Positions 1 to 53,660 of a stretch of 53,660 nt of DNA are shown one piece after another. The stretch is from the IMG/VR virus record IMGVR_UViG_3300045988_169069; one strand, written 5' to 3'. The first letter of the stretch is position 1; each line of letters begins with the position of its first letter. Under the pieces are notes generated by a model. The model was not told the DNA's origin and did not search any database. It was given only the letters and a program-made list of their open reading frames with translations. The stretch comes from a virus. A program made the translations under genes and the position numbers.

Positions 1-55
1 ATAGGCTAATAAGCATTAACATTAATAATATTTATGGCTTTTTGCTTTCGTATGT
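1..55. repeat. Junction repeat copy: nt 1-55 identical to 53546-53600; nt 1-27 identical to the last 27 nt of the window (53634-53660)
   Basis: Direct reading: ATAGGCTAATAAGCATTAACATTAATAATATTTATGGCTTTTTGCTTTCGTATGT occurs at both places. The 27-nt end/start identity implies a circular or terminally redundant molecule. Confidence 0.9.
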
Positions 56-64
56 AGAAAAATT

Positions 65-97
65 AGGCCCCTTGTCTGTGTGGCTGTGGGCCTTTAT
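65..97 (+). terminator. GC-rich hairpin (AGGCCC ... GGGCCT) followed by a T-rich run; terminator-like or structural element
   Basis: Perfect 6-bp stem at 65-70 / 88-93 in an otherwise AT-rich non-coding region, followed by TTATATT. Confidence 0.3.
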
Positions 98-435
98 ATT
101 ATAATATATCATACGCAGTTGCGTTCATAGGCATTGATTCTTAAAGTCTTTAAAAACAGGCCATATAGGCTAAATGGACAAACAGGCATTTTTCCTCCTA
201 GAAAATTTTAATATGATGTTAATTGAAAAATTTGGACATTTTGAGGCTATTCTGGGATGGCTTCATTCAAGCCAATATAAAATATCGTTTTAAGGCTAAA
301 AGCTTCTCTCGTTTAAAAGAAAGTATGTTCTGATTCGCTTTTAAATGCCTATTCAGACCAATATTTGACTTGGCAATAGCCTCGCGTGTTCTCAGCCTCA
401 CAATGACTTATTATTTCAGGCGAAAATAAATAATG

Positions 436-883
436 GGTAAACAACGATAAACAAAGTAAACAATCTCTTGTTTATCGATAAATCGTTGAAAATCAGTATC
501 TTAGAGAAGAATAAACAAAGTAAACAATAAAAATCTAATATAAAGGGCATAATATTAAAAAAAATAAATAGTTAATATCATTTTAAGCTATTTACTATAT
601 ACTATTTTGGTTATAGGGCCCCCTATATCCAAACCATTGTTCCAATTGTTTCTTTGTTTATTTTTTGCATACTATAATTACAAAATCTGTGTATACAGTT
701 GGCGCAAAGTGCTCAAAACCAACGGTTTGTAGTGTAAACAATAAATAAAATATTTTTACATCGTAGTAATTCATTGATTTTCAATCACTTATACATTGAT
801 TTACAGATTTTTTCTTGCTTTTCACAAAAATAAAAGATTTATTGTTTATTAACATTAAATAGTTATATATTTTATTATATTTG
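436..883 (+). promoter_or_regulatory. Control region R1: TAAACAA/TTGTTTA iteron array, paralogous to 30622-30926
   Basis: Exact 18-mer ATAAACAAAGTAAACAAT at 447-464 and 511-528, with an inverted variant TTGTTTCTTTGTTTAT at 646-661. TTGAAAATCA at 487-496 and its inverse at 776-785. Collinear similarity to the region upstream of the replication module. Confidence 0.55.
876..883 (+). promoter_or_regulatory. Bacteroidota-type -7 promoter box TAtaTTTG upstream of the first plus-strand gene
   Basis: TATATTTG read directly, about 27 nt upstream of the ATG at 910. The same box recurs upstream of other operon starts. Confidence 0.45.
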
Positions 884-909
884 CTAATCAATTAAAAATT
901 CATATAACT

Positions 910-1620
910 ATGCCGGATTATAAAAAAACAGAAAAAGACATTTTGGATTTGCTGCCAGACAGGGGTAACAGCATAAACCATGGTATGTCGCCTATGCGTG
1001 ATGAAAAGATAAAAGAAACTGTGCAAAAAGAGCAAGAGAAGTTAACTGCCAGAGAGCTAGCAAAAGCTAAATTTAAAGAAAAAAAGCAACTAGAAACACT
1101 CGAACGCAAGATAAAAGACCCGGAGTCATTTTTGCCTGAAGATAAAAGAGAAAAGCTGCAAGAGAAAAGAATGAATATAGAAGCCATTGAGGCAGTTGAA
1201 TCACAGCCAGTACCTGTTGTACCAGAAAATATCCTGCCATTAGTCGGAACAACGAAACCTCAGGTTGCCAAGCTTCTACAATCATTGAACATAAACACAA
1301 GCGTGTATCTCTCTAAGAGCGACACATATAATTTGCTATCGTGTTTATTGACTTGTAATGAGCAACAGCTTAATGCTGTATATAATAATAAAAAGGTACC
1401 AGTCGCTGTTAAAACAGTGATTAAACGCCTTCTTGAAGATGCAAAGCTTGGCAACATCGAAACAGTAGAGAAGTTATGGGACAGAATATTCGGTAAAGCA
1501 GGCCAAGTTACACTTGAATTGCCGCAAGCAAGCCAAACTGCAAATGGTATAATACCGAACACAGTAGTATCAAGAGAAGCATACATGATTATTAGGGATA
1601 CGATTATTGGTAAAGATTAA
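910..1620 (+). CDS. Hypothetical protein; positional candidate for small terminase / DNA-recognition packaging protein
   Basis: 236-aa ORF, first gene after the control region and upstream of the large terminase. Charged coiled N-terminal half and helical C-terminal half. No diagnostic motif recognised. Confidence 0.45.
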   Translation: MPDYKKTEKDILDLLPDRGNSINHGMSPMRDEKIKETVQKEQEKLTARELAKAKFKEKKQLETLERKIKDPESFLPEDKREKLQEKRMNIEAIEAVESQPVPVVPENILPLVGTTKPQVAKLLQSLNINTSVYLSKSDTYNLLSCLLTCNEQQLNAVYNNKKVPVAVKTVIKRLLEDAKLGNIETVEKLWDRIFGKAGQVTLELPQASQTANGIIPNTVVSREAYMIIRDTIIGKD

Positions 1621-1659
1621 CGTACGTGCACGTATACACGTATATAATAATGTATAGTC

Positions 1660-2298
1660 ATGAAACAAGAACAAGCTGAATTCAAAATATTCTACAGCGA
1701 TTGCACACCTGGTACTACTAGCTGTGTATTTTCTATAGAAACTGAGAGTGATATGAAACTGTATATAACTCATACAACAAGTAGCATAATACATGAGATT
1801 GGAAGATTAATGCAGCATGCATTTGATGAAAGTAGTATATTGTATAAGACTGAGATAAGCAAAAGTATACGAGACAGTAGCTATATATCTATTGGTTTGT
1901 TATATAGAAGTCGTAACTTGCTAGAACTCATAGAAAATAAATATAATTACATAAAAAAGTTAGATACTATATGCCCGAATGGCAATAATGCTATTTATAT
2001 ACGCGGCAGCAGATTTCATACAAAAACTGAATTGGCATACATAGACAAATATGTACGAGATGACAAATATTTCAGAGTTAATGAGATTCCAATCGAAGGT
2101 ATCAAAGGTATTAAAAGAAAACCTGTGTTACAGCTGGATTCAAATACAGGAAAAGTCATAAGAAGATGGGAATCAGCATCACAAGCTGCATTGGAAACTG
2201 GTATAAGTCAAGGTAATATATCAGCGTGCTGCAGAGGAATATTGCAACACGCATATGGTTTTAGTTGGAAATTTGAAGAAAATTATGGAATTGAATAA
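1660..2298 (+). CDS. Homing-endonuclease-like protein with C-terminal NUMOD1/IENR-type HTH
   Basis: C-terminus KPVLQLDSNTGKVIRRWESASQAALETGISQGNISACCRGILQHAYGFSWKF matches the DNA-binding module typical of free-standing phage homing endonucleases. The N-terminal catalytic domain is not confidently assignable. Confidence 0.45.
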   Translation: MKQEQAEFKIFYSDCTPGTTSCVFSIETESDMKLYITHTTSSIIHEIGRLMQHAFDESSILYKTEISKSIRDSSYISIGLLYRSRNLLELIENKYNYIKKLDTICPNGNNAIYIRGSRFHTKTELAYIDKYVRDDKYFRVNEIPIEGIKGIKRKPVLQLDSNTGKVIRRWESASQAALETGISQGNISACCRGILQHAYGFSWKFEENYGIE

Positions 2299-3805
2299 CA
2301 TGACAGACCCAAAAGAGCTATTGCGTCTTGAATTGCTATCTTCATTGGAGAAATATACGAAAGCTATGTTTAAGGCACAATACCAGCGCTCTTTTATTGT
2401 AAGCAGGCATCACAAGATGATATTTAATGCTTTACAAGATGTAGTTGATGGAAAGACAAAAAAACTTATAATAAACATGCCACCTCGTTATAGTAAAACT
2501 GAAGTGGCAGTTAAATCATTTATAAGCTGGTGCTTTGCACTCAATCCAAAATGTAAGTTCTTGCATCTATCATATTCTGATTTGCTTGTGAGTGATAATT
2601 CAAGCACTGTAAGAAGCATAATGATGGAGCCTTTGTTTAAAACGCTATTTCCTGATTCTGCTCTAGAGAAAGAAAAAGGCTCGTCAACTAGATGGAAAAC
2701 AATGAAAGGTGGTGAATTATATGCAGTATCTACACAAGGGCAGGTTACAGGATTCGGTGCTGGATTAGTAGACCAAGATACATCAGACGAATCATATGAT
2801 GACCTTACATTCGATAGTAATCTGAACAAAATGCTTGGCATGATTGGAGCAAAAGAGAATATATTCAATGGTGCTGTTATAATAGATGACCCTTTGAAAC
2901 CTGAAGATGCAGAATCTGATGTTGTTAGAGAACGTATTAATACACGGTTTGAGAGTACTATACGAAATCGTGTCAATTCTCGTAATACTCCTATTATAAT
3001 CATCATGCAGAGATTGCATGAACATGATTTATGCGGGTACCTTATGGAAACTGAACCAGAAAAATGGACTGTTTTATCTCTTCCAGCAATACAGATTGAT
3101 GAAGATATGAATGAAACGCCACTTTGGCCAATGAAGCATACACTAGAAGAGCTTCATGATATGAGGAGGGTAAACCCGCTTATTTTTGATACACAGTATA
3201 TGCAAGACCCAAAACCAAAGGAAGGCCTAATGTATTCTGAAGGCTTTAAAACGTATAAGCCAGAACAGCTTCCAGTTGGCAAAGAGGCGAAACGCAGATG
3301 GAACTATACAGACACGGCTGATACAGGTGCTGATAAGCTATGCTCTATATGCTTTATTGATACTCCTGAGTTCTGCTATGTAACAGATGTATTATTCACA
3401 GAAGCGCCCATGGAAGTAACTGAACCAAAAACAGCCGAACTATTTGCAAGGAATAATACAGTAAGAGCAAGAATAGAATCTAACAATGGTGGTAGAGGAT
3501 TTGCGCGTTCAGTAAAACGCATACTTAGAGTTGTAATGCGCAATTTCAGATGTGCAGTTGAAACATTCACACAAACCAACAACAAGTATGTACGTATTTA
3601 TACGCAGTCAGCCAATGTAATGAGCGATATATTGATGCCAGAAGGCTGGGAGAGAAAATGGCCTGCGTATTATAATGCTATGATGAGCTACAGGAAAGAT
3701 AACAAAAAGCGAAATCAACATGATGATGCTCCTGATGCAACGACTGGCGTGTATGAAATGCATGCAGCTAGAGATAATAGAAAAGGAATCAAACAGAGAA
3801 ATTAA
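2285..3805 (+). CDS. terL: Terminase large subunit
   Basis: Walker-A-like NMPPRYSKTE, Walker-B-like AVIIDDPLKPED, coupling motif MQRLHEHDL, and C-terminal nuclease-like acidic residues (YTDTADTGADK, ESNNGGRGF). Start ambiguous: ATGs at 2255, 2285 and 2300. Confidence 0.85.
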   Translation: MELNNMTDPKELLRLELLSSLEKYTKAMFKAQYQRSFIVSRHHKMIFNALQDVVDGKTKKLIINMPPRYSKTEVAVKSFISWCFALNPKCKFLHLSYSDLLVSDNSSTVRSIMMEPLFKTLFPDSALEKEKGSSTRWKTMKGGELYAVSTQGQVTGFGAGLVDQDTSDESYDDLTFDSNLNKMLGMIGAKENIFNGAVIIDDPLKPEDAESDVVRERINTRFESTIRNRVNSRNTPIIIIMQRLHEHDLCGYLMETEPEKWTVLSLPAIQIDEDMNETPLWPMKHTLEELHDMRRVNPLIFDTQYMQDPKPKEGLMYSEGFKTYKPEQLPVGKEAKRRWNYTDTADTGADKLCSICFIDTPEFCYVTDVLFTEAPMEVTEPKTAELFARNNTVRARIESNNGGRGFARSVKRILRVVMRNFRCAVETFTQTNNKYVRIYTQSANVMSDILMPEGWERKWPAYYNAMMSYRKDNKKRNQHDDAPDATTGVYEMHAARDNRKGIKQRN

Positions 3806-3862
3806 ATGTGCAAATAAAACATAATTTTTCAATATGTTTATACTAATTTGGATAATTATTAG

Positions 3863-3880
3863 TATATTTACAGTGTAGAA
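3863..3880 (+). promoter_or_regulatory. Promoter-like box TATATTTACAGTGTAGAA (near-identical to the 41222 promoter)
   Basis: 16 of 18 nt shared with TATATTTGCAGTGTAACA at 41222. Lies in the TerL-to-3963 gap. Confidence 0.35.
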
Positions 3881-3962
3881 GAATCGCAACATTATAGTAA
3901 AAGCATGAAGCAAGCTAAGGGAAGCTGCTCAGTTAATTATTAACATTAAAAACATAAAGACT

Positions 3963-4625
3963 ATGGGTTTAAATTGTGGATGTCCTGCTGGCGCTCATTT
4001 AGCCGACCTCGAAATTGCTGAATGCAAAGAGAGTATGGGACAAGTACAAAAAGTTGCTTTTCAGCGTGTTTATAAAACTCCTGTAGAGCTGAATGCTGTC
4101 ACAGACCCTACGAAGAAAGCATCATTCGCTACTTTGTTCTCAGCTGCTGATGGCACTAAAATGATTGTTACTCCATATATCCAAGGGCCTACTTCTGAAC
4201 CAGGTGCAGCACGCACATTCGGTGGTGGTAACCAAACACTTGGCGGTATTGAGATTACAATTGGTCGTGAACCTACTACGTTCTCTGCGACTATTTATCA
4301 GGAAAACCAGAAAACGATTGCTACCATGAAGCAATACATGTGTGAAAACGTTGGTGTTTGGCTGATTGATGAAAATGGTAACATTGGCTGTTTGGTTGAT
4401 AACCCTAACAAGCCTACTAAGTATATGCCAATTCCTGTAGGCAGATTGTTTATTGGTGATAAGAAATTAGGCGGTTTTGAAGAACCTGACAGCAACTCTA
4501 TTGAGTGGTCATTCTTCCCTAACTGGAGTGATAATTTCTATATCATTAAGCGTGAAACACTTGACTTCAATCCATTAACTGACTGGGTTAATGCCAAATC
4601 TAACACTGAGGGTATAGGAGGTTAA
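3963..4625 (+). CDS. Hypothetical virion-module protein (possibly abundant structural protein; function unassigned)
   Basis: 220-aa ORF with its own upstream promoter-like box. Gly-rich beta-type sequence and visibly GC-richer codon choice, similar to the capsid gene. Confidence 0.55.
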   Translation: MGLNCGCPAGAHLADLEIAECKESMGQVQKVAFQRVYKTPVELNAVTDPTKKASFATLFSAADGTKMIVTPYIQGPTSEPGAARTFGGGNQTLGGIEITIGREPTTFSATIYQENQKTIATMKQYMCENVGVWLIDENGNIGCLVDNPNKPTKYMPIPVGRLFIGDKKLGGFEEPDSNSIEWSFFPNWSDNFYIIKRETLDFNPLTDWVNAKSNTEGIGG

Positions 4626-4635
4626 TAAAAGCAGT

Positions 4636-4845
4636 ATGAAAAAGAAATTTACATACGTAAAGTTAGTTGTTCCTAAATATAATATGGAACAAGACTTTGA
4701 ATTAACTCATGCTGAGAGAATACTCGGCATGGGTACTCATCTTAATGGTGGGTGGGAATTGCCAAAAGATAGTAAATATACTTACGACGAAGAAGATGGC
4801 CTTAGACTTAAATCAGATAAAGCAAATTCTGCAAAAGCCGACTAA
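4636..4845 (+). CDS. Small hypothetical protein
   Basis: 69-aa ORF directly after 3963-4625. Overlaps the 5' extension of the portal ORF in another frame. Confidence 0.4.
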   Translation: MKKKFTYVKLVVPKYNMEQDFELTHAERILGMGTHLNGGWELPKDSKYTYDEEDGLRLKSDKANSAKAD

Positions 4846-6535
4846 ACGTCAGGTTATACAGAAAGCTGCCAACATGCAAAAGAGGCTCAGATTTCATACT
4901 GAGACTAATATCGCTGTGTCTGATATAAATCAACCAACTGCACTATTTCTTGATTGGGTTAGAAATTTGTTGCCAAAAGACAAATATAATATTTTCCTGC
5001 AACTGTTTAAGTTTCCATTGTCGACTCCTGCCGTAGTTGAAGACGTCTATAGAGAACTCGAGAGAGTTTTCTATAGCCGTAATTCATCATCATCTTATCA
5101 GTTTACAGATTCTGAATTGGCTGAAGATTGGGCAGATTACAGAAAAAATAAGCTCAATGAGCCAGATATATGGAAAACGGTAGGTTGGAAGAAAATGCAA
5201 GTTTCTATAAACAGTATATTAATAGTTGATTTACCGCAAGTTCAAATGTCCGCACGCCCAGAGCCATATTTCTATTGGCTTGAAATAGAAGACGTAGTAG
5301 ACTATGAAATGGTAAATGATACTGAGTTTAAATGGATAGTATTTAGACAGCCTAATAGAAGGATAGCTGCATTTGATGATACATATATACGAGTTTATCA
5401 ATTAAATGAAAAAAATGAGATTGCATCTCTTGTATCTGAAGCAACTCATAATTTAGGGTACTGTCCTGCTAGATTTTTCTGGTCTACTCAGCTTAATGAG
5501 AAAAACAAGGATTTAAAGAAGAACCCCATTTCAAAAGAACTATCAAATCTCGATTGGTATTTATTCTTTTCAATATCGAAACAGCATCTTGATTTGTATG
5601 CGCCATATCCTATTTATAGTGCGTACGCAGCTGATTGTAATTTTGAAAATAATGAAACAGGAGACTACTGCGATGGTGGTTTTCTTAGAAACTCTAGCGG
5701 AGAGTATAAGATACTCAATGATGGAACAGTTGAAAAATGTCCATGCTGTAGCGAAAAACGTATAGCTGGGCCTGGCTCATTCCTAGAGGTACCAATACCA
5801 AATCAAGCTGAAGGTATAGTCGATATGCGTAATCCAGTTCAGATTACAACTATCGATAAAGATTCACTGACTTACAACGTAGAAGAATGTGTACGGCTTA
5901 GAAATGATATTATTGTATCTATCGCTGGTTCTGGTGGTACTGTGAGTGAAAAGGAAGCTATCAATGAAACACAGGTAGCAGCTAACTTTGAGAGCAAGAC
6001 AAGTGTTCTCAATGCGCTCAAGACAAACTTCGAATTAGCACAGAAGTTTGTAGAAGATACAATATGCAGATTCAGATATGGAAGCGATTTCATATCATCT
6101 TCTATTAGCTGGGGTACTGAGTTTTATGTATTTACTGTAAAAGAGTTGTATAACAAGTATGAGCAGGCAAAAACAAATGGAGCTTCAGAATCTGAACTTG
6201 ATGCTATTACTCAACAGATACTCGAAGTGGAATATAGAAACAATCCACTCGTATTGCAGAGAATGCTCATATTAAAGCAATTGGAGCCATATCCGCATAA
6301 AACACTTGATGAAGTGTTAAAATTGCATGAAAAAAAGTTATTAAATGAAAATTACGTAAAACTTAAAATAAATTTCAGTACTTTAGTAGAAAGATTCGAG
6401 AGAGAGAACATTAATATAATTGAGTTCGCATCTGCTAGAACATTCAGTGAAAAGATTAAGTTAATAACAGATAAACTATTAGATTATGTCAGAGAAGAAA
6501 ATGACCAAGCAGGAGTATCTGCAAATCAAATCTAA
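4796..6535 (+). CDS. Putative portal protein
   Basis: ORF of about 580-608 aa between the terminase and scaffold/capsid genes, with size and position typical of portals. Start uncertain (4709, 4796 or 4874). No motif-level confirmation possible by eye. Confidence 0.6.
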   Translation: MALDLNQIKQILQKPTKRQVIQKAANMQKRLRFHTETNIAVSDINQPTALFLDWVRNLLPKDKYNIFLQLFKFPLSTPAVVEDVYRELERVFYSRNSSSSYQFTDSELAEDWADYRKNKLNEPDIWKTVGWKKMQVSINSILIVDLPQVQMSARPEPYFYWLEIEDVVDYEMVNDTEFKWIVFRQPNRRIAAFDDTYIRVYQLNEKNEIASLVSEATHNLGYCPARFFWSTQLNEKNKDLKKNPISKELSNLDWYLFFSISKQHLDLYAPYPIYSAYAADCNFENNETGDYCDGGFLRNSSGEYKILNDGTVEKCPCCSEKRIAGPGSFLEVPIPNQAEGIVDMRNPVQITTIDKDSLTYNVEECVRLRNDIIVSIAGSGGTVSEKEAINETQVAANFESKTSVLNALKTNFELAQKFVEDTICRFRYGSDFISSSISWGTEFYVFTVKELYNKYEQAKTNGASESELDAITQQILEVEYRNNPLVLQRMLILKQLEPYPHKTLDEVLKLHEKKLLNENYVKLKINFSTLVERFERENINIIEFASARTFSEKIKLITDKLLDYVREENDQAGVSANQI

Positions 6536-6920
6536 GCTAGAAGCTAGAAAAGCAGAACTCTTGGAGATTAAAAAAGCTGGAGGCAAGTCATGGACTGAAT
6601 CATTGCAAGAAGAGCTTGATAATATTGCAATGTCGATTGCAGATGTAGAAGATAAAATCGATGCAATTCCAGCAACTGCGAAAGATGAATTATCTGCGTA
6701 TAAACCCGCTGAAGGCACAGAGAAAATGGTGCACTTGTCAATTGTGCATGGCAGACGTTTCAATTCAATGACTGGAAAAGAAATCTCAAAGCCTTACACA
6801 CAGCTGTTTACTTATAGTGAATGGCAGTTGTTCAAGAATAACTTCGCATCATTGGGCTATACAATCATGAAGGTTTTGCATGACCCATATGGAGAAGCAG
6901 CAAAATTTGTAACAAAATAA
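6486..6920 (+). CDS. Hypothetical head-module protein
   Basis: 144-aa ORF with a coiled N-terminus, overlapping the portal 3' end by about 50 nt. Confidence 0.55.
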   Translation: MSEKKMTKQEYLQIKSKLEARKAELLEIKKAGGKSWTESLQEELDNIAMSIADVEDKIDAIPATAKDELSAYKPAEGTEKMVHLSIVHGRRFNSMTGKEISKPYTQLFTYSEWQLFKNNFASLGYTIMKVLHDPYGEAAKFVTK

Positions 6921-6935
6921 AAAAACCTCAAAGCT

Positions 6936-7889
6936 ATGTTAACAATTGATATGTTAAGACAAAATTCAGCGTTAGCTGGCCTTACTGATGTACAGGTCAA
7001 TGCTATCGCTGAAATGTCCAGAAACGATGAAAATACTGTTATTGGCACAAAGATTGGAGCTTTGCATGGCCAATATGATACTGATATTTTCAGTATAACT
7101 GGCATTAAAAAGAATGATGGCGAAAAAAGTTATGACTACGCTAAACGTGTTCTTAATGAATACAAGACAAAAGCCGGTTCAACTCAAGATTTGCAACAGA
7201 AGTTGGATGCAGCAAACAAAAAAGTAACTGACCTTGAAAAGAAGATTGAAAGTGGTGAAGGAGATGCTGCATTACGTCAACAACTGAAAGACACAAAAGC
7301 GCAAGTTAGTCAATTGCAATCTCAGTTGCAGACAAAAGAAACTGAGTTCAATACTAAGAAAAAGGAACTCGAAGATAATATTAAAAATGTGCATATTGAT
7401 TATGCATTCCAAGCAGCCGTTTCAGGTTTAAAATTTAAATCTGGTATTACAGACAATGTGCAGAATGTATTATTGAAGTCTGCTAAAGCTGAAGTACTTA
7501 CAAAAGGTACTCCTGATTTTATCGATGACGGTCAAGGCGGTAAAAAATTGGTTTTAAGAGGCCAAGATGGTAATATTCTCAACAACCCGAAAAATAACCT
7601 CAATCCATACACGCTACAGGAGCTTATTCTTGAAACGTCTTTGAAAGATGTCATCGATACAGGCAGACAACAAATAGGTGGTGGTACTGGTGGTCAAGGA
7701 GGTCAAGGTGGCCAAGGAGGTAGTGGAGTAACACTCGATTTATCATCAGTCAAAAGCCAAGTTGAAGCTGACAAAGCTATTGAGACTTACTTGTTACATA
7801 CTGGATTGACACGTGATTCGCAAGAATTTGCTGATAAATCATTGGAAATAAGAAATGATAACAACATTTCTCAGTTGCCGATTAAATAA
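6936..7889 (+). CDS. Putative scaffolding protein
   Basis: 317 aa with a long coiled-coil region (QQKLDAANKKVTDLEKKIE...QLQSQLQTKETEF) and a GGGTGGQGGQGGQGGSG linker. Lies immediately upstream of the capsid gene. Confidence 0.55.
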   Translation: MLTIDMLRQNSALAGLTDVQVNAIAEMSRNDENTVIGTKIGALHGQYDTDIFSITGIKKNDGEKSYDYAKRVLNEYKTKAGSTQDLQQKLDAANKKVTDLEKKIESGEGDAALRQQLKDTKAQVSQLQSQLQTKETEFNTKKKELEDNIKNVHIDYAFQAAVSGLKFKSGITDNVQNVLLKSAKAEVLTKGTPDFIDDGQGGKKLVLRGQDGNILNNPKNNLNPYTLQELILETSLKDVIDTGRQQIGGGTGGQGGQGGQGGSGVTLDLSSVKSQVEADKAIETYLLHTGLTRDSQEFADKSLEIRNDNNISQLPIK

Positions 7890-7967
7890 GAATAACTTTA
7901 GCTATATGTTGTAAAAGGGTAATGCATCATAATAGCACATATTTATAAATTTAAAAAACTAATAATT

Positions 7968-9083
7968 ATGAGCTTAGTATTAACTCGTATCCAAAACATT
8001 AGAGCGAACTCTAACTTAGATAAGTTTGAGTATCGTCCCAGTCGGTACGGTGCTTTGAATGCTTTTATGGTGCAATCAGAAGACCCTACCGGAATCTTGA
8101 CAGACGAACTTAAAGAAAAAGCGCGTATGTCAATTGGTAATACACTGGAAACACCAGTTATTGATTATGATGCTGACATCACGATTGGTAATGAGCGTAC
8201 TTTAACAATTGCTGATAGTGAAAACACATCAAAAATGGTTGAAATCACATTTGCAACTTATTCATGGGGATTCACTATAGCTCCTGCTATGTATATGAAC
8301 AACGAAATCAAGATTCAAAAAGACTTTGAAACCAAGATGATGAAATACATCTACAAGTTGGCTCAGAAACTTGATGAAGCTGCTTTAACAAAGCTTGGAG
8401 CAAGCAAAACTAAAGTTATCAAGAATCCGCTGCTGTATGATAAAACCGGTAATACAATCAATGCAAAATGGGCTGAACGTGAAAACGTATTTGGCGACCT
8501 TGAAGTAATCATGGCAGCTAATGATTTCTACGGTCAATTGCATATTGTAGGAGATGCCGGTGTTGAAAGTATCATGCGTAAGTTGCAGCAGCATGGACTT
8601 TACAATGATGTCAACAAACAGAATGAATTCAGTGGTAAAATTGTACACTTGACAAATAACTTGGCAGCTGTTGAAAACAAGTATGCACAAGGATATGCAA
8701 TCAATGCTGGCGCATTAGGCATGTTAACTCGATTTGAACGTGACTGTTTGCTTGGCACAGTATCTGGTGATGGTCACGAATGGGGAATTGCTACTCTTCC
8801 GTTGCTCAATATGCCTGTTGGTACTTACTACTATGATTCTGTTGGAGACTTCTCTGCTATTGGCGGAGCAGCAACTACAGATATGACGCGTACTCGTAAA
8901 GAGCACTACGGATTTGCTGTAGACGTTGCATTCTTGACAGCATACAACAGTAATGCTGACACACTTGCAAGTCCTATTCTCGGCTTTAATATTTCTAGCG
9001 AAGACGCAGCTTACGGTAAGACTATCGTTGTAGCTAACTCAGAAAAATCACCCATCTTTATTAAAGATGTAGCTGGAGCATAA
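7968..9083 (+). CDS. Putative major capsid protein
   Basis: 371 aa, follows the scaffold-like gene, has GC-richer codon usage and is followed by a strong terminator hairpin. Confidence 0.7.
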   Translation: MSLVLTRIQNIRANSNLDKFEYRPSRYGALNAFMVQSEDPTGILTDELKEKARMSIGNTLETPVIDYDADITIGNERTLTIADSENTSKMVEITFATYSWGFTIAPAMYMNNEIKIQKDFETKMMKYIYKLAQKLDEAALTKLGASKTKVIKNPLLYDKTGNTINAKWAERENVFGDLEVIMAANDFYGQLHIVGDAGVESIMRKLQQHGLYNDVNKQNEFSGKIVHLTNNLAAVENKYAQGYAINAGALGMLTRFERDCLLGTVSGDGHEWGIATLPLLNMPVGTYYYDSVGDFSAIGGAATTDMTRTRKEHYGFAVDVAFLTAYNSNADTLASPILGFNISSEDAAYGKTIVVANSEKSPIFIKDVAGA

Positions 9084-9123
9084 AAAATAATAGCAGTCTT
9101 TTCTTAGTTGTTATTAGCTTTGG

Positions 9124-9166
9124 ACAGAGGTCACTAAGTTTTATAATTTAGTTGGCCTCTGTTTTA
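9124..9166 (+). terminator. Rho-independent terminator after the capsid gene
   Basis: ACAGAGGTCACTAA ... TTAGTTGGCCTCTGT long stem with one bulge, followed by TTTT. Confidence 0.6.
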
Positions 9167-9194
9167 GTTATAAACTGTATAAAGCAGGAAAAAA

Positions 9195-10631
9195 ATGGCA
9201 TACTTAAACGTATTCATAAACAATTCAAATAAGAATCCGATTAATGTAAACAGAGATACAAAACCTGTTCCTACTAGACCGGGCATAGACAAATGGGTGA
9301 AAGAACACATGGTGTTTTGGTATGATATGTCAAAGCCTGTGGATGTTTATGCGGAAAACTTTAATGATTGGACGAAATATCCCGTAAATGCCGATGTGGC
9401 TATAACAAGTACGACTTTCACTATAACAAGATTTGTAGCGGAAAATGATGTTGTTAAATGTTATATTCCTAGCAAAACAAAAAAATTCCCAGGAATGAAA
9501 GTGGAAGTGAAAGGTATAGTTGACGGGCAGGAATTATACTGGGGATATAGTGCTGATATTAAATTAGTGAATATCACATCAGACGGAACCTATGATATTC
9601 CGCCATTGGAAACTGTAAAAGGTAATCTGTCATTCAGAAACGGCAATATTGTTGGTGCTTGTAATATCACTATCACCCAGCTACCGTCAGGACAATCTGT
9701 TCCCACAAACGAAATACTAAAAGCCAATCCATACTTGCAGGATTTCAGTGGAAACAACAGACCGCTGAAACTTAACAATTTCCTGTTCGCGGCAATGAGC
9801 GGTGTGGGTGGGTATGATATTTCTAGTACCTATATTCTACCCGATAGAGCAAATGTTACTGTTACAGATAACAGAATTATTCATATTACTAAAAAACTAT
9901 CCACTACAGATAACATGGTAAACATAGTTCCGGCAAACTCTAACCCAACGCATAAGTTTAAGGTTACAGGTCTTTCTGATGGCAGACAAGTTAGTTTGGT
10001 AAACAGAAATGGCGGATTTTATACTTTTGACAACGGGGAACATGAGGTGACATTAACCTATCCCGAAGGAACCACTTCATTGTATAACGCCATAGGAGTT
10101 ACAGGGGGTATAGGAGATATGGACGTAACAATAGAGTTCCTGCCTAAATATCCCAACGCCCTAATAACAGATGGAGTGGATGATTACGGTGTTGTGGAGA
10201 ACTTGCAGCAGGGCGTGAAGGCATTGTTTTATACTTGTAACCCGTTCTCATTGAACAAAATATTTTATGACCAAAAAAAAACCGCTTCCGCAACTGAAGC
10301 ATTCTTTAGTATATATAATTCAAACAGTAAAATCGCTTACAATGACAGGAATACAGGTGGTGTTACATATATAGACGGAACTATTAATAATTTATTGTTA
10401 GCCAGTAATTTGTTGAATGTAAAGCATACAATAACCATAGTAAATGATGGCGCAACTGAAAGCAATACGATATCACCCATATATTTCAGTAGAAATCAAC
10501 GTGATAGTTATTTCGCAAACCTGGCTTTCTACAACTCCATAGGATTCGATTCAGTTCCCGCCAAAGAAACCGACGGATTCACAGAACAGGAATTGATTGA
10601 TTATGTACTTGAAAATATAATAACACAATGA
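9195..10631 (+). CDS. Structural/accessory protein with C-terminal LamG-like (concanavalin-type) domain
   Basis: 478 aa. ALITDGVDDYGVVENL resembles the LamG/Laminin_G_3 signature (xDGvdDYvxv). Lies after the capsid terminator and has noticeably more CCC/CCG/GGG codons than its neighbours. Confidence 0.5.
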   Translation: MAYLNVFINNSNKNPINVNRDTKPVPTRPGIDKWVKEHMVFWYDMSKPVDVYAENFNDWTKYPVNADVAITSTTFTITRFVAENDVVKCYIPSKTKKFPGMKVEVKGIVDGQELYWGYSADIKLVNITSDGTYDIPPLETVKGNLSFRNGNIVGACNITITQLPSGQSVPTNEILKANPYLQDFSGNNRPLKLNNFLFAAMSGVGGYDISSTYILPDRANVTVTDNRIIHITKKLSTTDNMVNIVPANSNPTHKFKVTGLSDGRQVSLVNRNGGFYTFDNGEHEVTLTYPEGTTSLYNAIGVTGGIGDMDVTIEFLPKYPNALITDGVDDYGVVENLQQGVKALFYTCNPFSLNKIFYDQKKTASATEAFFSIYNSNSKIAYNDRNTGGVTYIDGTINNLLLASNLLNVKHTITIVNDGATESNTISPIYFSRNQRDSYFANLAFYNSIGFDSVPAKETDGFTEQELIDYVLENIITQ

Positions 10632-10843
10632 GATACGTTATAGTAACAATAGAATGGTGTACGGAACACGGGATAGTTCCACCCGTTCACGCAAGAAGAA
10701 GTGTCGATGGAACAATGGTTCTGTTGCACGAGGATTTTATTGCACCTGTATTGGGAGAAGAAGGTATACCTTCATATCTATACGATAGCGAAGAGCTACA
10801 AGCTATTTTACAAAGTTTATTCACTGTAGAAGAACAAGAATAA
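10628..10843 (+). CDS. Small hypothetical protein
   Basis: 71-aa ORF with an ATGA overlap to the upstream gene. Confidence 0.55.
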   Translation: MRYVIVTIEWCTEHGIVPPVHARRSVDGTMVLLHEDFIAPVLGEEGIPSYLYDSEELQAILQSLFTVEEQE

Positions 10844-10845
10844 CC

Positions 10846-12144
10846 ATGGTAAGAGCAAATGATATACAAGAAAAATTATTGCATCTCATAGGATGGGAGC
10901 AAAATTATGATACGCAAGAACTTAAAATAGCTGACACTCTAACTGTAAGTGAAAGTGGCCTCTATTTTCAGCAAGTACATCCATTGCTAACTTTACAGAG
11001 TATTTCTAGTATAGCACCGGATTTCAAAAACATTGTGTATAGTGAATATAGCAATGAAAAACATTATGACAAAGGTAGCATCGTGAAATATGATGGAAAC
11101 TTGTACAAATCATTGCAACAGACCACAGGAAATCTGCCGACTGACCAAGAATTTTGGAGTGAAACAAACCCGCTTTCTGAATGGCTCGAAGGCAAAACGA
11201 AAGCTAGCATACAAAAAGCTATCGTTAGATATTGTAATGAGAAAATTGCAAAAGGAACATACAGAACATTGTGTGAAAACAGAACATTGTTTGATGGAAC
11301 TGGAAGACTAACTGACATTATTGCAAATAAAAATAATTTGGTAGGTTTTGAAATAGTTCCAATCAGGTCAAAAGGTGTTACTACTAGAATAAACAGAATC
11401 GGAATACAAACAGATGGAGTAGGTGAAATTAAGCTGTTCTTGTATCATTCATCTACTGAATTGCCAGTCAAGGTAATTACAGTAAATAAAACAAGTAAAG
11501 GCTTCCAATGGTTTGTAATACCTGACTTATATCTTCCATATGAATCTGAAGAAACTGAATCTGGGGGCAGTTGGTACTTAATGTACGAGCAATCTAAGTT
11601 AGGTAATATGCATGCTATAAGAAAAGATAAAGACTGGTCAAAAGAACCATGTAACAGCTGCTCAAGACGTGAAATGCAAGCATGGATGGCATGGTCTAAA
11701 TATCTGGAGATTCATCCTTTCAAAATCAGTGAAGAGTCGCTACAATATGAAGAAGATAAGCCACTACTTTGGGATATTGAGAATAACATGTATACATACG
11801 ATAATAACTATGGACTTAACCTAGATGTGTCTGTCAATTGCGATATAACAGATTTCATAATAGAACAAAGAATGCTATTCCAAGATGTAATTGCTAAGCA
11901 AGTAGCTGTTGATATGTTGAGAGAATTTGCATACAATCCAAACGTGAGAACAAACAGACATTCTATAAATGCTTCTAGAGTTGATATACTGTATGAAATT
12001 GATGGTGATTCATCATCAATGAAAAAATCAGGACTTAGCTATCAACTTGATTTGTCTTTCAAAGCTATCGAACTGAGCACTGAAGGAATAGACAGAGTAT
12101 GCTTGCCATGTAAAAATAATGGAATAAGATATTTAACAGTATGA
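10846..12144 (+). CDS. Hypothetical structural protein (neck/tail module) with short carbohydrate-binding-like motif
   Basis: 432 aa. KYDGNLYKSLQQTTGNLPTDQEFW resembles CBM5/12-type aromatic motifs. Position is between the capsid and tail genes. Confidence 0.5.
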   Translation: MVRANDIQEKLLHLIGWEQNYDTQELKIADTLTVSESGLYFQQVHPLLTLQSISSIAPDFKNIVYSEYSNEKHYDKGSIVKYDGNLYKSLQQTTGNLPTDQEFWSETNPLSEWLEGKTKASIQKAIVRYCNEKIAKGTYRTLCENRTLFDGTGRLTDIIANKNNLVGFEIVPIRSKGVTTRINRIGIQTDGVGEIKLFLYHSSTELPVKVITVNKTSKGFQWFVIPDLYLPYESEETESGGSWYLMYEQSKLGNMHAIRKDKDWSKEPCNSCSRREMQAWMAWSKYLEIHPFKISEESLQYEEDKPLLWDIENNMYTYDNNYGLNLDVSVNCDITDFIIEQRMLFQDVIAKQVAVDMLREFAYNPNVRTNRHSINASRVDILYEIDGDSSSMKKSGLSYQLDLSFKAIELSTEGIDRVCLPCKNNGIRYLTV

Positions 12145-12581
12145 ACCAAATTGAAGAGTTAATCGCAAAAATCATTGAGTTGAGAGATAACATAAATGAT
12201 TATATTCGTCTTGAAGTTATTGAAGATGAAGCCTTCATTTGCGATATGAACTCTGAAAACCAGTTGTTTGAGAAAGGCATTACAAGAGAAGGCATAAAGA
12301 TTAACAGTTATGCACCTTACTCTAAAAATACGATAGCTGTTAAAATCACAAAAGGGCAACCAACAAATAGAGTAACATTGAGAGATACTGGAGAATTCCA
12401 CGCATCGTTTGTAGTATATGCCGATGATACAAAATTCTTCATTGATGCAAAAGATTGGAAGACAAACAAATTAGGAGAAAAATACGGTGAAGAGATATTT
12501 GGCCTTACTGATGAAAATATAAATGAGCTTATTTGGGAATACATATATCCAGCATTAATGAATAAAGTCAGAAATCTATGA
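12141..12581 (+). CDS. Hypothetical head-tail/tail protein
   Basis: 146-aa ORF with 4-nt overlaps on both sides (translational coupling). Confidence 0.55.
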   Translation: MNQIEELIAKIIELRDNINDYIRLEVIEDEAFICDMNSENQLFEKGITREGIKINSYAPYSKNTIAVKITKGQPTNRVTLRDTGEFHASFVVYADDTKFFIDAKDWKTNKLGEKYGEEIFGLTDENINELIWEYIYPALMNKVRNL

Positions 12582-13213
12582 AAGAGAGCAGTGTACAAAT
12601 AAGATATAAAGATGAGCCTGTATTATTAGATAAAATCATACAGGATATGCAAAGAGCATTCACTGAAAAGTTGAAATGGCTCAATTACGCTTTTGGCCGT
12701 GCTTATAAACTCATTGAGCATCGTCCGGATGGTAATAAGTTCGTATATCCAGCGATATATAATGGAAATGGCGAATACGTATCACTTCTTCCAAATGATA
12801 ACTTTGGCAACTTCTCATGGTTTGATATATATGACCCTCAAGAAATAACTGAAGTCGTGCAATCATTACCGCAGTACGCATTTAGCGGGGCTGTTGTATT
12901 TTGGTATGATTTATGCAGTATCTATGATGACGAGACTGTATTACATACTGAAGAAGTGAAAGATGAAATCATAAGACTATTGACTACACCAGGTATCATA
13001 AATACTACTGGTAGATTGACTATAAACAAAATATATGAAAGATTCGAAAATATATACAAAGGTTATTCTATAGAAAAAATATACAATAACTATGTATATA
13101 AAGGAGAAGGTATACAAGATATTGATAAACAATTCTTTATGTACCCGTATGCAGGATTAAGGATAGAATTTTCACTAACAACTAGAGAATTATGCCAACG
13201 CTTTATCAAGTAG
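12578..13213 (+). CDS. Hypothetical tail-module protein
   Basis: 211-aa ORF in a coupled chain upstream of the tape measure gene. Confidence 0.55.
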   Translation: MKESSVQIRYKDEPVLLDKIIQDMQRAFTEKLKWLNYAFGRAYKLIEHRPDGNKFVYPAIYNGNGEYVSLLPNDNFGNFSWFDIYDPQEITEVVQSLPQYAFSGAVVFWYDLCSIYDDETVLHTEEVKDEIIRLLTTPGIINTTGRLTINKIYERFENIYKGYSIEKIYNNYVYKGEGIQDIDKQFFMYPYAGLRIEFSLTTRELCQRFIK

Positions 13214-13455
13214 TAGTAGTTGCTTTATTAGCAACATTCATAATCTTGTTTTTAGAAAAAACAGGGTTAAAAGACAAAATGACAGACTATTTTGATGTCA
13301 AACTCCCAATTATTGGAGAAATGCTAAGATGCGACTTTTGTCTAAGTTTTTGGACTGCGATGACTTTGTCTATGATTGCATTGATAATTACATTCGATGT
13401 ATCATTACTTTGCATTCCGTTATTATCAACACCGATTACTAGATATTTGCTATGA
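13192..13455 (+). CDS. Small membrane protein (two or three predicted TM segments)
   Basis: 87 aa. Hydrophobic stretches VVVVALLATFIILFL and FWTAMTLSMIALIITFDVSLLCIPLL. Confidence 0.5.
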   Translation: MPTLYQVVVVALLATFIILFLEKTGLKDKMTDYFDVKLPIIGEMLRCDFCLSFWTAMTLSMIALIITFDVSLLCIPLLSTPITRYLL

Positions 13456-14213
13456 AAAGATTACTCATAAAAAATAAAGTCGTAAGAGTATATGACAGCA
13501 TAGATGAGCTGCCAATAGTTAATTTTCAGAAATATAACAAGTATATACTCATAGATTCTGGGATAGGCTCAGATGTTGACGATATTGATAAACATATCGT
13601 AAAAATTGCAAAGCTCATGAAGCAAGATACTAAAAAAGCAATGCAAGAACTACAAAATATGCGTCAGAACATGTTTATGGTAGTCAATCAAGTATCTCCA
13701 AAATATTTAGCTTTTGCAGCTTTAATACATGACATAGATGGCAAAAAAGTAACTGATTTATCAGACGAAAATCTAAAAAATATTCTTGAAAATATTCAAC
13801 ATGTAAAACATTCATGGCTTGTTGATTTTGTCATGAGGTTTAAAAAAAAAGTAGACACTGAATTAGAGATTTATTTTCCTGGTAACTTTACAAATCCGAA
13901 GGAAAAAGAAGCTTATGACAAACTCAAGCTTAGAACCATGCTAGTGCTAGAAGGGCTAATAAATGAAAAAGACAATGCCGAAGATATTAATGCAATAGAT
14001 GAGTTCATGCTTGATTTGCATAAGCCTAAATCTTTTTCAGGCAGTACGTCAATCGAAGTAAAATATGATAAACAGTTTGAAAATGCATGCGTTCTCATAG
14101 CACAGAAGACTAGTCTAAACGCTAGAGAAATGACTGTACTTCAATTCTACAATGCTCTTGATAACATAAAGCAACAAGCAGAAAAAGAACAAAAGCGATT
14201 AAGGAAAAGATAG
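13452..14213 (+). CDS. Hypothetical protein (positional candidate tail assembly chaperone)
   Basis: 253-aa helical, charged ORF immediately upstream of the tape measure gene. No slippery frameshift site identified. Confidence 0.45.
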   Translation: MKRLLIKNKVVRVYDSIDELPIVNFQKYNKYILIDSGIGSDVDDIDKHIVKIAKLMKQDTKKAMQELQNMRQNMFMVVNQVSPKYLAFAALIHDIDGKKVTDLSDENLKNILENIQHVKHSWLVDFVMRFKKKVDTELEIYFPGNFTNPKEKEAYDKLKLRTMLVLEGLINEKDNAEDINAIDEFMLDLHKPKSFSGSTSIEVKYDKQFENACVLIAQKTSLNAREMTVLQFYNALDNIKQQAEKEQKRLRKR

Positions 14214-14359
14214 TTTCTGTATAGGGAATATAATTTATTTTAATTTCTGGCTACTTTCTTTTTATATTAAATAAATTATATTACTTTTACTCTTGAATAG
14301 TCTGGAGTAGCCCAGAATTAACTTGGAAATGAATTTAACTTATATAATATAAACATATT

Positions 14360-17300
14360 ATGCCAGGTTCAAACCCGATATATTATAAAGACTTAGTTTC
14401 TCCTGATGATTCTATTGAAAGACTAATCAAGGAGTTGAATCAGCTTAAAAGTACGTATTCTGACATACTGGATTTGGTTAAGAAAGGCGCAGCAGAGATA
14501 CAAGAATCTCTTAAGACAGCTAGTGGAGCCAATGAATCAAGTAGAGAAACAATTAAGAAAGCCGCTAGTGATGCTTCTAGACTTGAAAAAGCAGAAAGAG
14601 AGTTAGCGTTTGCAATGTCAGAAACCGGAGTGAGAGTTCAAGAGCTAAAAGTATTAACTCAGCAAGTAAACAAAGAGAATCGTGATGCTGTAAAATTTGT
14701 ACAATCAGCATCAGATTCTTACAATAGGATGGATGCTGAATTAAGACTTGTTACGCAGCAACTGAGAGATCTTAACCAGCAAGAAGCGCTGAATTCAAAA
14801 GAAGGAGCTAAGCTGATTAACAGAATTCTTGAATTGAAAGACAGTATGCAGCAATATGACAATGCTGTTAAATTAAGAATACAATCACAAATAAGATATA
14901 ATAAAGAAGTACAATCAGCTAATTCTTCAGAAGAAGCAAGAAAGTCTATACTTTCACAATTGGCACAAGCAGAAGAAAAGCTTGCGTTTGCTAGGTCAAA
15001 AGAAAATGAGCAGCTTAAGTTATATTCAACTCAGATACGCGAGGCAAACGAAATAGCTAAACTCAATGTAACAATTGCTAATTCTGCTGAAGGTTCTTAT
15101 AATAGATTATCAGCTCAGTATTCATTGAACAAAATAAAGCTTAATCAGATGTCTGCTGAAGAGAGAAGTGCAACTGAAGCTGGAAAAGCTTTAGAGCAAC
15201 AGACATACGAGATATACCAACAGATGATTAAGCTACAAGAAGCTACAGGTAAGCACAATTTATCAGTCGGTAATTACAAAAAATCTTGGGATGGACTTGG
15301 CATGTCAGTCGGTCAAATTGTACGTGAACTTCCGGCAGCTGCTGTGTCATTGAATACATTCTTTTTAGGTATATCTAACAACGTTCCTATACTGGTCGAC
15401 GAGATTCAAAGGCTGAGAGCGCAAAATAAGCAATTCATAGCAGAAGGAAAACAGACTGTAAGTGTAACCGGTTCAATAGTAAAGTCACTATTTAGCTGGA
15501 ATACTGCTTTAGTTGTAATTCTTACGGTGTTTTCAATGTATGGAAAAGAAATAATAGATTGGGTACGTAATTTATTCAAAGCAGAAAAAGGAGTTGAGTC
15601 ATTAAATACTAAACTCACAACTTTGCATGAAGAATTTACAAAAAATGGTGTAAGTTCTCTAGCAAAAAACATTGTAAAGCTAAAATCATTACAACAAGAA
15701 TGGAACAGGTTAACAACTAAAAAAGAACAGCTACAGTGGATAAATGATAATAAGACTGCATTCGACCAATTAGACATATCTATAAACAATGTGTCTGACG
15801 CTGAAAATGTATTTGTCAATAACACACAAGCAGTAATTGAAGCATTTAAGCAGAGAGCTAAAGCAGCTGCAGCTAACAGAATAGCTGAGAAAAAGTTTGA
15901 AGAAGTACTAATTAAGCGTGAAGAAGCGGCTTTAAAACGTAAAAAAGCAGAACAGATTGAAAAAGCAGGTGGCTCAACTGCAGCATATTCATCGAGTGTA
16001 ACAGGAGCAGTAAGCTATCAATCTGGAACAACTGAACTGTTTTTCAGAAAGCAAGCAGACGCAGCAGATGAACTTGCTGATAAGCTGGAAAAGAATATAG
16101 ATTTTTATTTTGAAACTGCTGAAGCAGCAAACAAAGCAGCAGATGAAATATTAAAAGCTGCTGGAGTAGATTCAGCGCATAAAAAACAGAAAAAGCAAAA
16201 AGAGCCAAGAAGAAAGCGTGATGCAACTGATATACTTAATAGAAATGAGCTCAATGCTAATAAGAAGTATCAAGAAAGCTTATCAAGGCTTGAACAGGAC
16301 GAGTTTGCAAAGAGACGCAAAGAAGCAATAGAGACTTACAACTCTAATACTGCTGCTTTGAATAATATGTATGATAAAAACAAGCGTATTCTTGAAAATC
16401 AAGATAAGCTATATAAAAATTTATCTGATGACCAGAAAAAGCAAGTAGAAGAGACGCAAATAACGATTGTAAATACAATACAAAAATATCAAGAAGAATT
16501 AAATCAGGAACTGGAATTTATCGAAAAAGACAGACAGATAAATGAATTGAAGCTGTTACAAGAAACAATTGATTTGAGATTGAAAGCTGTCAAAGAAGGT
16601 TCCGAAGAAGAGATAAATTTAAAATTAGCTGCTATACAAGCAGAGCAGCAGATTGCTTTGTTACAAAATGCTAAATTACCAAAAGCGCAACGAAAAAGTG
16701 AAGCTGATATAAAAGCAGGCTTTTCTAAACAAGGCGTAAGTACAATAGCTGAGTATGATATCAGTGCATTTGACCAGCAACAGGCTTTAGAAGAGGCTAG
16801 GTTCAATGTAGTTAAACATACAGAAAACCAGATTACGAAGTTTAAGCTAGAGCAAGAAAAAGAAAGATGGCTGGAACAAATTGCACAAGCAGAGGCTGGT
16901 TCATTGGATTGGAGTCAAACTCAGATTGAAACTGCAAAAGAAACTGTAAAAGGTATTAATAGAGAGTTATCAGAAATTGATGATGTTTTACTTAATATAG
17001 GTAAAAATGGGCTTGGATATACATTGCTTGAATCATTTGGCTTTAATGATGACCAAATTGATGCATTTACTGAAGCAACTGATATAGTAATAAGTCAATT
17101 GCAAAGTATAATGCAAGCTGAAGTAGACTTAGCTCAAGCAGCATTAGAATCAGCAAATAGCAGAGCAGAAGCAGCTCAAACAGCCCTGGATGCTGAAGTT
17201 GAAGCTAGAAATTTAGGTTATGCTAGTTCAGTAATATCTGCTAGAAAAGAGCTTGAACAGGCTAAAAAGCAGCAAAGAGAGAAACAAAGGCTGTTAGAAG

Positions 17301-17905
17301 AAGCACAACGTAATCAACAGCAGATTGACACTCTTACGCAGACATCAAGTTTGATAACAGCTTCCGCTAATATTTGGAGTTCTCTATCTAAGATTCCAAT
17401 TGTAGGCCCTGCATTGGCGATAGCTGCAATTGGTACAATGTGGACTTCGTTTGCTGTTGCTAAAGTGAAAGCAAAACAAGTTACAGCATCTCAATCAGAA
17501 GAATACGGAGAAGGAGGATATGAAGTATTAGAAGGAGGCTCGCACGCATCTGGAAATGATATTGATTTGGGCATTACAAACAAGCGCAAAAAGAGAATGA
17601 AAGCAGAAGGCGGAGAGGCAATAGCTATAATCAATAAAAGAAGTACTCGTAAATATTCTAAGATTATTCCTGATGTTATAGAATCATTGAATAAAGGAGT
17701 ATTTGAAGATAAATATGCAAACGCTTTCTCAGATTCAGACAAGATAATAATGATGCAAAAAGAAAGCACAAATATTATTGATTTGTCTACTACAGAAAAT
17801 GAACTTAGAGCAATAAGAAAACAAGGAGAGATTAAATATTTCCAAGGGCCTGATGGTTCTATAATTGAAATTAAAGGTAATGTAAAACGTGTAATAAAAG
17901 AATAG
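14360..17905 (+). CDS. Tail tape measure protein
   Basis: 1181 aa with very long coiled-coil content and internal hydrophobic segments (TALVVILTVFSMYG, IVGPALAIAAIGTMWTSFAVA). Position is upstream of the distal-tail genes. Confidence 0.85.
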   Translation: MPGSNPIYYKDLVSPDDSIERLIKELNQLKSTYSDILDLVKKGAAEIQESLKTASGANESSRETIKKAASDASRLEKAERELAFAMSETGVRVQELKVLTQQVNKENRDAVKFVQSASDSYNRMDAELRLVTQQLRDLNQQEALNSKEGAKLINRILELKDSMQQYDNAVKLRIQSQIRYNKEVQSANSSEEARKSILSQLAQAEEKLAFARSKENEQLKLYSTQIREANEIAKLNVTIANSAEGSYNRLSAQYSLNKIKLNQMSAEERSATEAGKALEQQTYEIYQQMIKLQEATGKHNLSVGNYKKSWDGLGMSVGQIVRELPAAAVSLNTFFLGISNNVPILVDEIQRLRAQNKQFIAEGKQTVSVTGSIVKSLFSWNTALVVILTVFSMYGKEIIDWVRNLFKAEKGVESLNTKLTTLHEEFTKNGVSSLAKNIVKLKSLQQEWNRLTTKKEQLQWINDNKTAFDQLDISINNVSDAENVFVNNTQAVIEAFKQRAKAAAANRIAEKKFEEVLIKREEAALKRKKAEQIEKAGGSTAAYSSSVTGAVSYQSGTTELFFRKQADAADELADKLEKNIDFYFETAEAANKAADEILKAAGVDSAHKKQKKQKEPRRKRDATDILNRNELNANKKYQESLSRLEQDEFAKRRKEAIETYNSNTAALNNMYDKNKRILENQDKLYKNLSDDQKKQVEETQITIVNTIQKYQEELNQELEFIEKDRQINELKLLQETIDLRLKAVKEGSEEEINLKLAAIQAEQQIALLQNAKLPKAQRKSEADIKAGFSKQGVSTIAEYDISAFDQQQALEEARFNVVKHTENQITKFKLEQEKERWLEQIAQAEAGSLDWSQTQIETAKETVKGINRELSEIDDVLLNIGKNGLGYTLLESFGFNDDQIDAFTEATDIVISQLQSIMQAEVDLAQAALESANSRAEAAQTALDAEVEARNLGYASSVISARKELEQAKKQQREKQRLLEEAQRNQQQIDTLTQTSSLITASANIWSSLSKIPIVGPALAIAAIGTMWTSFAVAKVKAKQVTASQSEEYGEGGYEVLEGGSHASGNDIDLGITNKRKKRMKAEGGEAIAIINKRSTRKYSKIIPDVIESLNKGVFEDKYANAFSDSDKIIMMQKESTNIIDLSTTENELRAIRKQGEIKYFQGPDGSIIEIKGNVKRVIKE

Positions 17906-17906
17906 T

Positions 17907-20087
17907 ATGCAACCTCAAGTATATGAATTTTATGTGAATAATACACGAGTATATCCACATTATAAACAGCTCAAGAAAAAATACGCGTTAGAATCAGGCC
18001 AAAGATTTTTTCGTGAAACTCTTGATGGCAAAATATCTTTGTTTGGTTTTGATTACAAGATTATAAAAGACGCATCTATAAATAAGAAGCATACTTTTAA
18101 AATATATACGTATATAAACAATGTACGTACTCTGTATTTTGAAGGTGAATTTACAAAGACTGATTGTAAATTCTATAATGACAAAAGGCAAGTTGAATTA
18201 AGTATAAGTCCAAAAGATGGATATACTGATATACTAAATGCATATGACCACGAATATAATCTAGTTGAGTTGAAGCCCAAGTTGTCAGAAATATCAATGA
18301 ACAAAAGACCTGTGCTTCAAATATATTGTCCTGAGGATAATAAAGTTGGTAACTTTATGGGTGGAGTATATTGGGAATCTGAAGTTACAGAATCGCAAAG
18401 CAACATAGTACAGTTACAAGATAAGTTTAACTTTATACTTGATTTTGTAGGTTATGACGTGAGAGTAGATTCAGGTCAATATAAAGGTATCTATGCAGGA
18501 ATGGGCGGGCTTATAATTTCATATGATAATACTGAATTGATATTCGAATCATCAGGTGGTATAGAAATAGATATACATAACGGTAACTATGACTTCAGTA
18601 AACTTGTAATGACTGCTAAGAACAAAAATACTGGAGTAGCATTATATCGTGGTAATTTGAGCGGGTCAAGTAGATTTATAACAGCTACTCTAAATGCTAT
18701 TGTAGGCTCTGGAGCGTCTGGTACATTATCGATAAATGTTACTGTTTATTATTTCATGTCAAGATACCTATGCGCCAGTTCTAGTGGAATTGATAGTAAT
18801 GGCTCAGTATTATCTTTTAAAAATGTGCCAAGCGATGATTTCGCTGTATCAGGATTGAATTATGCATATTGTCATCCATTTAAGTTAACAGGAGAACTCG
18901 ATGTAAGTCCAAAATTATCAGTTGAACCAACAAAATATGGTAAGGCTGAAGATGGCAGATATTTTGAGCAGTCTCCTGGCAATGTACATTGGTTCCCCAT
19001 AGCTAGAAGTAGTTGGGACTATACGTCTATGTGGTTTTCTCAGTCAGATAGAACTAAGAAGTTTGATTCTTATAATATAACAAGGTATAGAATGAAAGAC
19101 GGTGTAACCATTGGTCAAGTCATAAAAGCTTTGCTCAAAAAAGTTGCTCCTAATATACAGCACGAAGAGACTGAAGAATACAGTAGATTCTTATATGGAA
19201 AGACTAACCCTATAACTGGAGATGCTTTCACAATACTAATAACGCAGAAGACCAACGTATTAAAAGGTATATATGACGAGCCTGCAACAAAGGCACCTAT
19301 CACATTTGAAAATCTCATGAATATGTTAAGAGATTGTTTTAAATGTTATTGGTACATAGAAAACGGAAAGCTTAAAATTGAGCATATTTGGTACTTTATG
19401 AATGGGCGTTCTTATGGACAAACTCAAAATGGATTGGACTTGACAAATACTGTGAACGCTATAAATAGTAAAGCGTACTCATACGGTCAAAATAATTTTG
19501 AATATGACAAGTCTGATTTATCTGGTAGATACGAGTTTGGCTGGATGGATGATTGCACAGACTTATATGATGGCTTCCCAATAAATGTTGATGCAGTTTA
19601 TGTACAAAGCGACAAAACAGAAAATATAACAATCGATAATTTTTCGTCAGATATTGATTTGATGCTTCTGACGCCTAACAGCTTTTCTGAAGATGGATTT
19701 GCTCTAATGTGTTGCGAATATTATTCTGATGTTAATTTTTACAGTTTTCCTTTTGGCGAAGTCACATTTATAGATGAAAAAGGTATAAGTTACAGTATTG
19801 AGACGCCTAACTATTATGCTACTTGGTTTTATCTTCAACAATTCTATATGTATGATATGCCAGCAACTGATATATCATATGATGGAATACAAGATGACCA
19901 TTTGCAAGTATTGCACATCAAAAAATGTATGCAGCAGCAAGTTAAATTTCCAATAAAAGCAAATGAAAATGACCCAGACTTATATCAACTGATAAAAACA
20001 GATAATGGATATGGAGAAATATCTGAGCTGTCTATAGATATTGATACAAAACAAGTCGAAGCAACGTTACTATATGAGCCAGTATAA
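17907..20087 (+). CDS. Putative distal tail / baseplate-hub protein
   Basis: 726-aa ORF starting 1 nt after the tape-measure stop. Call is positional. Confidence 0.5.
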   Translation: MQPQVYEFYVNNTRVYPHYKQLKKKYALESGQRFFRETLDGKISLFGFDYKIIKDASINKKHTFKIYTYINNVRTLYFEGEFTKTDCKFYNDKRQVELSISPKDGYTDILNAYDHEYNLVELKPKLSEISMNKRPVLQIYCPEDNKVGNFMGGVYWESEVTESQSNIVQLQDKFNFILDFVGYDVRVDSGQYKGIYAGMGGLIISYDNTELIFESSGGIEIDIHNGNYDFSKLVMTAKNKNTGVALYRGNLSGSSRFITATLNAIVGSGASGTLSINVTVYYFMSRYLCASSSGIDSNGSVLSFKNVPSDDFAVSGLNYAYCHPFKLTGELDVSPKLSVEPTKYGKAEDGRYFEQSPGNVHWFPIARSSWDYTSMWFSQSDRTKKFDSYNITRYRMKDGVTIGQVIKALLKKVAPNIQHEETEEYSRFLYGKTNPITGDAFTILITQKTNVLKGIYDEPATKAPITFENLMNMLRDCFKCYWYIENGKLKIEHIWYFMNGRSYGQTQNGLDLTNTVNAINSKAYSYGQNNFEYDKSDLSGRYEFGWMDDCTDLYDGFPINVDAVYVQSDKTENITIDNFSSDIDLMLLTPNSFSEDGFALMCCEYYSDVNFYSFPFGEVTFIDEKGISYSIETPNYYATWFYLQQFYMYDMPATDISYDGIQDDHLQVLHIKKCMQQQVKFPIKANENDPDLYQLIKTDNGYGEISELSIDIDTKQVEATLLYEPV

Positions 20088-20131
20088 GTTAAAAATAGAT
20101 AAAATTATGTTCTACTTTGGAGAAAAATTAT

Positions 20132-20139
20132 TATATTTG
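20132..20139 (+). promoter_or_regulatory. Bacteroidota-type -7 box TAtaTTTG upstream of the tail-fibre gene
   Basis: TATATTTG read directly, about 23 nt upstream of the ATG at 20162. Confidence 0.4.
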
Positions 20140-20161
20140 TAAATAAAAAATTTTATTAAGC

Positions 20162-23100
20162 ATGGCTTCTCCTAATAACAATTTAAGCGTTCTTCCGTGG
20201 TATACTAGCTTAGATAAGCAGAATGCTAAAAAGTGGTATGCATTTGGAAATGTATGGCCTTTGGTAATGCCTACAAACAGAATTATTCCATATCAGTTTG
20301 TTGTTCCATTTACCAATGTGGCAATTACTGGGTCTTCAATCATAAGTCTAGACACAAAAGATATATACGACGGACAATCTAGTCACACGCTTGTAACAAG
20401 AGTTGATTATACAGTTGTTAAAAGTAATGGATTCACAGTATCACTTCCTGAAGGTAGATACTATGCAAAGATAGATTTTGCAAATGGTGTTACTTATTAT
20501 TCAGAAGTATTTACATTGGTAAGTAATATTTCTGATTATGTAAAGATACAATATTGGAATGACGATATTTTAGTATATAATGGTGGAGAGATAAATTACG
20601 AAGATGAATTTAAATTCGAAATGTATCTTTGCACAACCATAGGCAAACCAGAGTATTCGTTCGAAGAAGAAGTTACTAAAAGACTTGGGTATAAATTTCC
20701 TGAATTGCAAGTATCAAATAAGCTTTACAAGTTTACGTGCATAGGACCTGAATATCTATGTGATGCAATGAGGCTTATTCGTCTTAGCGACTACATTAAA
20801 ATTGTGTCAAAAGATGATTCATACAATGCATTAACATTCTCGTATGATGCTAAATGGGAAACTCAAGGCGATTTAGCATCTATAGAAGTAGAATTTGAAA
20901 CTGACACGATAATACAAAAACTTTCAAGCTTTAACAGAGGGCAAAGAGAGGGTTTTTATAATGCGCTACTGGTTGATATCAATGAGGCATTACTCTTTGA
21001 TGAAAACACAGTAGCGCTATACTATGATGAGTATAGGTCATCAACAAGAGCTGTAGACGTAGAAGGTAAGCTTATCAGAGAATTGGAGTTGATTACAGAA
21101 GTTGGAGAAAATTCTCAGATAGTTGTAGATACAGGTCAAGGCCCGGCTGTAAGAATGAATCTTTATGAACTTATTAAAAATTTCATAAAGAGAGACAGCA
21201 ACGAAATAATAGAAGGTTTATGGACTTTTAAGAAAGGGCTAAAGACTGGTAACGATAAAGATGGTGAACCGACTGGCGAGATAACAGAAAATGGATATCT
21301 TAAATATATAGCTTTAATAGTAAAAGAATTCATATCTAGCGAAAAATTTGTATCCGGTTTATTAGGAGAAGGCTTTAAAATATATGAGAAAAACGGTACA
21401 TGGTATATAGAATGCGATAACTTGACTGTACGCCAGGTATTGACAGTTTTTGAAATGATTATATCAAAATTAAGAGCTGTCAACGGAGGCCTCGTAGTAT
21501 CTCCAGGTAATAATACAATCAAGTCTGTAAGTGAAACAGATACGCAGTATGTTTTAGAAGTTGAAGACGATATAGAAATAGCTAAAGATGATTTCATAAG
21601 GCATCAAGTTTTTTCAACATCGCACACTAAAAATTATTGGGTCAAAGTAATAAATGTTGCTGAAGGAAAGATATATACAAACAAATCAGAATATAATGGT
21701 ACTGTACCTGCAAAAGGTGATGAAATTATCACTATGGGTAATGCTACCAATTCTAAACGTCAAGGCCTTATCTATATAACTGCAGCTGAAGATGGTCGTC
21801 CAAGAATAGAAATATTAGAAGGTGTAAAAGATAAAACATTAGCAGCAACAAATAGAACTGTATTAGGCAATCTTGATGACATACAAGATTCAGCATTTGA
21901 AGAAGGCTATCAGCCAAGTGGAAGTGGTCTTTATTGTGATAATGCATTTCTAAGAGGTATATTTATCTTAAGAAGTGGTAAGAATGTAGAGACAGAAATA
22001 GATGCAGCACAGAAAGCAGCACAAGAAGCAGCTAGCAAAGCAGCTAATGCTGAAAAAACTGCCAATGACGCAAAAGACAGATTGAATAAATGGGCTGATG
22101 ATGGATTTATATCCCCTGCAGAAAAATTATCTCTTATACAAGAAGGCCAAGACTTAAAAGCAGAAAAGTTAGAAATTGTCAATGACGCAACTAAGTATAC
22201 AATTGATACAACTTCTTATATTGCGGCTTACAATGATTATCTGGCACAGCTACAGTACTATACACAAGCTGAGCCAGAAAACATTAAAGTGCTTCCAGCT
22301 TTTGAGCAAGCACAGACGAAATACTATACACAGAGAACAGCTATACTCAATGCCATATCTGCAAAAGCCAAAGCGTTAGTAGATGCTGCAAATGCAACTG
22401 CTGACGCTGCAAAAAAAGCAGCTGATGCTGCTAAGACAGCTGCCGATGCTGCTAAGACAGCTGCCGATGCTGCAAAAATAAATGCTGATAAGGCAAATAG
22501 TTTATTGGCTGATATTGCGAATGACAATAAGCTTACAGCTCAAGAAAAACAGCAAACGAAGAAAGAATGGGATGTAATTGTATCTGAGAAGCCAAAGAAT
22601 GATGCATCTGCAGACAAATACGGTGTGTCTAAAACAAGTTATGGTAACGCATACAATACATTGAGCAGTTATATTACGCCTCTATTATCATCACTAAATA
22701 CAACCAGTGATATAACAGGTACTGATTTTCGTGCTAAGTTTAAGGCATACTATGATGCTCGCACTGATTTGCTCAATGCCATATCTGCAAAAGCCAAAGC
22801 GTTAGTAGATGCTGCTGATAAAAAAATAGAAAGTGTAAAAACTGAGCTGTCTGCTGTTGATGGCAAAATAACTTTAGCGGTTAAAACAGCTAAAGAAGAA
22901 GCTATATCTGCATCTAAAACGTACACAAACTCTGAGATAAAAGTCGTAAAAGACCAAATTGCATTGAAGGTTGATAGCACAACTTTTGATGCTTTGAATA
23001 AAAAAGTAACTGAGCAGGGGTCACAGATAACGCTCAATAAAAATAATATTGAGCAGAAAGTCAACAAGTCAGATTTCAATGCACTTGGGACAAGGGTGTC

Positions 23101-24883
23101 TAATGCGGAAACAAAAATCACCCAAAATGCCAATGAAATTCAACAGAGAGCGACTAAGTCCACTGTTGACGCTTTGACAGGACGTGTAACTACTGCTGAA
23201 TCTAAAATTACGCAGAATGCCAATAGCATATCATTAAAGATTACAGCTTCCGAAGCCACAAATATCGCGTATAATGCTGTAAACAATTTACAGATTGGCG
23301 GAACAAATTTGTTGGTTAACACAGACTTTTTGCACAATAGGGATTATTGGACTGGCGGTGATGTGGATTCAAGTGTAACCTTGCAAGGAAGAAATTCTTT
23401 AAGAATGATAACATCAGGCCTTACGAGTGATTCATGTCGAGGTGGAGAACAGATTAACACGCCTTATTTAAGTGCAAAACAAGGAGATACGTTTACCATA
23501 AGCTTATTCTCTCGTACAGACAATATCAGCTCATTCGACAGAGGGGCTAATATGGAAATACGCTATTTTAACTCATCCGGCAGCAGAATAACGCAGTCTG
23601 GTTTTAATATAAAACCTAGCACAAATAACACTTGGACCAGATCTGTAGGTACAGGCACGTGTCCTGCTGGTACTGTGAAAGTCAGTGCAGTATGGTATAA
23701 CACGAGAAATGGCAGAATATGGGTAAACGGCATAAAACTTGAAGTTGGTAAAAAAGCTACTGATTGGACAAGAAGCCCGCATGATTCTCCAACCACTCAA
23801 GATGTAAAATCATCATTTACGATTGATACTGGCGGTATATCTATGCTCGGAAAGAAATTATCCTTGACTGGTATGGTTACTTTCAATTCTCTTGCCAGTG
23901 ATGCACAGGGGAAGATTAATACGGCACAGAGTACTGCAAACACAGCTAAATCAACCGCTGATACAGCTAAGACTACTGCAGATGGAGCTAATTCAAAAGC
24001 AACGACTGCACAGAATACGGCAAACACCGCTAAATCAACAGCCGATAGCGCCAATTCAAAAGCAACAACAGCACAGAATACGGCTAATACGGCAAAGTCT
24101 ACAGCTGATGCCGCAAAGACAGCAGCGGCAAATGCACAAAGTAGAGCAGATGCTGCTTATAATAAAAAGATAGAACTGGCGCAACTTGGAACGACTGTAA
24201 TATCTGGTGGCTTTATTAAAACAAGCCTTATAAAAGCAGATGAAATAATAGTAAGTAAACTAAGTGGTGCGACTGGTACATTCAAACAGTTGCAAGCTGT
24301 CGGTAGTGATGGAAGCGTAAAAGGAACACTCAGACTTGATGGAGATAGATTATGGTATGATGGTGACCAATATCAGCAAGGCGCAAAAGATGGCCGTTCA
24401 TTGCGTTACTATCTGTCTGATGCATGGGTTCGTGGTAATTTTGGAGCACGTACCAGAACCACGCTTCTTGTCCAGGGAAGCAGCGGCTATTTTTATCCGA
24501 AAGGTGCGAATAAAGCAGGTGTCTATAAAAGCTTTGAAAGAGGTACAGCGAGCAATGGTAGGACATACTATAAACTTCCATGTTATGGTTTAGATGGAGA
24601 TTATTCTGGTATGCCTGTAGATTTAATTGTATTTAACGTAACATCATCAAATCAACACTTTTATGAATTGCAACTTGCAGTAACACAAAAAGTGAACATG
24701 ATAAACTGTAATAACAATTATACAAATGTGCTCATATATTGCAATGGAAATTATCCTGGATTGCCAGGCGGTTCTGTGCATTATGCATGGAATGTTCTGC
24801 CATTCATGAATCCACAACCGACTGCAAATGTTCTAGGTAGAGGCTTATTGTTTGGAGGTTCTAATGATAATGATTGGAAATAA
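20162..24883 (+). CDS. Tail fibre / receptor-binding protein with coiled-coil repeats and a CBM-like (galactose-binding-like) domain
   Basis: 1573 aa with Ala/Thr/Lys-rich repeat tracts (AADAAKTAADAAKTAADAAK; NSKATTAQNTANTAKSTAD x2) and serial coiled segments (ITQNANEIQQRATKSTVDALTGRVTTAESKITQNANSISLK). It also has a GGTNLLVNTDF...WTGG...SLRM jelly-roll-like segment. Confidence 0.8.
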   Translation: MASPNNNLSVLPWYTSLDKQNAKKWYAFGNVWPLVMPTNRIIPYQFVVPFTNVAITGSSIISLDTKDIYDGQSSHTLVTRVDYTVVKSNGFTVSLPEGRYYAKIDFANGVTYYSEVFTLVSNISDYVKIQYWNDDILVYNGGEINYEDEFKFEMYLCTTIGKPEYSFEEEVTKRLGYKFPELQVSNKLYKFTCIGPEYLCDAMRLIRLSDYIKIVSKDDSYNALTFSYDAKWETQGDLASIEVEFETDTIIQKLSSFNRGQREGFYNALLVDINEALLFDENTVALYYDEYRSSTRAVDVEGKLIRELELITEVGENSQIVVDTGQGPAVRMNLYELIKNFIKRDSNEIIEGLWTFKKGLKTGNDKDGEPTGEITENGYLKYIALIVKEFISSEKFVSGLLGEGFKIYEKNGTWYIECDNLTVRQVLTVFEMIISKLRAVNGGLVVSPGNNTIKSVSETDTQYVLEVEDDIEIAKDDFIRHQVFSTSHTKNYWVKVINVAEGKIYTNKSEYNGTVPAKGDEIITMGNATNSKRQGLIYITAAEDGRPRIEILEGVKDKTLAATNRTVLGNLDDIQDSAFEEGYQPSGSGLYCDNAFLRGIFILRSGKNVETEIDAAQKAAQEAASKAANAEKTANDAKDRLNKWADDGFISPAEKLSLIQEGQDLKAEKLEIVNDATKYTIDTTSYIAAYNDYLAQLQYYTQAEPENIKVLPAFEQAQTKYYTQRTAILNAISAKAKALVDAANATADAAKKAADAAKTAADAAKTAADAAKINADKANSLLADIANDNKLTAQEKQQTKKEWDVIVSEKPKNDASADKYGVSKTSYGNAYNTLSSYITPLLSSLNTTSDITGTDFRAKFKAYYDARTDLLNAISAKAKALVDAADKKIESVKTELSAVDGKITLAVKTAKEEAISASKTYTNSEIKVVKDQIALKVDSTTFDALNKKVTEQGSQITLNKNNIEQKVNKSDFNALGTRVSNAETKITQNANEIQQRATKSTVDALTGRVTTAESKITQNANSISLKITASEATNIAYNAVNNLQIGGTNLLVNTDFLHNRDYWTGGDVDSSVTLQGRNSLRMITSGLTSDSCRGGEQINTPYLSAKQGDTFTISLFSRTDNISSFDRGANMEIRYFNSSGSRITQSGFNIKPSTNNTWTRSVGTGTCPAGTVKVSAVWYNTRNGRIWVNGIKLEVGKKATDWTRSPHDSPTTQDVKSSFTIDTGGISMLGKKLSLTGMVTFNSLASDAQGKINTAQSTANTAKSTADTAKTTADGANSKATTAQNTANTAKSTADSANSKATTAQNTANTAKSTADAAKTAAANAQSRADAAYNKKIELAQLGTTVISGGFIKTSLIKADEIIVSKLSGATGTFKQLQAVGSDGSVKGTLRLDGDRLWYDGDQYQQGAKDGRSLRYYLSDAWVRGNFGARTRTTLLVQGSSGYFYPKGANKAGVYKSFERGTASNGRTYYKLPCYGLDGDYSGMPVDLIVFNVTSSNQHFYELQLAVTQKVNMINCNNNYTNVLIYCNGNYPGLPGGSVHYAWNVLPFMNPQPTANVLGRGLLFGGSNDNDWK
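22346..22389 (+). repeat. 44-bp exact intragenic repeat, copy 1 (partner 22772-22815)
   Basis: CTCAATGCCATATCTGCAAAAGCCAAAGCGTTAGTAGATGCTGC is present identically at both sites and encodes LNAISAKAKALVDAA. Confidence 0.85.
22424..22465 (+). repeat. 21-bp tandem repeat x2 (GATGCTGCTAAGACAGCTGCC) inside the fibre gene
   Basis: Read directly. Encodes DAAKTAA heptads. Confidence 0.8.
22772..22815 (+). repeat. 44-bp exact intragenic repeat, copy 2
   Basis: Identical to 22346-22389. Confidence 0.85.
23990..24115 (+). repeat. 63-bp imperfect tandem repeat x2 in the fibre gene (NSKATTAQNTANTAKSTADxA)
   Basis: AATTCAAAAGCAAC(G/A)AC(T/A)GCACAGAATACGGC... repeated with period 63. Confidence 0.75.
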
Positions 24884-24889
24884 AGTATT

Positions 24890-25207
24890 ATGAAAGAAGA
24901 AATAAAAGAAATAAAGAAAGATGCTAGTATGCAAGAATATACAATGAATATTAGTACTGATAATGCGGATTATTCTGTGGTATACGTTGTAAAAAATGAT
25001 TTGTTAGTGCAAGTCATAGCCAAGGTAAAAATAGCCGGTACTGATTTAGGAGAGCTGTCATACGAAAACGGTTATGTCAATGCTATGAATTTTTCTATCA
25101 ATGACTTGACACAGCAATTGTACCTGAATGATTTTACAAAAATTGTATTCAGCATACGAGACAAAAATAATCTTACAATAATGAGACAAATAGCTAAAAA
25201 TGTATAA
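24890..25207 (+). CDS. Hypothetical protein
   Basis: 105-aa ORF 6 nt after the fibre stop. Confidence 0.55.
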   Translation: MKEEIKEIKKDASMQEYTMNISTDNADYSVVYVVKNDLLVQVIAKVKIAGTDLGELSYENGYVNAMNFSINDLTQQLYLNDFTKIVFSIRDKNNLTIMRQIAKNV

Positions 25208-25227
25208 CAACTTTAAAAATTAAAATT

Positions 25228-25530
25228 ATGGAAGTAAAATCTGTTACAACAATCGTAAGCGCTGAGAAAACAACAGCCAATGCTCGTTATGATGTATCTT
25301 ACTCAATTATCAAAGATGCATCGTCTGAAAATGCACAACTTCAGTCTGTCTCTGCTGATGTCTATGAGTTGCAGACACTTGAAGACCAAGTAAAACAAGA
25401 GAATTTTATAGGAAAGCTTGAAATGCAGTATGGCATAATGGTACCAACCCAGTTTCCTTTCTCTAATAAATACCCTCTATATGTATCAGAGTTTGTTGAT
25501 ATTATCAATGAAGTCACAAGCAAGAGTTAA
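25228..25530 (+). CDS. Hypothetical protein
   Basis: 100-aa ORF on the same strand and tightly spaced. Confidence 0.55.
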   Translation: MEVKSVTTIVSAEKTTANARYDVSYSIIKDASSENAQLQSVSADVYELQTLEDQVKQENFIGKLEMQYGIMVPTQFPFSNKYPLYVSEFVDIINEVTSKS

Positions 25531-25588
25531 ATTTTATTAAATATTAGCTCAAGGTGAACTATTTATCAAATAAAAGCATTATATTTAT

Positions 25589-25714
25589 ATGGAAAAAATA
25601 ATTAAAACCTTGAAGCCTAATAAAGCAGACAGGGATATAAATATCAAAAAGCCTAAAATAGAAGAGCGCAAGCTCAATAAAGAAAGGCATACAAGAAAAG
25701 AATGTAATTGCTAG
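25589..25714 (+). CDS. Possible very basic 41-aa micro-protein (below ORF-track cutoff)
   Basis: Hand translation MEKIIKTLKPNKADRDINIKKPKIEERKLNKERHTRKECNC in the 25531-25755 gap. Could equally be non-coding. Confidence 0.25.
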   Translation: MEKIIKTLKPNKADRDINIKKPKIEERKLNKERHTRKECNC

Positions 25715-25755
25715 CATTACATATAATTAACCTTATTTATTAATATCTAAAAATC

Positions 25756-26229
25756 ATGGCAGAAATGACTATTTCTGATTATGCTTCTATTAAGGAGCTA
25801 GAGAACGAACATCGTGATGGATGGGGCTCTACAACTGCGTTGTGGGTCATTGTAGCAGCGTTGATTCTTTTCGCTATTGTCTATAACTGGACAAGAAACT
25901 GCAACGAAAAAGTTCAGTTTGCTGTTGGTATGGCTCGCATGGAGGGCAGATTAAATTGTATTGAACCCGATGTACGTTGGGCTGGTCAACAGCTTTACGC
26001 AGCTAATGGTGCTATTTCAGCCACTGTTCAAGGTGTCGGTGACATGAAACAGAATTTCGGTAATCAATTATTCCAGTTGAATCGAGAAGTATTCTATGAT
26101 GATGACTGCGGATGTGGTGGCCGCAATGGACGTCGTGGATGTGGATGCGGAAATCGTGAATTTGCGCAAACACAGACATACAACTTGGCAAGTCAAGGCG
26201 TTACAGTAACTGAGCGTTGCCGTAACTAA
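25756..26229 (+). CDS. Single-pass membrane protein with Cys/Gly/Arg-rich C-terminal motif
   Basis: 157 aa with TM segment TALWVIVAALILFAIVY and the motif DDDCGCGGRNGRRGCGCGN. Followed by a strong terminator. Confidence 0.6.
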   Translation: MAEMTISDYASIKELENEHRDGWGSTTALWVIVAALILFAIVYNWTRNCNEKVQFAVGMARMEGRLNCIEPDVRWAGQQLYAANGAISATVQGVGDMKQNFGNQLFQLNREVFYDDDCGCGGRNGRRGCGCGNREFAQTQTYNLASQGVTVTERCRN

Positions 26230-26242
26230 TTGAGATAATATG

Positions 26243-26277
26243 AAGGAGAAGGTGTGTAGTGCGCTTTCTCCTTTTAT
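26243..26277 (+). terminator. Rho-independent terminator
   Basis: AAGGAGAAG ... CTTTCTCCTT stem followed by TTATTTATT. Confidence 0.6.
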
Positions 26278-26304
26278 TTATTAAAACGAATAAAAATTAA
26301 AATT

Positions 26305-26595
26305 ATGATAACATCTAAAATAGAAGCTAAAATATTCGTATTAGAAATTGCATGTGAAACTGGTATGATTGTAGGCCACACGTTAGATTTTAAATCTATG
26401 GACGACATATACAATCATTTGACAAAGGACACCGATTTGCCTGATAAATCAGAATCTGGTGCTGAAACATCGGCTGATATAAAGTTGAGCGTGTACAATA
26501 ATTTAGCACAACTTAGCCTAAACTCAGGCATTGCAGTTACAGTAGAGCATGCAAAAGCTGTAACAGAATGGGTTATTGGGGATGCTGTTTTATAA
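26305..26595 (+). CDS. Hypothetical protein
   Basis: 96-aa ORF. Confidence 0.5.
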   Translation: MITSKIEAKIFVLEIACETGMIVGHTLDFKSMDDIYNHLTKDTDLPDKSESGAETSADIKLSVYNNLAQLSLNSGIAVTVEHAKAVTEWVIGDAVL

Positions 26596-26611
26596 TTAAA
26601 ATTTGATTATC

Positions 26612-27061
26612 ATGGGCTTATTCGATAAAAGTACTAACCTTCCAACTCATATAAGCTTTTCTACTAGGTCTGAGGCATTCACATATATGCTAAACTACTT
26701 AATAAGTGAAAAGAAAATGGAGCCTATGGAAGCTGCAAAACAAGCAAATGAATTTGCAGAAATATTTGCAACTAATATGGGCATACCATTAAAAGTTGTA
26801 CCTGAGCCAAAAGGAGTTGATAAATATTTATCAATGGCTGAAAAGATAGGTACTTATATTGAAGAACACCCAAAAGTAGTTGAATACGGTATACCTGCAC
26901 TTACATTTGTAGCTGGGCTGTTTACTGGTAAAAAGGTAGAACAAGCGGAAGATAATAGCCATCCATATCAAAGTATAATGCAAGGACCACCTCAAAACAG
27001 TAATGCTGAGTGCAAAACAAGTGAAGATAAAAAACCTATTAACTTTGACGAAATAGATTAG
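26612..27061 (+). CDS. Hypothetical protein with one hydrophobic segment
   Basis: ORF-track 26603 start is TTG; the first ATG is at 26612 (MGLFDK). Hydrophobic GIPALTFVAGLFTG. Confidence 0.5.
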   Translation: MGLFDKSTNLPTHISFSTRSEAFTYMLNYLISEKKMEPMEAAKQANEFAEIFATNMGIPLKVVPEPKGVDKYLSMAEKIGTYIEEHPKVVEYGIPALTFVAGLFTGKKVEQAEDNSHPYQSIMQGPPQNSNAECKTSEDKKPINFDEID

Positions 27062-27065
27062 TTAT

Positions 27066-27455
27066 ATGGACAGAATAGAATTTAAGAAGTTCATTCAAAA
27101 ATGCGTGATTGAACAAGGATGCGCATCTAGTATCGTTTTACCAGAATTGGCAAAAGAATTGTTATTGCATATTCCGTGTATCATTTATATATCTGATACA
27201 TCAGAACAGCAAGATTCTGGCACGAAATATAAAGTCACTAATTCTCAAGAAGAAATAGACGAGATTATTGATGATATAAATGGTAGTGAGATGCCAAGTG
27301 TGGTTGTACATGATAAAGGTGTGACACTTCATTTTGACCATATTGAAGCTGAAGATGACGTAGTAGTATGTTATCTTGTTACTTATGATGGCATTTATAC
27401 TTTATCATTGAGCAAAAAGGCTAATAGCTCTAATCTAATTCATAAACAAAACTGA
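27066..27455 (+). CDS. Hypothetical protein
   Basis: 129-aa ORF. Confidence 0.5.
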   Translation: MDRIEFKKFIQKCVIEQGCASSIVLPELAKELLLHIPCIIYISDTSEQQDSGTKYKVTNSQEEIDEIIDDINGSEMPSVVVHDKGVTLHFDHIEAEDDVVVCYLVTYDGIYTLSLSKKANSSNLIHKQN

Positions 27456-27466
27456 TACATATAATA

Positions 27467-27721
27467 ATGGCACTTAGAAAAATATTTTTAGCAGTAGAGT
27501 GCGCAGATGATAATGAGCGAGATATTATGCAGTCATTAGCAAATGAGCTGTCAAATTCTCGTATACTCAATGCAAGAACTCTCATAAACATGAAGCCTAT
27601 GTTCGATAAAAATAGAAATGAATTAATTCAGTTATTCGATATGATATCGCAGAATGGTATTGGTTCTATTTTATCGGTCAAAGGTGGAATGATTATTTCA
27701 AAATTAGCAAAACGTAAATAA
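27467..27721 (+). CDS. Hypothetical protein
   Basis: 84-aa ORF. Confidence 0.5.
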   Translation: MALRKIFLAVECADDNERDIMQSLANELSNSRILNARTLINMKPMFDKNRNELIQLFDMISQNGIGSILSVKGGMIISKLAKRK

Positions 27722-27769
27722 TATGGCTAGAATAGGTAAAGCTTGTCCTGGAGACTGTAGAAGTGTGAA

Positions 27770-27991
27770 ATGCTACTTGATGGTGAAGTTGATATGATTC
27801 CATGTATACTCGACCAAATTTTCCAAGGACAGAAAAGGCAAGAAGCATTCAACAAAGAGTTGTCCGAAAGAATCGGTATGCTTGAAATGCAAAGCGTTCC
27901 AGCTTTAGCTGGTATAGATGATAACATGCAAAATGTTGATGCTACTCTTTTAGATGAAATAACTGAAGATTATAAACCAACTAAAAAGTAA
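27770..27991 (+). CDS. Hypothetical protein
   Basis: 73-aa ORF with an ATG start. Confidence 0.45.
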   Translation: MLLDGEVDMIPCILDQIFQGQKRQEAFNKELSERIGMLEMQSVPALAGIDDNMQNVDATLLDEITEDYKPTKK

Positions 27992-27995
27992 TGTT

Positions 27996-28475
27996 ATGAG
28001 CGGAATCAAAAGACGTGCATGCGAAGCTGATAGAAAACATCAAGCAACGCATAAAGAAAAAGCTGGTCATTCATACTATTCTGAATCTGCAAAAGATTCT
28101 GGATATGCGAAGTATGTTGAAAAGCACGGACTACATTTTACTAATGAATTGGCAGAAATGGCAATCTGTAAAATGGAAAATATATCTGATGATGGCCATG
28201 GAAAGTGGAGTATCAAACAGGTAGAAGCAGTAGTTAAAACTCACAATCCAGCAATGCACTTTATGCACTGCGTCACAATGGGAGATTTAGCTTACTTGGC
28301 TAATATGTATTATGCAGATTTATATCCTGAATCAATCCAAACTGAAAACGGATGTATTAAAGCTGCTATTTTAATTGCTAATGACCCGGATGGCTACGAA
28401 GGTCAAGCTTTTTGTCGTTGGGTAGCTGATATTATGGCAAAAGGCAAAAGTATTGATTGGGAAAAATATTGCTAA
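27996..28475 (+). CDS. Hypothetical protein
   Basis: 159-aa ORF; no motif recognised. Confidence 0.5.
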   Translation: MSGIKRRACEADRKHQATHKEKAGHSYYSESAKDSGYAKYVEKHGLHFTNELAEMAICKMENISDDGHGKWSIKQVEAVVKTHNPAMHFMHCVTMGDLAYLANMYYADLYPESIQTENGCIKAAILIANDPDGYEGQAFCRWVADIMAKGKSIDWEKYC

Positions 28476-28478
28476 AAT

Positions 28479-28943
28479 ATGCTCGAACTGATTGAACAAC
28501 GTAATATAGACGGGCTGTTATTTTTTATAGCAGTCCGTATATGTATTATATTGATTTGCTGGTTATTCATGATTATGGCAAATCTTATTGACTTCTGGAG
28601 TGGAACATCTACTGCAAAAGCTATAGGAGAATCTTTACAGTCTCATGGTTTTAGACGTACAGTGACTAAAATTGGTGACTATGTACGTTTAATGCTATTT
28701 GCATTGATGTTCGACATGTTAGGAAGCTTTTTACCTTTTTATTTTTTGCCATTTGGCACTGTTTTATGTACGATTGCTGTAATATGGATTGAAGGCAGGT
28801 CTGTTGTTGAAAACAGTAGAAAGAAAAAAGCACACGCAGCTGATGTTCCAGAAATAGTGAAACAAATAGTGCAATGCGCTACCACAGAAAAAGGTGTTGA
28901 GATATTAACCAAGTTACAAACAGAATTAACAAAACAAAAATGA
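28479..28943 (+). CDS. Putative holin (multi-TM, Phage_holin_4-like)
   Basis: 154 aa with 3-4 TM segments (LLFFIAVRICIILICWLFMIMANL, LMLFALMFDMLGSFLPFYFLPFGTVLCTIAVIWI) and a charged C-terminal tail. Lies upstream of a cell-wall enzyme candidate. Confidence 0.6.
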   Translation: MLELIEQRNIDGLLFFIAVRICIILICWLFMIMANLIDFWSGTSTAKAIGESLQSHGFRRTVTKIGDYVRLMLFALMFDMLGSFLPFYFLPFGTVLCTIAVIWIEGRSVVENSRKKKAHAADVPEIVKQIVQCATTEKGVEILTKLQTELTKQK

Positions 28944-29458
28944 CTATGAAACTTAATGGAATCAAATTGAACTTTGTACGTAACGAATATGAGTATAATA
29001 AGTATGTATCCGAAGATTACAAAAAAAAACACGATTACAAGGCTAGCAAAAGTAGTTTGCCATGGCTTATTATCTCTTTTGATAAAGGGAATTCGCCTGA
29101 AAACGTTATCAATAAATGTAAGCTTACATTTGAGCCTGAAGCATCATTTGATGGCATAAATGAAAATGAAGCATGGCAAGCCAATGGTCATACACTTAAT
29201 ATTGACCTCGATAAGATTGAAAAAACATTAACGCTTGAAGTCAAAAAAGACTGTGGCTACCAGCAATTGCCATTTTCACTCAAAGCTTCTGTTTCTGATA
29301 ACAATGGTGTGTTGTATGAAGACGCATTCAGCATTATCAACGTTACAGACAAAGCAGAATTATTGAAGCTTGTAGATGAGAAACTTATTATTGGCGGTGG
29401 CTGCGATTCTGACTTAGCAAAATTATTATACGAACTTATTGCACAAGGAGGTAATTAA
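28940..29458 (+). CDS. Hypothetical protein within the lysis cassette
   Basis: 172-aa ORF overlapping both neighbours by 1-4 nt. Confidence 0.5.
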   Translation: MTMKLNGIKLNFVRNEYEYNKYVSEDYKKKHDYKASKSSLPWLIISFDKGNSPENVINKCKLTFEPEASFDGINENEAWQANGHTLNIDLDKIEKTLTLEVKKDCGYQQLPFSLKASVSDNNGVLYEDAFSIINVTDKAELLKLVDEKLIIGGGCDSDLAKLLYELIAQGGN

Positions 29459-29886
29459 TGAATTTAACGTTGTTTAGAAAGTGGCCAAGAAAAAATTATT
29501 GTATTGGCCTGTTATTTGTGAATGGTGAAAGATTCTGTGAGACACTCGAAGACAAAATTGTTGATACTAACAAAAATGGTGTGTTTGACAAATCAGAAAA
29601 GAAAGTAGCTGGCGAATCTGCAATTCCGTATGGCAAATATGAAGTCATCTACAATTGGTCGCCTAGATTTGGCAGAAATTTACCTAGATTATTAAACGTG
29701 CCACACTTTGAAGGTATACTTATACATCCAGGTAATGATGCAACTGATTCGTCTGGGTGTATACTCGTAGGCAGAAATACTGAAGTAGGAAAACTCACGC
29801 AATCAAGAGTTACATCTGATAAGCTCAATAAGCTTATTGAAGACGCTCAAAGAAAGGGTGAGAAAATCACTATAGAAATAGTATAA
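29458..29886 (+). CDS. Candidate endolysin: YkuD/L,D-transpeptidase-like (DUF5675-like) peptidoglycan enzyme
   Basis: EGILIHPGNDATDSSGCILVGRN resembles the YkuD catalytic H...(S/T)xGC(I/V) signature. Lies between a holin-like and a spanin-like gene. Confidence 0.5.
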   Translation: MNLTLFRKWPRKNYCIGLLFVNGERFCETLEDKIVDTNKNGVFDKSEKKVAGESAIPYGKYEVIYNWSPRFGRNLPRLLNVPHFEGILIHPGNDATDSSGCILVGRNTEVGKLTQSRVTSDKLNKLIEDAQRKGEKITIEIV

Positions 29887-29897
29887 TTTATTTATAA

Positions 29898-29941
29898 AGT
29901 TCAGTCTGGATATACTTTCTTTTGTCCAGGTTGAACTTTTA
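29898..29941 (+). terminator. Terminator-like hairpin after the lysis enzyme gene
   Basis: AAGTTCAGTCTGGA ... TCCAGGTTGAACTT imperfect stem followed by TTTT. Confidence 0.5.
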
Positions 29942-29983
29942 CTATTAAAGCGATATATAATAAAGAAAAGATTAAAAGCTCTC

Positions 29984-30000
29984 CAGAAGAGCCTAAAATA
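29984..30000 (+). promoter_or_regulatory. Copy of the 17-nt intergenic motif CAGAAGAGCCTAAAATA
   Basis: Read directly, 9 nt upstream of the ATG at 30009. Member of the motif family listed in the findings. Confidence 0.5.
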
Positions 30001-30008
30001 GCTTACAC

Positions 30009-30617
30009 ATGAAAATAAAAATCATATTAACACTCATTGCAATAATAGCGAGTTGCTTGATGTGCAACAGAATACAGTATTTAACTGAGGAAAACAATAG
30101 GTTGTCTAACAACCAAGAAACTCTATTAACTGAAAATGAGCATTACAAAATACGTGACAGCCTCAATGTATCTAAGACAAATCAATTAGAGTTGAAGTTA
30201 TCTGAACTCAAAAAGTATAAATCAGAATACACACAATTGGTTAAAGATTTGAACATTAAGAATTCTCAGTTAGAGCAGATAATCAGCGTAAATGCAGAGA
30301 CTATTACAAACCTAAAAGCTATGCTGAGAGATTCTATTAGACTTGATACAGTCAGCAATATAATAGATACTCTAAAATGCTTTGAATACAAATCAAAATA
30401 TACAGATGTTTCTGGATGTATCAATAAAGATATTATAGATATGCAGATACGCAATAGAGAATCATTAAAAGCTATAGAAAGCAAGAAAAAGAAAAAGTTC
30501 CTGTTTTTCAAACTGCCTATATGGCTATTTGGTTATAAAAGTAAGCAATTAGATATTGTAAGCCTCAATCCTAATACTACAATAGAATATATTGAATATA
30601 TTTCTGTGACAAAATAG
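30009..30617 (+). CDS. Spanin-like lipoprotein with coiled coil
   Basis: Signal/lipobox-like N-terminus MKIKIILTLIAIIASC followed by coiled-coil sequence. Last gene of the lysis cassette. Confidence 0.5.
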   Translation: MKIKIILTLIAIIASCLMCNRIQYLTEENNRLSNNQETLLTENEHYKIRDSLNVSKTNQLELKLSELKKYKSEYTQLVKDLNIKNSQLEQIISVNAETITNLKAMLRDSIRLDTVSNIIDTLKCFEYKSKYTDVSGCINKDIIDMQIRNRESLKAIESKKKKKFLFFKLPIWLFGYKSKQLDIVSLNPNTTIEYIEYISVTK

Positions 30618-30621
30618 TTAT

Positions 30622-30926
30622 GCTGTAAACAATGAGAAACAAAGTAAACAATCCATTGTTTACACTTAAGCGATTGAAAATCAATCACTTTTACCCAAAA
30701 TAAACAAAGAAACAATAAAAACTATAAATCTTTTATGCATAATTATTACAAAATACCTATTAGATAATATTCTGGAATTAGCGTTTTTAAGGTCCTATAT
30801 ATAACCTTTGTTTATTTTGTTCCTTTTGTTTATTCGTTGATAATCAACCATTTAATACAATTTCACAAAAATAAATTATTATTTTATGAAAATAATTTTT
30901 TCTTTCGAATAAAAGAATTATTTTTG
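30622..30926 (+). promoter_or_regulatory. Control region R2 (paralogue of R1) with TAAACAA iterons, ending in a TAttTTTG box
   Basis: GAAACAAAGTAAACAAT at 30636-30652 and ATAAACAAAGAAACAAT at about 30700-30716, with inverted TTTGTTTATTTTGTTCCTTTTGTTTATT at 30806-30834. Also TTGAAAATCAATCACTT at about 30674-30690. Collinear with 436-883. Confidence 0.55.
30919..30926 (+). promoter_or_regulatory. Bacteroidota-type -7 box TAttTTTG upstream of the replication module
   Basis: TATTTTTG read directly, 35 nt upstream of the ATG at 30961. Confidence 0.45.
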
Positions 30927-30960
30927 CAATGTTCTTAAAAACAAAAACGTAAAACAATAT

Positions 30961-31368
30961 ATGGAACAGTTTAACTTAAACAGTGTAATCGAGCAATATA
31001 AGCTCAATACTGAAGAACTTGCAAAAGTATTATTCCCTTCAGTAAAATATCCTAAGCAGGCTCTTGACCGTATATTAAAAGGTGAAGCAGACTTAGATGT
31101 AAAGCAACTTCAAGCTTTGGCATATCATTTAGGAGTGCTAATATCAGATTTATTCCAAAGTGCCAATGCTAACAATTGGTATGGAGTATCAGAAGACAAT
31201 TGTCTGTGCTTCATAAAAGGAGAGTTCAAAATAAAGCTAAATTACAATGGCGTGTACATAACTGTATACAAAAACAATATTGTAGTTGATAAGATAATAG
31301 CAGACGTTCCAAGCATGTCTATAGAGCAGTTCAAAGAATATATTAACAACTTAATTGAAAATTATTGA
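30961..31368 (+). CDS. Putative HTH DNA-binding regulator
   Basis: 135 aa. N-terminal LNTEELAKVLFPSVKYPKQALDRILKGEADLDVKQLQALAYHLGV resembles XRE/Cro-type HTH. First gene after control region R2. Confidence 0.5.
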   Translation: MEQFNLNSVIEQYKLNTEELAKVLFPSVKYPKQALDRILKGEADLDVKQLQALAYHLGVLISDLFQSANANNWYGVSEDNCLCFIKGEFKIKLNYNGVYITVYKNNIVVDKIIADVPSMSIEQFKEYINNLIENY

Positions 31369-31370
31369 TT

Positions 31371-31811
31371 ATGGAAACTTTAAAATTTTCTATTGATGTG
31401 AATGTAAACATCAGTTTTGACAAAAACACAAGTGGCTTATTTTCAAATGCAGTCAATGCAGCATTAGCAGGTATTTTATCTGGCCCACGTTGTCATTGTA
31501 ATGCCCCTACGATAGAGCCAGCTGAAAAAGTTGCAGAAAAGCCAGCTGAAAAAGTTGCAGAAAAGCCAGCTGAAAAAGTTGCAGAAAAGCCAGCTGAAAA
31601 AGTTGCAGAAAAGCCAGCTGAAAAAGTTGCAGAAAAGCCAGCCGCTACAACCGGAGTATCTATTGAAGATGTACGTAAAGCACTAGCATCTAAAGTCAAT
31701 GAACACCGTCAAGAAATCAAAGAAAAACTTGAGGAACTAGGTGCTCCCAGTGTTACAAAACTAGGCCCTTCAAAATATGAAGAAATGTATAACTATTTAA
31801 CCAGCTTGTAA
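31371..31811 (+). CDS. Repeat-containing protein (5 x KPAEKVAE) with C-terminal helical domain
   Basis: ORF-track start 31365 is TTG; the ATG is at 31371. Contains a perfect 24-bp x5 tandem repeat. C-terminal GVSIEDVRKALASKV...LGAPSVTKL looks like a SAP/HeH-type helical motif. Confidence 0.6.
   Translation: METLKFSIDVNVNISFDKNTSGLFSNAVNAALAGILSGPRCHCNAPTIEPAEKVAEKPAEKVAEKPAEKVAEKPAEKVAEKPAEKVAEKPAATTGVSIEDVRKALASKVNEHRQEIKEKLEELGAPSVTKLGPSKYEEMYNYLTSL
31517..31636 (+). repeat. Perfect 24-bp tandem repeat x5 (GCCAGCTGAAAAAGTTGCAGAAAA), in-frame
   Basis: Five identical units at 31517, 31541, 31565, 31589 and 31613. A sixth unit diverges after 6 nt. Confidence 0.95.
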
Positions 31812-31814
31812 AAA

Positions 31815-31955
31815 ATGCCTAAGAGTAAAACAAAAAGAATGAGAGAGCTTTCATTAGCTTCTTACAGAAGAGAACCTAAAAGATTCTTTGATTTACAGAG
31901 ACAATGCATCTATATTGCAAACGTTTTAAAATGCACAGCAAATGGGAACAACTAG
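31815..31955 (+). CDS. Possible 46-aa basic protein (below ORF-track cutoff)
   Basis: Hand translation MPKSKTKRMRELSLASYRREPKRFFDLQRQCIYIANVLKCTANGNN. Fills the 31812-31941 gap and overlaps the next gene by 14 nt. Confidence 0.35.
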   Translation: MPKSKTKRMRELSLASYRREPKRFFDLQRQCIYIANVLKCTANGNN

Positions 31956-33147
31956 CACTAAATTACAAGACCACTCTCAACGTAGTCATGCATTGCTTTC
32001 AGCATCTGGTGCAAGTAGATGGTTAAATTGTACGCCATCTGCAAGACTTGAAGAAGAATTTGGTCAAAGACGCACATCTGTGTATGCAGAAGAAGGAACT
32101 TTAGCGCATGAATTATCTGAGTTGTACTTATCTAGAGATGTATTGCAATCTATTGATGAAGATACATTCAATTCGAGGTTAGAAGAGATAATGGCAAATG
32201 ATTTGTTCAACGAAGAAATGCTTGATGTAATACCTATTTACACAGACTACTGCGCAATGCAATATGCTGAAGCAAAGACAAACTGCGGGCTTGCATCAAT
32301 TGAAATTGAGCAAAAGTTTGATTTGACTGAATACGTACCAGAATCATTCGGTACGTCTGACTGTACAATCATAGCAGATGATATATTAGAAGTAATTGAT
32401 TTGAAGTACGGAAAAGGAGTTCCTGTATATGCTACATGGAATAAGCAGTTAATGCTATATGGACTTGGTGCTCTTCGCATGTATGATACTATGTACTGTA
32501 TAAGCAAGTTGCGTCTTACCATTGTACAACCTAGAATCAACAATATTTCTACGTTTGAAATATCAGTGGAAGAACTAATTTCTTGGGCTGAGCAAGAGCT
32601 AAAAAGCAAAGCATTAGATGCATTTGAAGGCAGAGGTACATTAGAAGCGGGTGATTGGTGTAAATTCTGTTCTGTTAAGAACAAATGTAGAGCTCTATAT
32701 GAGAAAAATATGGAGATTGCAAAGTATGAGCAGAAAAAAGCTGAATTTTTAACAGATGAAGAAATTTCTGATGTTATTAAACGAACTCCTGCTTTAATTG
32801 AATGGGCCAATTCTATATTAACGTATGCTAACGAGAAAGCAATCAGCGAAGGTAAACATTGGCCAGGCTTCAAACTTGTTGAGGGAACTAGCAGACGCAA
32901 ATGGATTGATGAAGATTCTGCAACTCAAACAATTCTTGATAAGTTGCCTGAACTCTCAGAAGATGATATTTTCAACATGAAACTTAAGCCAATTACGCAG
33001 ATTGAAAAAACAGTCGGCAAAAAGAGATTTAATGAAATATTATCAGATGTAGTAGTAAAACCTCAAGGCAAACCTATTTTGGTTCCAGAAGAGGACAAAC
33101 GCCCTGCTTTAGGTGTGTCGCAAGCTCAATTAGATTTTAAAGAATAA
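31942..33147 (+). CDS. PD-(D/E)XK nuclease, DUF2800 / Cas4-like with Cys cluster
   Basis: N-terminal HALLSASGASRWLNCTPS, core SDCTIIADDILEVIDLKYGKG (D...D/ExK), and C-terminal CKFCSVKNKC. Together with the N-terminal Cys this gives a four-Cys cluster. Confidence 0.75.
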   Translation: MGTTSTKLQDHSQRSHALLSASGASRWLNCTPSARLEEEFGQRRTSVYAEEGTLAHELSELYLSRDVLQSIDEDTFNSRLEEIMANDLFNEEMLDVIPIYTDYCAMQYAEAKTNCGLASIEIEQKFDLTEYVPESFGTSDCTIIADDILEVIDLKYGKGVPVYATWNKQLMLYGLGALRMYDTMYCISKLRLTIVQPRINNISTFEISVEELISWAEQELKSKALDAFEGRGTLEAGDWCKFCSVKNKCRALYEKNMEIAKYEQKKAEFLTDEEISDVIKRTPALIEWANSILTYANEKAISEGKHWPGFKLVEGTSRRKWIDEDSATQTILDKLPELSEDDIFNMKLKPITQIEKTVGKKRFNEILSDVVVKPQGKPILVPEEDKRPALGVSQAQLDFKE

Positions 33148-33165
33148 CAGTAAAACTAAATAATT

Positions 33166-33333
33166 ATGGACTCAAATAATATTTATAGTGCTCCAGTATT
33201 AGGAACAGCTTTTGTTAAAGACCCTAACAATATGATTGGTTTTGGTACAGCGATGATTAACTGGAAAGCCACCCATAGAAAACTAAAAGGTTATAAAAAA
33301 AAGCCGCAAAGAGAAAATAACAAAATTGTATAA
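33166..33333 (+). CDS. Possible 55-aa protein (below ORF-track cutoff)
   Basis: Hand translation MDSNNIYSAPVLGTAFVKDPNNMIGFGTAMINWKATHRKLKGYKKKPQRENNKIV fills the 33148-33353 gap. Confidence 0.35.
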   Translation: MDSNNIYSAPVLGTAFVKDPNNMIGFGTAMINWKATHRKLKGYKKKPQRENNKIV

Positions 33334-33353
33334 CAAATTAATTTTTAAAAAAT

Positions 33354-33899
33354 ATGGAAAATAGTACAAAAGTAATCACAGGAAAAGTAAGATTCAGCTA
33401 CGCTAATGTTTTTGAACCCACTGCCATGCAGGATGGTCAAACGCCTAAATACAATGTAAGTATTATCATTTCAAAGTCTGATACTAAAACAGTTGAGGCT
33501 ATCAAAAAGGCGATTGAGGCAGCAAAAGAAGCTGGAAAAAGTAAAATTGCTGATAAAAATGGCAAAATTCCTGTTAACTTGAAAACTCCTCTTCGTGATG
33601 GAGACGAAGAACGTCCAGATGACCCTGCATACGAAAACAGCTATTTCATAAATGCTAATTCTGAAAGAAAACCCGGCATTGTAGACAGAGACTTGAATCC
33701 AATTATGAGCCGCGATGATTTTTACTCAGGATGCTATGGCCGTGCGTCTATCAACTTCTATGCATTCAATGTTAACTCAAAAGGCATTGCTTGTGGATTG
33801 AATAATCTGCAAAAATTAGAAGACGGAGAAAGACTAGCCGGAGGTTCTAGCGCTGAAGAAGACTTTGGCGGGGGTAATGCAGTTGATGATTTAATGTAA
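33354..33899 (+). CDS. ssDNA-binding protein, DUF2815 family
   Basis: N-terminal VITGKVRFSYANVFEP and an acidic C-terminal tail EEDFGGGNAVDDLM. Conserved synteny DUF2800-DUF2815-PolA. Confidence 0.7.
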   Translation: MENSTKVITGKVRFSYANVFEPTAMQDGQTPKYNVSIIISKSDTKTVEAIKKAIEAAKEAGKSKIADKNGKIPVNLKTPLRDGDEERPDDPAYENSYFINANSERKPGIVDRDLNPIMSRDDFYSGCYGRASINFYAFNVNSKGIACGLNNLQKLEDGERLAGGSSAEEDFGGGNAVDDLM

Positions 33900-33916
33900 T
33901 CTGTGATTGTATGCCG

Positions 33917-33954
33917 TATATGCCCTGGCTAATTAGACTAGGGCATATATTTTA
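33917..33954 (+). terminator. Rho-independent terminator after the SSB gene
   Basis: Perfect 10-bp stem TATATGCCCT / AGGGCATATA with a 13-nt loop, followed by TTTTAT. Confidence 0.65.
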
Positions 33955-33955
33955 T

Positions 33956-34030
33956 GGGATAGTAAGTTTAACTGGTAAAACAGAGCGAGATATGAGCATT
34001 CACTTGCAGGTTCGACTCCTGTCTATCCCG
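33956..34030 (+). tRNA. tRNA-like gene; isotype not assignable (aberrant anticodon arm)
   Basis: 7-bp acceptor stem GGGATAG/CTATCCC, D-arm with GG loop, and T-arm GCAGG-TTCGACT-CCTGT. No clean 5-bp stem with a 7-nt loop can be drawn for the anticodon arm. The best hand fold has a 9-nt loop. Confidence 0.5.
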
Positions 34031-34060
34031 CTATTATAAATATATTCAAATAAAATAACA

Positions 34061-36034
34061 ATGGCGAAAGACTTATTCATAGACATTGAAACGTATTCAT
34101 CTGTCGATATTAAAACATGTGGAGCATATAAATATATTCAATCTCCAGACTTTGAAATATTGATAATAGGGTATGCTATCGACGATGGACCCGTTAAAAT
34201 CATAGATTTATTGCTCGGAGAAGAAATTCCTGAGGAATTTGAAGAAGCATTCTTTGGTGAAAACTGTAAAAAACATGCACACAATGCAGTGTTTGAACGA
34301 CTTTCATTCAATAGAATTGGATATAATATTCCAGTAAGTCAATGGTATTGTACAGCAGTTAAAGCAGCATACTGTGGGCTTCCTTTCTCTCTTGAAGAAG
34401 TATCAAAGAAACTTGATTTGAAAGACAAAAAGTTAGATACAGGAAAAGCACTCATCAAGTATTTCTCATGTCCATGCAAACCAACTAAAATAAATGGTAT
34501 GCGTACTCGTAATTATCCTGAACATGCACCAGAAAAATGGGAAATGTACAAAGAGTATAACATGTATGACGTACTAGCAGAAAGAGAAATATACAACAGA
34601 CTGAAACAGTACGAAATTCCAGAATTTGAAAGAAGTCTATACATTTTAGACCAAACAATAAATGACAGAGGCATTCTCGTTGACATGGAATTAGCAAATT
34701 CTGCTATATATGTAGATACAGAATATACAGATTACTTGACTTCAAGAGTAAGAGAAATAACAGAGCTCGAAAACCCGAATTCTCCAGTACAATTGCGCCA
34801 ATGGCTTAAAGCAGTTACAGGTGAAGATATAACATCACTCGCAAAAGATATAATTCCAGTTCTTATCGACAAGTATTCTTCAAATAAAGAAATTGTAGAA
34901 GTACTAGAAGCAAGACAAAAACTATCTCGTTCGTCTGTAAAGAAATACTATGCTATGGTAAATTGTGCAATGAACGATAATAGAGTTAGAGGAACATTTC
35001 AATTTTACGGAGCAAATAGAACTGGTAGATGGGCAGGAAGATTATTGCAATTGCAGAATCTTTCTAAAAATCATTTAGCAAATATAGAAGTACCTCGAGA
35101 TTTAATAAGAAAAAGAGATTGGGAAACTGTTGAAATGATGTATGATGATGTAGCTGATATACTTTCACAATTGGTACGAACAGCTCTTATAGCTCCTGAT
35201 GGTAAAACATTCTGTGTTGCTGACTTCTCTGCAATCGAAGCGAGAGTAGTATCTTGGCTTGCTGATGAAGAATGGCGATTAGAAGTATTTAGAGGTGATG
35301 GCAAAATTTATGAAGCAGCTGGAGCGAGAATGTTTAATGTTCCTATATCTGCTGTAACCAAAGGTTCTGACTTGCGTGCAAAGGCAAAAAATGCAGAGTT
35401 AGCATTAGGATATCAAGGCTCTCTAGGTGCAATGAAAAGAATGGGTGGTGACAAAATGGGTATGAGTGATACTGAAATGATGAGCATTGTGCATAAATGG
35501 AGAAAAGCCAATCCTAACATTGTTGCGTTGTGGCAAGAAATTGAAGACGCAGCATATGAAGCTGTTAGATATCAGAGAAAAGTTGTAGCAACAGTTAGAA
35601 ATCTAGAATTTGATTGTAACGGAGAATACTTGACAGTCAAGCTCCCATCATCTCATACATTGTATTACAGGAACCCAAGATTTAAAGAAAAAGCTGTTGG
35701 AAGGTCTAACGCAAAAGTACTATGCTACGATGGAATTATACAAGAGACAAAACAGTGGGGTGATATTGATACTTACGGTGGTAAGCTAACAGAGAACATT
35801 GTGCAAGCTATTTCAAGAGATTTAATCGGATATGCTATGATGCAACTGGAAGAAAATGGCTACGCAATCACAATGCATGTACATGATGAGGCTATAGCTG
35901 AAGTTCCAGCAGATGGATGGGAGAAGCAATGGTTGTCAGAAATGGAACGTATAATGGGAACTCCACCTTATTGGGCATCTGACCTGCCATTGAATGCAGA
36001 TGGTTATGTTACGCCTTTCTACAAAAAAGATTAA
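34061..36034 (+). CDS. polA: Family A DNA polymerase with 3'-5' exonuclease domain
   Basis: Exo motifs FIDIETYS, HNAVFERLSF and YNMYDVL. Pol motif A VADFSAIEARV, motif B RAKAKNAELALGYQGS, motif C MHVHDEAI. Confidence 0.9.
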   Translation: MAKDLFIDIETYSSVDIKTCGAYKYIQSPDFEILIIGYAIDDGPVKIIDLLLGEEIPEEFEEAFFGENCKKHAHNAVFERLSFNRIGYNIPVSQWYCTAVKAAYCGLPFSLEEVSKKLDLKDKKLDTGKALIKYFSCPCKPTKINGMRTRNYPEHAPEKWEMYKEYNMYDVLAEREIYNRLKQYEIPEFERSLYILDQTINDRGILVDMELANSAIYVDTEYTDYLTSRVREITELENPNSPVQLRQWLKAVTGEDITSLAKDIIPVLIDKYSSNKEIVEVLEARQKLSRSSVKKYYAMVNCAMNDNRVRGTFQFYGANRTGRWAGRLLQLQNLSKNHLANIEVPRDLIRKRDWETVEMMYDDVADILSQLVRTALIAPDGKTFCVADFSAIEARVVSWLADEEWRLEVFRGDGKIYEAAGARMFNVPISAVTKGSDLRAKAKNAELALGYQGSLGAMKRMGGDKMGMSDTEMMSIVHKWRKANPNIVALWQEIEDAAYEAVRYQRKVVATVRNLEFDCNGEYLTVKLPSSHTLYYRNPRFKEKAVGRSNAKVLCYDGIIQETKQWGDIDTYGGKLTENIVQAISRDLIGYAMMQLEENGYAITMHVHDEAIAEVPADGWEKQWLSEMERIMGTPPYWASDLPLNADGYVTPFYKKD

Positions 36035-36076
36035 TTATGTTATATTGTATTACTATATACTTATTGTACGCATATT

Positions 36077-38476
36077 ATGCAAGTAGATAAAATAAACTAT
36101 GATGGCAATTTCAATATAGCTATAGGCCTAAGCGCTGGTAGCAGATATTGGAAAAATACTAAAATATCATGGAGTGACCTACTAAAGAAACTCTCTGTTG
36201 CTACTAAGACTGCAGAAACATATAAGCAATTCATGGGAGCAAATAAAGCGGAGCAAGGAAAGATAAAAGATATTGGCGGTTTTGTTGGTGGCTTTCTCAA
36301 CAATGGGAGACGAAACAAAACTGATGTCTTATACCGTCAAATAGTCACTCTTGATATTGACTTTTCTCATGAAAACTTTTGGTGGGACTTTACTATGCTT
36401 TTTTCTTGTGCTGCATGTATACATTCAACGCATAAATCTAGCAAAACAAAACCACGCCATAGATTAATCATACCTTTAAACAGAGAAGTTTCTCAAGAAG
36501 AATACCAAGCAATTGCTAGAAAAATAGCTGGCGATATGAACATTGATTTGTTCGACCAATCTACATTCGATGTAAACAGATTAATGTTTTGGCCATCTAT
36601 ATCATGCGATGCTGAGTATTACTTTGATTACCAAGATGGCCAATTTCTAGATGCTGATTATGTATTATCATTGTATAATGACTGGCATGACACAAATGAA
36701 TGGCCTACAGCTAGTGATTTTACAGATACAATAAATGCAGCTATTAAAAAGCAAGAAGACCCGTCAAATAAAAAAGGAATTATCGGTGTTTTCTGTAGAA
36801 CGTATACAATCCAAGAAGCGATAGAAACATTTTTGCCTGATGTATATGAAAAAGTAGGAGAAGACAGATACACTTACATAAATGGCTCTACTGCTGCAGG
36901 CCTTATTGTATATGAAGATAAGTTTGCGTATTCACATCACGGAACAGACCCAACATCAGGCAGATTATGCAATGCATTTGATTTGGTGCGAATACACAAG
37001 TTTGGCCATTTGGATTCTGGTCAGGAAAAAGCAGATATTGATAAGAAAAGTTTCAAGGAAATGGAAGAATTCGCTGCTAAAGACCCTGCGACTAAGCGTC
37101 ATATAGCAGAAGAGAAATTTTCTGAAGCTAAATATGATTTTGCAGATGAGAATACTAGCTTAGAAGAAGTAATAGAAGATTCTTGGCTAGAACAACTTGA
37201 AGCAAATACCAAGGGAGAATATAACAATTCTGCTAATAACATAAATCTGATTATACAAAATGACAAGCTTTTAAAAGATGCTTTTAAACTTAATGTTTTT
37301 GATAGCAAGAGATATATTATACATTCTCTTCCATGGCGTAAGATTGATAAGATTGAGCCTTTGCGCGATGTTGACTACGCTGGTATACGTAATTATATTG
37401 AATGCGTTTATGGCATCGTATCTAGCCAGAAAGTTGATGATGCTCTTTCACTAGAATTCGAAAAGAAAAGTTTTCATCCGATTATAGACTATTTAAAATC
37501 ATTAACATGGGATGGAACTAAAAGAGTTGATACTCTGTTAATAGACTATTTTGGCTGCGAAGATAACGAATATATAAGAGCGTCTATACGTAAGATGCTT
37601 TGTGCAGCAGTTGCAAGAGTATTTGAACCAGGTATAAAATATGATTTGGCTCTTATTCTGGTAGGTGAACAAGGAACTTATAAAAGTACTTTTATAAAAA
37701 AGCTAGGCCGTGATTGGTTTTCCGATACATTTACAACAGTTCAAGGGAAAGAGGCGTTTGAGCAAATACAAGGTGCTTGGCTTATTGAAATGGCAGAACT
37801 AGCTGGTCTTAAAAAAGCAGAGGTTGAAACTACTAAACACTTCATATCAAAAAGAGAGGATATGTTCCGTCCTGCTTATGGAAGAACAGTAGAAACGTAT
37901 AAACGTCAATGCGTGTTTTTTGGTACAACTAATAATTGCGATTTCTTACGTGACCCTACTGGTGGAAGACGATTCATGCCTGTAGATGTGAGAGTAGAAT
38001 TTGCGAAAAAGTCTGTAATTACTGATTTAACTGACAGCGAAATAGACCAAATTTGGGCTGAAGCATATCAAATGTATATATCAGGAGAGCCTCTGTTCTT
38101 AGTAGGAAATGAAGACAGAATTGCAAAAGCTGAACAGCATAAGCATTCTGAATCTGACGAAAGAAAAGGAATAATAGAATCATACCTGAATAACCGCTAT
38201 CCAGACAATTGGGCTAACATGGACTTGTATGAAAGAAGAAATTGGCTCGATGACCCATTGGCTAAAAAAGGCAATTTACAAAAAGACTTTGTTTGCGTTG
38301 CTGAAGTTTGGTGTGAATGTTTAGGCAAAGATAAAACTGATATGTCACGCTATAACACACGTGAGATAAATGATATATTAAAATCTCTTAATGATTGGGA
38401 GGCTGTTACATCAACTAAAAATTTCCCAATATATGGAAAGCAGAAATATTATAAACGTAAAGATAGCTTATTATAA
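36077..38476 (+). CDS. Bifunctional primase-polymerase / VirE-D5-type helicase
   Basis: N-terminal AEP-like VTLDIDF and IHSTHKS. C-terminal Walker A GEQGTYKSTF and the VirE-like block GAWLIEMAEL...FFGTTN...GGRRF. Confidence 0.8.
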   Translation: MQVDKINYDGNFNIAIGLSAGSRYWKNTKISWSDLLKKLSVATKTAETYKQFMGANKAEQGKIKDIGGFVGGFLNNGRRNKTDVLYRQIVTLDIDFSHENFWWDFTMLFSCAACIHSTHKSSKTKPRHRLIIPLNREVSQEEYQAIARKIAGDMNIDLFDQSTFDVNRLMFWPSISCDAEYYFDYQDGQFLDADYVLSLYNDWHDTNEWPTASDFTDTINAAIKKQEDPSNKKGIIGVFCRTYTIQEAIETFLPDVYEKVGEDRYTYINGSTAAGLIVYEDKFAYSHHGTDPTSGRLCNAFDLVRIHKFGHLDSGQEKADIDKKSFKEMEEFAAKDPATKRHIAEEKFSEAKYDFADENTSLEEVIEDSWLEQLEANTKGEYNNSANNINLIIQNDKLLKDAFKLNVFDSKRYIIHSLPWRKIDKIEPLRDVDYAGIRNYIECVYGIVSSQKVDDALSLEFEKKSFHPIIDYLKSLTWDGTKRVDTLLIDYFGCEDNEYIRASIRKMLCAAVARVFEPGIKYDLALILVGEQGTYKSTFIKKLGRDWFSDTFTTVQGKEAFEQIQGAWLIEMAELAGLKKAEVETTKHFISKREDMFRPAYGRTVETYKRQCVFFGTTNNCDFLRDPTGGRRFMPVDVRVEFAKKSVITDLTDSEIDQIWAEAYQMYISGEPLFLVGNEDRIAKAEQHKHSESDERKGIIESYLNNRYPDNWANMDLYERRNWLDDPLAKKGNLQKDFVCVAEVWCECLGKDKTDMSRYNTREINDILKSLNDWEAVTSTKNFPIYGKQKYYKRKDSLL

Positions 38477-38487
38477 ATTATACTGAT

Positions 38488-38703
38488 ATGAAGTATGTAA
38501 TAATTAGAGCGAATTGCAAGTTTTCTGATGGTTCAAACAGAACCATAAAATATGATGAAAACGAAGTTACAGAAAAGAATGCGTGCAATGATATAAATAA
38601 TTTTAGAGCAAAATTGAAAAATGAGCTTGATACATCTTTGCAGATACTTGGAATAACTGTTGTAAGTATAACTTTTACATATGAAGAAAGAAACAGTAGA
38701 TAG
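38488..38703 (+). CDS. Small hypothetical protein
   Basis: 71-aa ORF between the primase and VRR-NUC genes. Confidence 0.45.
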   Translation: MKYVIIRANCKFSDGSNRTIKYDENEVTEKNACNDINNFRAKLKNELDTSLQILGITVVSITFTYEERNSR

Positions 38704-38986
38704 CGAAAAACTTGTTGAACGCAAATTAGTTCAGCAAGTAAAAGAGAATGGTGGAATGTGCATAAAACTATTATGCAACCATATATTAGGTTTGCCAGAC
38801 AGAATGTGCTTATTTCCTGGAGGAAAAATAGCATTCATTGAGTTAAAAACAACTGGCGAAAAACCTAAAAGAATACAGGTTTTTATGCATGACAAAATAA
38901 GAAAACTTGGATTCCAAGTATTAGTTATTGATAGCACGAAAAAAGTATCTGAGTTTATAAATGATATAACAAATTTACCGTTTTGA
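38681..38986 (+). CDS. VRR-NUC domain nuclease
   Basis: GLPDRMCLFPGGKIAFIELKTTGEKPKRIQ carries the D...ExK signature. Typical partner of an SNF2 helicase in phage replication modules. Confidence 0.75.
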   Translation: MKKETVDSEKLVERKLVQQVKENGGMCIKLLCNHILGLPDRMCLFPGGKIAFIELKTTGEKPKRIQVFMHDKIRKLGFQVLVIDSTKKVSEFINDITNLPF

Positions 38987-38987
38987 T

Positions 38988-40427
38988 ATGCTTACAGAAA
39001 AGGATTTGCATGTATACCAAAAAGCTTGCGTAGAACATATAATTGACAATCCATATTGTGGTGTATTCTTAGATATGGGCCTTGGCAAAACTGTTTCTAC
39101 ACTTACAGCTATTAACTATCTCATGAATGACTATTGCGAAATAAACTCTGTGCTTGTAATAGCTCCTAAAAGAGTTGCTGAGTCAGTATGGCAAGAAGAA
39201 GCAGAAAAATGGGAGCATTTAAAGCAATTGAGGTTTTCAAAGATAATAGGCAATGAAGCAGAGAGAATAAAAGCTATAAAAGCAAAAGCTGATGTATACA
39301 TAATATCAAGAGACAATGTAGCTTGGCTATGTGCATTGTTTGGTGGAGGTAAACTCCCATTTGACATGTGTGTAATAGATGAATTGAGTAGTTTTAAGAG
39401 CTATAAGTCACTGAGATTTAAAGCACTGAGAGCAGCAAGGCCTTTTATGAAACGACTAGTTGGCTTAACAGGAACTCCAGCTCCAAATGGCCTTATTGAT
39501 TTATGGCCGCAGATTTACCTGATGGACAGAGGCATTCGTTTAGAAAAGACTATAACGAGATACAGAGAAAAATACTTCCGTCCTGGTAAAACTAATGGTT
39601 CTATAGTGTATTCATATAATATTCTTGAAGATTCAGAAAAATTAATACACGAAAAAATAGAAGATATATGTATCAGTATGAAAGCGCAAGATTATTTAAG
39701 CATGCCTTTTAGAACTGATAACATAATAAAGCTTAGAATGCCAGACACTATAAAAAAGCAATACAATGATTTTGAGAAAAACAAGGTGCTAGATTTGATT
39801 AATACCACACAGACTGTAGAAGAGGAAGATGAGAATGGCAACTCAATATTTGTAGAAAAGCCGTTGGAAATAAATGTGGTTAATGCAGCTGCTCTTTCAA
39901 ATAAGTTACTGCAGTTTGCGAATGGCGCTGTGTATGATGAGGAAAGAAAAGTATTTCCAGTTCATAATATTAAACTTGAAGCTCTTAAAGAGATAATTGA
40001 AGATGCAAACGGCCAATCTGTGCTTGTTGCTTGGACATACCAATTTGACAGGGACAGAATCAAAGAATACCTAAAAGCCTATAAGCCAAGAGAGTTGAAA
40101 ACAAATAAAGATATACAAGAATGGAACGAAGGGAAAATTCAAGTAATGTTAGCACATCCAGCTTCAGCTGGACACGGCCTGAATTTACAGTCAGGAGGGA
40201 ATATAATAGTTTGGTTTGGCCAAACGTGGAGCCTAGAGCTATATCAACAGTTCAATGCTCGTTTGTACAGACAAGGACAGCAAAACCATGTGATTATAAA
40301 TCATCTTGTGATGCTTGGCACCCACGATGAAGACGTGATAAGTTCATTAAGACAGAAAGACAAAAAACAAAATTGCTTGATGGATAGCATCAAAGCAAAA
40401 ATTGAAAAATATAAAAAATTTTTATAG
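38988..40427 (+). CDS. SNF2-family helicase
   Basis: Motif I DMGLGKTVS, motif II VIDELSSFK, motif III LTGTPAPNG, and C-terminal SAGHGLNLQ and ARLYRQGQ. Confidence 0.9.
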   Translation: MLTEKDLHVYQKACVEHIIDNPYCGVFLDMGLGKTVSTLTAINYLMNDYCEINSVLVIAPKRVAESVWQEEAEKWEHLKQLRFSKIIGNEAERIKAIKAKADVYIISRDNVAWLCALFGGGKLPFDMCVIDELSSFKSYKSLRFKALRAARPFMKRLVGLTGTPAPNGLIDLWPQIYLMDRGIRLEKTITRYREKYFRPGKTNGSIVYSYNILEDSEKLIHEKIEDICISMKAQDYLSMPFRTDNIIKLRMPDTIKKQYNDFEKNKVLDLINTTQTVEEEDENGNSIFVEKPLEINVVNAAALSNKLLQFANGAVYDEERKVFPVHNIKLEALKEIIEDANGQSVLVAWTYQFDRDRIKEYLKAYKPRELKTNKDIQEWNEGKIQVMLAHPASAGHGLNLQSGGNIIVWFGQTWSLELYQQFNARLYRQGQQNHVIINHLVMLGTHDEDVISSLRQKDKKQNCLMDSIKAKIEKYKKFL

Positions 40428-40428
40428 T

Positions 40429-40935
40429 ATGAAAGAAAAAAGCTTATTCAAAGATTTTGTTGCATTTGTTAATAAAAATGTAGGTAAGGAAATTACAAGA
40501 AAGCAACTGTTTGAACTTAATTCAGAAAGAGTAAAAGCAGATGGATTCAGTGGCAACACTACAATCGACAGTTACAGGAATATAGCTACTAAACAAGGCT
40601 ATATTGAAATTATAACACAAGGCTGTTACAAAGTACTTAAACCAATTCCAGAAGATTATGTTATCATAAAAGATAAATTTGGAAAAAGCGACTGTATAAG
40701 AAAATCAGTAGACAGAACTCCAGAGTATCTTATATATGTAAGAGATTACATTAATGAGCATATGAAAAAAGGAGATATGCTCACACGTCGTGATGTATAC
40801 GATTTGATAATGCAAAAGTATTTTTATTTCGATTGCAAATCAATTGAAAACAGAACAAATAAATGCTTAGTAACATTTATAAATACTGGCAAGATTAAAA
40901 GAATTAGTCAAGGATATTATAGAATTATACAATAA
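40429..40935 (+). CDS. Protein with two copies of a ~65-aa winged-helix-like repeat
   Basis: ORF-track start 40402 is TTG inside the SNF2 gene; the ATG at 40429 follows its stop. The two halves align with each other and with the next ORF (F/Y-V/M-x-D/F-I/V-N ... G-x-E/M-I/L-T-R ... I-D/E-x-Y/R ... G-x-Y-x-V/I-L/I). Confidence 0.6.
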   Translation: MKEKSLFKDFVAFVNKNVGKEITRKQLFELNSERVKADGFSGNTTIDSYRNIATKQGYIEIITQGCYKVLKPIPEDYVIIKDKFGKSDCIRKSVDRTPEYLIYVRDYINEHMKKGDMLTRRDVYDLIMQKYFYFDCKSIENRTNKCLVTFINTGKIKRISQGYYRIIQ

Positions 40936-41177
40936 TGGCAAAATATTACCCTTACATGAGAGATTTCATCAATTCTAGAATTGGCCAAGAAATCACGAGA
41001 AATCAATTAATTGTTTTAGATGTGAATCTAGGTTTTAATACATCTAATAACACGATAGACAGATATAAGTCAGAGCTTATTAAACTAGGCGTGCTAAAAC
41101 GTGCTAAACACGGCGCATATACAGTTTTGAAAAAAGCTCCAGCTAAGCTATATAAAGAGCTAAAATGTGTTAAATAA
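40935..41177 (+). CDS. Single-copy paralogue of the same ~65-aa domain
   Basis: YYPYMRDFINSRIGQEITRNQL...NTIDRYKSELIKLGVLKRAKHGAYTVLK aligns to both repeats of the upstream ORF. Confidence 0.6.
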   Translation: MAKYYPYMRDFINSRIGQEITRNQLIVLDVNLGFNTSNNTIDRYKSELIKLGVLKRAKHGAYTVLKKAPAKLYKELKCVK

Positions 41178-41221
41178 TAAAGAATTATAGGAATAAATTT
41201 TGGTATATCAAAAAATATTTT

Positions 41222-41229
41222 TATATTTG
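41222..41229 (+). promoter_or_regulatory. Bacteroidota-type -7 box TAtaTTTG heading the nucleotide-modification operon
   Basis: TATATTTGCAGTGTAACA read directly, 33 nt upstream of the ATG at 41262. Confidence 0.5.
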
Positions 41230-41261
41230 CAGTGTAACAAAAACTTATAAATAATAACAAT

Positions 41262-43049
41262 ATGAACAGTTTACTTATTACATTAGGGCATGGCTCTTCA
41301 GCATTATTTGTGTACGACAAAGGTAGCAGCGTAATTGGCTACGAGCAAGAACGTCTTTCTGGAATCAAGGCAGATAGCCAGTTTCCAAAAGATGCTATAA
41401 ACGAAATTATCAATAACATTGGTATTCATAAAATGAGTGATTGTAATATATACATATCTCATTGGTTCAATGATTGTACACCTGATAATAAAGCACCGCA
41501 GAAAGTGTTTGAGAGTAAGTATATGACTCATACTGACCATTTGAATCTTCTCAACATATCGAAGAAAATTATCTTCGTAGATAAGAACTTTACGCATCAT
41601 GACGCGCACGCGTGGAGCGCATTCTCTTTCTTTGAACAGCACTTGGACAACACACAGATTGAGCCATATAGCAATAGAATTTGTACGATTGTGGCTGATG
41701 GTTTTGGAACAAATGAAGAGGTACTTTCTATTTATGAAAGCATCAAAGAAGATAACAAAATATCTGAACCAAGACTTATAAAAAGAGTTTTCGGCTATGA
41801 TGCGTCTATTGGATTGATGTATCAATACGCTACTTCATTCTGTGGTATGAAAGAAAACCAAGATGAATATAAGTTTTTAGGTTATGAATCACATATCGAT
41901 GAATACTTGAGTGAAGAAAGCATTGACGCATTAGACCATCTCATTGAATACAATGTAACAAATCTAAAAAAGATGTTTGATGCTAAATCTTCACCTGAAG
42001 ATGGTATACGGCATGCATCATGTGATGAAGAAAACATAATTAATTTCAACAAACTGTCAAATGTTCGCAAATACTGGTATACAACATTCCAAGCTGTTCT
42101 TGAAAACATTAACTTTGTATCTGAGAACAAAGAAACGTATGACTTTATTACGAGATGTATAATTGCATACTTTGTTCAGCAGACAGTTGAAATCTATTTT
42201 AGTCAAATTATTCATGACTATGATATGAGTAATGTGATAGTTGCAGGTGGATGTTTCTACAATGTAAAGCTCAATAATCGTATATTGGAATCTATTCCTG
42301 GCTTATTCTGCGCTATGCCATTAGCAGGCGACCAAGGCGCTGCAATTGGAATGTACAGAAAGTTTACTGGCGAAAACTTCAACTTTGGTAATTTGCTATT
42401 TGGCAAAAGAAGAATGTATAATGCAGAAAAAGCTTTTAGCAATAAAAAAGGTATATATTACTTCAAAGTTGCAGAAAACGGACTAAACAAAATTGCAACG
42501 TCAATAGCAAATGCTATTTCAGATGGTAACTTAGTGAATATTATATACGGGAATATGGAATTTGGCCCGCGTGCTCTTTGTTCTACATCAACGCTGTTTT
42601 TGCCTACCAAAGAAAACGTGGCAAATAACAACCATATGAATAACAGAAATGAGGTTATGCCATGCGCTCCTGTATGTACACAGAAAAATGCTGAGAAGCT
42701 ATTCGGTGAAAGTATTCATAGAGTTGTAGGCTCAAATCGTTTCATGATTTGCACACATGAATATGAGAAACCTTTCTCAAATCAATATGCAGGCGTAATG
42801 CACAAGAAAACATTGGAAGATAATATATATACAGGCCGTCCTCAAATAGTCAGTGAAAAAGAAATCTTGATTAATATGATACTTAACAAGGTTGAAGCTA
42901 TATGTGATGCCAAATGCTTAGTGAATACAAGCTTTAACGTGCATGGACGTCCAATTGTATTTGATGTAAAGGATATACTACAAAACTTTGAATATCAGCG
43001 AGAACATGCTGTTTCTGGAAAAGAGCCGCTGTTATTTGTAATTGAATAA
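41262..43049 (+). CDS. Carbamoyltransferase, NodU/CmcH/TobZ family
   Basis: 595 aa. N-terminal LLITLGHGSSALFVYDKGSSVIGYEQERLSGIKADSQFP and HHDAHAWSAF, the ASKHA/Kae1-like metal motif of Carbam_trans_N. C-terminal NTSFNVHGRPIV is the Carbam_trans_C signature. Confidence 0.8.
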   Translation: MNSLLITLGHGSSALFVYDKGSSVIGYEQERLSGIKADSQFPKDAINEIINNIGIHKMSDCNIYISHWFNDCTPDNKAPQKVFESKYMTHTDHLNLLNISKKIIFVDKNFTHHDAHAWSAFSFFEQHLDNTQIEPYSNRICTIVADGFGTNEEVLSIYESIKEDNKISEPRLIKRVFGYDASIGLMYQYATSFCGMKENQDEYKFLGYESHIDEYLSEESIDALDHLIEYNVTNLKKMFDAKSSPEDGIRHASCDEENIINFNKLSNVRKYWYTTFQAVLENINFVSENKETYDFITRCIIAYFVQQTVEIYFSQIIHDYDMSNVIVAGGCFYNVKLNNRILESIPGLFCAMPLAGDQGAAIGMYRKFTGENFNFGNLLFGKRRMYNAEKAFSNKKGIYYFKVAENGLNKIATSIANAISDGNLVNIIYGNMEFGPRALCSTSTLFLPTKENVANNNHMNNRNEVMPCAPVCTQKNAEKLFGESIHRVVGSNRFMICTHEYEKPFSNQYAGVMHKKTLEDNIYTGRPQIVSEKEILINMILNKVEAICDAKCLVNTSFNVHGRPIVFDVKDILQNFEYQREHAVSGKEPLLFVIE

Positions 43050-43053
43050 TTAT

Positions 43054-43725
43054 ATGAGCAATACTAAATTTGTAGTTTTTTCTGGTGGTTGTTATTCTGG
43101 TAAAACAACCACCATGAAAAAAGCGAAAGAAATATTTGAGAAGCGCGGACTAAAAGTAGTCATGCTAGATGAACTTATAAGGTCTTCAAAACTAGATTGC
43201 AGTATAGACTTGATTCGTAAATCTCCAAGTAGATATTTGCAATTGCAGAATGAAGTAATTATTGGGAAAATCGAGCAAGAAAGAATTCAGCATTTCATGG
43301 ATGAAAAATGTGTTGTATTATGCGACAGAGCTATAACTGATTCAATATTCTATCTTACATTTTATGTAGATAAGTCTCAGCTAACAAGAGATGAATTGCA
43401 GTTACTAGAAGATTTATATGCATATACTGATGAATACGCAAAGTATGCATTCAGCAATGTGTATGACGTAATATATGAGTTTAAGCCATTAAATAATACA
43501 GACAATGATGATACATTCAGGCCAGATGCAATTGATATATCTAAGTTATATGAGCATAGAATGATTAGTACATTGAATACTGCTTACATATCAGATGTTA
43601 ATTGCACTTGTGAACGTTTTTGCATTGATTTAAATACAGTTGAACACAAGAGCAGTATTGAATTTGTTTTCAATACATTAGCTTCGCGTTTTATTAAAGA
43701 ATTAAACCATGGTAACAAATCCTGA
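43054..43725 (+). CDS. P-loop kinase (deoxynucleotide/deoxynucleoside kinase-like)
   Basis: Walker A VVFSGGCYSGKTTT and the dNK-like block VVLCDRAITDSIFY. ORF-track start 43042 is TTG; the first ATG is at 43054. Confidence 0.6.
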   Translation: MSNTKFVVFSGGCYSGKTTTMKKAKEIFEKRGLKVVMLDELIRSSKLDCSIDLIRKSPSRYLQLQNEVIIGKIEQERIQHFMDEKCVVLCDRAITDSIFYLTFYVDKSQLTRDELQLLEDLYAYTDEYAKYAFSNVYDVIYEFKPLNNTDNDDTFRPDAIDISKLYEHRMISTLNTAYISDVNCTCERFCIDLNTVEHKSSIEFVFNTLASRFIKELNHGNKS

Positions 43726-44470
43726 TTTGATATTTACACCTGGATGGAGGTATGTATATGACAGATTCATAAAAGAAGCATATACAAATGCAAGAGGCTT
43801 TAAAGAAGCCATAGGGTTTAGCTATTCATTCGACCCTCGAATGGACCACTGTATGAGTACAAATACTTCATTGTTTGAACTAAGAAAAGCTGCTGCTATG
43901 TATTTTTGGTATAAGCATGCTGACCAATCAGACTTATCTATCATCGAATATTTTGATGAATACAAAAGATGCATTGATGAAAAAAATAACAAATTCAATT
44001 CAAATTATGGATATTATGCATACACACTTGGTGGTTTAAAAAGCTGTATAAAAAAGCTTGCAGACAATCCATATACTAGGCATGCAATGTTTTGTATAAA
44101 TAATATGTATGCTATGAGTGATGCTTCTATAGATAAGCTTTGTACAAATGCTATTCATTTTTTCATAAAGAATAAAATGCTGTTTATGGTTGTACAAATG
44201 AGGTCATCTAATTTTATAACGTTGCTTCCATATGATGCATTTATGTTTTCTGTATTTTATGCCCATGTTTACAATGGGATAAGAAGAAAAATAAATGATT
44301 TGGCTATTGGCAATATTAAAATGCAAGTCGCATCTTTGCATTTTCATGCCAATGATATTTGTAAAATAAAACAAACCGAAGAAATAGATAGCAATATTAT
44401 TGGTGATATGGCTAATAATAATTGGTGTATATTTCTTGAGGATAAATTGCTTAAAGCTATTCAAAAATGA
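43709..44470 (+). CDS. Divergent thymidylate-synthase-fold protein (ThyA/dCMP-hydroxymethylase superfamily), paralogue 1
   Basis: NSNYGYY, NPYTRHA, Cys motif DKLCTNAIHFF, and QMRSSNFITLLPYD aligning without gaps to E. coli ThyA RSCDVFLGLPFN. The final residue is Asp instead of Asn177, and D169 is replaced by N. Confidence 0.6.
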   Translation: MVTNPDLIFTPGWRYVYDRFIKEAYTNARGFKEAIGFSYSFDPRMDHCMSTNTSLFELRKAAAMYFWYKHADQSDLSIIEYFDEYKRCIDEKNNKFNSNYGYYAYTLGGLKSCIKKLADNPYTRHAMFCINNMYAMSDASIDKLCTNAIHFFIKNKMLFMVVQMRSSNFITLLPYDAFMFSVFYAHVYNGIRRKINDLAIGNIKMQVASLHFHANDICKIKQTEEIDSNIIGDMANNNWCIFLEDKLLKAIQK

Positions 44471-44730
44471 ATGATGAAGATAAAACATTGCAACTCATAT
44501 TAGAATATGTGAAGCAAAATAATAAGATACTCAGAGCTAATTATTCATTGTTACAAGAAAACAATGCTCTTCTTAAATATATTAAGAATGAGATAGATAG
44601 GGAATTTAGCACTGAGAATTTGCTTAAGGTTGAAGGAGTCATATTCCTAGCTAATATAGTTGCAAATGTTATATCCAATATCATTTATCATGATTACTTT
44701 GAAGATAAATCTAAGTATAAACAACATTAA
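44467..44730 (+). CDS. Small hypothetical protein with C-terminal hydrophobic helix
   Basis: 87-aa ORF with an ATGA overlap to the upstream gene. Confidence 0.5.
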   Translation: MNDEDKTLQLILEYVKQNNKILRANYSLLQENNALLKYIKNEIDREFSTENLLKVEGVIFLANIVANVISNIIYHDYFEDKSKYKQH

Positions 44731-44741
44731 AATTAATTATT

Positions 44742-44882
44742 ATGCCAGTACATAAAGTTAAAGGTGGTTACCAATTTGGTACAACAGGGAAAGTATATCC
44801 AACTAAGGCTCAAGCTGAAAAGCAAGCAGCTGCTATTTATGCTAGTGGTTATAAAGAAAAAAGTTCATCAAAGAAAAAATAA
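44742..44882 (+). CDS. Possible 46-aa protein (below ORF-track cutoff)
   Basis: Hand translation MPVHKVKGGYQFGTTGKVYPTKAQAEKQAAAIYASGYKEKSSSKKK. This explains the region better than the 5' extension of the 44764 ORF. Confidence 0.45.
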   Translation: MPVHKVKGGYQFGTTGKVYPTKAQAEKQAAAIYASGYKEKSSSKKK

Positions 44883-44889
44883 ACAAGCA

Positions 44890-45384
44890 ATGGATAATAT
44901 TAAAGTACTCAGAGTTAGAGACGTAAAGTTGCCTGAAAGAGGAACAAGTCTATCAGCAGGAATTGATTTTTTCATTCCAAATGATTTCAAAGAAACAACA
45001 CTGCTGCCACATACAGATATACTTATTCCGAGCGGAATATGCGTTGGCCTTCCAAAAGATACTATGCTAATGGGAGCTGAAAAATCTGGAATAGCTTCAT
45101 CCAAATCTGCAAAAGAGAGTTGTGGAATGAAAACAAAAGTGACAGCACATAATACGAGCTTAATAGTCGGTGCAAAAATAGTAGATGAAGATTATCCTGG
45201 CGAAGTACATTTGCACATTGTAAATGTTGGCAATAGAGTAGCGCATTTGACACCTGGGATGAAAATAACACAATTTATTATAGTCCCAGTGTTGTATTCT
45301 GCAGTAGAAGAAGTGTTCGAAAAAGAAGATTTATCTATTGCTAAAACTGACCGAATTGGTGGCTTTGGCTCAACTGGAGTTTAG
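44890..45384 (+). CDS. dut: Trimeric dUTPase-family enzyme with an internal insertion
   Basis: Motifs SAGIDFF, KIVDEDYPGE, GMKITQ and C-terminal DRIGGFGSTG. Start set at MDNIK (44890). An extra segment of about 30 aa (AEKSGIASSKSAKESCGMKTKVTAHNTS) lies between motifs II and III. Confidence 0.8.
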   Translation: MDNIKVLRVRDVKLPERGTSLSAGIDFFIPNDFKETTLLPHTDILIPSGICVGLPKDTMLMGAEKSGIASSKSAKESCGMKTKVTAHNTSLIVGAKIVDEDYPGEVHLHIVNVGNRVAHLTPGMKITQFIIVPVLYSAVEEVFEKEDLSIAKTDRIGGFGSTGV

Positions 45385-45406
45385 CCTGGATATACATAAT
45401 TTCATT

Positions 45407-45468
45407 TCTGGGATGACTTTTATATTTTAATAATAGATTAATAGTCAGCTAAGAGAAGTCATCCCAGA
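45407..45468 (+). terminator. Long-loop palindrome / terminator-like element closing the operon
   Basis: 13-bp perfect arms TCTGGGATGACTT (45407-45419) and AAGTCATCCCAGA (45456-45468) with a 36-nt AT-rich loop. Confidence 0.5.
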
Positions 45469-45481
45469 ATAGCCTAAAATA
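45465..45481 (+). promoter_or_regulatory. Copy of the 17-nt intergenic motif CAGAATAGCCTAAAATA
   Basis: Read directly, 21 nt upstream of the ATG at 45503. Overlaps the right arm of the palindrome. Confidence 0.5.
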
Positions 45482-45502
45482 TATAAACTTTTTTTAATTA
45501 CC

Positions 45503-46006
45503 ATGACAGAAGAAAAAATGCCTCATGGCGCAAAAAGAGTTCGATGCTCTATTAAAAAGAAAACAACTGAGATTCCACAAGTCATTTATACAGAACAATT
45601 TTTCAGATTTGTGGCTATTTATGCTGACAGGTTTAAAGCTACAAATGGATATGGTAGATGGCTTGCTGAATATAAATGGATGGATGAGCATGGATGGTTT
45701 AAGCCAGAAAAGTTAAGAGAACTTTATATAGATATATTAAAAGATACAAGCACTTTATCTTATGTATACTGGGACGCTGTGTATTGTATTTGCGCACAAG
45801 CTCTTGATGCTGCTAAGGCCTTTGCTTCTGCAAACTCATTTGATATTAGAGTTATAACTGGCGAAATTGCTGTAAATGATGATGGCGAAGAGCTTACAGA
45901 CTTATCTATAGAAGAAGCAATAAGTATTTGCAATTCTATGAATGAAGAAGCAGAAGAGATATTATTTAAAGTTTATAACAGTAATACTAATAAAGTGGTA
46001 AAATGA
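45503..46006 (+). CDS. Hypothetical protein
   Basis: 167-aa ORF with an ATGA overlap to the downstream nucleotidyltransferase-like gene. Confidence 0.55.
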   Translation: MTEEKMPHGAKRVRCSIKKKTTEIPQVIYTEQFFRFVAIYADRFKATNGYGRWLAEYKWMDEHGWFKPEKLRELYIDILKDTSTLSYVYWDAVYCICAQALDAAKAFASANSFDIRVITGEIAVNDDGEELTDLSIEEAISICNSMNEEAEEILFKVYNSNTNKVVK

Positions 46007-46725
46007 CAGACAAAGAAAAAATAGCAGATGCTGCGAATAATATGGAGAATAAATATATAAAAAATATACCTGAAAACTTTTGGTTTCTCAGATTTTTAGA
46101 CCAATATATGCAAGGTCATAAAGGCTTTATAGCTGGCGGTTGTTTTAAGAACATTCTCTCAAGAGAAAAAGTGAAAGATGTAGATATTTTCTTTCACAAT
46201 CAATCTGATTTTGATGAGGCTGTTGCACACTTTAATAGCTTAGTTAAAGAGGGCACATGGACTTTTAAATATAGAAATAACAAGGCTTGTGCCTTTCAAG
46301 AAAAAGGCAGTTCTATGTGGGTAGAACTTATTGAATCAGTATTTGGAACGCCTGAAGATATTCTGAATAATTTCGACTTTACCATTACTAAGTTTGCATA
46401 TTACAAGGAGATAGTTCCTGATAATGTGACTAGTATGCCCGCTGATGAGAGTGAAGATTTTCCTTTTGATGACAGCGATGATAAATGGCATTGGGAATAT
46501 ATGCTACTATATCATAGAGATTTTTTTGAGCACTTGCATCAAAAGCGCTTAGTACTAGACAACAAAATTCCTTTTCCAATATCTACTTGGGAGCGCTCAT
46601 ACCGGTATAAGGGTTACGGCTATAACCTCTGTAGAGAATCAAAGAAAAAGTTACTTGACGCTATTAGAAATACAACACCTAAAGATGATGAGTTATCGAT
46701 GTATAATATAGGAGGATGGGATTAG
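46003..46725 (+). CDS. Minimal pol-beta-superfamily nucleotidyltransferase-like protein
   Basis: FIAGGCFKNILSREKVKDVDIFF matches the GG...x(n)...DxD head-domain pattern of CCA-adding/poly(A)-polymerase-type NTases. The rest is unassigned. Confidence 0.45.
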   Translation: MTDKEKIADAANNMENKYIKNIPENFWFLRFLDQYMQGHKGFIAGGCFKNILSREKVKDVDIFFHNQSDFDEAVAHFNSLVKEGTWTFKYRNNKACAFQEKGSSMWVELIESVFGTPEDILNNFDFTITKFAYYKEIVPDNVTSMPADESEDFPFDDSDDKWHWEYMLLYHRDFFEHLHQKRLVLDNKIPFPISTWERSYRYKGYGYNLCRESKKKLLDAIRNTTPKDDELSMYNIGGWD

Positions 46726-46726
46726 T

Positions 46727-46864
46727 ATGGGAAAAATGCAATATGGAGTATTTGGCTCAGTAGGTAAATTACTAAGATACTTTAATACCTACAAACAGGC
46801 TGAGACTTTTAAAATATCTCGGCAAAGATACGATTGGAGTGTTAAACAAATTTGGGTAAAATAG
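46727..46864 (+). CDS. Possible 45-aa protein (below ORF-track cutoff)
   Basis: Hand translation MGKMQYGVFGSVGKLLRYFNTYKQAETFKISRQRYDWSVKQIWVK fills the gap before the second ThyA-like gene. Confidence 0.35.
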   Translation: MGKMQYGVFGSVGKLLRYFNTYKQAETFKISRQRYDWSVKQIWVK

Positions 46865-46866
46865 TT

Positions 46867-47547
46867 ATGAACATAGCTTATAAAAATGCAACAGAAGCCT
46901 TTGAAGATTTATACGGCTTTATAATGGGCCAAGGCATATACACCAATGTTGGAACAAAAGCAGTTTACAACGTTGGCTTTTATCTACTCAATCCAGAGCA
47001 AAGAGTTATAACTACTGAGTGGCGCAAATTCAGTGAGAAATATGCAGAAAGAGAATTTGCTTGGTATATGTCAGGAGACAGGAGTGTAGAAAACATTAAG
47101 AAGTATGCTCCCATATGGGATAAAATGCATGGTGGTGATAACATAGTTAATTCTAATTATGGTTATCAATGGATGCGTAATGGCCAATTAGAAAAATGCA
47201 TAAAACAGCTCAAAGAAAATAAGAATACACGCCAAGCTTGGCTTACCATATTCGATGGCAAAGAGAAGGATGACTATATGTATGATACACCGTGCACACT
47301 ATCAATTGGCTTTGATATTAAACCGCAGATTGGAACATTAGATATGTGTGTTACAATGCGTTCAAATGATTTGGTATATGGCTTTTGTAATGACCAATAT
47401 TGTTTCACAAAATTGCAGAAAATGGTGGCTGATGAGCTTGGCGTGCCAATAGGTACATATTACCATTTTGCTCATGATTTGCATATTTACAGAAAGCATT
47501 TTGATATGATAGAAAAGTTTTACGGTAAAAGATACGATAAATTATGA
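46867..47547 (+). CDS. ThyA-fold pyrimidine hydroxymethylase/methylase-like enzyme, paralogue 2 (dCMP-hydroxymethylase-like)
   Basis: NSNYGYQW, NTRQA, catalytic-Cys motif DTPCTLSIGF, and MRSNDLVYGFCND aligning gap-free to ThyA RSCDVFLGLPFN with Asp at the Asn177 position. ORF-track start 46852 is a non-ATG codon; the ATG at 46867 gives MNIAYK. Confidence 0.75.
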   Translation: MNIAYKNATEAFEDLYGFIMGQGIYTNVGTKAVYNVGFYLLNPEQRVITTEWRKFSEKYAEREFAWYMSGDRSVENIKKYAPIWDKMHGGDNIVNSNYGYQWMRNGQLEKCIKQLKENKNTRQAWLTIFDGKEKDDYMYDTPCTLSIGFDIKPQIGTLDMCVTMRSNDLVYGFCNDQYCFTKLQKMVADELGVPIGTYYHFAHDLHIYRKHFDMIEKFYGKRYDKL

Positions 47548-47735
47548 AAAAGAGTTTAAAAATATTATGGTTAATACTGGGCTTTTTATATTGTCCAGTA
47601 TATTTTATGTGTATAGTAATGCATTTTGTAGCTAGAATCATACTAGCAATATGCTACTTTGGCATGTTTGAAAAAAGAATGGCAATTGATATATTAAACA
47701 ATTTATTTAGCAAATATGGAAGAAGAATCAAATAA
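47544..47735 (+). CDS. Small membrane protein
   Basis: 63 aa with two hydrophobic segments (ILWLILGFLYCPVYFMCIVMHFVARIILAICYF) and an ATGA overlap. Confidence 0.5.
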   Translation: MKKSLKILWLILGFLYCPVYFMCIVMHFVARIILAICYFGMFEKRMAIDILNNLFSKYGRRIK

Positions 47736-48624
47736 CCTATCGAACGAAGAGCTAGCTAAATTCGTAGACGAAATAGAAAATGATGACCAAGACTACGATG
47801 AAAGCGTAGCAGAAAGCATACGTAGAATACAATACGAAGAAATGCTACAAAATGATTTGCTTCCTGAAGAGATGATGAATGATAGGGCTTGGGGCTATAC
47901 AAGAAGAGCTCAACGGGATGAAAACAATGAAATCAAACGTGACGAATCAGGAAAGCCTTTGATAGAATTCAAGCCTGTTACTTATACAGAAAAAAGAGCA
48001 GAGTGGGACCATACAGTCTCTGTTTGGAAAAAAGCAAGAGAAAATAAACGGCTAGAAATAAAAAGACGCAAGCTTGAAATTCAAAAAGAAGCCCTCAATT
48101 CTGAGTTCATAAATATATATTCTAAACTTGAAGTGGAGCATAAAAAACTGCTAATCAAGCTCCTTACTGATGAATATTCAAAAGTAATGGTTAGAAGTGA
48201 GGCTTTTATCAACAGGCGTGTAGAAGCTTTATTAAAGAATTATATTCCTGTAAGCTTGAGAAGATGTTTTGCGCAATACAGAGAAGCATTTATTGTGAAT
48301 CCTGGATTTTTATACATTGCAAGCGAAGAATATGGTGAAGGCAAATCTATATGGGTCACTCCTAAATTACCGTATTATTTTACGCAAGGAACTGAACTAG
48401 GAATACTTAAAGAAAACGAAGCATTTTATCTATTTAAGATAGATAAAGCAGTAGTTCAATTCCATACAGCGAAAGACATGCTTTCCAAACGTGAATTGCA
48501 ATATGCAGTTAAGCTAAGAGACATAAGAACGTTTTATCAGTTAGCTAACAAAATGCCATTTTGGTATGATACATTAGTACAAGAATTGAAAAGGCAAGCT
48601 GATGAGAAACAAAATGGCGTATAA
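47716..48624 (+). CDS. Hypothetical protein (acidic N-terminus, basic/coiled middle)
   Basis: 302-aa ORF, the last plus-strand gene, followed by a bidirectional terminator. Confidence 0.55.
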   Translation: MEEESNNLSNEELAKFVDEIENDDQDYDESVAESIRRIQYEEMLQNDLLPEEMMNDRAWGYTRRAQRDENNEIKRDESGKPLIEFKPVTYTEKRAEWDHTVSVWKKARENKRLEIKRRKLEIQKEALNSEFINIYSKLEVEHKKLLIKLLTDEYSKVMVRSEAFINRRVEALLKNYIPVSLRRCFAQYREAFIVNPGFLYIASEEYGEGKSIWVTPKLPYYFTQGTELGILKENEAFYLFKIDKAVVQFHTAKDMLSKRELQYAVKLRDIRTFYQLANKMPFWYDTLVQELKRQADEKQNGV

Positions 48625-48625
48625 G

Positions 48626-48658
48626 AAAATAGGCTAAGAAATCGTCTTAGCCTATTTT
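48626..48658. terminator. Bidirectional rho-independent terminator between convergent genes
   Basis: Perfect 14-bp stem AAAATAGGCTAAGA / TCTTAGCCTATTTT with a 5-nt loop. A/T runs on both sides. Confidence 0.75.
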
Positions 48659-48689
48659 AATTTTTAATCTGGGAAGTATTGCTGGGGGC

Positions 48690-49136
48690 CTAAACTGCTA
48701 TTTTCTTGGTTTTCCAAAGTGGATATAAACCACCTCTTTCAGTAAGTACCTGAGGCTTACCGAAATCATTTATCTGCACACTGCATATCTCTTCACCAAA
48801 TGGCTCTTTTGTTGGATTGTAGAATCTTATCTTAACATTGTTTGAATCAATCCAATGTATTTGCAAAGTCCATCCACCAAATACCTCTAATTCCTCTTCA
48901 TAGACCCAATCATCTTTTACATATGGGACAAAGGTAGCTTCTATCAAGCCTTCATTTTCTACAGCTTCCCAATTATCTTCTATATAGAAGTTACTAGAAA
49001 ACATTTTGGATATCTCATTTGCTTCTTCTAAATTATCATCATCTAATGGCTCTTCGCCATAGTATAGATAATAGAAAGCATCATTGGATATCTGCATAAC
49101 TTGTTTCTGCGAATAATCTAATCTAAAATTTGCCAT
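48690..49136 (-). CDS. Hypothetical protein
   Basis: 148-aa ORF on the minus strand, acidic. Confidence 0.55.
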   Translation of the reverse strand: MANFRLDYSQKQVMQISNDAFYYLYYGEEPLDDDNLEEANEISKMFSSNFYIEDNWEAVENEGLIEATFVPYVKDDWVYEEELEVFGGWTLQIHWIDSNNVKIRFYNPTKEPFGEEICSVQINDFGKPQVLTERGGLYPLWKTKKIAV

Positions 49137-49138
49137 AG

Positions 49139-49453
49139 CTATTTGTTTGATTTGAATTCAATATATTCTGCTTTCAATGAATCTTGCACCAAATCAAATA
49201 AATATGTGTTGCCAGTTTTTACACCAGTTATAACAAGATTAAGCTGAGCGCCTTTTTGCATAATAGCAGCATCAACTGCTTTTTTATTTGATTCAGCATA
49301 TTTAGCTGATGCATCTAGTGTTTTTCTCAACTCTGTAATTTGTTTTTGCTGTTCTTTAACTTTACTTTTTAAATCTATTAATTCATTGGACTGAATTAAA
49401 ATCATTAAATAAAAAAGCACATCGACAATCGTCTTCAAAATTTTCGTATTCAT
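49139..49453 (-). CDS. Membrane-anchored coiled-coil protein
   Basis: 104 aa with N-terminal TM segment IVDVLFYLMILI followed by a coiled coil. Confidence 0.55.
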   Translation of the reverse strand: MNTKILKTIVDVLFYLMILIQSNELIDLKSKVKEQQKQITELRKTLDASAKYAESNKKAVDAAIMQKGAQLNLVITGVKTGNTYLFDLVQDSLKAEYIEFKSNK

Positions 49454-49946
49454 AACTTTAAAATTTTAATCTGGGGAAGTATAGCAGCCATTTTTGCCCA
49501 GTAATATTCCAGGAAAACTTTCTAGCTTTTATTATTCACAGATGGTTGTACACAATTTTTACCATACAATAGCTCACATTTATTCACTGTTATTTAATGT
49601 ATATACACAACAGTTAATTTTACAAGCTATTGTAAATTATTTCTCACTGTAAATCTAATAAAAAATATTGATTTTATCAAATTAATTTCTGTTAAATAAA
49701 TTGTTCATTTATATAAATTACGTGAATACAATAGATGCTTATTTTCTCATTACTAATATATCGATTTATTAAACATGGATGTGCTTTCTTTCATCGTGGC
49801 TTAGCTATAACGACTAAAACGATGAGTTAATCGTTAATCATATAAAGCTATCTCAGAATAGCCTAGAATAGTCTATATTTTTTACTATACATAAAACAGT
49901 ATTTGATTCATGTATAGCATATAGCTTATATAATCAGCGAGAATAT

Positions 49947-50035
49947 TATTTTAGGCTACTCTGAAGCATTATACATAACTAGCATTTATTAAAAATCGCC
50001 TCGTATTGCTTAATGCCTCAGAGTAGCCTAAAATA
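49947..50035. repeat. Large inverted repeat built from two copies of the 17-nt motif
   Basis: TATTTTAGGCTACTCTGAAGCATTA (49947-49971) and TAATGCCTCAGAGTAGCCTAAAATA (50011-50035) are reverse complements with one mismatch. The spacer is AT-rich. Confidence 0.8.
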
Positions 50036-50160
50036 GCAGATTCATATAATCAATATTATGTTTAATCGCATGGTACAAACAATAAAAAAAGCCTGACTTC
50101 ATAGCCAAGCTTTTTTCAGACTTTATAACAATAATCTTAGAATAAAGAATTGAGAATGAC

Positions 50161-51303
50161 TTATTCAGCAGAGTCGGCAGAGTTCTCTTCTGCAGCAGTT
50201 TCTTCTTCAGCTGTAACAGCATTTTCTTCAGCTGTAAGATATTTTTTTAATTCTTCTTGTGCTTTCTCAAGTGCAGCTTTGCGTTTTTCAAATGCTTCTT
50301 GTGCTTTCTCAAGTGCTCTTTTGGCTATTTCAAGAGACTTTTCAGCCAATTCAACTTTCTGTGCTGGTGTTAATGCATTGCGCTCAGCAGCAGCGCTTCT
50401 GCGTTCACAGAATGTTTTATTGATAGCAGAACCTTCTTCATCGAATTCATCTTCGATTTTCAAGTCCTCACATGTAGAGACTTTGTGTGCATATTTTTTA
50501 CTTGCTTTAGCTGCAATTTCTTCTTCAGTCTGGTCTATCAAGACACGCAACAGAATGCGCTTTCCGCGTTTGTCAGGTACCAATGATACGATACGGCCAC
50601 TTTCAATAGTCTTTTCTTCATTCTCGTCATCACGTTTAATCATTGAGAATTTCGGATAGCTTACTTTTTTACCAACCAATGGGATGAATTTAGCTACTTC
50701 AGCTTCGATTTCTTCTGGCAACCAATCAGCCTTGTCAATGCTAGTAGCATTCGGGTCTTTAGCTTTTCTGCCTCTTGAAGCTTTCTGAATCTCTACAACT
50801 TCGTCAGAAATTTTCAGTAATTTGGAATCATGTACTTTTACGATTCTACGGCCGTCGTCTGTCTTAATGGCCAAAAGAACTTTGTTTGAGCGCTTGTCTT
50901 CGATTACTCCGCATACAGTACCATTGACAAATTCGATAGTATTGAACGGAACAACTTGACATCTGTGGCCTACTGCTTCAGCTTTCAGCTTTTCTGCCAA
51001 TTCAGTGCGCTCTTTGTCAGACATCTTTTTTGCTTTTCCACCGTCATTGTCAGTTTTTCCGGCATACATTGGATTGATGCCACCATTTGCTTCAGCTGCT
51101 TCGATAGCTGCTTTTTCTTCATCTGAGAGTTCAGCATTTTCAGTCTCAACTTCATCATTTTCAGCTACATCTGTCTTAGGCTGCAAAGCCGCCGCACGCT
51201 TTTCTAAAACTTCATTGATTTTTACTTTATCTTCCTCAGAAGCAGTTTCTAACAATGCTGTAAGTCTCTTTGTTGTCATCTGTGAAAAATTCTTTGTTGC
51301 CAT
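50161..51303 (-). CDS. Acidic protein with an internally duplicated beta-rich domain and C-terminal coiled coil
   Basis: 380 aa. Segments VGHRCQVVPFNTIEFVNGTVCGVIEDKRSNKVLLAIKTDDGRRIVKVHD and VGKKVSYPKF...ESGRIVSLVPDKRGKRILLRVLID look paralogous. The tail is KRALEKAQEAFEKRKAALEKAQEELKK, the termini are very acidic, and two promoter-like boxes lie upstream. Confidence 0.65.
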   Translation of the reverse strand: MATKNFSQMTTKRLTALLETASEEDKVKINEVLEKRAAALQPKTDVAENDEVETENAELSDEEKAAIEAAEANGGINPMYAGKTDNDGGKAKKMSDKERTELAEKLKAEAVGHRCQVVPFNTIEFVNGTVCGVIEDKRSNKVLLAIKTDDGRRIVKVHDSKLLKISDEVVEIQKASRGRKAKDPNATSIDKADWLPEEIEAEVAKFIPLVGKKVSYPKFSMIKRDDENEEKTIESGRIVSLVPDKRGKRILLRVLIDQTEEEIAAKASKKYAHKVSTCEDLKIEDEFDEEGSAINKTFCERRSAAAERNALTPAQKVELAEKSLEIAKRALEKAQEAFEKRKAALEKAQEELKKYLTAEENAVTAEEETAAEENSADSAE

Positions 51304-51342
51304 AGTTTTTAATTTTTAATGTTATTAATTATTTTGATATTG

Positions 51343-51350
51343 CAAATATA
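51343..51350 (-). promoter_or_regulatory. -7 box TAtaTTTG (minus strand) upstream of 51303 start
   Basis: The plus strand reads CAAATATA; the reverse complement is TATATTTG, about 40 nt upstream of the start codon. Confidence 0.45.
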
Positions 51351-51427
51351 TCTGTTTCTGTTGAACTACGAAAATATTTAAGAACTTTTTTCTGTTAAAT
51401 AATGTTTATGATATCTGTTCTTATATC

Positions 51428-51451
51428 TTTTATGTTCACGTTGCAAATATA
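51428..51451 (-). promoter_or_regulatory. Conserved minus-strand promoter element (TATATTTGCAACGTGAACATAAAA)
   Basis: 20-mer TTTTATGTTCACGTTGCAAA (plus-strand reading) shares 18/20 nt with 52861-52880. It includes a TAtaTTTG box on the minus strand. Confidence 0.5.
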
Positions 51452-51516
51452 TATGTTTTCTGATTATATGACTGTTAATTAGCTGTTAATTTTTCTTGCT
51501 ACTTTGTTATCTAATG

Positions 51517-51783
51517 TTAAAAGCATTCTCTGAACGGGCCGAGCATTCCTATAGAAGTCAGTTCATATTCATTCTGCATGCCTGTATTGATGAGCCAATT
51601 TGCTATTTCTGATTTGCTCAATTGACTTTCACATGCAGTTATTATCAATGTATCGCTCAATTCATAAGATATGATTGCAGCACCTGAAATAGCCTCTATG
51701 AAGTTCTCGATTATATTTAGGTTTTCTGTAGTCGCTTCAAATTGCAACCTATATACATGCACGTATGTGTTTACTTTTTTCAT
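51517..51783 (-). CDS. Hypothetical protein
   Basis: 88-aa ORF with a 4-nt overlap to the upstream minus-strand gene. Confidence 0.5.
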   Translation of the reverse strand: MKKVNTYVHVYRLQFEATTENLNIIENFIEAISGAAIISYELSDTLIITACESQLSKSEIANWLINTGMQNEYELTSIGMLGPFRECF

Positions 51784-51962
51784 AGCTTTATATTTTTATG
51801 AATGTTTGTCAATATTATATTGCTAATCATTACCAGAACTGCAGAGACTGCCAAGGTAAAGAGATAGATATTCTGGGTGCTACCTGTCGTGCCCATCAAA
51901 CCAATTAATGATATGATTACTAGAATCATTCCCGCGTTGCCTAAAACTATTGCTTTTTTCAT
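51780..51962 (-). CDS. Small two-TM membrane protein
   Basis: 60 aa: GMILVIISLIGLMG and FTLAVSAVLVMISNIIL. Confidence 0.5.
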   Translation of the reverse strand: MKKAIVLGNAGMILVIISLIGLMGTTGSTQNIYLFTLAVSAVLVMISNIILTNIHKNIKL

Positions 51963-52020
51963 GATTTTTTCTATATTGCGCAGGACTTTCGCCCTGCTGG
52001 TTGAACTTATCTTTTAATTG

Positions 52021-52830
52021 TTATATAATTAAGAACTTATCGAATCCTTTGATACAATTGGCTTGAGACTTTCTAACGATTTCTACTTCGCGCTTTATGA
52101 TATATCTTCTGTAATCATCTATGAAGCACATGAAGTATACTTTATCTGATTCTTTGCTATATACGAATGCTATATTTTCAAAGAATACTTCATAACGGTT
52201 TTTCCATACTATAACACTTTTAATCGCACCTTGCGCAAACGGCATATAACAGCTATAATGCTTTTTTATATGCAACTTAATCAATGCTATCGACGCAAAC
52301 ACTTTTCTCTTCTCATCTTCATTTGCATCACATATGATAGACATTAATTCAGCACTACTAGCAAATCTTATATCATGGCTACAGTTTCTGATGAGTTCTT
52401 CTCTGCTGACATATTTGATATGCTTTTTAACCTTATTTTCGCTGGGAAGTACGGGAGCTACTTCCTCTTGATTATTTTCCTTGTTAAACACATAGTATAC
52501 AGTTACATACCCAAGGTCTGATACAAATATGAACTGCATGCCAGATATATTTATCATATACACTTTACTATCATCACATATTCTATAACCTAATTCTTTA
52601 GCCGTGTATAATCTATCATAGCCACCGTACAACAGCAATGCTTTATATGCATCTTCGTATGCTACTTCTTCAATCATATCGTCGACTGTACGACACACAT
52701 CTATACATGCACCTACACATGCCTTGAGATTAACTCTTTTACCTGTAGTAGAGCCATATATTTCAATTGCACTGTTGTATTGCTCTAATAACTCAAATGC
52801 TTTTTTACTACTGATTCTTTTTGCTTCCAT
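52021..52830 (-). CDS. Hypothetical protein (first gene of the minus-strand block)
   Basis: 269-aa ORF; no recognisable motif. Confidence 0.55.
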   Translation of the reverse strand: MEAKRISSKKAFELLEQYNSAIEIYGSTTGKRVNLKACVGACIDVCRTVDDMIEEVAYEDAYKALLLYGGYDRLYTAKELGYRICDDSKVYMINISGMQFIFVSDLGYVTVYYVFNKENNQEEVAPVLPSENKVKKHIKYVSREELIRNCSHDIRFASSAELMSIICDANEDEKRKVFASIALIKLHIKKHYSCYMPFAQGAIKSVIVWKNRYEVFFENIAFVYSKESDKVYFMCFIDDYRRYIIKREVEIVRKSQANCIKGFDKFLII

Positions 52831-52860
52831 AATTCTAAGTTTTAATTGTTATATATGTTG

Positions 52861-52880
52861 TTTTATGTTCACATTGCTAA
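52861..52880 (-). promoter_or_regulatory. Second copy of the conserved minus-strand promoter element
   Basis: TTTTATGTTCACATTGCTAA, 31-50 nt upstream of the start codon at 52830. The minus strand reads TTAGCAATGTGAACATAAAA. Confidence 0.45.
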
Positions 52881-53137
52881 AGTACAGCATATTCGCGACA
52901 TATAAAAATTTATTTGCATTATTTTATGATTTAGGCGATAATAAGCATATAATTAACAGGAATTTACAGTTTCCGCTTATATGGCGAATTTGTTAATGCT
53001 TATTATACATTTTGTGAATCATATTTATGGGAAAATACTTTCAAGTGTCAAACCAATAATTATGCATGTACACGCCATAATAGTATATGCAATATTTGGC
53101 TATAATTATACGTCGTGAGCTATTTTAGGTTATCTGG

Positions 53138-53178
53138 ACAAACCAAAATTGTGAGCACAATATAACTATTTGGTTTGT
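53138..53178. repeat. Nested palindrome (ACAAACCAAA ... TTTGGTTTGT with inner ATTGTG/CACAAT)
   Basis: 10-bp perfect outer arms at 53138-53147 / 53169-53178. The inner 6-bp arms flank AGC. Confidence 0.7.
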
Positions 53179-53388
53179 TACAATTGTACAAGAGAACAGA
53201 ATTTGATATACGAAAATTATCTTGGTTAATATGTGTTTATCATTATAGATGTTTAACTATCATGCCACTTTGGCATACTGCCTAATTGACTTTTTGAAAT
53301 GTCGACATCCGAAAGTTAATTTGGTTAAATAATGTTGTGAAGAATTATGCTTGTGAGCATGTTTGCCTGATTGCAGGAGTGCTATATC

Positions 53389-53432
53389 GCTTATAACCAA
53401 ATGTTATAGCTCGATAACTTTTAGTTATAAGC
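53389..53432. repeat. Nested palindrome (GCTTATAAC ... GTTATAAGC with inner GTTAT/ATAAC)
   Basis: 9-bp perfect outer arms at 53389-53397 / 53424-53432. Confidence 0.7.
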
Positions 53433-53517
53433 AGCAAGGCAGACAGCCAAAATTCACTGATGCAAACAATCATTAACAATAATCTTTATTATGTTAAAAG
53501 GCTTTCTAGTATCATGA

Positions 53518-53660
53518 TTTAACGCCTATTATGGCATGCTAGCTGATAGGCTAATAAGCATTAACATTAATAATATTTATGGCTTTTTGCTTTCGTATGT
53601 TACACTTTAACGCCTATTATGGCATGCTAGCTGATAGGCTAATAAGCATTAACATTAATA
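53518..53660. repeat. 88-bp tandem direct repeat spanning the window junction
   Basis: TTTAACGCCTATTATGGCATGCTAGCTGATAGGCTAATAAGCATTAACATTAATA... starts at 53518 and again at 53606. Copy 2 runs off the end and continues as nt 28-55 of the window. Confidence 0.85.

Follow-up and report, generated by a model that had tools for sequence, protein, structure and literature searches.

Known carbamoyltransferase pathways

A described phage DNA modification that bears on the locus discussed here is that of Yang et al. (eLife, 2021; PMC8670742), who characterised a phage 5-hydroxymethylcytosine (5hmC) carbamoyltransferase whose product is 5-carbamoyloxymethylcytosine (5cmdC). The enzyme requires carbamoyl phosphate and ATP, and it accepts 5hmdC in single-stranded DNA as well as 5hmdCTP, while being inactive on 5mdCTP and 5hmdUTP. 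Thymidylate-synthase (ThyA) homologues co-occur with it, and a MazG/PRA-PH-type dCTPase and a dCMP deaminase accompany it (PMC8670742). The production of 5cmdC in that work was in vitro, and the literature searched contains no report of 5cmdC in virion DNA from an isolated phage.

The window analysed here is the whole 53,660-nucleotide stretch of IMG/VR record IMGVR_UViG_3300045988_169069. It carries a gene module which, judging from its encoded sequences, probably serves cytosine hypermodification in a gut Bacteroides-type siphophage of ~53 kb, with 5-carbamoyloxymethylcytosine (5cmC) as the most likely form of the cytosine in its DNA.

Organization of the locus

The gene block, which lies on the plus strand, and its signals are composed as follows:

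41199..41229, +, candidate Bacteroidota-type promoter (TTTG, 19-nt spacer, TATATTTG), within the 84 nt that precede the carbamoyltransferase gene
41262..43049, +, homologue of the 5hmC O-carbamoyltransferase, 595 aa, with Kae1-like N and YrdC-like C domains
43042..43725, +, P-loop kinase of the dNK/TMPK fold, 227 aa
43709..44470, +, ThyA-1, 253 aa, remodelled paralogue with the ThyA fold
44467..44730, +, orf87, small and conserved; its start codon and the ThyA-1 stop codon overlap (ATGA)
44893..45384, +, nucleotide pyrophosphatase of the trimeric dUTPase family, 163 aa
45406-45419 and 45456-45469, inverted repeat with perfect 14-nt arms and a 36-nt spacer, separating the dUTPase gene from orf167
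45503..46006, +, orf167, an accessory ORF
46003..46725, +, pol-beta-type nucleotidyltransferase (NTase)-like accessory gene (phrog_4400)
46852..47547, +, ThyA-2, predicted T4 gp42-type dCMP 5-hydroxymethylase (canonical), 231 aa
47544-47735, +, orf63, a co-oriented ORF
47716-48624, +, orf302, a co-oriented ORF overlapping orf63
48626..48658, +, intrinsic terminator, 14-bp stem with T-rich tail

The carbamoyltransferase, kinase, two ThyA-fold enzymes, dUTPase, unknown gene and NTase named in the original prediction all lie on the plus strand where it had placed them, and every motif it quoted is present in the translations. Its description of tightly packed same-strand genes also holds, with overlaps of 4-17 nt at five junctions (carbamoyltransferase/kinase, kinase/ThyA-1, ThyA-1/orf87, orf167/NTase and ThyA-2/orf63). 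Its end coordinate, 47547, was set too early: orf63 and orf302, both conserved behind ThyA-2 in the clade (in 14 loci for orf63 and 17 for orf302), continue the block up to the strong terminator at 48626-48658, past which the genes are on the minus strand. At the upstream end, the proposed promoter box, TATATTTG at 41222, is present, and the composite element matches the consensus of the Bacteroides promoter literature. The motifs are not enriched in the window (78 occurrences of TAnnTTTG against 79 expected; 2 of the composite motif against 1.9), and since neither motif exceeds chance, the candidate promoter is called from its position.

Comparison of the neighbourhoods of 80 viral loci with a carbamoyltransferase homologue defines a core formed by the carbamoyltransferase, the dNK/TMPK-fold kinase, ThyA-1, the dUTPase-family enzyme and ThyA-2. 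This gene order is kept down to ~46% carbamoyltransferase identity, and the same module in the same order is found in cultured Bacteroides fragilis phages (BF486P2 and relatives). A ThyA-family gene lies ≤9 kb from the carbamoyltransferase in 71 of the 80 loci, most exceptions being truncated contigs. The best-conserved protein of the module is orf87, which shares 71% identity with its positional counterpart in BF486P2. Searches of Pfam and PHROG gave no family match for orf87, orf167, orf63 or orf302.

The original prediction had also counted the NTase-like gene and the ORF next to it as part of the operon's module, which the comparison does not support. orf167 occurs only in part of the clade (11/80 loci), and L002, a 97-99% identical phage, lacks the NTase-like gene, as do all other IMG/VR loci; BF486P2 carries it at the same spot, and homologues sit in unrelated phages of Streptococcus thermophilus, Listeria and Bacillus. 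The assignment of this gene comes from phrog_1614 (‘nucleotidyltransferase’), which it matches weakly (2e-9), and from a GG-x12-DVD pol-beta signature visible in its sequence. Both genes are passengers outside the conserved modification module. The palindromic element reported after the dUTPase gene is real and marks the upstream edge of this variable segment; as RNA, positions 45406..45469 would fold into a 16-bp stem (-22.4 kcal/mol, z = -3.8).

Carbamoyltransferase and the acceptor base

Profile searches place the protein of 41262-43049 in the carbamoyltransferase family, as had been proposed (Pfam Carbam_trans_N, 6e-17, and Carbam_trans_C, 2e-28; phrog_1601, 1e-62). It aligns over its full length with the characterised 5hmC carbamoyltransferase (E 4e-95) at 34% identity, a level that does not guarantee the same acceptor, whereas solved canonical O-carbamoyltransferases match it far more weakly (E 6e-16 to 5e-7). 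Three positions differ between the DNA-modifying and canonical enzymes in the analysis of Yang et al., corresponding to TobZ W408/G421/R423 (PMC8670742). The window's enzyme has I427/C440/T442 at these positions and the characterised enzyme likewise has I/C/T, while a canonical enzyme carries W/G/R at the same spacing.

ThyA-2 has all the residues of a canonical hydroxymethylase (Pfam Thymidylat_synt, 1e-27; an alternative ATG start lies at 46867). Its closest solved structures are the CMP hydroxymethylase MilA (7e-19) and T4 dCMP hydroxymethylase (9e-15), and it retains E58, Y94, C146, R166, S167, D169, H207 and Y209, with N177 replaced by Asp and H147 by Thr. Residue 177 is an established determinant of specificity, Asp against Asn distinguishing cytosine from uracil, and Asp at N177 together with a non-His residue at 147 are the ‘modified-contig’ states of Yang et al. 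(PMC8670742). Both states are present in all of the distinct ThyA sequences found beside carbamoyltransferases (87/87). Asp occupies the E. coli N177 position in both ThyA-fold proteins of the window, and therefore the modified base should be cytosine and not uracil. The base had been left as ‘C or U’ in the original prediction; this residue and the inactivity of the characterised enzyme on 5hmdUTP narrow it to cytosine.

Proposed route to 5cmC

The first and weakest step would be the supply of dCMP, in which the dUTPase-family enzyme would hydrolyse dCTP and/or dUTP to the monophosphate, feeding dCMP into the pathway and preventing the incorporation of unmodified dCTP or dUTP. The family assignment comes from Pfam dUTPase (1e-11), phrog_135 (2e-22) and PDB dUTPases (1e-11); the gene starts at the ATG at 44893, a GTG at 44764 having been rejected as its start. 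In this protein K replaces R in motif 2, and ~21 aa are inserted between motifs 2 and 3. Its putative role is to supply dCMP/dUMP and to exclude dCTP/dUTP. As neither a MazG/PRA-PH-type dCTPase nor a dCMP deaminase was found in the window, dCTP exclusion would fall to this protein with its atypical motif 2.

In the second step, ThyA-2 would convert dCMP, methylene-tetrahydrofolate and water into 5hm-dCMP, as its full set of catalytic residues, including Cys146, Glu58 and Asp177, suggests. The dNK/TMPK-fold kinase would then phosphorylate 5hm-dCMP, a role suggested by its fold and by pathway necessity, as for T4 gp1; a host NDP kinase would yield 5hm-dCTP, and the phage family-A polymerase would incorporate it. 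In the last step, judging from its characterised homologue, the carbamoyltransferase would form carbamoyl-AMP from carbamoyl phosphate and ATP and O-carbamoylate the 5-CH2OH group, the acceptor being either free 5hm-dCTP or, once this has been incorporated, nascent single-stranded DNA. The originally predicted sequence of events, ThyA-type hydroxymethylation followed by NodU/TobZ-type O-carbamoylation, is very probably right.

GATC sites number 2 in the genome against 134 expected; selection by GATC-directed host systems persists despite the modification, whatever its nature.

ThyA-1 and the end product

Both ThyA-like ORFs fall in the thymidylate synthase/hydroxymethylase fold, as anticipated. 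For ThyA-1, the Pfam thymidylate-synthase match is weak (22.7 bits, slightly under the 24.3 cutoff), and the fold is supported by phrog_160 (6e-15), by T4 dCMP hydroxymethylase as the best solved match by sequence, and by an AF2 model (pLDDT 91) for which Foldseek gives the same ThyA fold (TM 0.63-0.69). The protein retains Cys146, Arg126, Arg166, Ser167, Tyr94, His207 and Asp177, which probably suffices for binding a dCMP-type nucleotide and for attack on C6. Its family invariably lacks the catalytic Glu58, the pterin-binding Asp169 and Gly173, a loss that sets it apart from an ordinary second hydroxymethylase. With 41 invariant columns across 40 sequences, ThyA-1 is under constraint, yet canonical folate chemistry requires the Glu and Asp that it is missing. 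Most plausibly it would be a regulator or partner subunit, or would catalyse on 5-substituted dCMP a step that needs no folate.

ThyA-1 leaves room for an end product other than 5cmC. Either the carbamate or a kinase-added phosphate might be a leaving group, with ThyA-1 re-forming the exocyclic-methylene intermediate on 5-substituted dCMP without folate and another nucleophile being added, which would give an undescribed cytosine hypermodification. Such activation of 5-hydroxymethyl pyrimidines is established in thymidine hypermodification, and the strong conservation and residue pattern of ThyA-1, its translational coupling to the kinase and carbamoyltransferase genes, and its constant pairing with a canonical ThyA where the locus is not truncated are in line with it. 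However, two related phages (L025 and L069) and the majority of distant loci pair the carbamoyltransferase with a single canonical ThyA and lack ThyA-1, which is therefore an add-on and not a requirement. Moreover, no candidate for transferring a nucleophile or supplying an amine was found in the module by Pfam and PHROG searches, and a non-catalytic partner or regulatory role fits the same residues. A leaving-group chemistry is thus unlikely.

The kinase

The window's kinase shows an AAA_28 match and weak ‘thymidylate kinase’ PHROG matches, and its homologues also bear the Pfam dNK domain; its P-loop and D95-R96 motif are invariant, and its gene adjoins that of the carbamoyltransferase in 42/80 loci. 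Foldseek with its AF2 model (pLDDT 89) retrieves deoxynucleoside and thymidylate kinases as top matches (TM 0.5-0.6). Model and analogy point to a 5hm-dCMP kinase functionally equivalent to T4 gp1.

Alternatively, the kinase could phosphorylate the 5-hydroxymethyl group on DNA or nucleotide, as 5-HMUDK does on 5hmU, giving phosphorylated or further substituted hmC beside or instead of 5cmC. In favour of this reading, the genes for the kinase and the carbamoyltransferase are coupled, and distant carbamoyltransferase loci encode fusions of a kinase homologue with a UDG-superfamily domain, the latter bearing GEAPG and HP(T/A) motifs. The UDG fold binds flipped-out DNA bases, so these fusions might hint at DNA-level work by the family. 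This possibility, raised originally, otherwise finds no support in sequence or fold, and it is rather improbable: the Pfam and fold matches are to small-molecule nucleoside and nucleotide kinases (dNK, dCK, TMPK), similarity to the 5-HMUDK candidate of phage M6 does not extend beyond the P-loop, tblastn gave no match to any 5-HMUDK phage, and no UDG-like domain was found in the window. In addition, production of 5hm-dCTP by a phage requires a dNMP kinase, for which this protein is the only candidate found, and phosphorylation would compete with carbamoylation for one hydroxyl.

Other substrates

A non-nucleic-acid substrate had also been considered, the carbamoyltransferase then being an auxiliary metabolic gene for a sugar, lipid or antibiotic-like acceptor that adjoins ordinary nucleotide-supply genes (ThyA, kinase and dUTPase) by chance. 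PHROGs does categorise the family as ‘moron, auxiliary metabolic gene’ (Nol-like carbamoyltransferase), and cyanophage carbamoyltransferases of this kind exist, but these cover only half of the protein at 25-26% identity. The near-universal linkage to an Asp177-type ThyA over 80 loci from very different phages, and the I/C/T signature and identity shared with the DNA-modifying enzyme, make such a substrate very unlikely. Least credible of all is a uracil/thymine derivative, 5-carbamoyloxymethyl-dU made from dUTPase-supplied dUMP: a dUTPase-family gene does lie between the two ThyA genes, and dUMP hydroxymethylases are present in other hypermodifying phages, but Asp replaces Asn at 177 in both ThyA proteins and all 87 homologues, and 5hmdUTP is no substrate for the characterised enzyme (PMC8670742).

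Comparison with known systems

The original prediction knew of no characterised pathway of this kind; however, the enzyme, its product 5cmdC and the co-occurrence with ThyA were published in 2021 (PMC8670742). The module is a further example of that pathway, with ThyA-1 as an extra enzyme.

Gene content and organization of the block

The window has the appearance of a siphophage genome that is complete or nearly so; it encodes a large terminase, a portal, a tape-measure protein, a family-A DNA polymerase, a primase-helicase and a SNF2-type helicase. The original prediction, which was made from the sequence alone, had placed a DNA hypermodification operon in it, and the genes that it listed match exactly a plus-strand run from 41262 onward:

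41262-43049, plus strand, carbamoyltransferase, 595 aa, two-domain (Pfam Carbam_trans_N and Carbam_trans_C; phrog_1601)
43042-43725, plus strand, P-loop protein (kinase), 227 aa
43709-44470, plus strand, ThyA-1, 253 aa, weak thymidylate-synthase homologue
44467-44730, plus strand, orf87, 87 aa, start overlapping the ThyA-1 stop
44893-45384, plus strand, dUTPase-family gene, 163 aa
orf167, plus strand, 167 aa, without a family
46003-46725, plus strand, NTase-like ORF, 240 aa, resembling pol-beta-type nucleotidyltransferases (phrog_4400)
46852-47547, plus strand, ThyA-2, 231 aa, clear thymidylate-synthase homologue

Several neighbours overlap by 4-17 nt. Past ThyA-2 the block takes in another two conserved ORFs and ends at a strong terminator (48626-48658). 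The promoter proposed at its head is well placed, with a TATATTTG box at 41222 and TTTG 19 nt upstream, but the motif is statistically indistinguishable from chance. The palindromic element proposed within the block is real: a 14-nt perfect inverted repeat lies at 45406-45469, and its RNA fold is significantly better than those of shuffled sequences. Its arm, TTCTGGGATGGCTT, occurs again with one mismatch at 250-263, near the left end of the window, where a search for a partner arm found none.

Matches to Pfam, PHROG or NCBIfam families were not obtained for orf87, orf167 and orf302, the last being an ORF of 302 aa in the same block. The N-terminus of orf87 is coiled-coil-like and its C-terminal stretch hydrophobic; no other protein of the module is as well conserved in the cultured Bacteroides fragilis phage BF486P2, where its counterpart is 71% identical and those of the enzymes 41-62%. 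Elsewhere in the window, an ORF at 1660-2298, directly upstream of the large terminase gene, carries NUMOD1 and I-HmuI-like NUMOD DNA-binding domains and is possibly a homing-endonuclease relative. Upstream of the module (40402-41177) lie two adjacent, paralogous small ORFs of 177 and 80 aa, the shorter of which aligns to a segment of the longer at ~40% identity.

Distribution of the module in related phages

Megablast against 50,697 phage records returned no match for the region, whose relatives were found at the protein level only. Carbamoyltransferase homologues number 1138 at E <= 1e-5, and among the best 120 of them many lie on ~50-kb phage contigs. Where the carbamoyltransferase is at least ~46% identical, the order SNF2 helicase, carbamoyltransferase, kinase, ThyA-1, (orf87), dUTPase, (orf167), ThyA-2, orf63 (an ORF of 63 aa), orf302 is kept. 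The whole module, NTase-like ORF included, is also carried by six cultured B. fragilis phages from sewage with genomes of ~53 kb (BF486P2, BF503P1 and relatives), in whose records the carbamoyltransferase and kinase are 'hypothetical' and both ThyA proteins 'deoxycytidylate 5-hydroxymethyltransferase'. More distant carbamoyltransferase homologues occur in Acinetobacter phages and in Xanthomonas phage Xp15.

Two of the genes originally counted as part of the module are present in the window but do not belong to its conserved core. The NTase-like gene is missing from a locus 97-99% identical to the window (L002), where orf167 and ThyA-2 are direct neighbours, and is likewise absent from every other IMG/VR locus. 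Its homologues are frequent in phages of Streptococcus thermophilus, Listeria and Bacillus without such a module. The ORF orf167 is present in 11 of the 80 viral loci collected around carbamoyltransferase homologues. Both are therefore treated as accessory. A presence/absence polymorphism of the NTase-like gene is visible between phages 97-99% identical, and a copy 56% identical stands at the same position in the cultured B. fragilis phages (window 46003-46725; L002:5823-7003; L084:11545-12249). The ORF matched no Pfam or NCBIfam family and nothing significant in a PDB sequence search.

In 43/80 loci the carbamoyltransferase gene is preceded, at a distance of a few hundred bases to ~3 kb, by a gene for a SNF2-family helicase (window 38988-40427), and this linkage reaches very distant phages, at 27% helicase identity (window, L004, L050-L083). 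The arrangement may reflect synteny of a shared replication module, or the two genes may be functionally linked, considering the single-stranded DNA preference of the characterised carbamoyltransferase described below.

The carbamoyltransferase

A phage carbamoyltransferase co-occurring with thymidylate-synthase homologues on cytosine-modified contigs was discovered by MetaGPA (Yang et al., eLife 2021; PMC8670742). Using carbamoyl phosphate and ATP, it converts 5-hydroxymethyl-dC (5hmdC) to 5-carbamoyloxymethyl-dC (5cmdC); single-stranded DNA is its best substrate and double-stranded DNA a lesser one, 5hmdCTP is also converted, and 5mdCTP and 5hmdUTP are not (PMC8670742). Three positions, W408, G421 and R423 of TobZ, separate the DNA-modification enzymes from others, and the enzyme sequence printed in the paper served here as comparison query (PMC8670742).

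The product of 41262-43049 belongs to the carbamoyltransferase family, as had been proposed, with Carbam_trans_N and Carbam_trans_C both above Pfam cutoffs. In BLASTP it is 34% identical to the characterised enzyme from end to end (E 4e-95), and matches to solved canonical O-carbamoyltransferases range from E 6e-16 (best) to 5e-7 (TobZ), mostly in the C-terminal half; against the NodU model it scores 55 bits for a cutoff of 1000. The metal-site residues H112, H113, D114, H116 and D146 are invariant in 20 family members, the characterised enzyme among them. At the three diagnostic positions, whose TobZ numbering was mapped by motif spacing in the canonical structure 7xb6 and by alignment offsets, I427/C440/T442 in the window correspond to I/C/T in the characterised enzyme, in contrast to W/G/R with identical spacing in 7xb6, inside the GPRAL motif. 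Most of the 80 viral homologues have an aliphatic residue (or Thr), Cys and Thr there.

Architecture, closeness, diagnostic residues and ThyA linkage all match, and the protein is a predicted member of the 5-hydroxymethylcytosine (5hmC) carbamoyltransferase subfamily. In databases its gene goes under the auxiliary metabolic category as 'Nol-like', or is called hypothetical. The chemistry of the original prediction, hydroxymethylation of a pyrimidine followed by O-carbamoylation, is very probably correct but not new, since enzyme, product and genomic association had been published in 2021 (PMC8670742).

ThyA-2 and the modified base

Residue 177 of E. coli ThyA (Asn; Asp179 in T4) sets uracil versus cytosine specificity in the thymidylate-synthase fold. 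Residues are numbered below as in E. coli ThyA unless T4 is stated; the reference sequences, which we take to be those of E. coli ThyA and T4 gp42, agree with known residue numbers and with the printed PDB alignment. Aligned to them, ThyA-2 keeps Glu58, Tyr94, Cys146, Arg166, Ser167, Asp169, His207 and Tyr209 and carries Asp in place of Asn177 and Thr in place of His147; the T4 residues Glu60, Cys148 and Asp179 and the phosphate-binding Arg/Ser are all present. Its best solved relatives in the PDB are the cytosine hydroxymethylases MilA and T4 gp42.

The same signature extends across the related loci. A ThyA-family gene lies within 9 kb in 71/80 IMG/VR loci, whose carbamoyltransferases are 33-100% identical to that of the window, and most of the nine exceptions are truncated contigs. 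Asp stands at 177 in 87/87 distinct ThyA sequences and His at 147 in none of the 87, which agrees with the published 'modified contig' signature (PMC8670742); the window itself has two Asp177 ThyA genes. The modified base is accordingly predicted from these residues to be cytosine. By its own residues ThyA-2 would be a dCMP hydroxymethylase of the T4 gp42 type, and its linkage to a hydroxyl-directed carbamoyltransferase points to 5hm-dCMP as the product.

Variation was also observed. In L040 (8210-8998), L041, L044 (8174-8998), L045 and L053 (7806-8840), the sole ThyA within 9 kb of the carbamoyltransferase gene has Gln for Glu58 and Glu for Asp169, and most of these variants have Lys or Glu for Tyr209, which is kept in L053. 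Some hydroxymethylases may be able to do without the catalytic Glu; alternatively, a further ThyA may be encoded elsewhere in the genomes of this subgroup. A ThyA homologue adjacent to the carbamoyltransferase gene in L076 (10933-12465) has an N-terminal extension of ~250 aa with no Pfam match.

Nucleotide supply and the predicted pathway

The dUTPase-family protein scores 44.8 bits in Pfam (cutoff 22) and matches PDB dUTPases. Motifs 1, 3, 4 and 5 are present; motif 2 reads KSG instead of RSG, as in all carbamoyltransferase-linked homologues, and is followed by an insertion of ~21 aa before motif 3, which is shared by the window's subclade. Among the ORFs scanned in the window there is no MazG-like dCTPase and no dCMP deaminase, so that this protein is, on sequence grounds, the candidate for dCTP exclusion, if any takes place.

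The kinase gave AAA_28 and weak dTMP-kinase matches, with weak TIGR00041 and Pfam dNK matches in its homologues, and nothing significant against PDB sequences. Its P-loop (GGCYSGKTT) and D95-R96, a D-R motif after strand 3, are invariant in the family. The AlphaFold model, built from 35 sequences, has a pLDDT of 89, and Foldseek places it with dAK, dCK, multisubstrate dNK and TMPK (probability 1.0, TM 0.5-0.66). P-loop, D-R motif and modelled fold together identify a putative dNK/TMPK superfamily member. A phage that builds 5hm-dCTP needs a 5hm-dCMP kinase, as T4 needs gp1, and no other kinase was found among the ORFs scanned in the window; because the pathway needs such an enzyme and this is the only candidate, we infer a gp1-like role as 5hm-dCMP kinase.

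As in T4, the genes would then make 5hm-dCTP before replication, and the hydroxymethyl group would be carbamoylated, at the level of the dNTP or of nascent DNA, to give 5-carbamoyloxymethylcytosine (5cmC). This is probably how the module works, and we hold the reading with good confidence.

ThyA-1 and alternative readings

The original prediction assigned both ThyA-like proteins to the thymidylate synthase/hydroxymethylase fold, which is borne out by a family match for ThyA-2 and by a model for ThyA-1 (AlphaFold-type, pLDDT 91; closest structure T4 dCMP hydroxymethylase); ThyA-1, however, lacks the canonical catalytic Glu and, in nearly all members of its family, the pterin-binding Asp. Its family keeps Cys146, Arg126, Arg166, Ser167, Tyr94, His207 and Asp177. 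Glu58 (T4 60) is replaced by Met, Ile, Leu or Val in every member examined (60 aligned sequences and the locus ORFs), pterin-binding Asp169 by Asn in 60/60 aligned sequences, with Asp kept in a few divergent locus ORFs, and Gly173 by Leu, Met or Asn. An invariant F-x-E-Y-x-x-C motif replaces the W80-W83 segment, the exact equivalences, W80 included, varying with the alignment. Since Glu58 and Asp169 are lost, ThyA-1 is not classed as a canonical dCMP hydroxymethylase; databases label it as a dCMP hydroxymethylase. From its residues we conclude that it would bind a dCMP-type nucleotide and may still attack C6, and that canonical folate chemistry is predicted to be beyond it.

The family is under constraint, with 41 invariant columns in 40 sequences, and within the search run it is confined to these phages. 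Its gene always directly follows the kinase gene and is always accompanied by a canonical hydroxymethylase, of the ThyA-2 type or, in L013, T4-like; the two exceptions are contigs that end at the ThyA-1 stop codon. L013 (9001-12945 of a 168-kb contig) encodes carbamoyltransferase, kinase and ThyA-1 and then a T4 gp42-like hydroxymethylase (176 bits to T4 gp42), with no ThyA-2 type. As loci with a single ThyA often have the order carbamoyltransferase, kinase, ThyA, it follows that ThyA-1 occupies the ancestral slot. ThyA-1 may have a regulatory or partner-subunit role or be a new catalyst, and it offers a clean case of a constrained thymidylate-synthase-fold protein without the canonical catalytic Glu.

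The last of these roles leads to the strongest alternative, in which the carbamoyltransferase, the dNK-like kinase and the remodelled ThyA-1, conserved as a trio, would take the base beyond 5cmC, ThyA-1 performing folate-independent chemistry on a 5-substituted dCMP; it could, for example, expel carbamate or phosphate via an exocyclic-methylene intermediate that another nucleophile captures. An intact nucleotide, Cys and Asp site, in which the Glu and the pterin-binding Asp have given way to different invariant residues, speaks for it. We consider it unlikely, though worth keeping in view: if true, the cytosine hypermodification would be one not described so far, and the thymidylate-synthase fold would gain a new type of reaction.

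The kinase might instead act on DNA like the 5-HMUDK kinases. In the thymidine hypermodification of phages M6, ViI, PhiW-14 and SP10, these work on 5hmU in DNA, with a (pyro)phosphate leaving group and glycosylase-fold transferases (PMC5889632, PMC8989533). Membership in that family was rejected: the kinase-family profile aligns to the M6 ORFs at the 21-residue P-loop only, the M6 candidate being the only small P-loop ORF in its half of an unannotated genome record, and tblastn of the kinase against the 50,697 phage records found Bacteroides phages only and no 5-HMUDK phage. No aGPT-Pplase-type gene was found in the module. On the other side stand fusions in several distant loci, which hint at a kinase acting at the DNA level, and the balance leaves a 5-HMUDK-like role improbable. 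These kinase homologues are ~430 aa long (L023:10742-12031, L028:6670-7944, L037:11137-12411, L056:10888-12201), and their C-terminal half is a family-4-like domain of the UDG superfamily with GEAPG and HP(T/A) motifs; homologues of the same length occur in L024 and L079. Such a fusion may point to a DNA substrate or to nothing more than repair of uracil. No separate UDG-like ORF resembling the fused domain was found in the window.

A non-nucleic-acid acceptor for the carbamoyltransferase is very improbable in view of its diagnostic residues, and a uracil-based product, at odds with Asp177, is slightly more improbable still.

GATC avoidance

The tetranucleotide GATC occurs twice in the window (14768, 23640) against 134 expected (z = -11.4). 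Its observed/expected ratio is 0-0.16 in most related loci (L006-L022, L069, L084) and in the BF486P2 region, and ~1 in the distant phages with a carbamoyltransferase. Other C-containing 4-mer palindromes are at expectation, with CATG at 0.73. The near-absence of GATC qualifies the presumed anti-restriction role: it implies that the predicted cytosine modification has not relieved selection by GATC-directed host systems, and evidently the modification does not protect against whatever targets this site.

Implications

What is new is that the system occurs in a Bacteroides-phage lineage which is widespread and includes cultured phages, that a dNK-like kinase recurs with it, that its dUTPase is atypical and that ThyA-1 is remodelled. 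Given the abundance of carbamoyltransferase homologues and their frequent location on phage contigs among the best matches, hypermodification of the 5cmC type may be common in Bacteroides-infecting gut phages. If so, this would bear on how the phages escape restriction and CRISPR, on gut-virome sequencing by bisulfite/APOBEC-based or nanopore methods, and on work to clone or engineer them. In the searchable literature 5cmdC is documented as an in-vitro product only, and on 5cmdC or the B. fragilis phages there is, beyond PMC8670742, a methods review naming the enzyme and a review listing a phage name. The cultured phages that carry the module make natural occurrence of 5cmdC testable.

Comparison with known systems

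In the T4 hmC pathway, the dCTPase/dUTPase gp56, the dCMP hydroxymethylase gp42 and the dNMP kinase gp1 act together with glucosyltransferases. The predicted roles in the window follow the same plan, in which a pyrophosphatase, a ThyA-fold dCMP hydroxymethylase and a nucleotide kinase work before replication and the 5-CH2OH group is then decorated. The decoration differs, being glucose in T4 and, by prediction, carbamoyl here, and so does the pyrophosphatase fold, MazG-like in T4 and that of a trimeric dUTPase in the window. No relation of the dNK/TMPK-like kinase to gp1 was detected: a search of PDB sequences, a library in which a solved gp1 structure is expected, returned nothing significant. 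T4 has no second paralogue of the ThyA-1 kind.

In the 5-HMUDK systems, as in the window, the gene for a ThyA-fold hydroxymethylase is clustered with that for a P-loop kinase and with genes whose products build on the 5-hydroxymethyl group (PMC5889632, PMC8989533), while the base in the window is predicted to be cytosine and its kinase has the P-loop alone in common with the M6 candidate. TobZ, NodU, CmcH and GdmN have the same two-domain architecture, HHDAH metal-site motif and inferred two-step chemistry via carbamoyl-adenylate; they are remote in sequence (E 6e-16 to 5e-7), have W/G/R where the window has I/C/T, and use a sugar or macrolactam as acceptor rather than the nucleobase predicted here.

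The system closest in kind is that of the MetaGPA study, which shares the two-domain NodU/TobZ-type carbamoyltransferase, I/C/T, an Asp177/non-His147 ThyA neighbour and location on a tailed-phage contig (PMC8670742). There, PRA-PH (MazG-like) pyrophosphatase and dCMP deaminase domains co-occur, neither of which the window has, and kinases are not mentioned. In their place the window, from a Bacteroides-type host lineage unlike that of the published system, carries a gene of the trimeric dUTPase family and one for a kinase of the dNK/TMPK fold, together with a remodelled second paralogue of ThyA.
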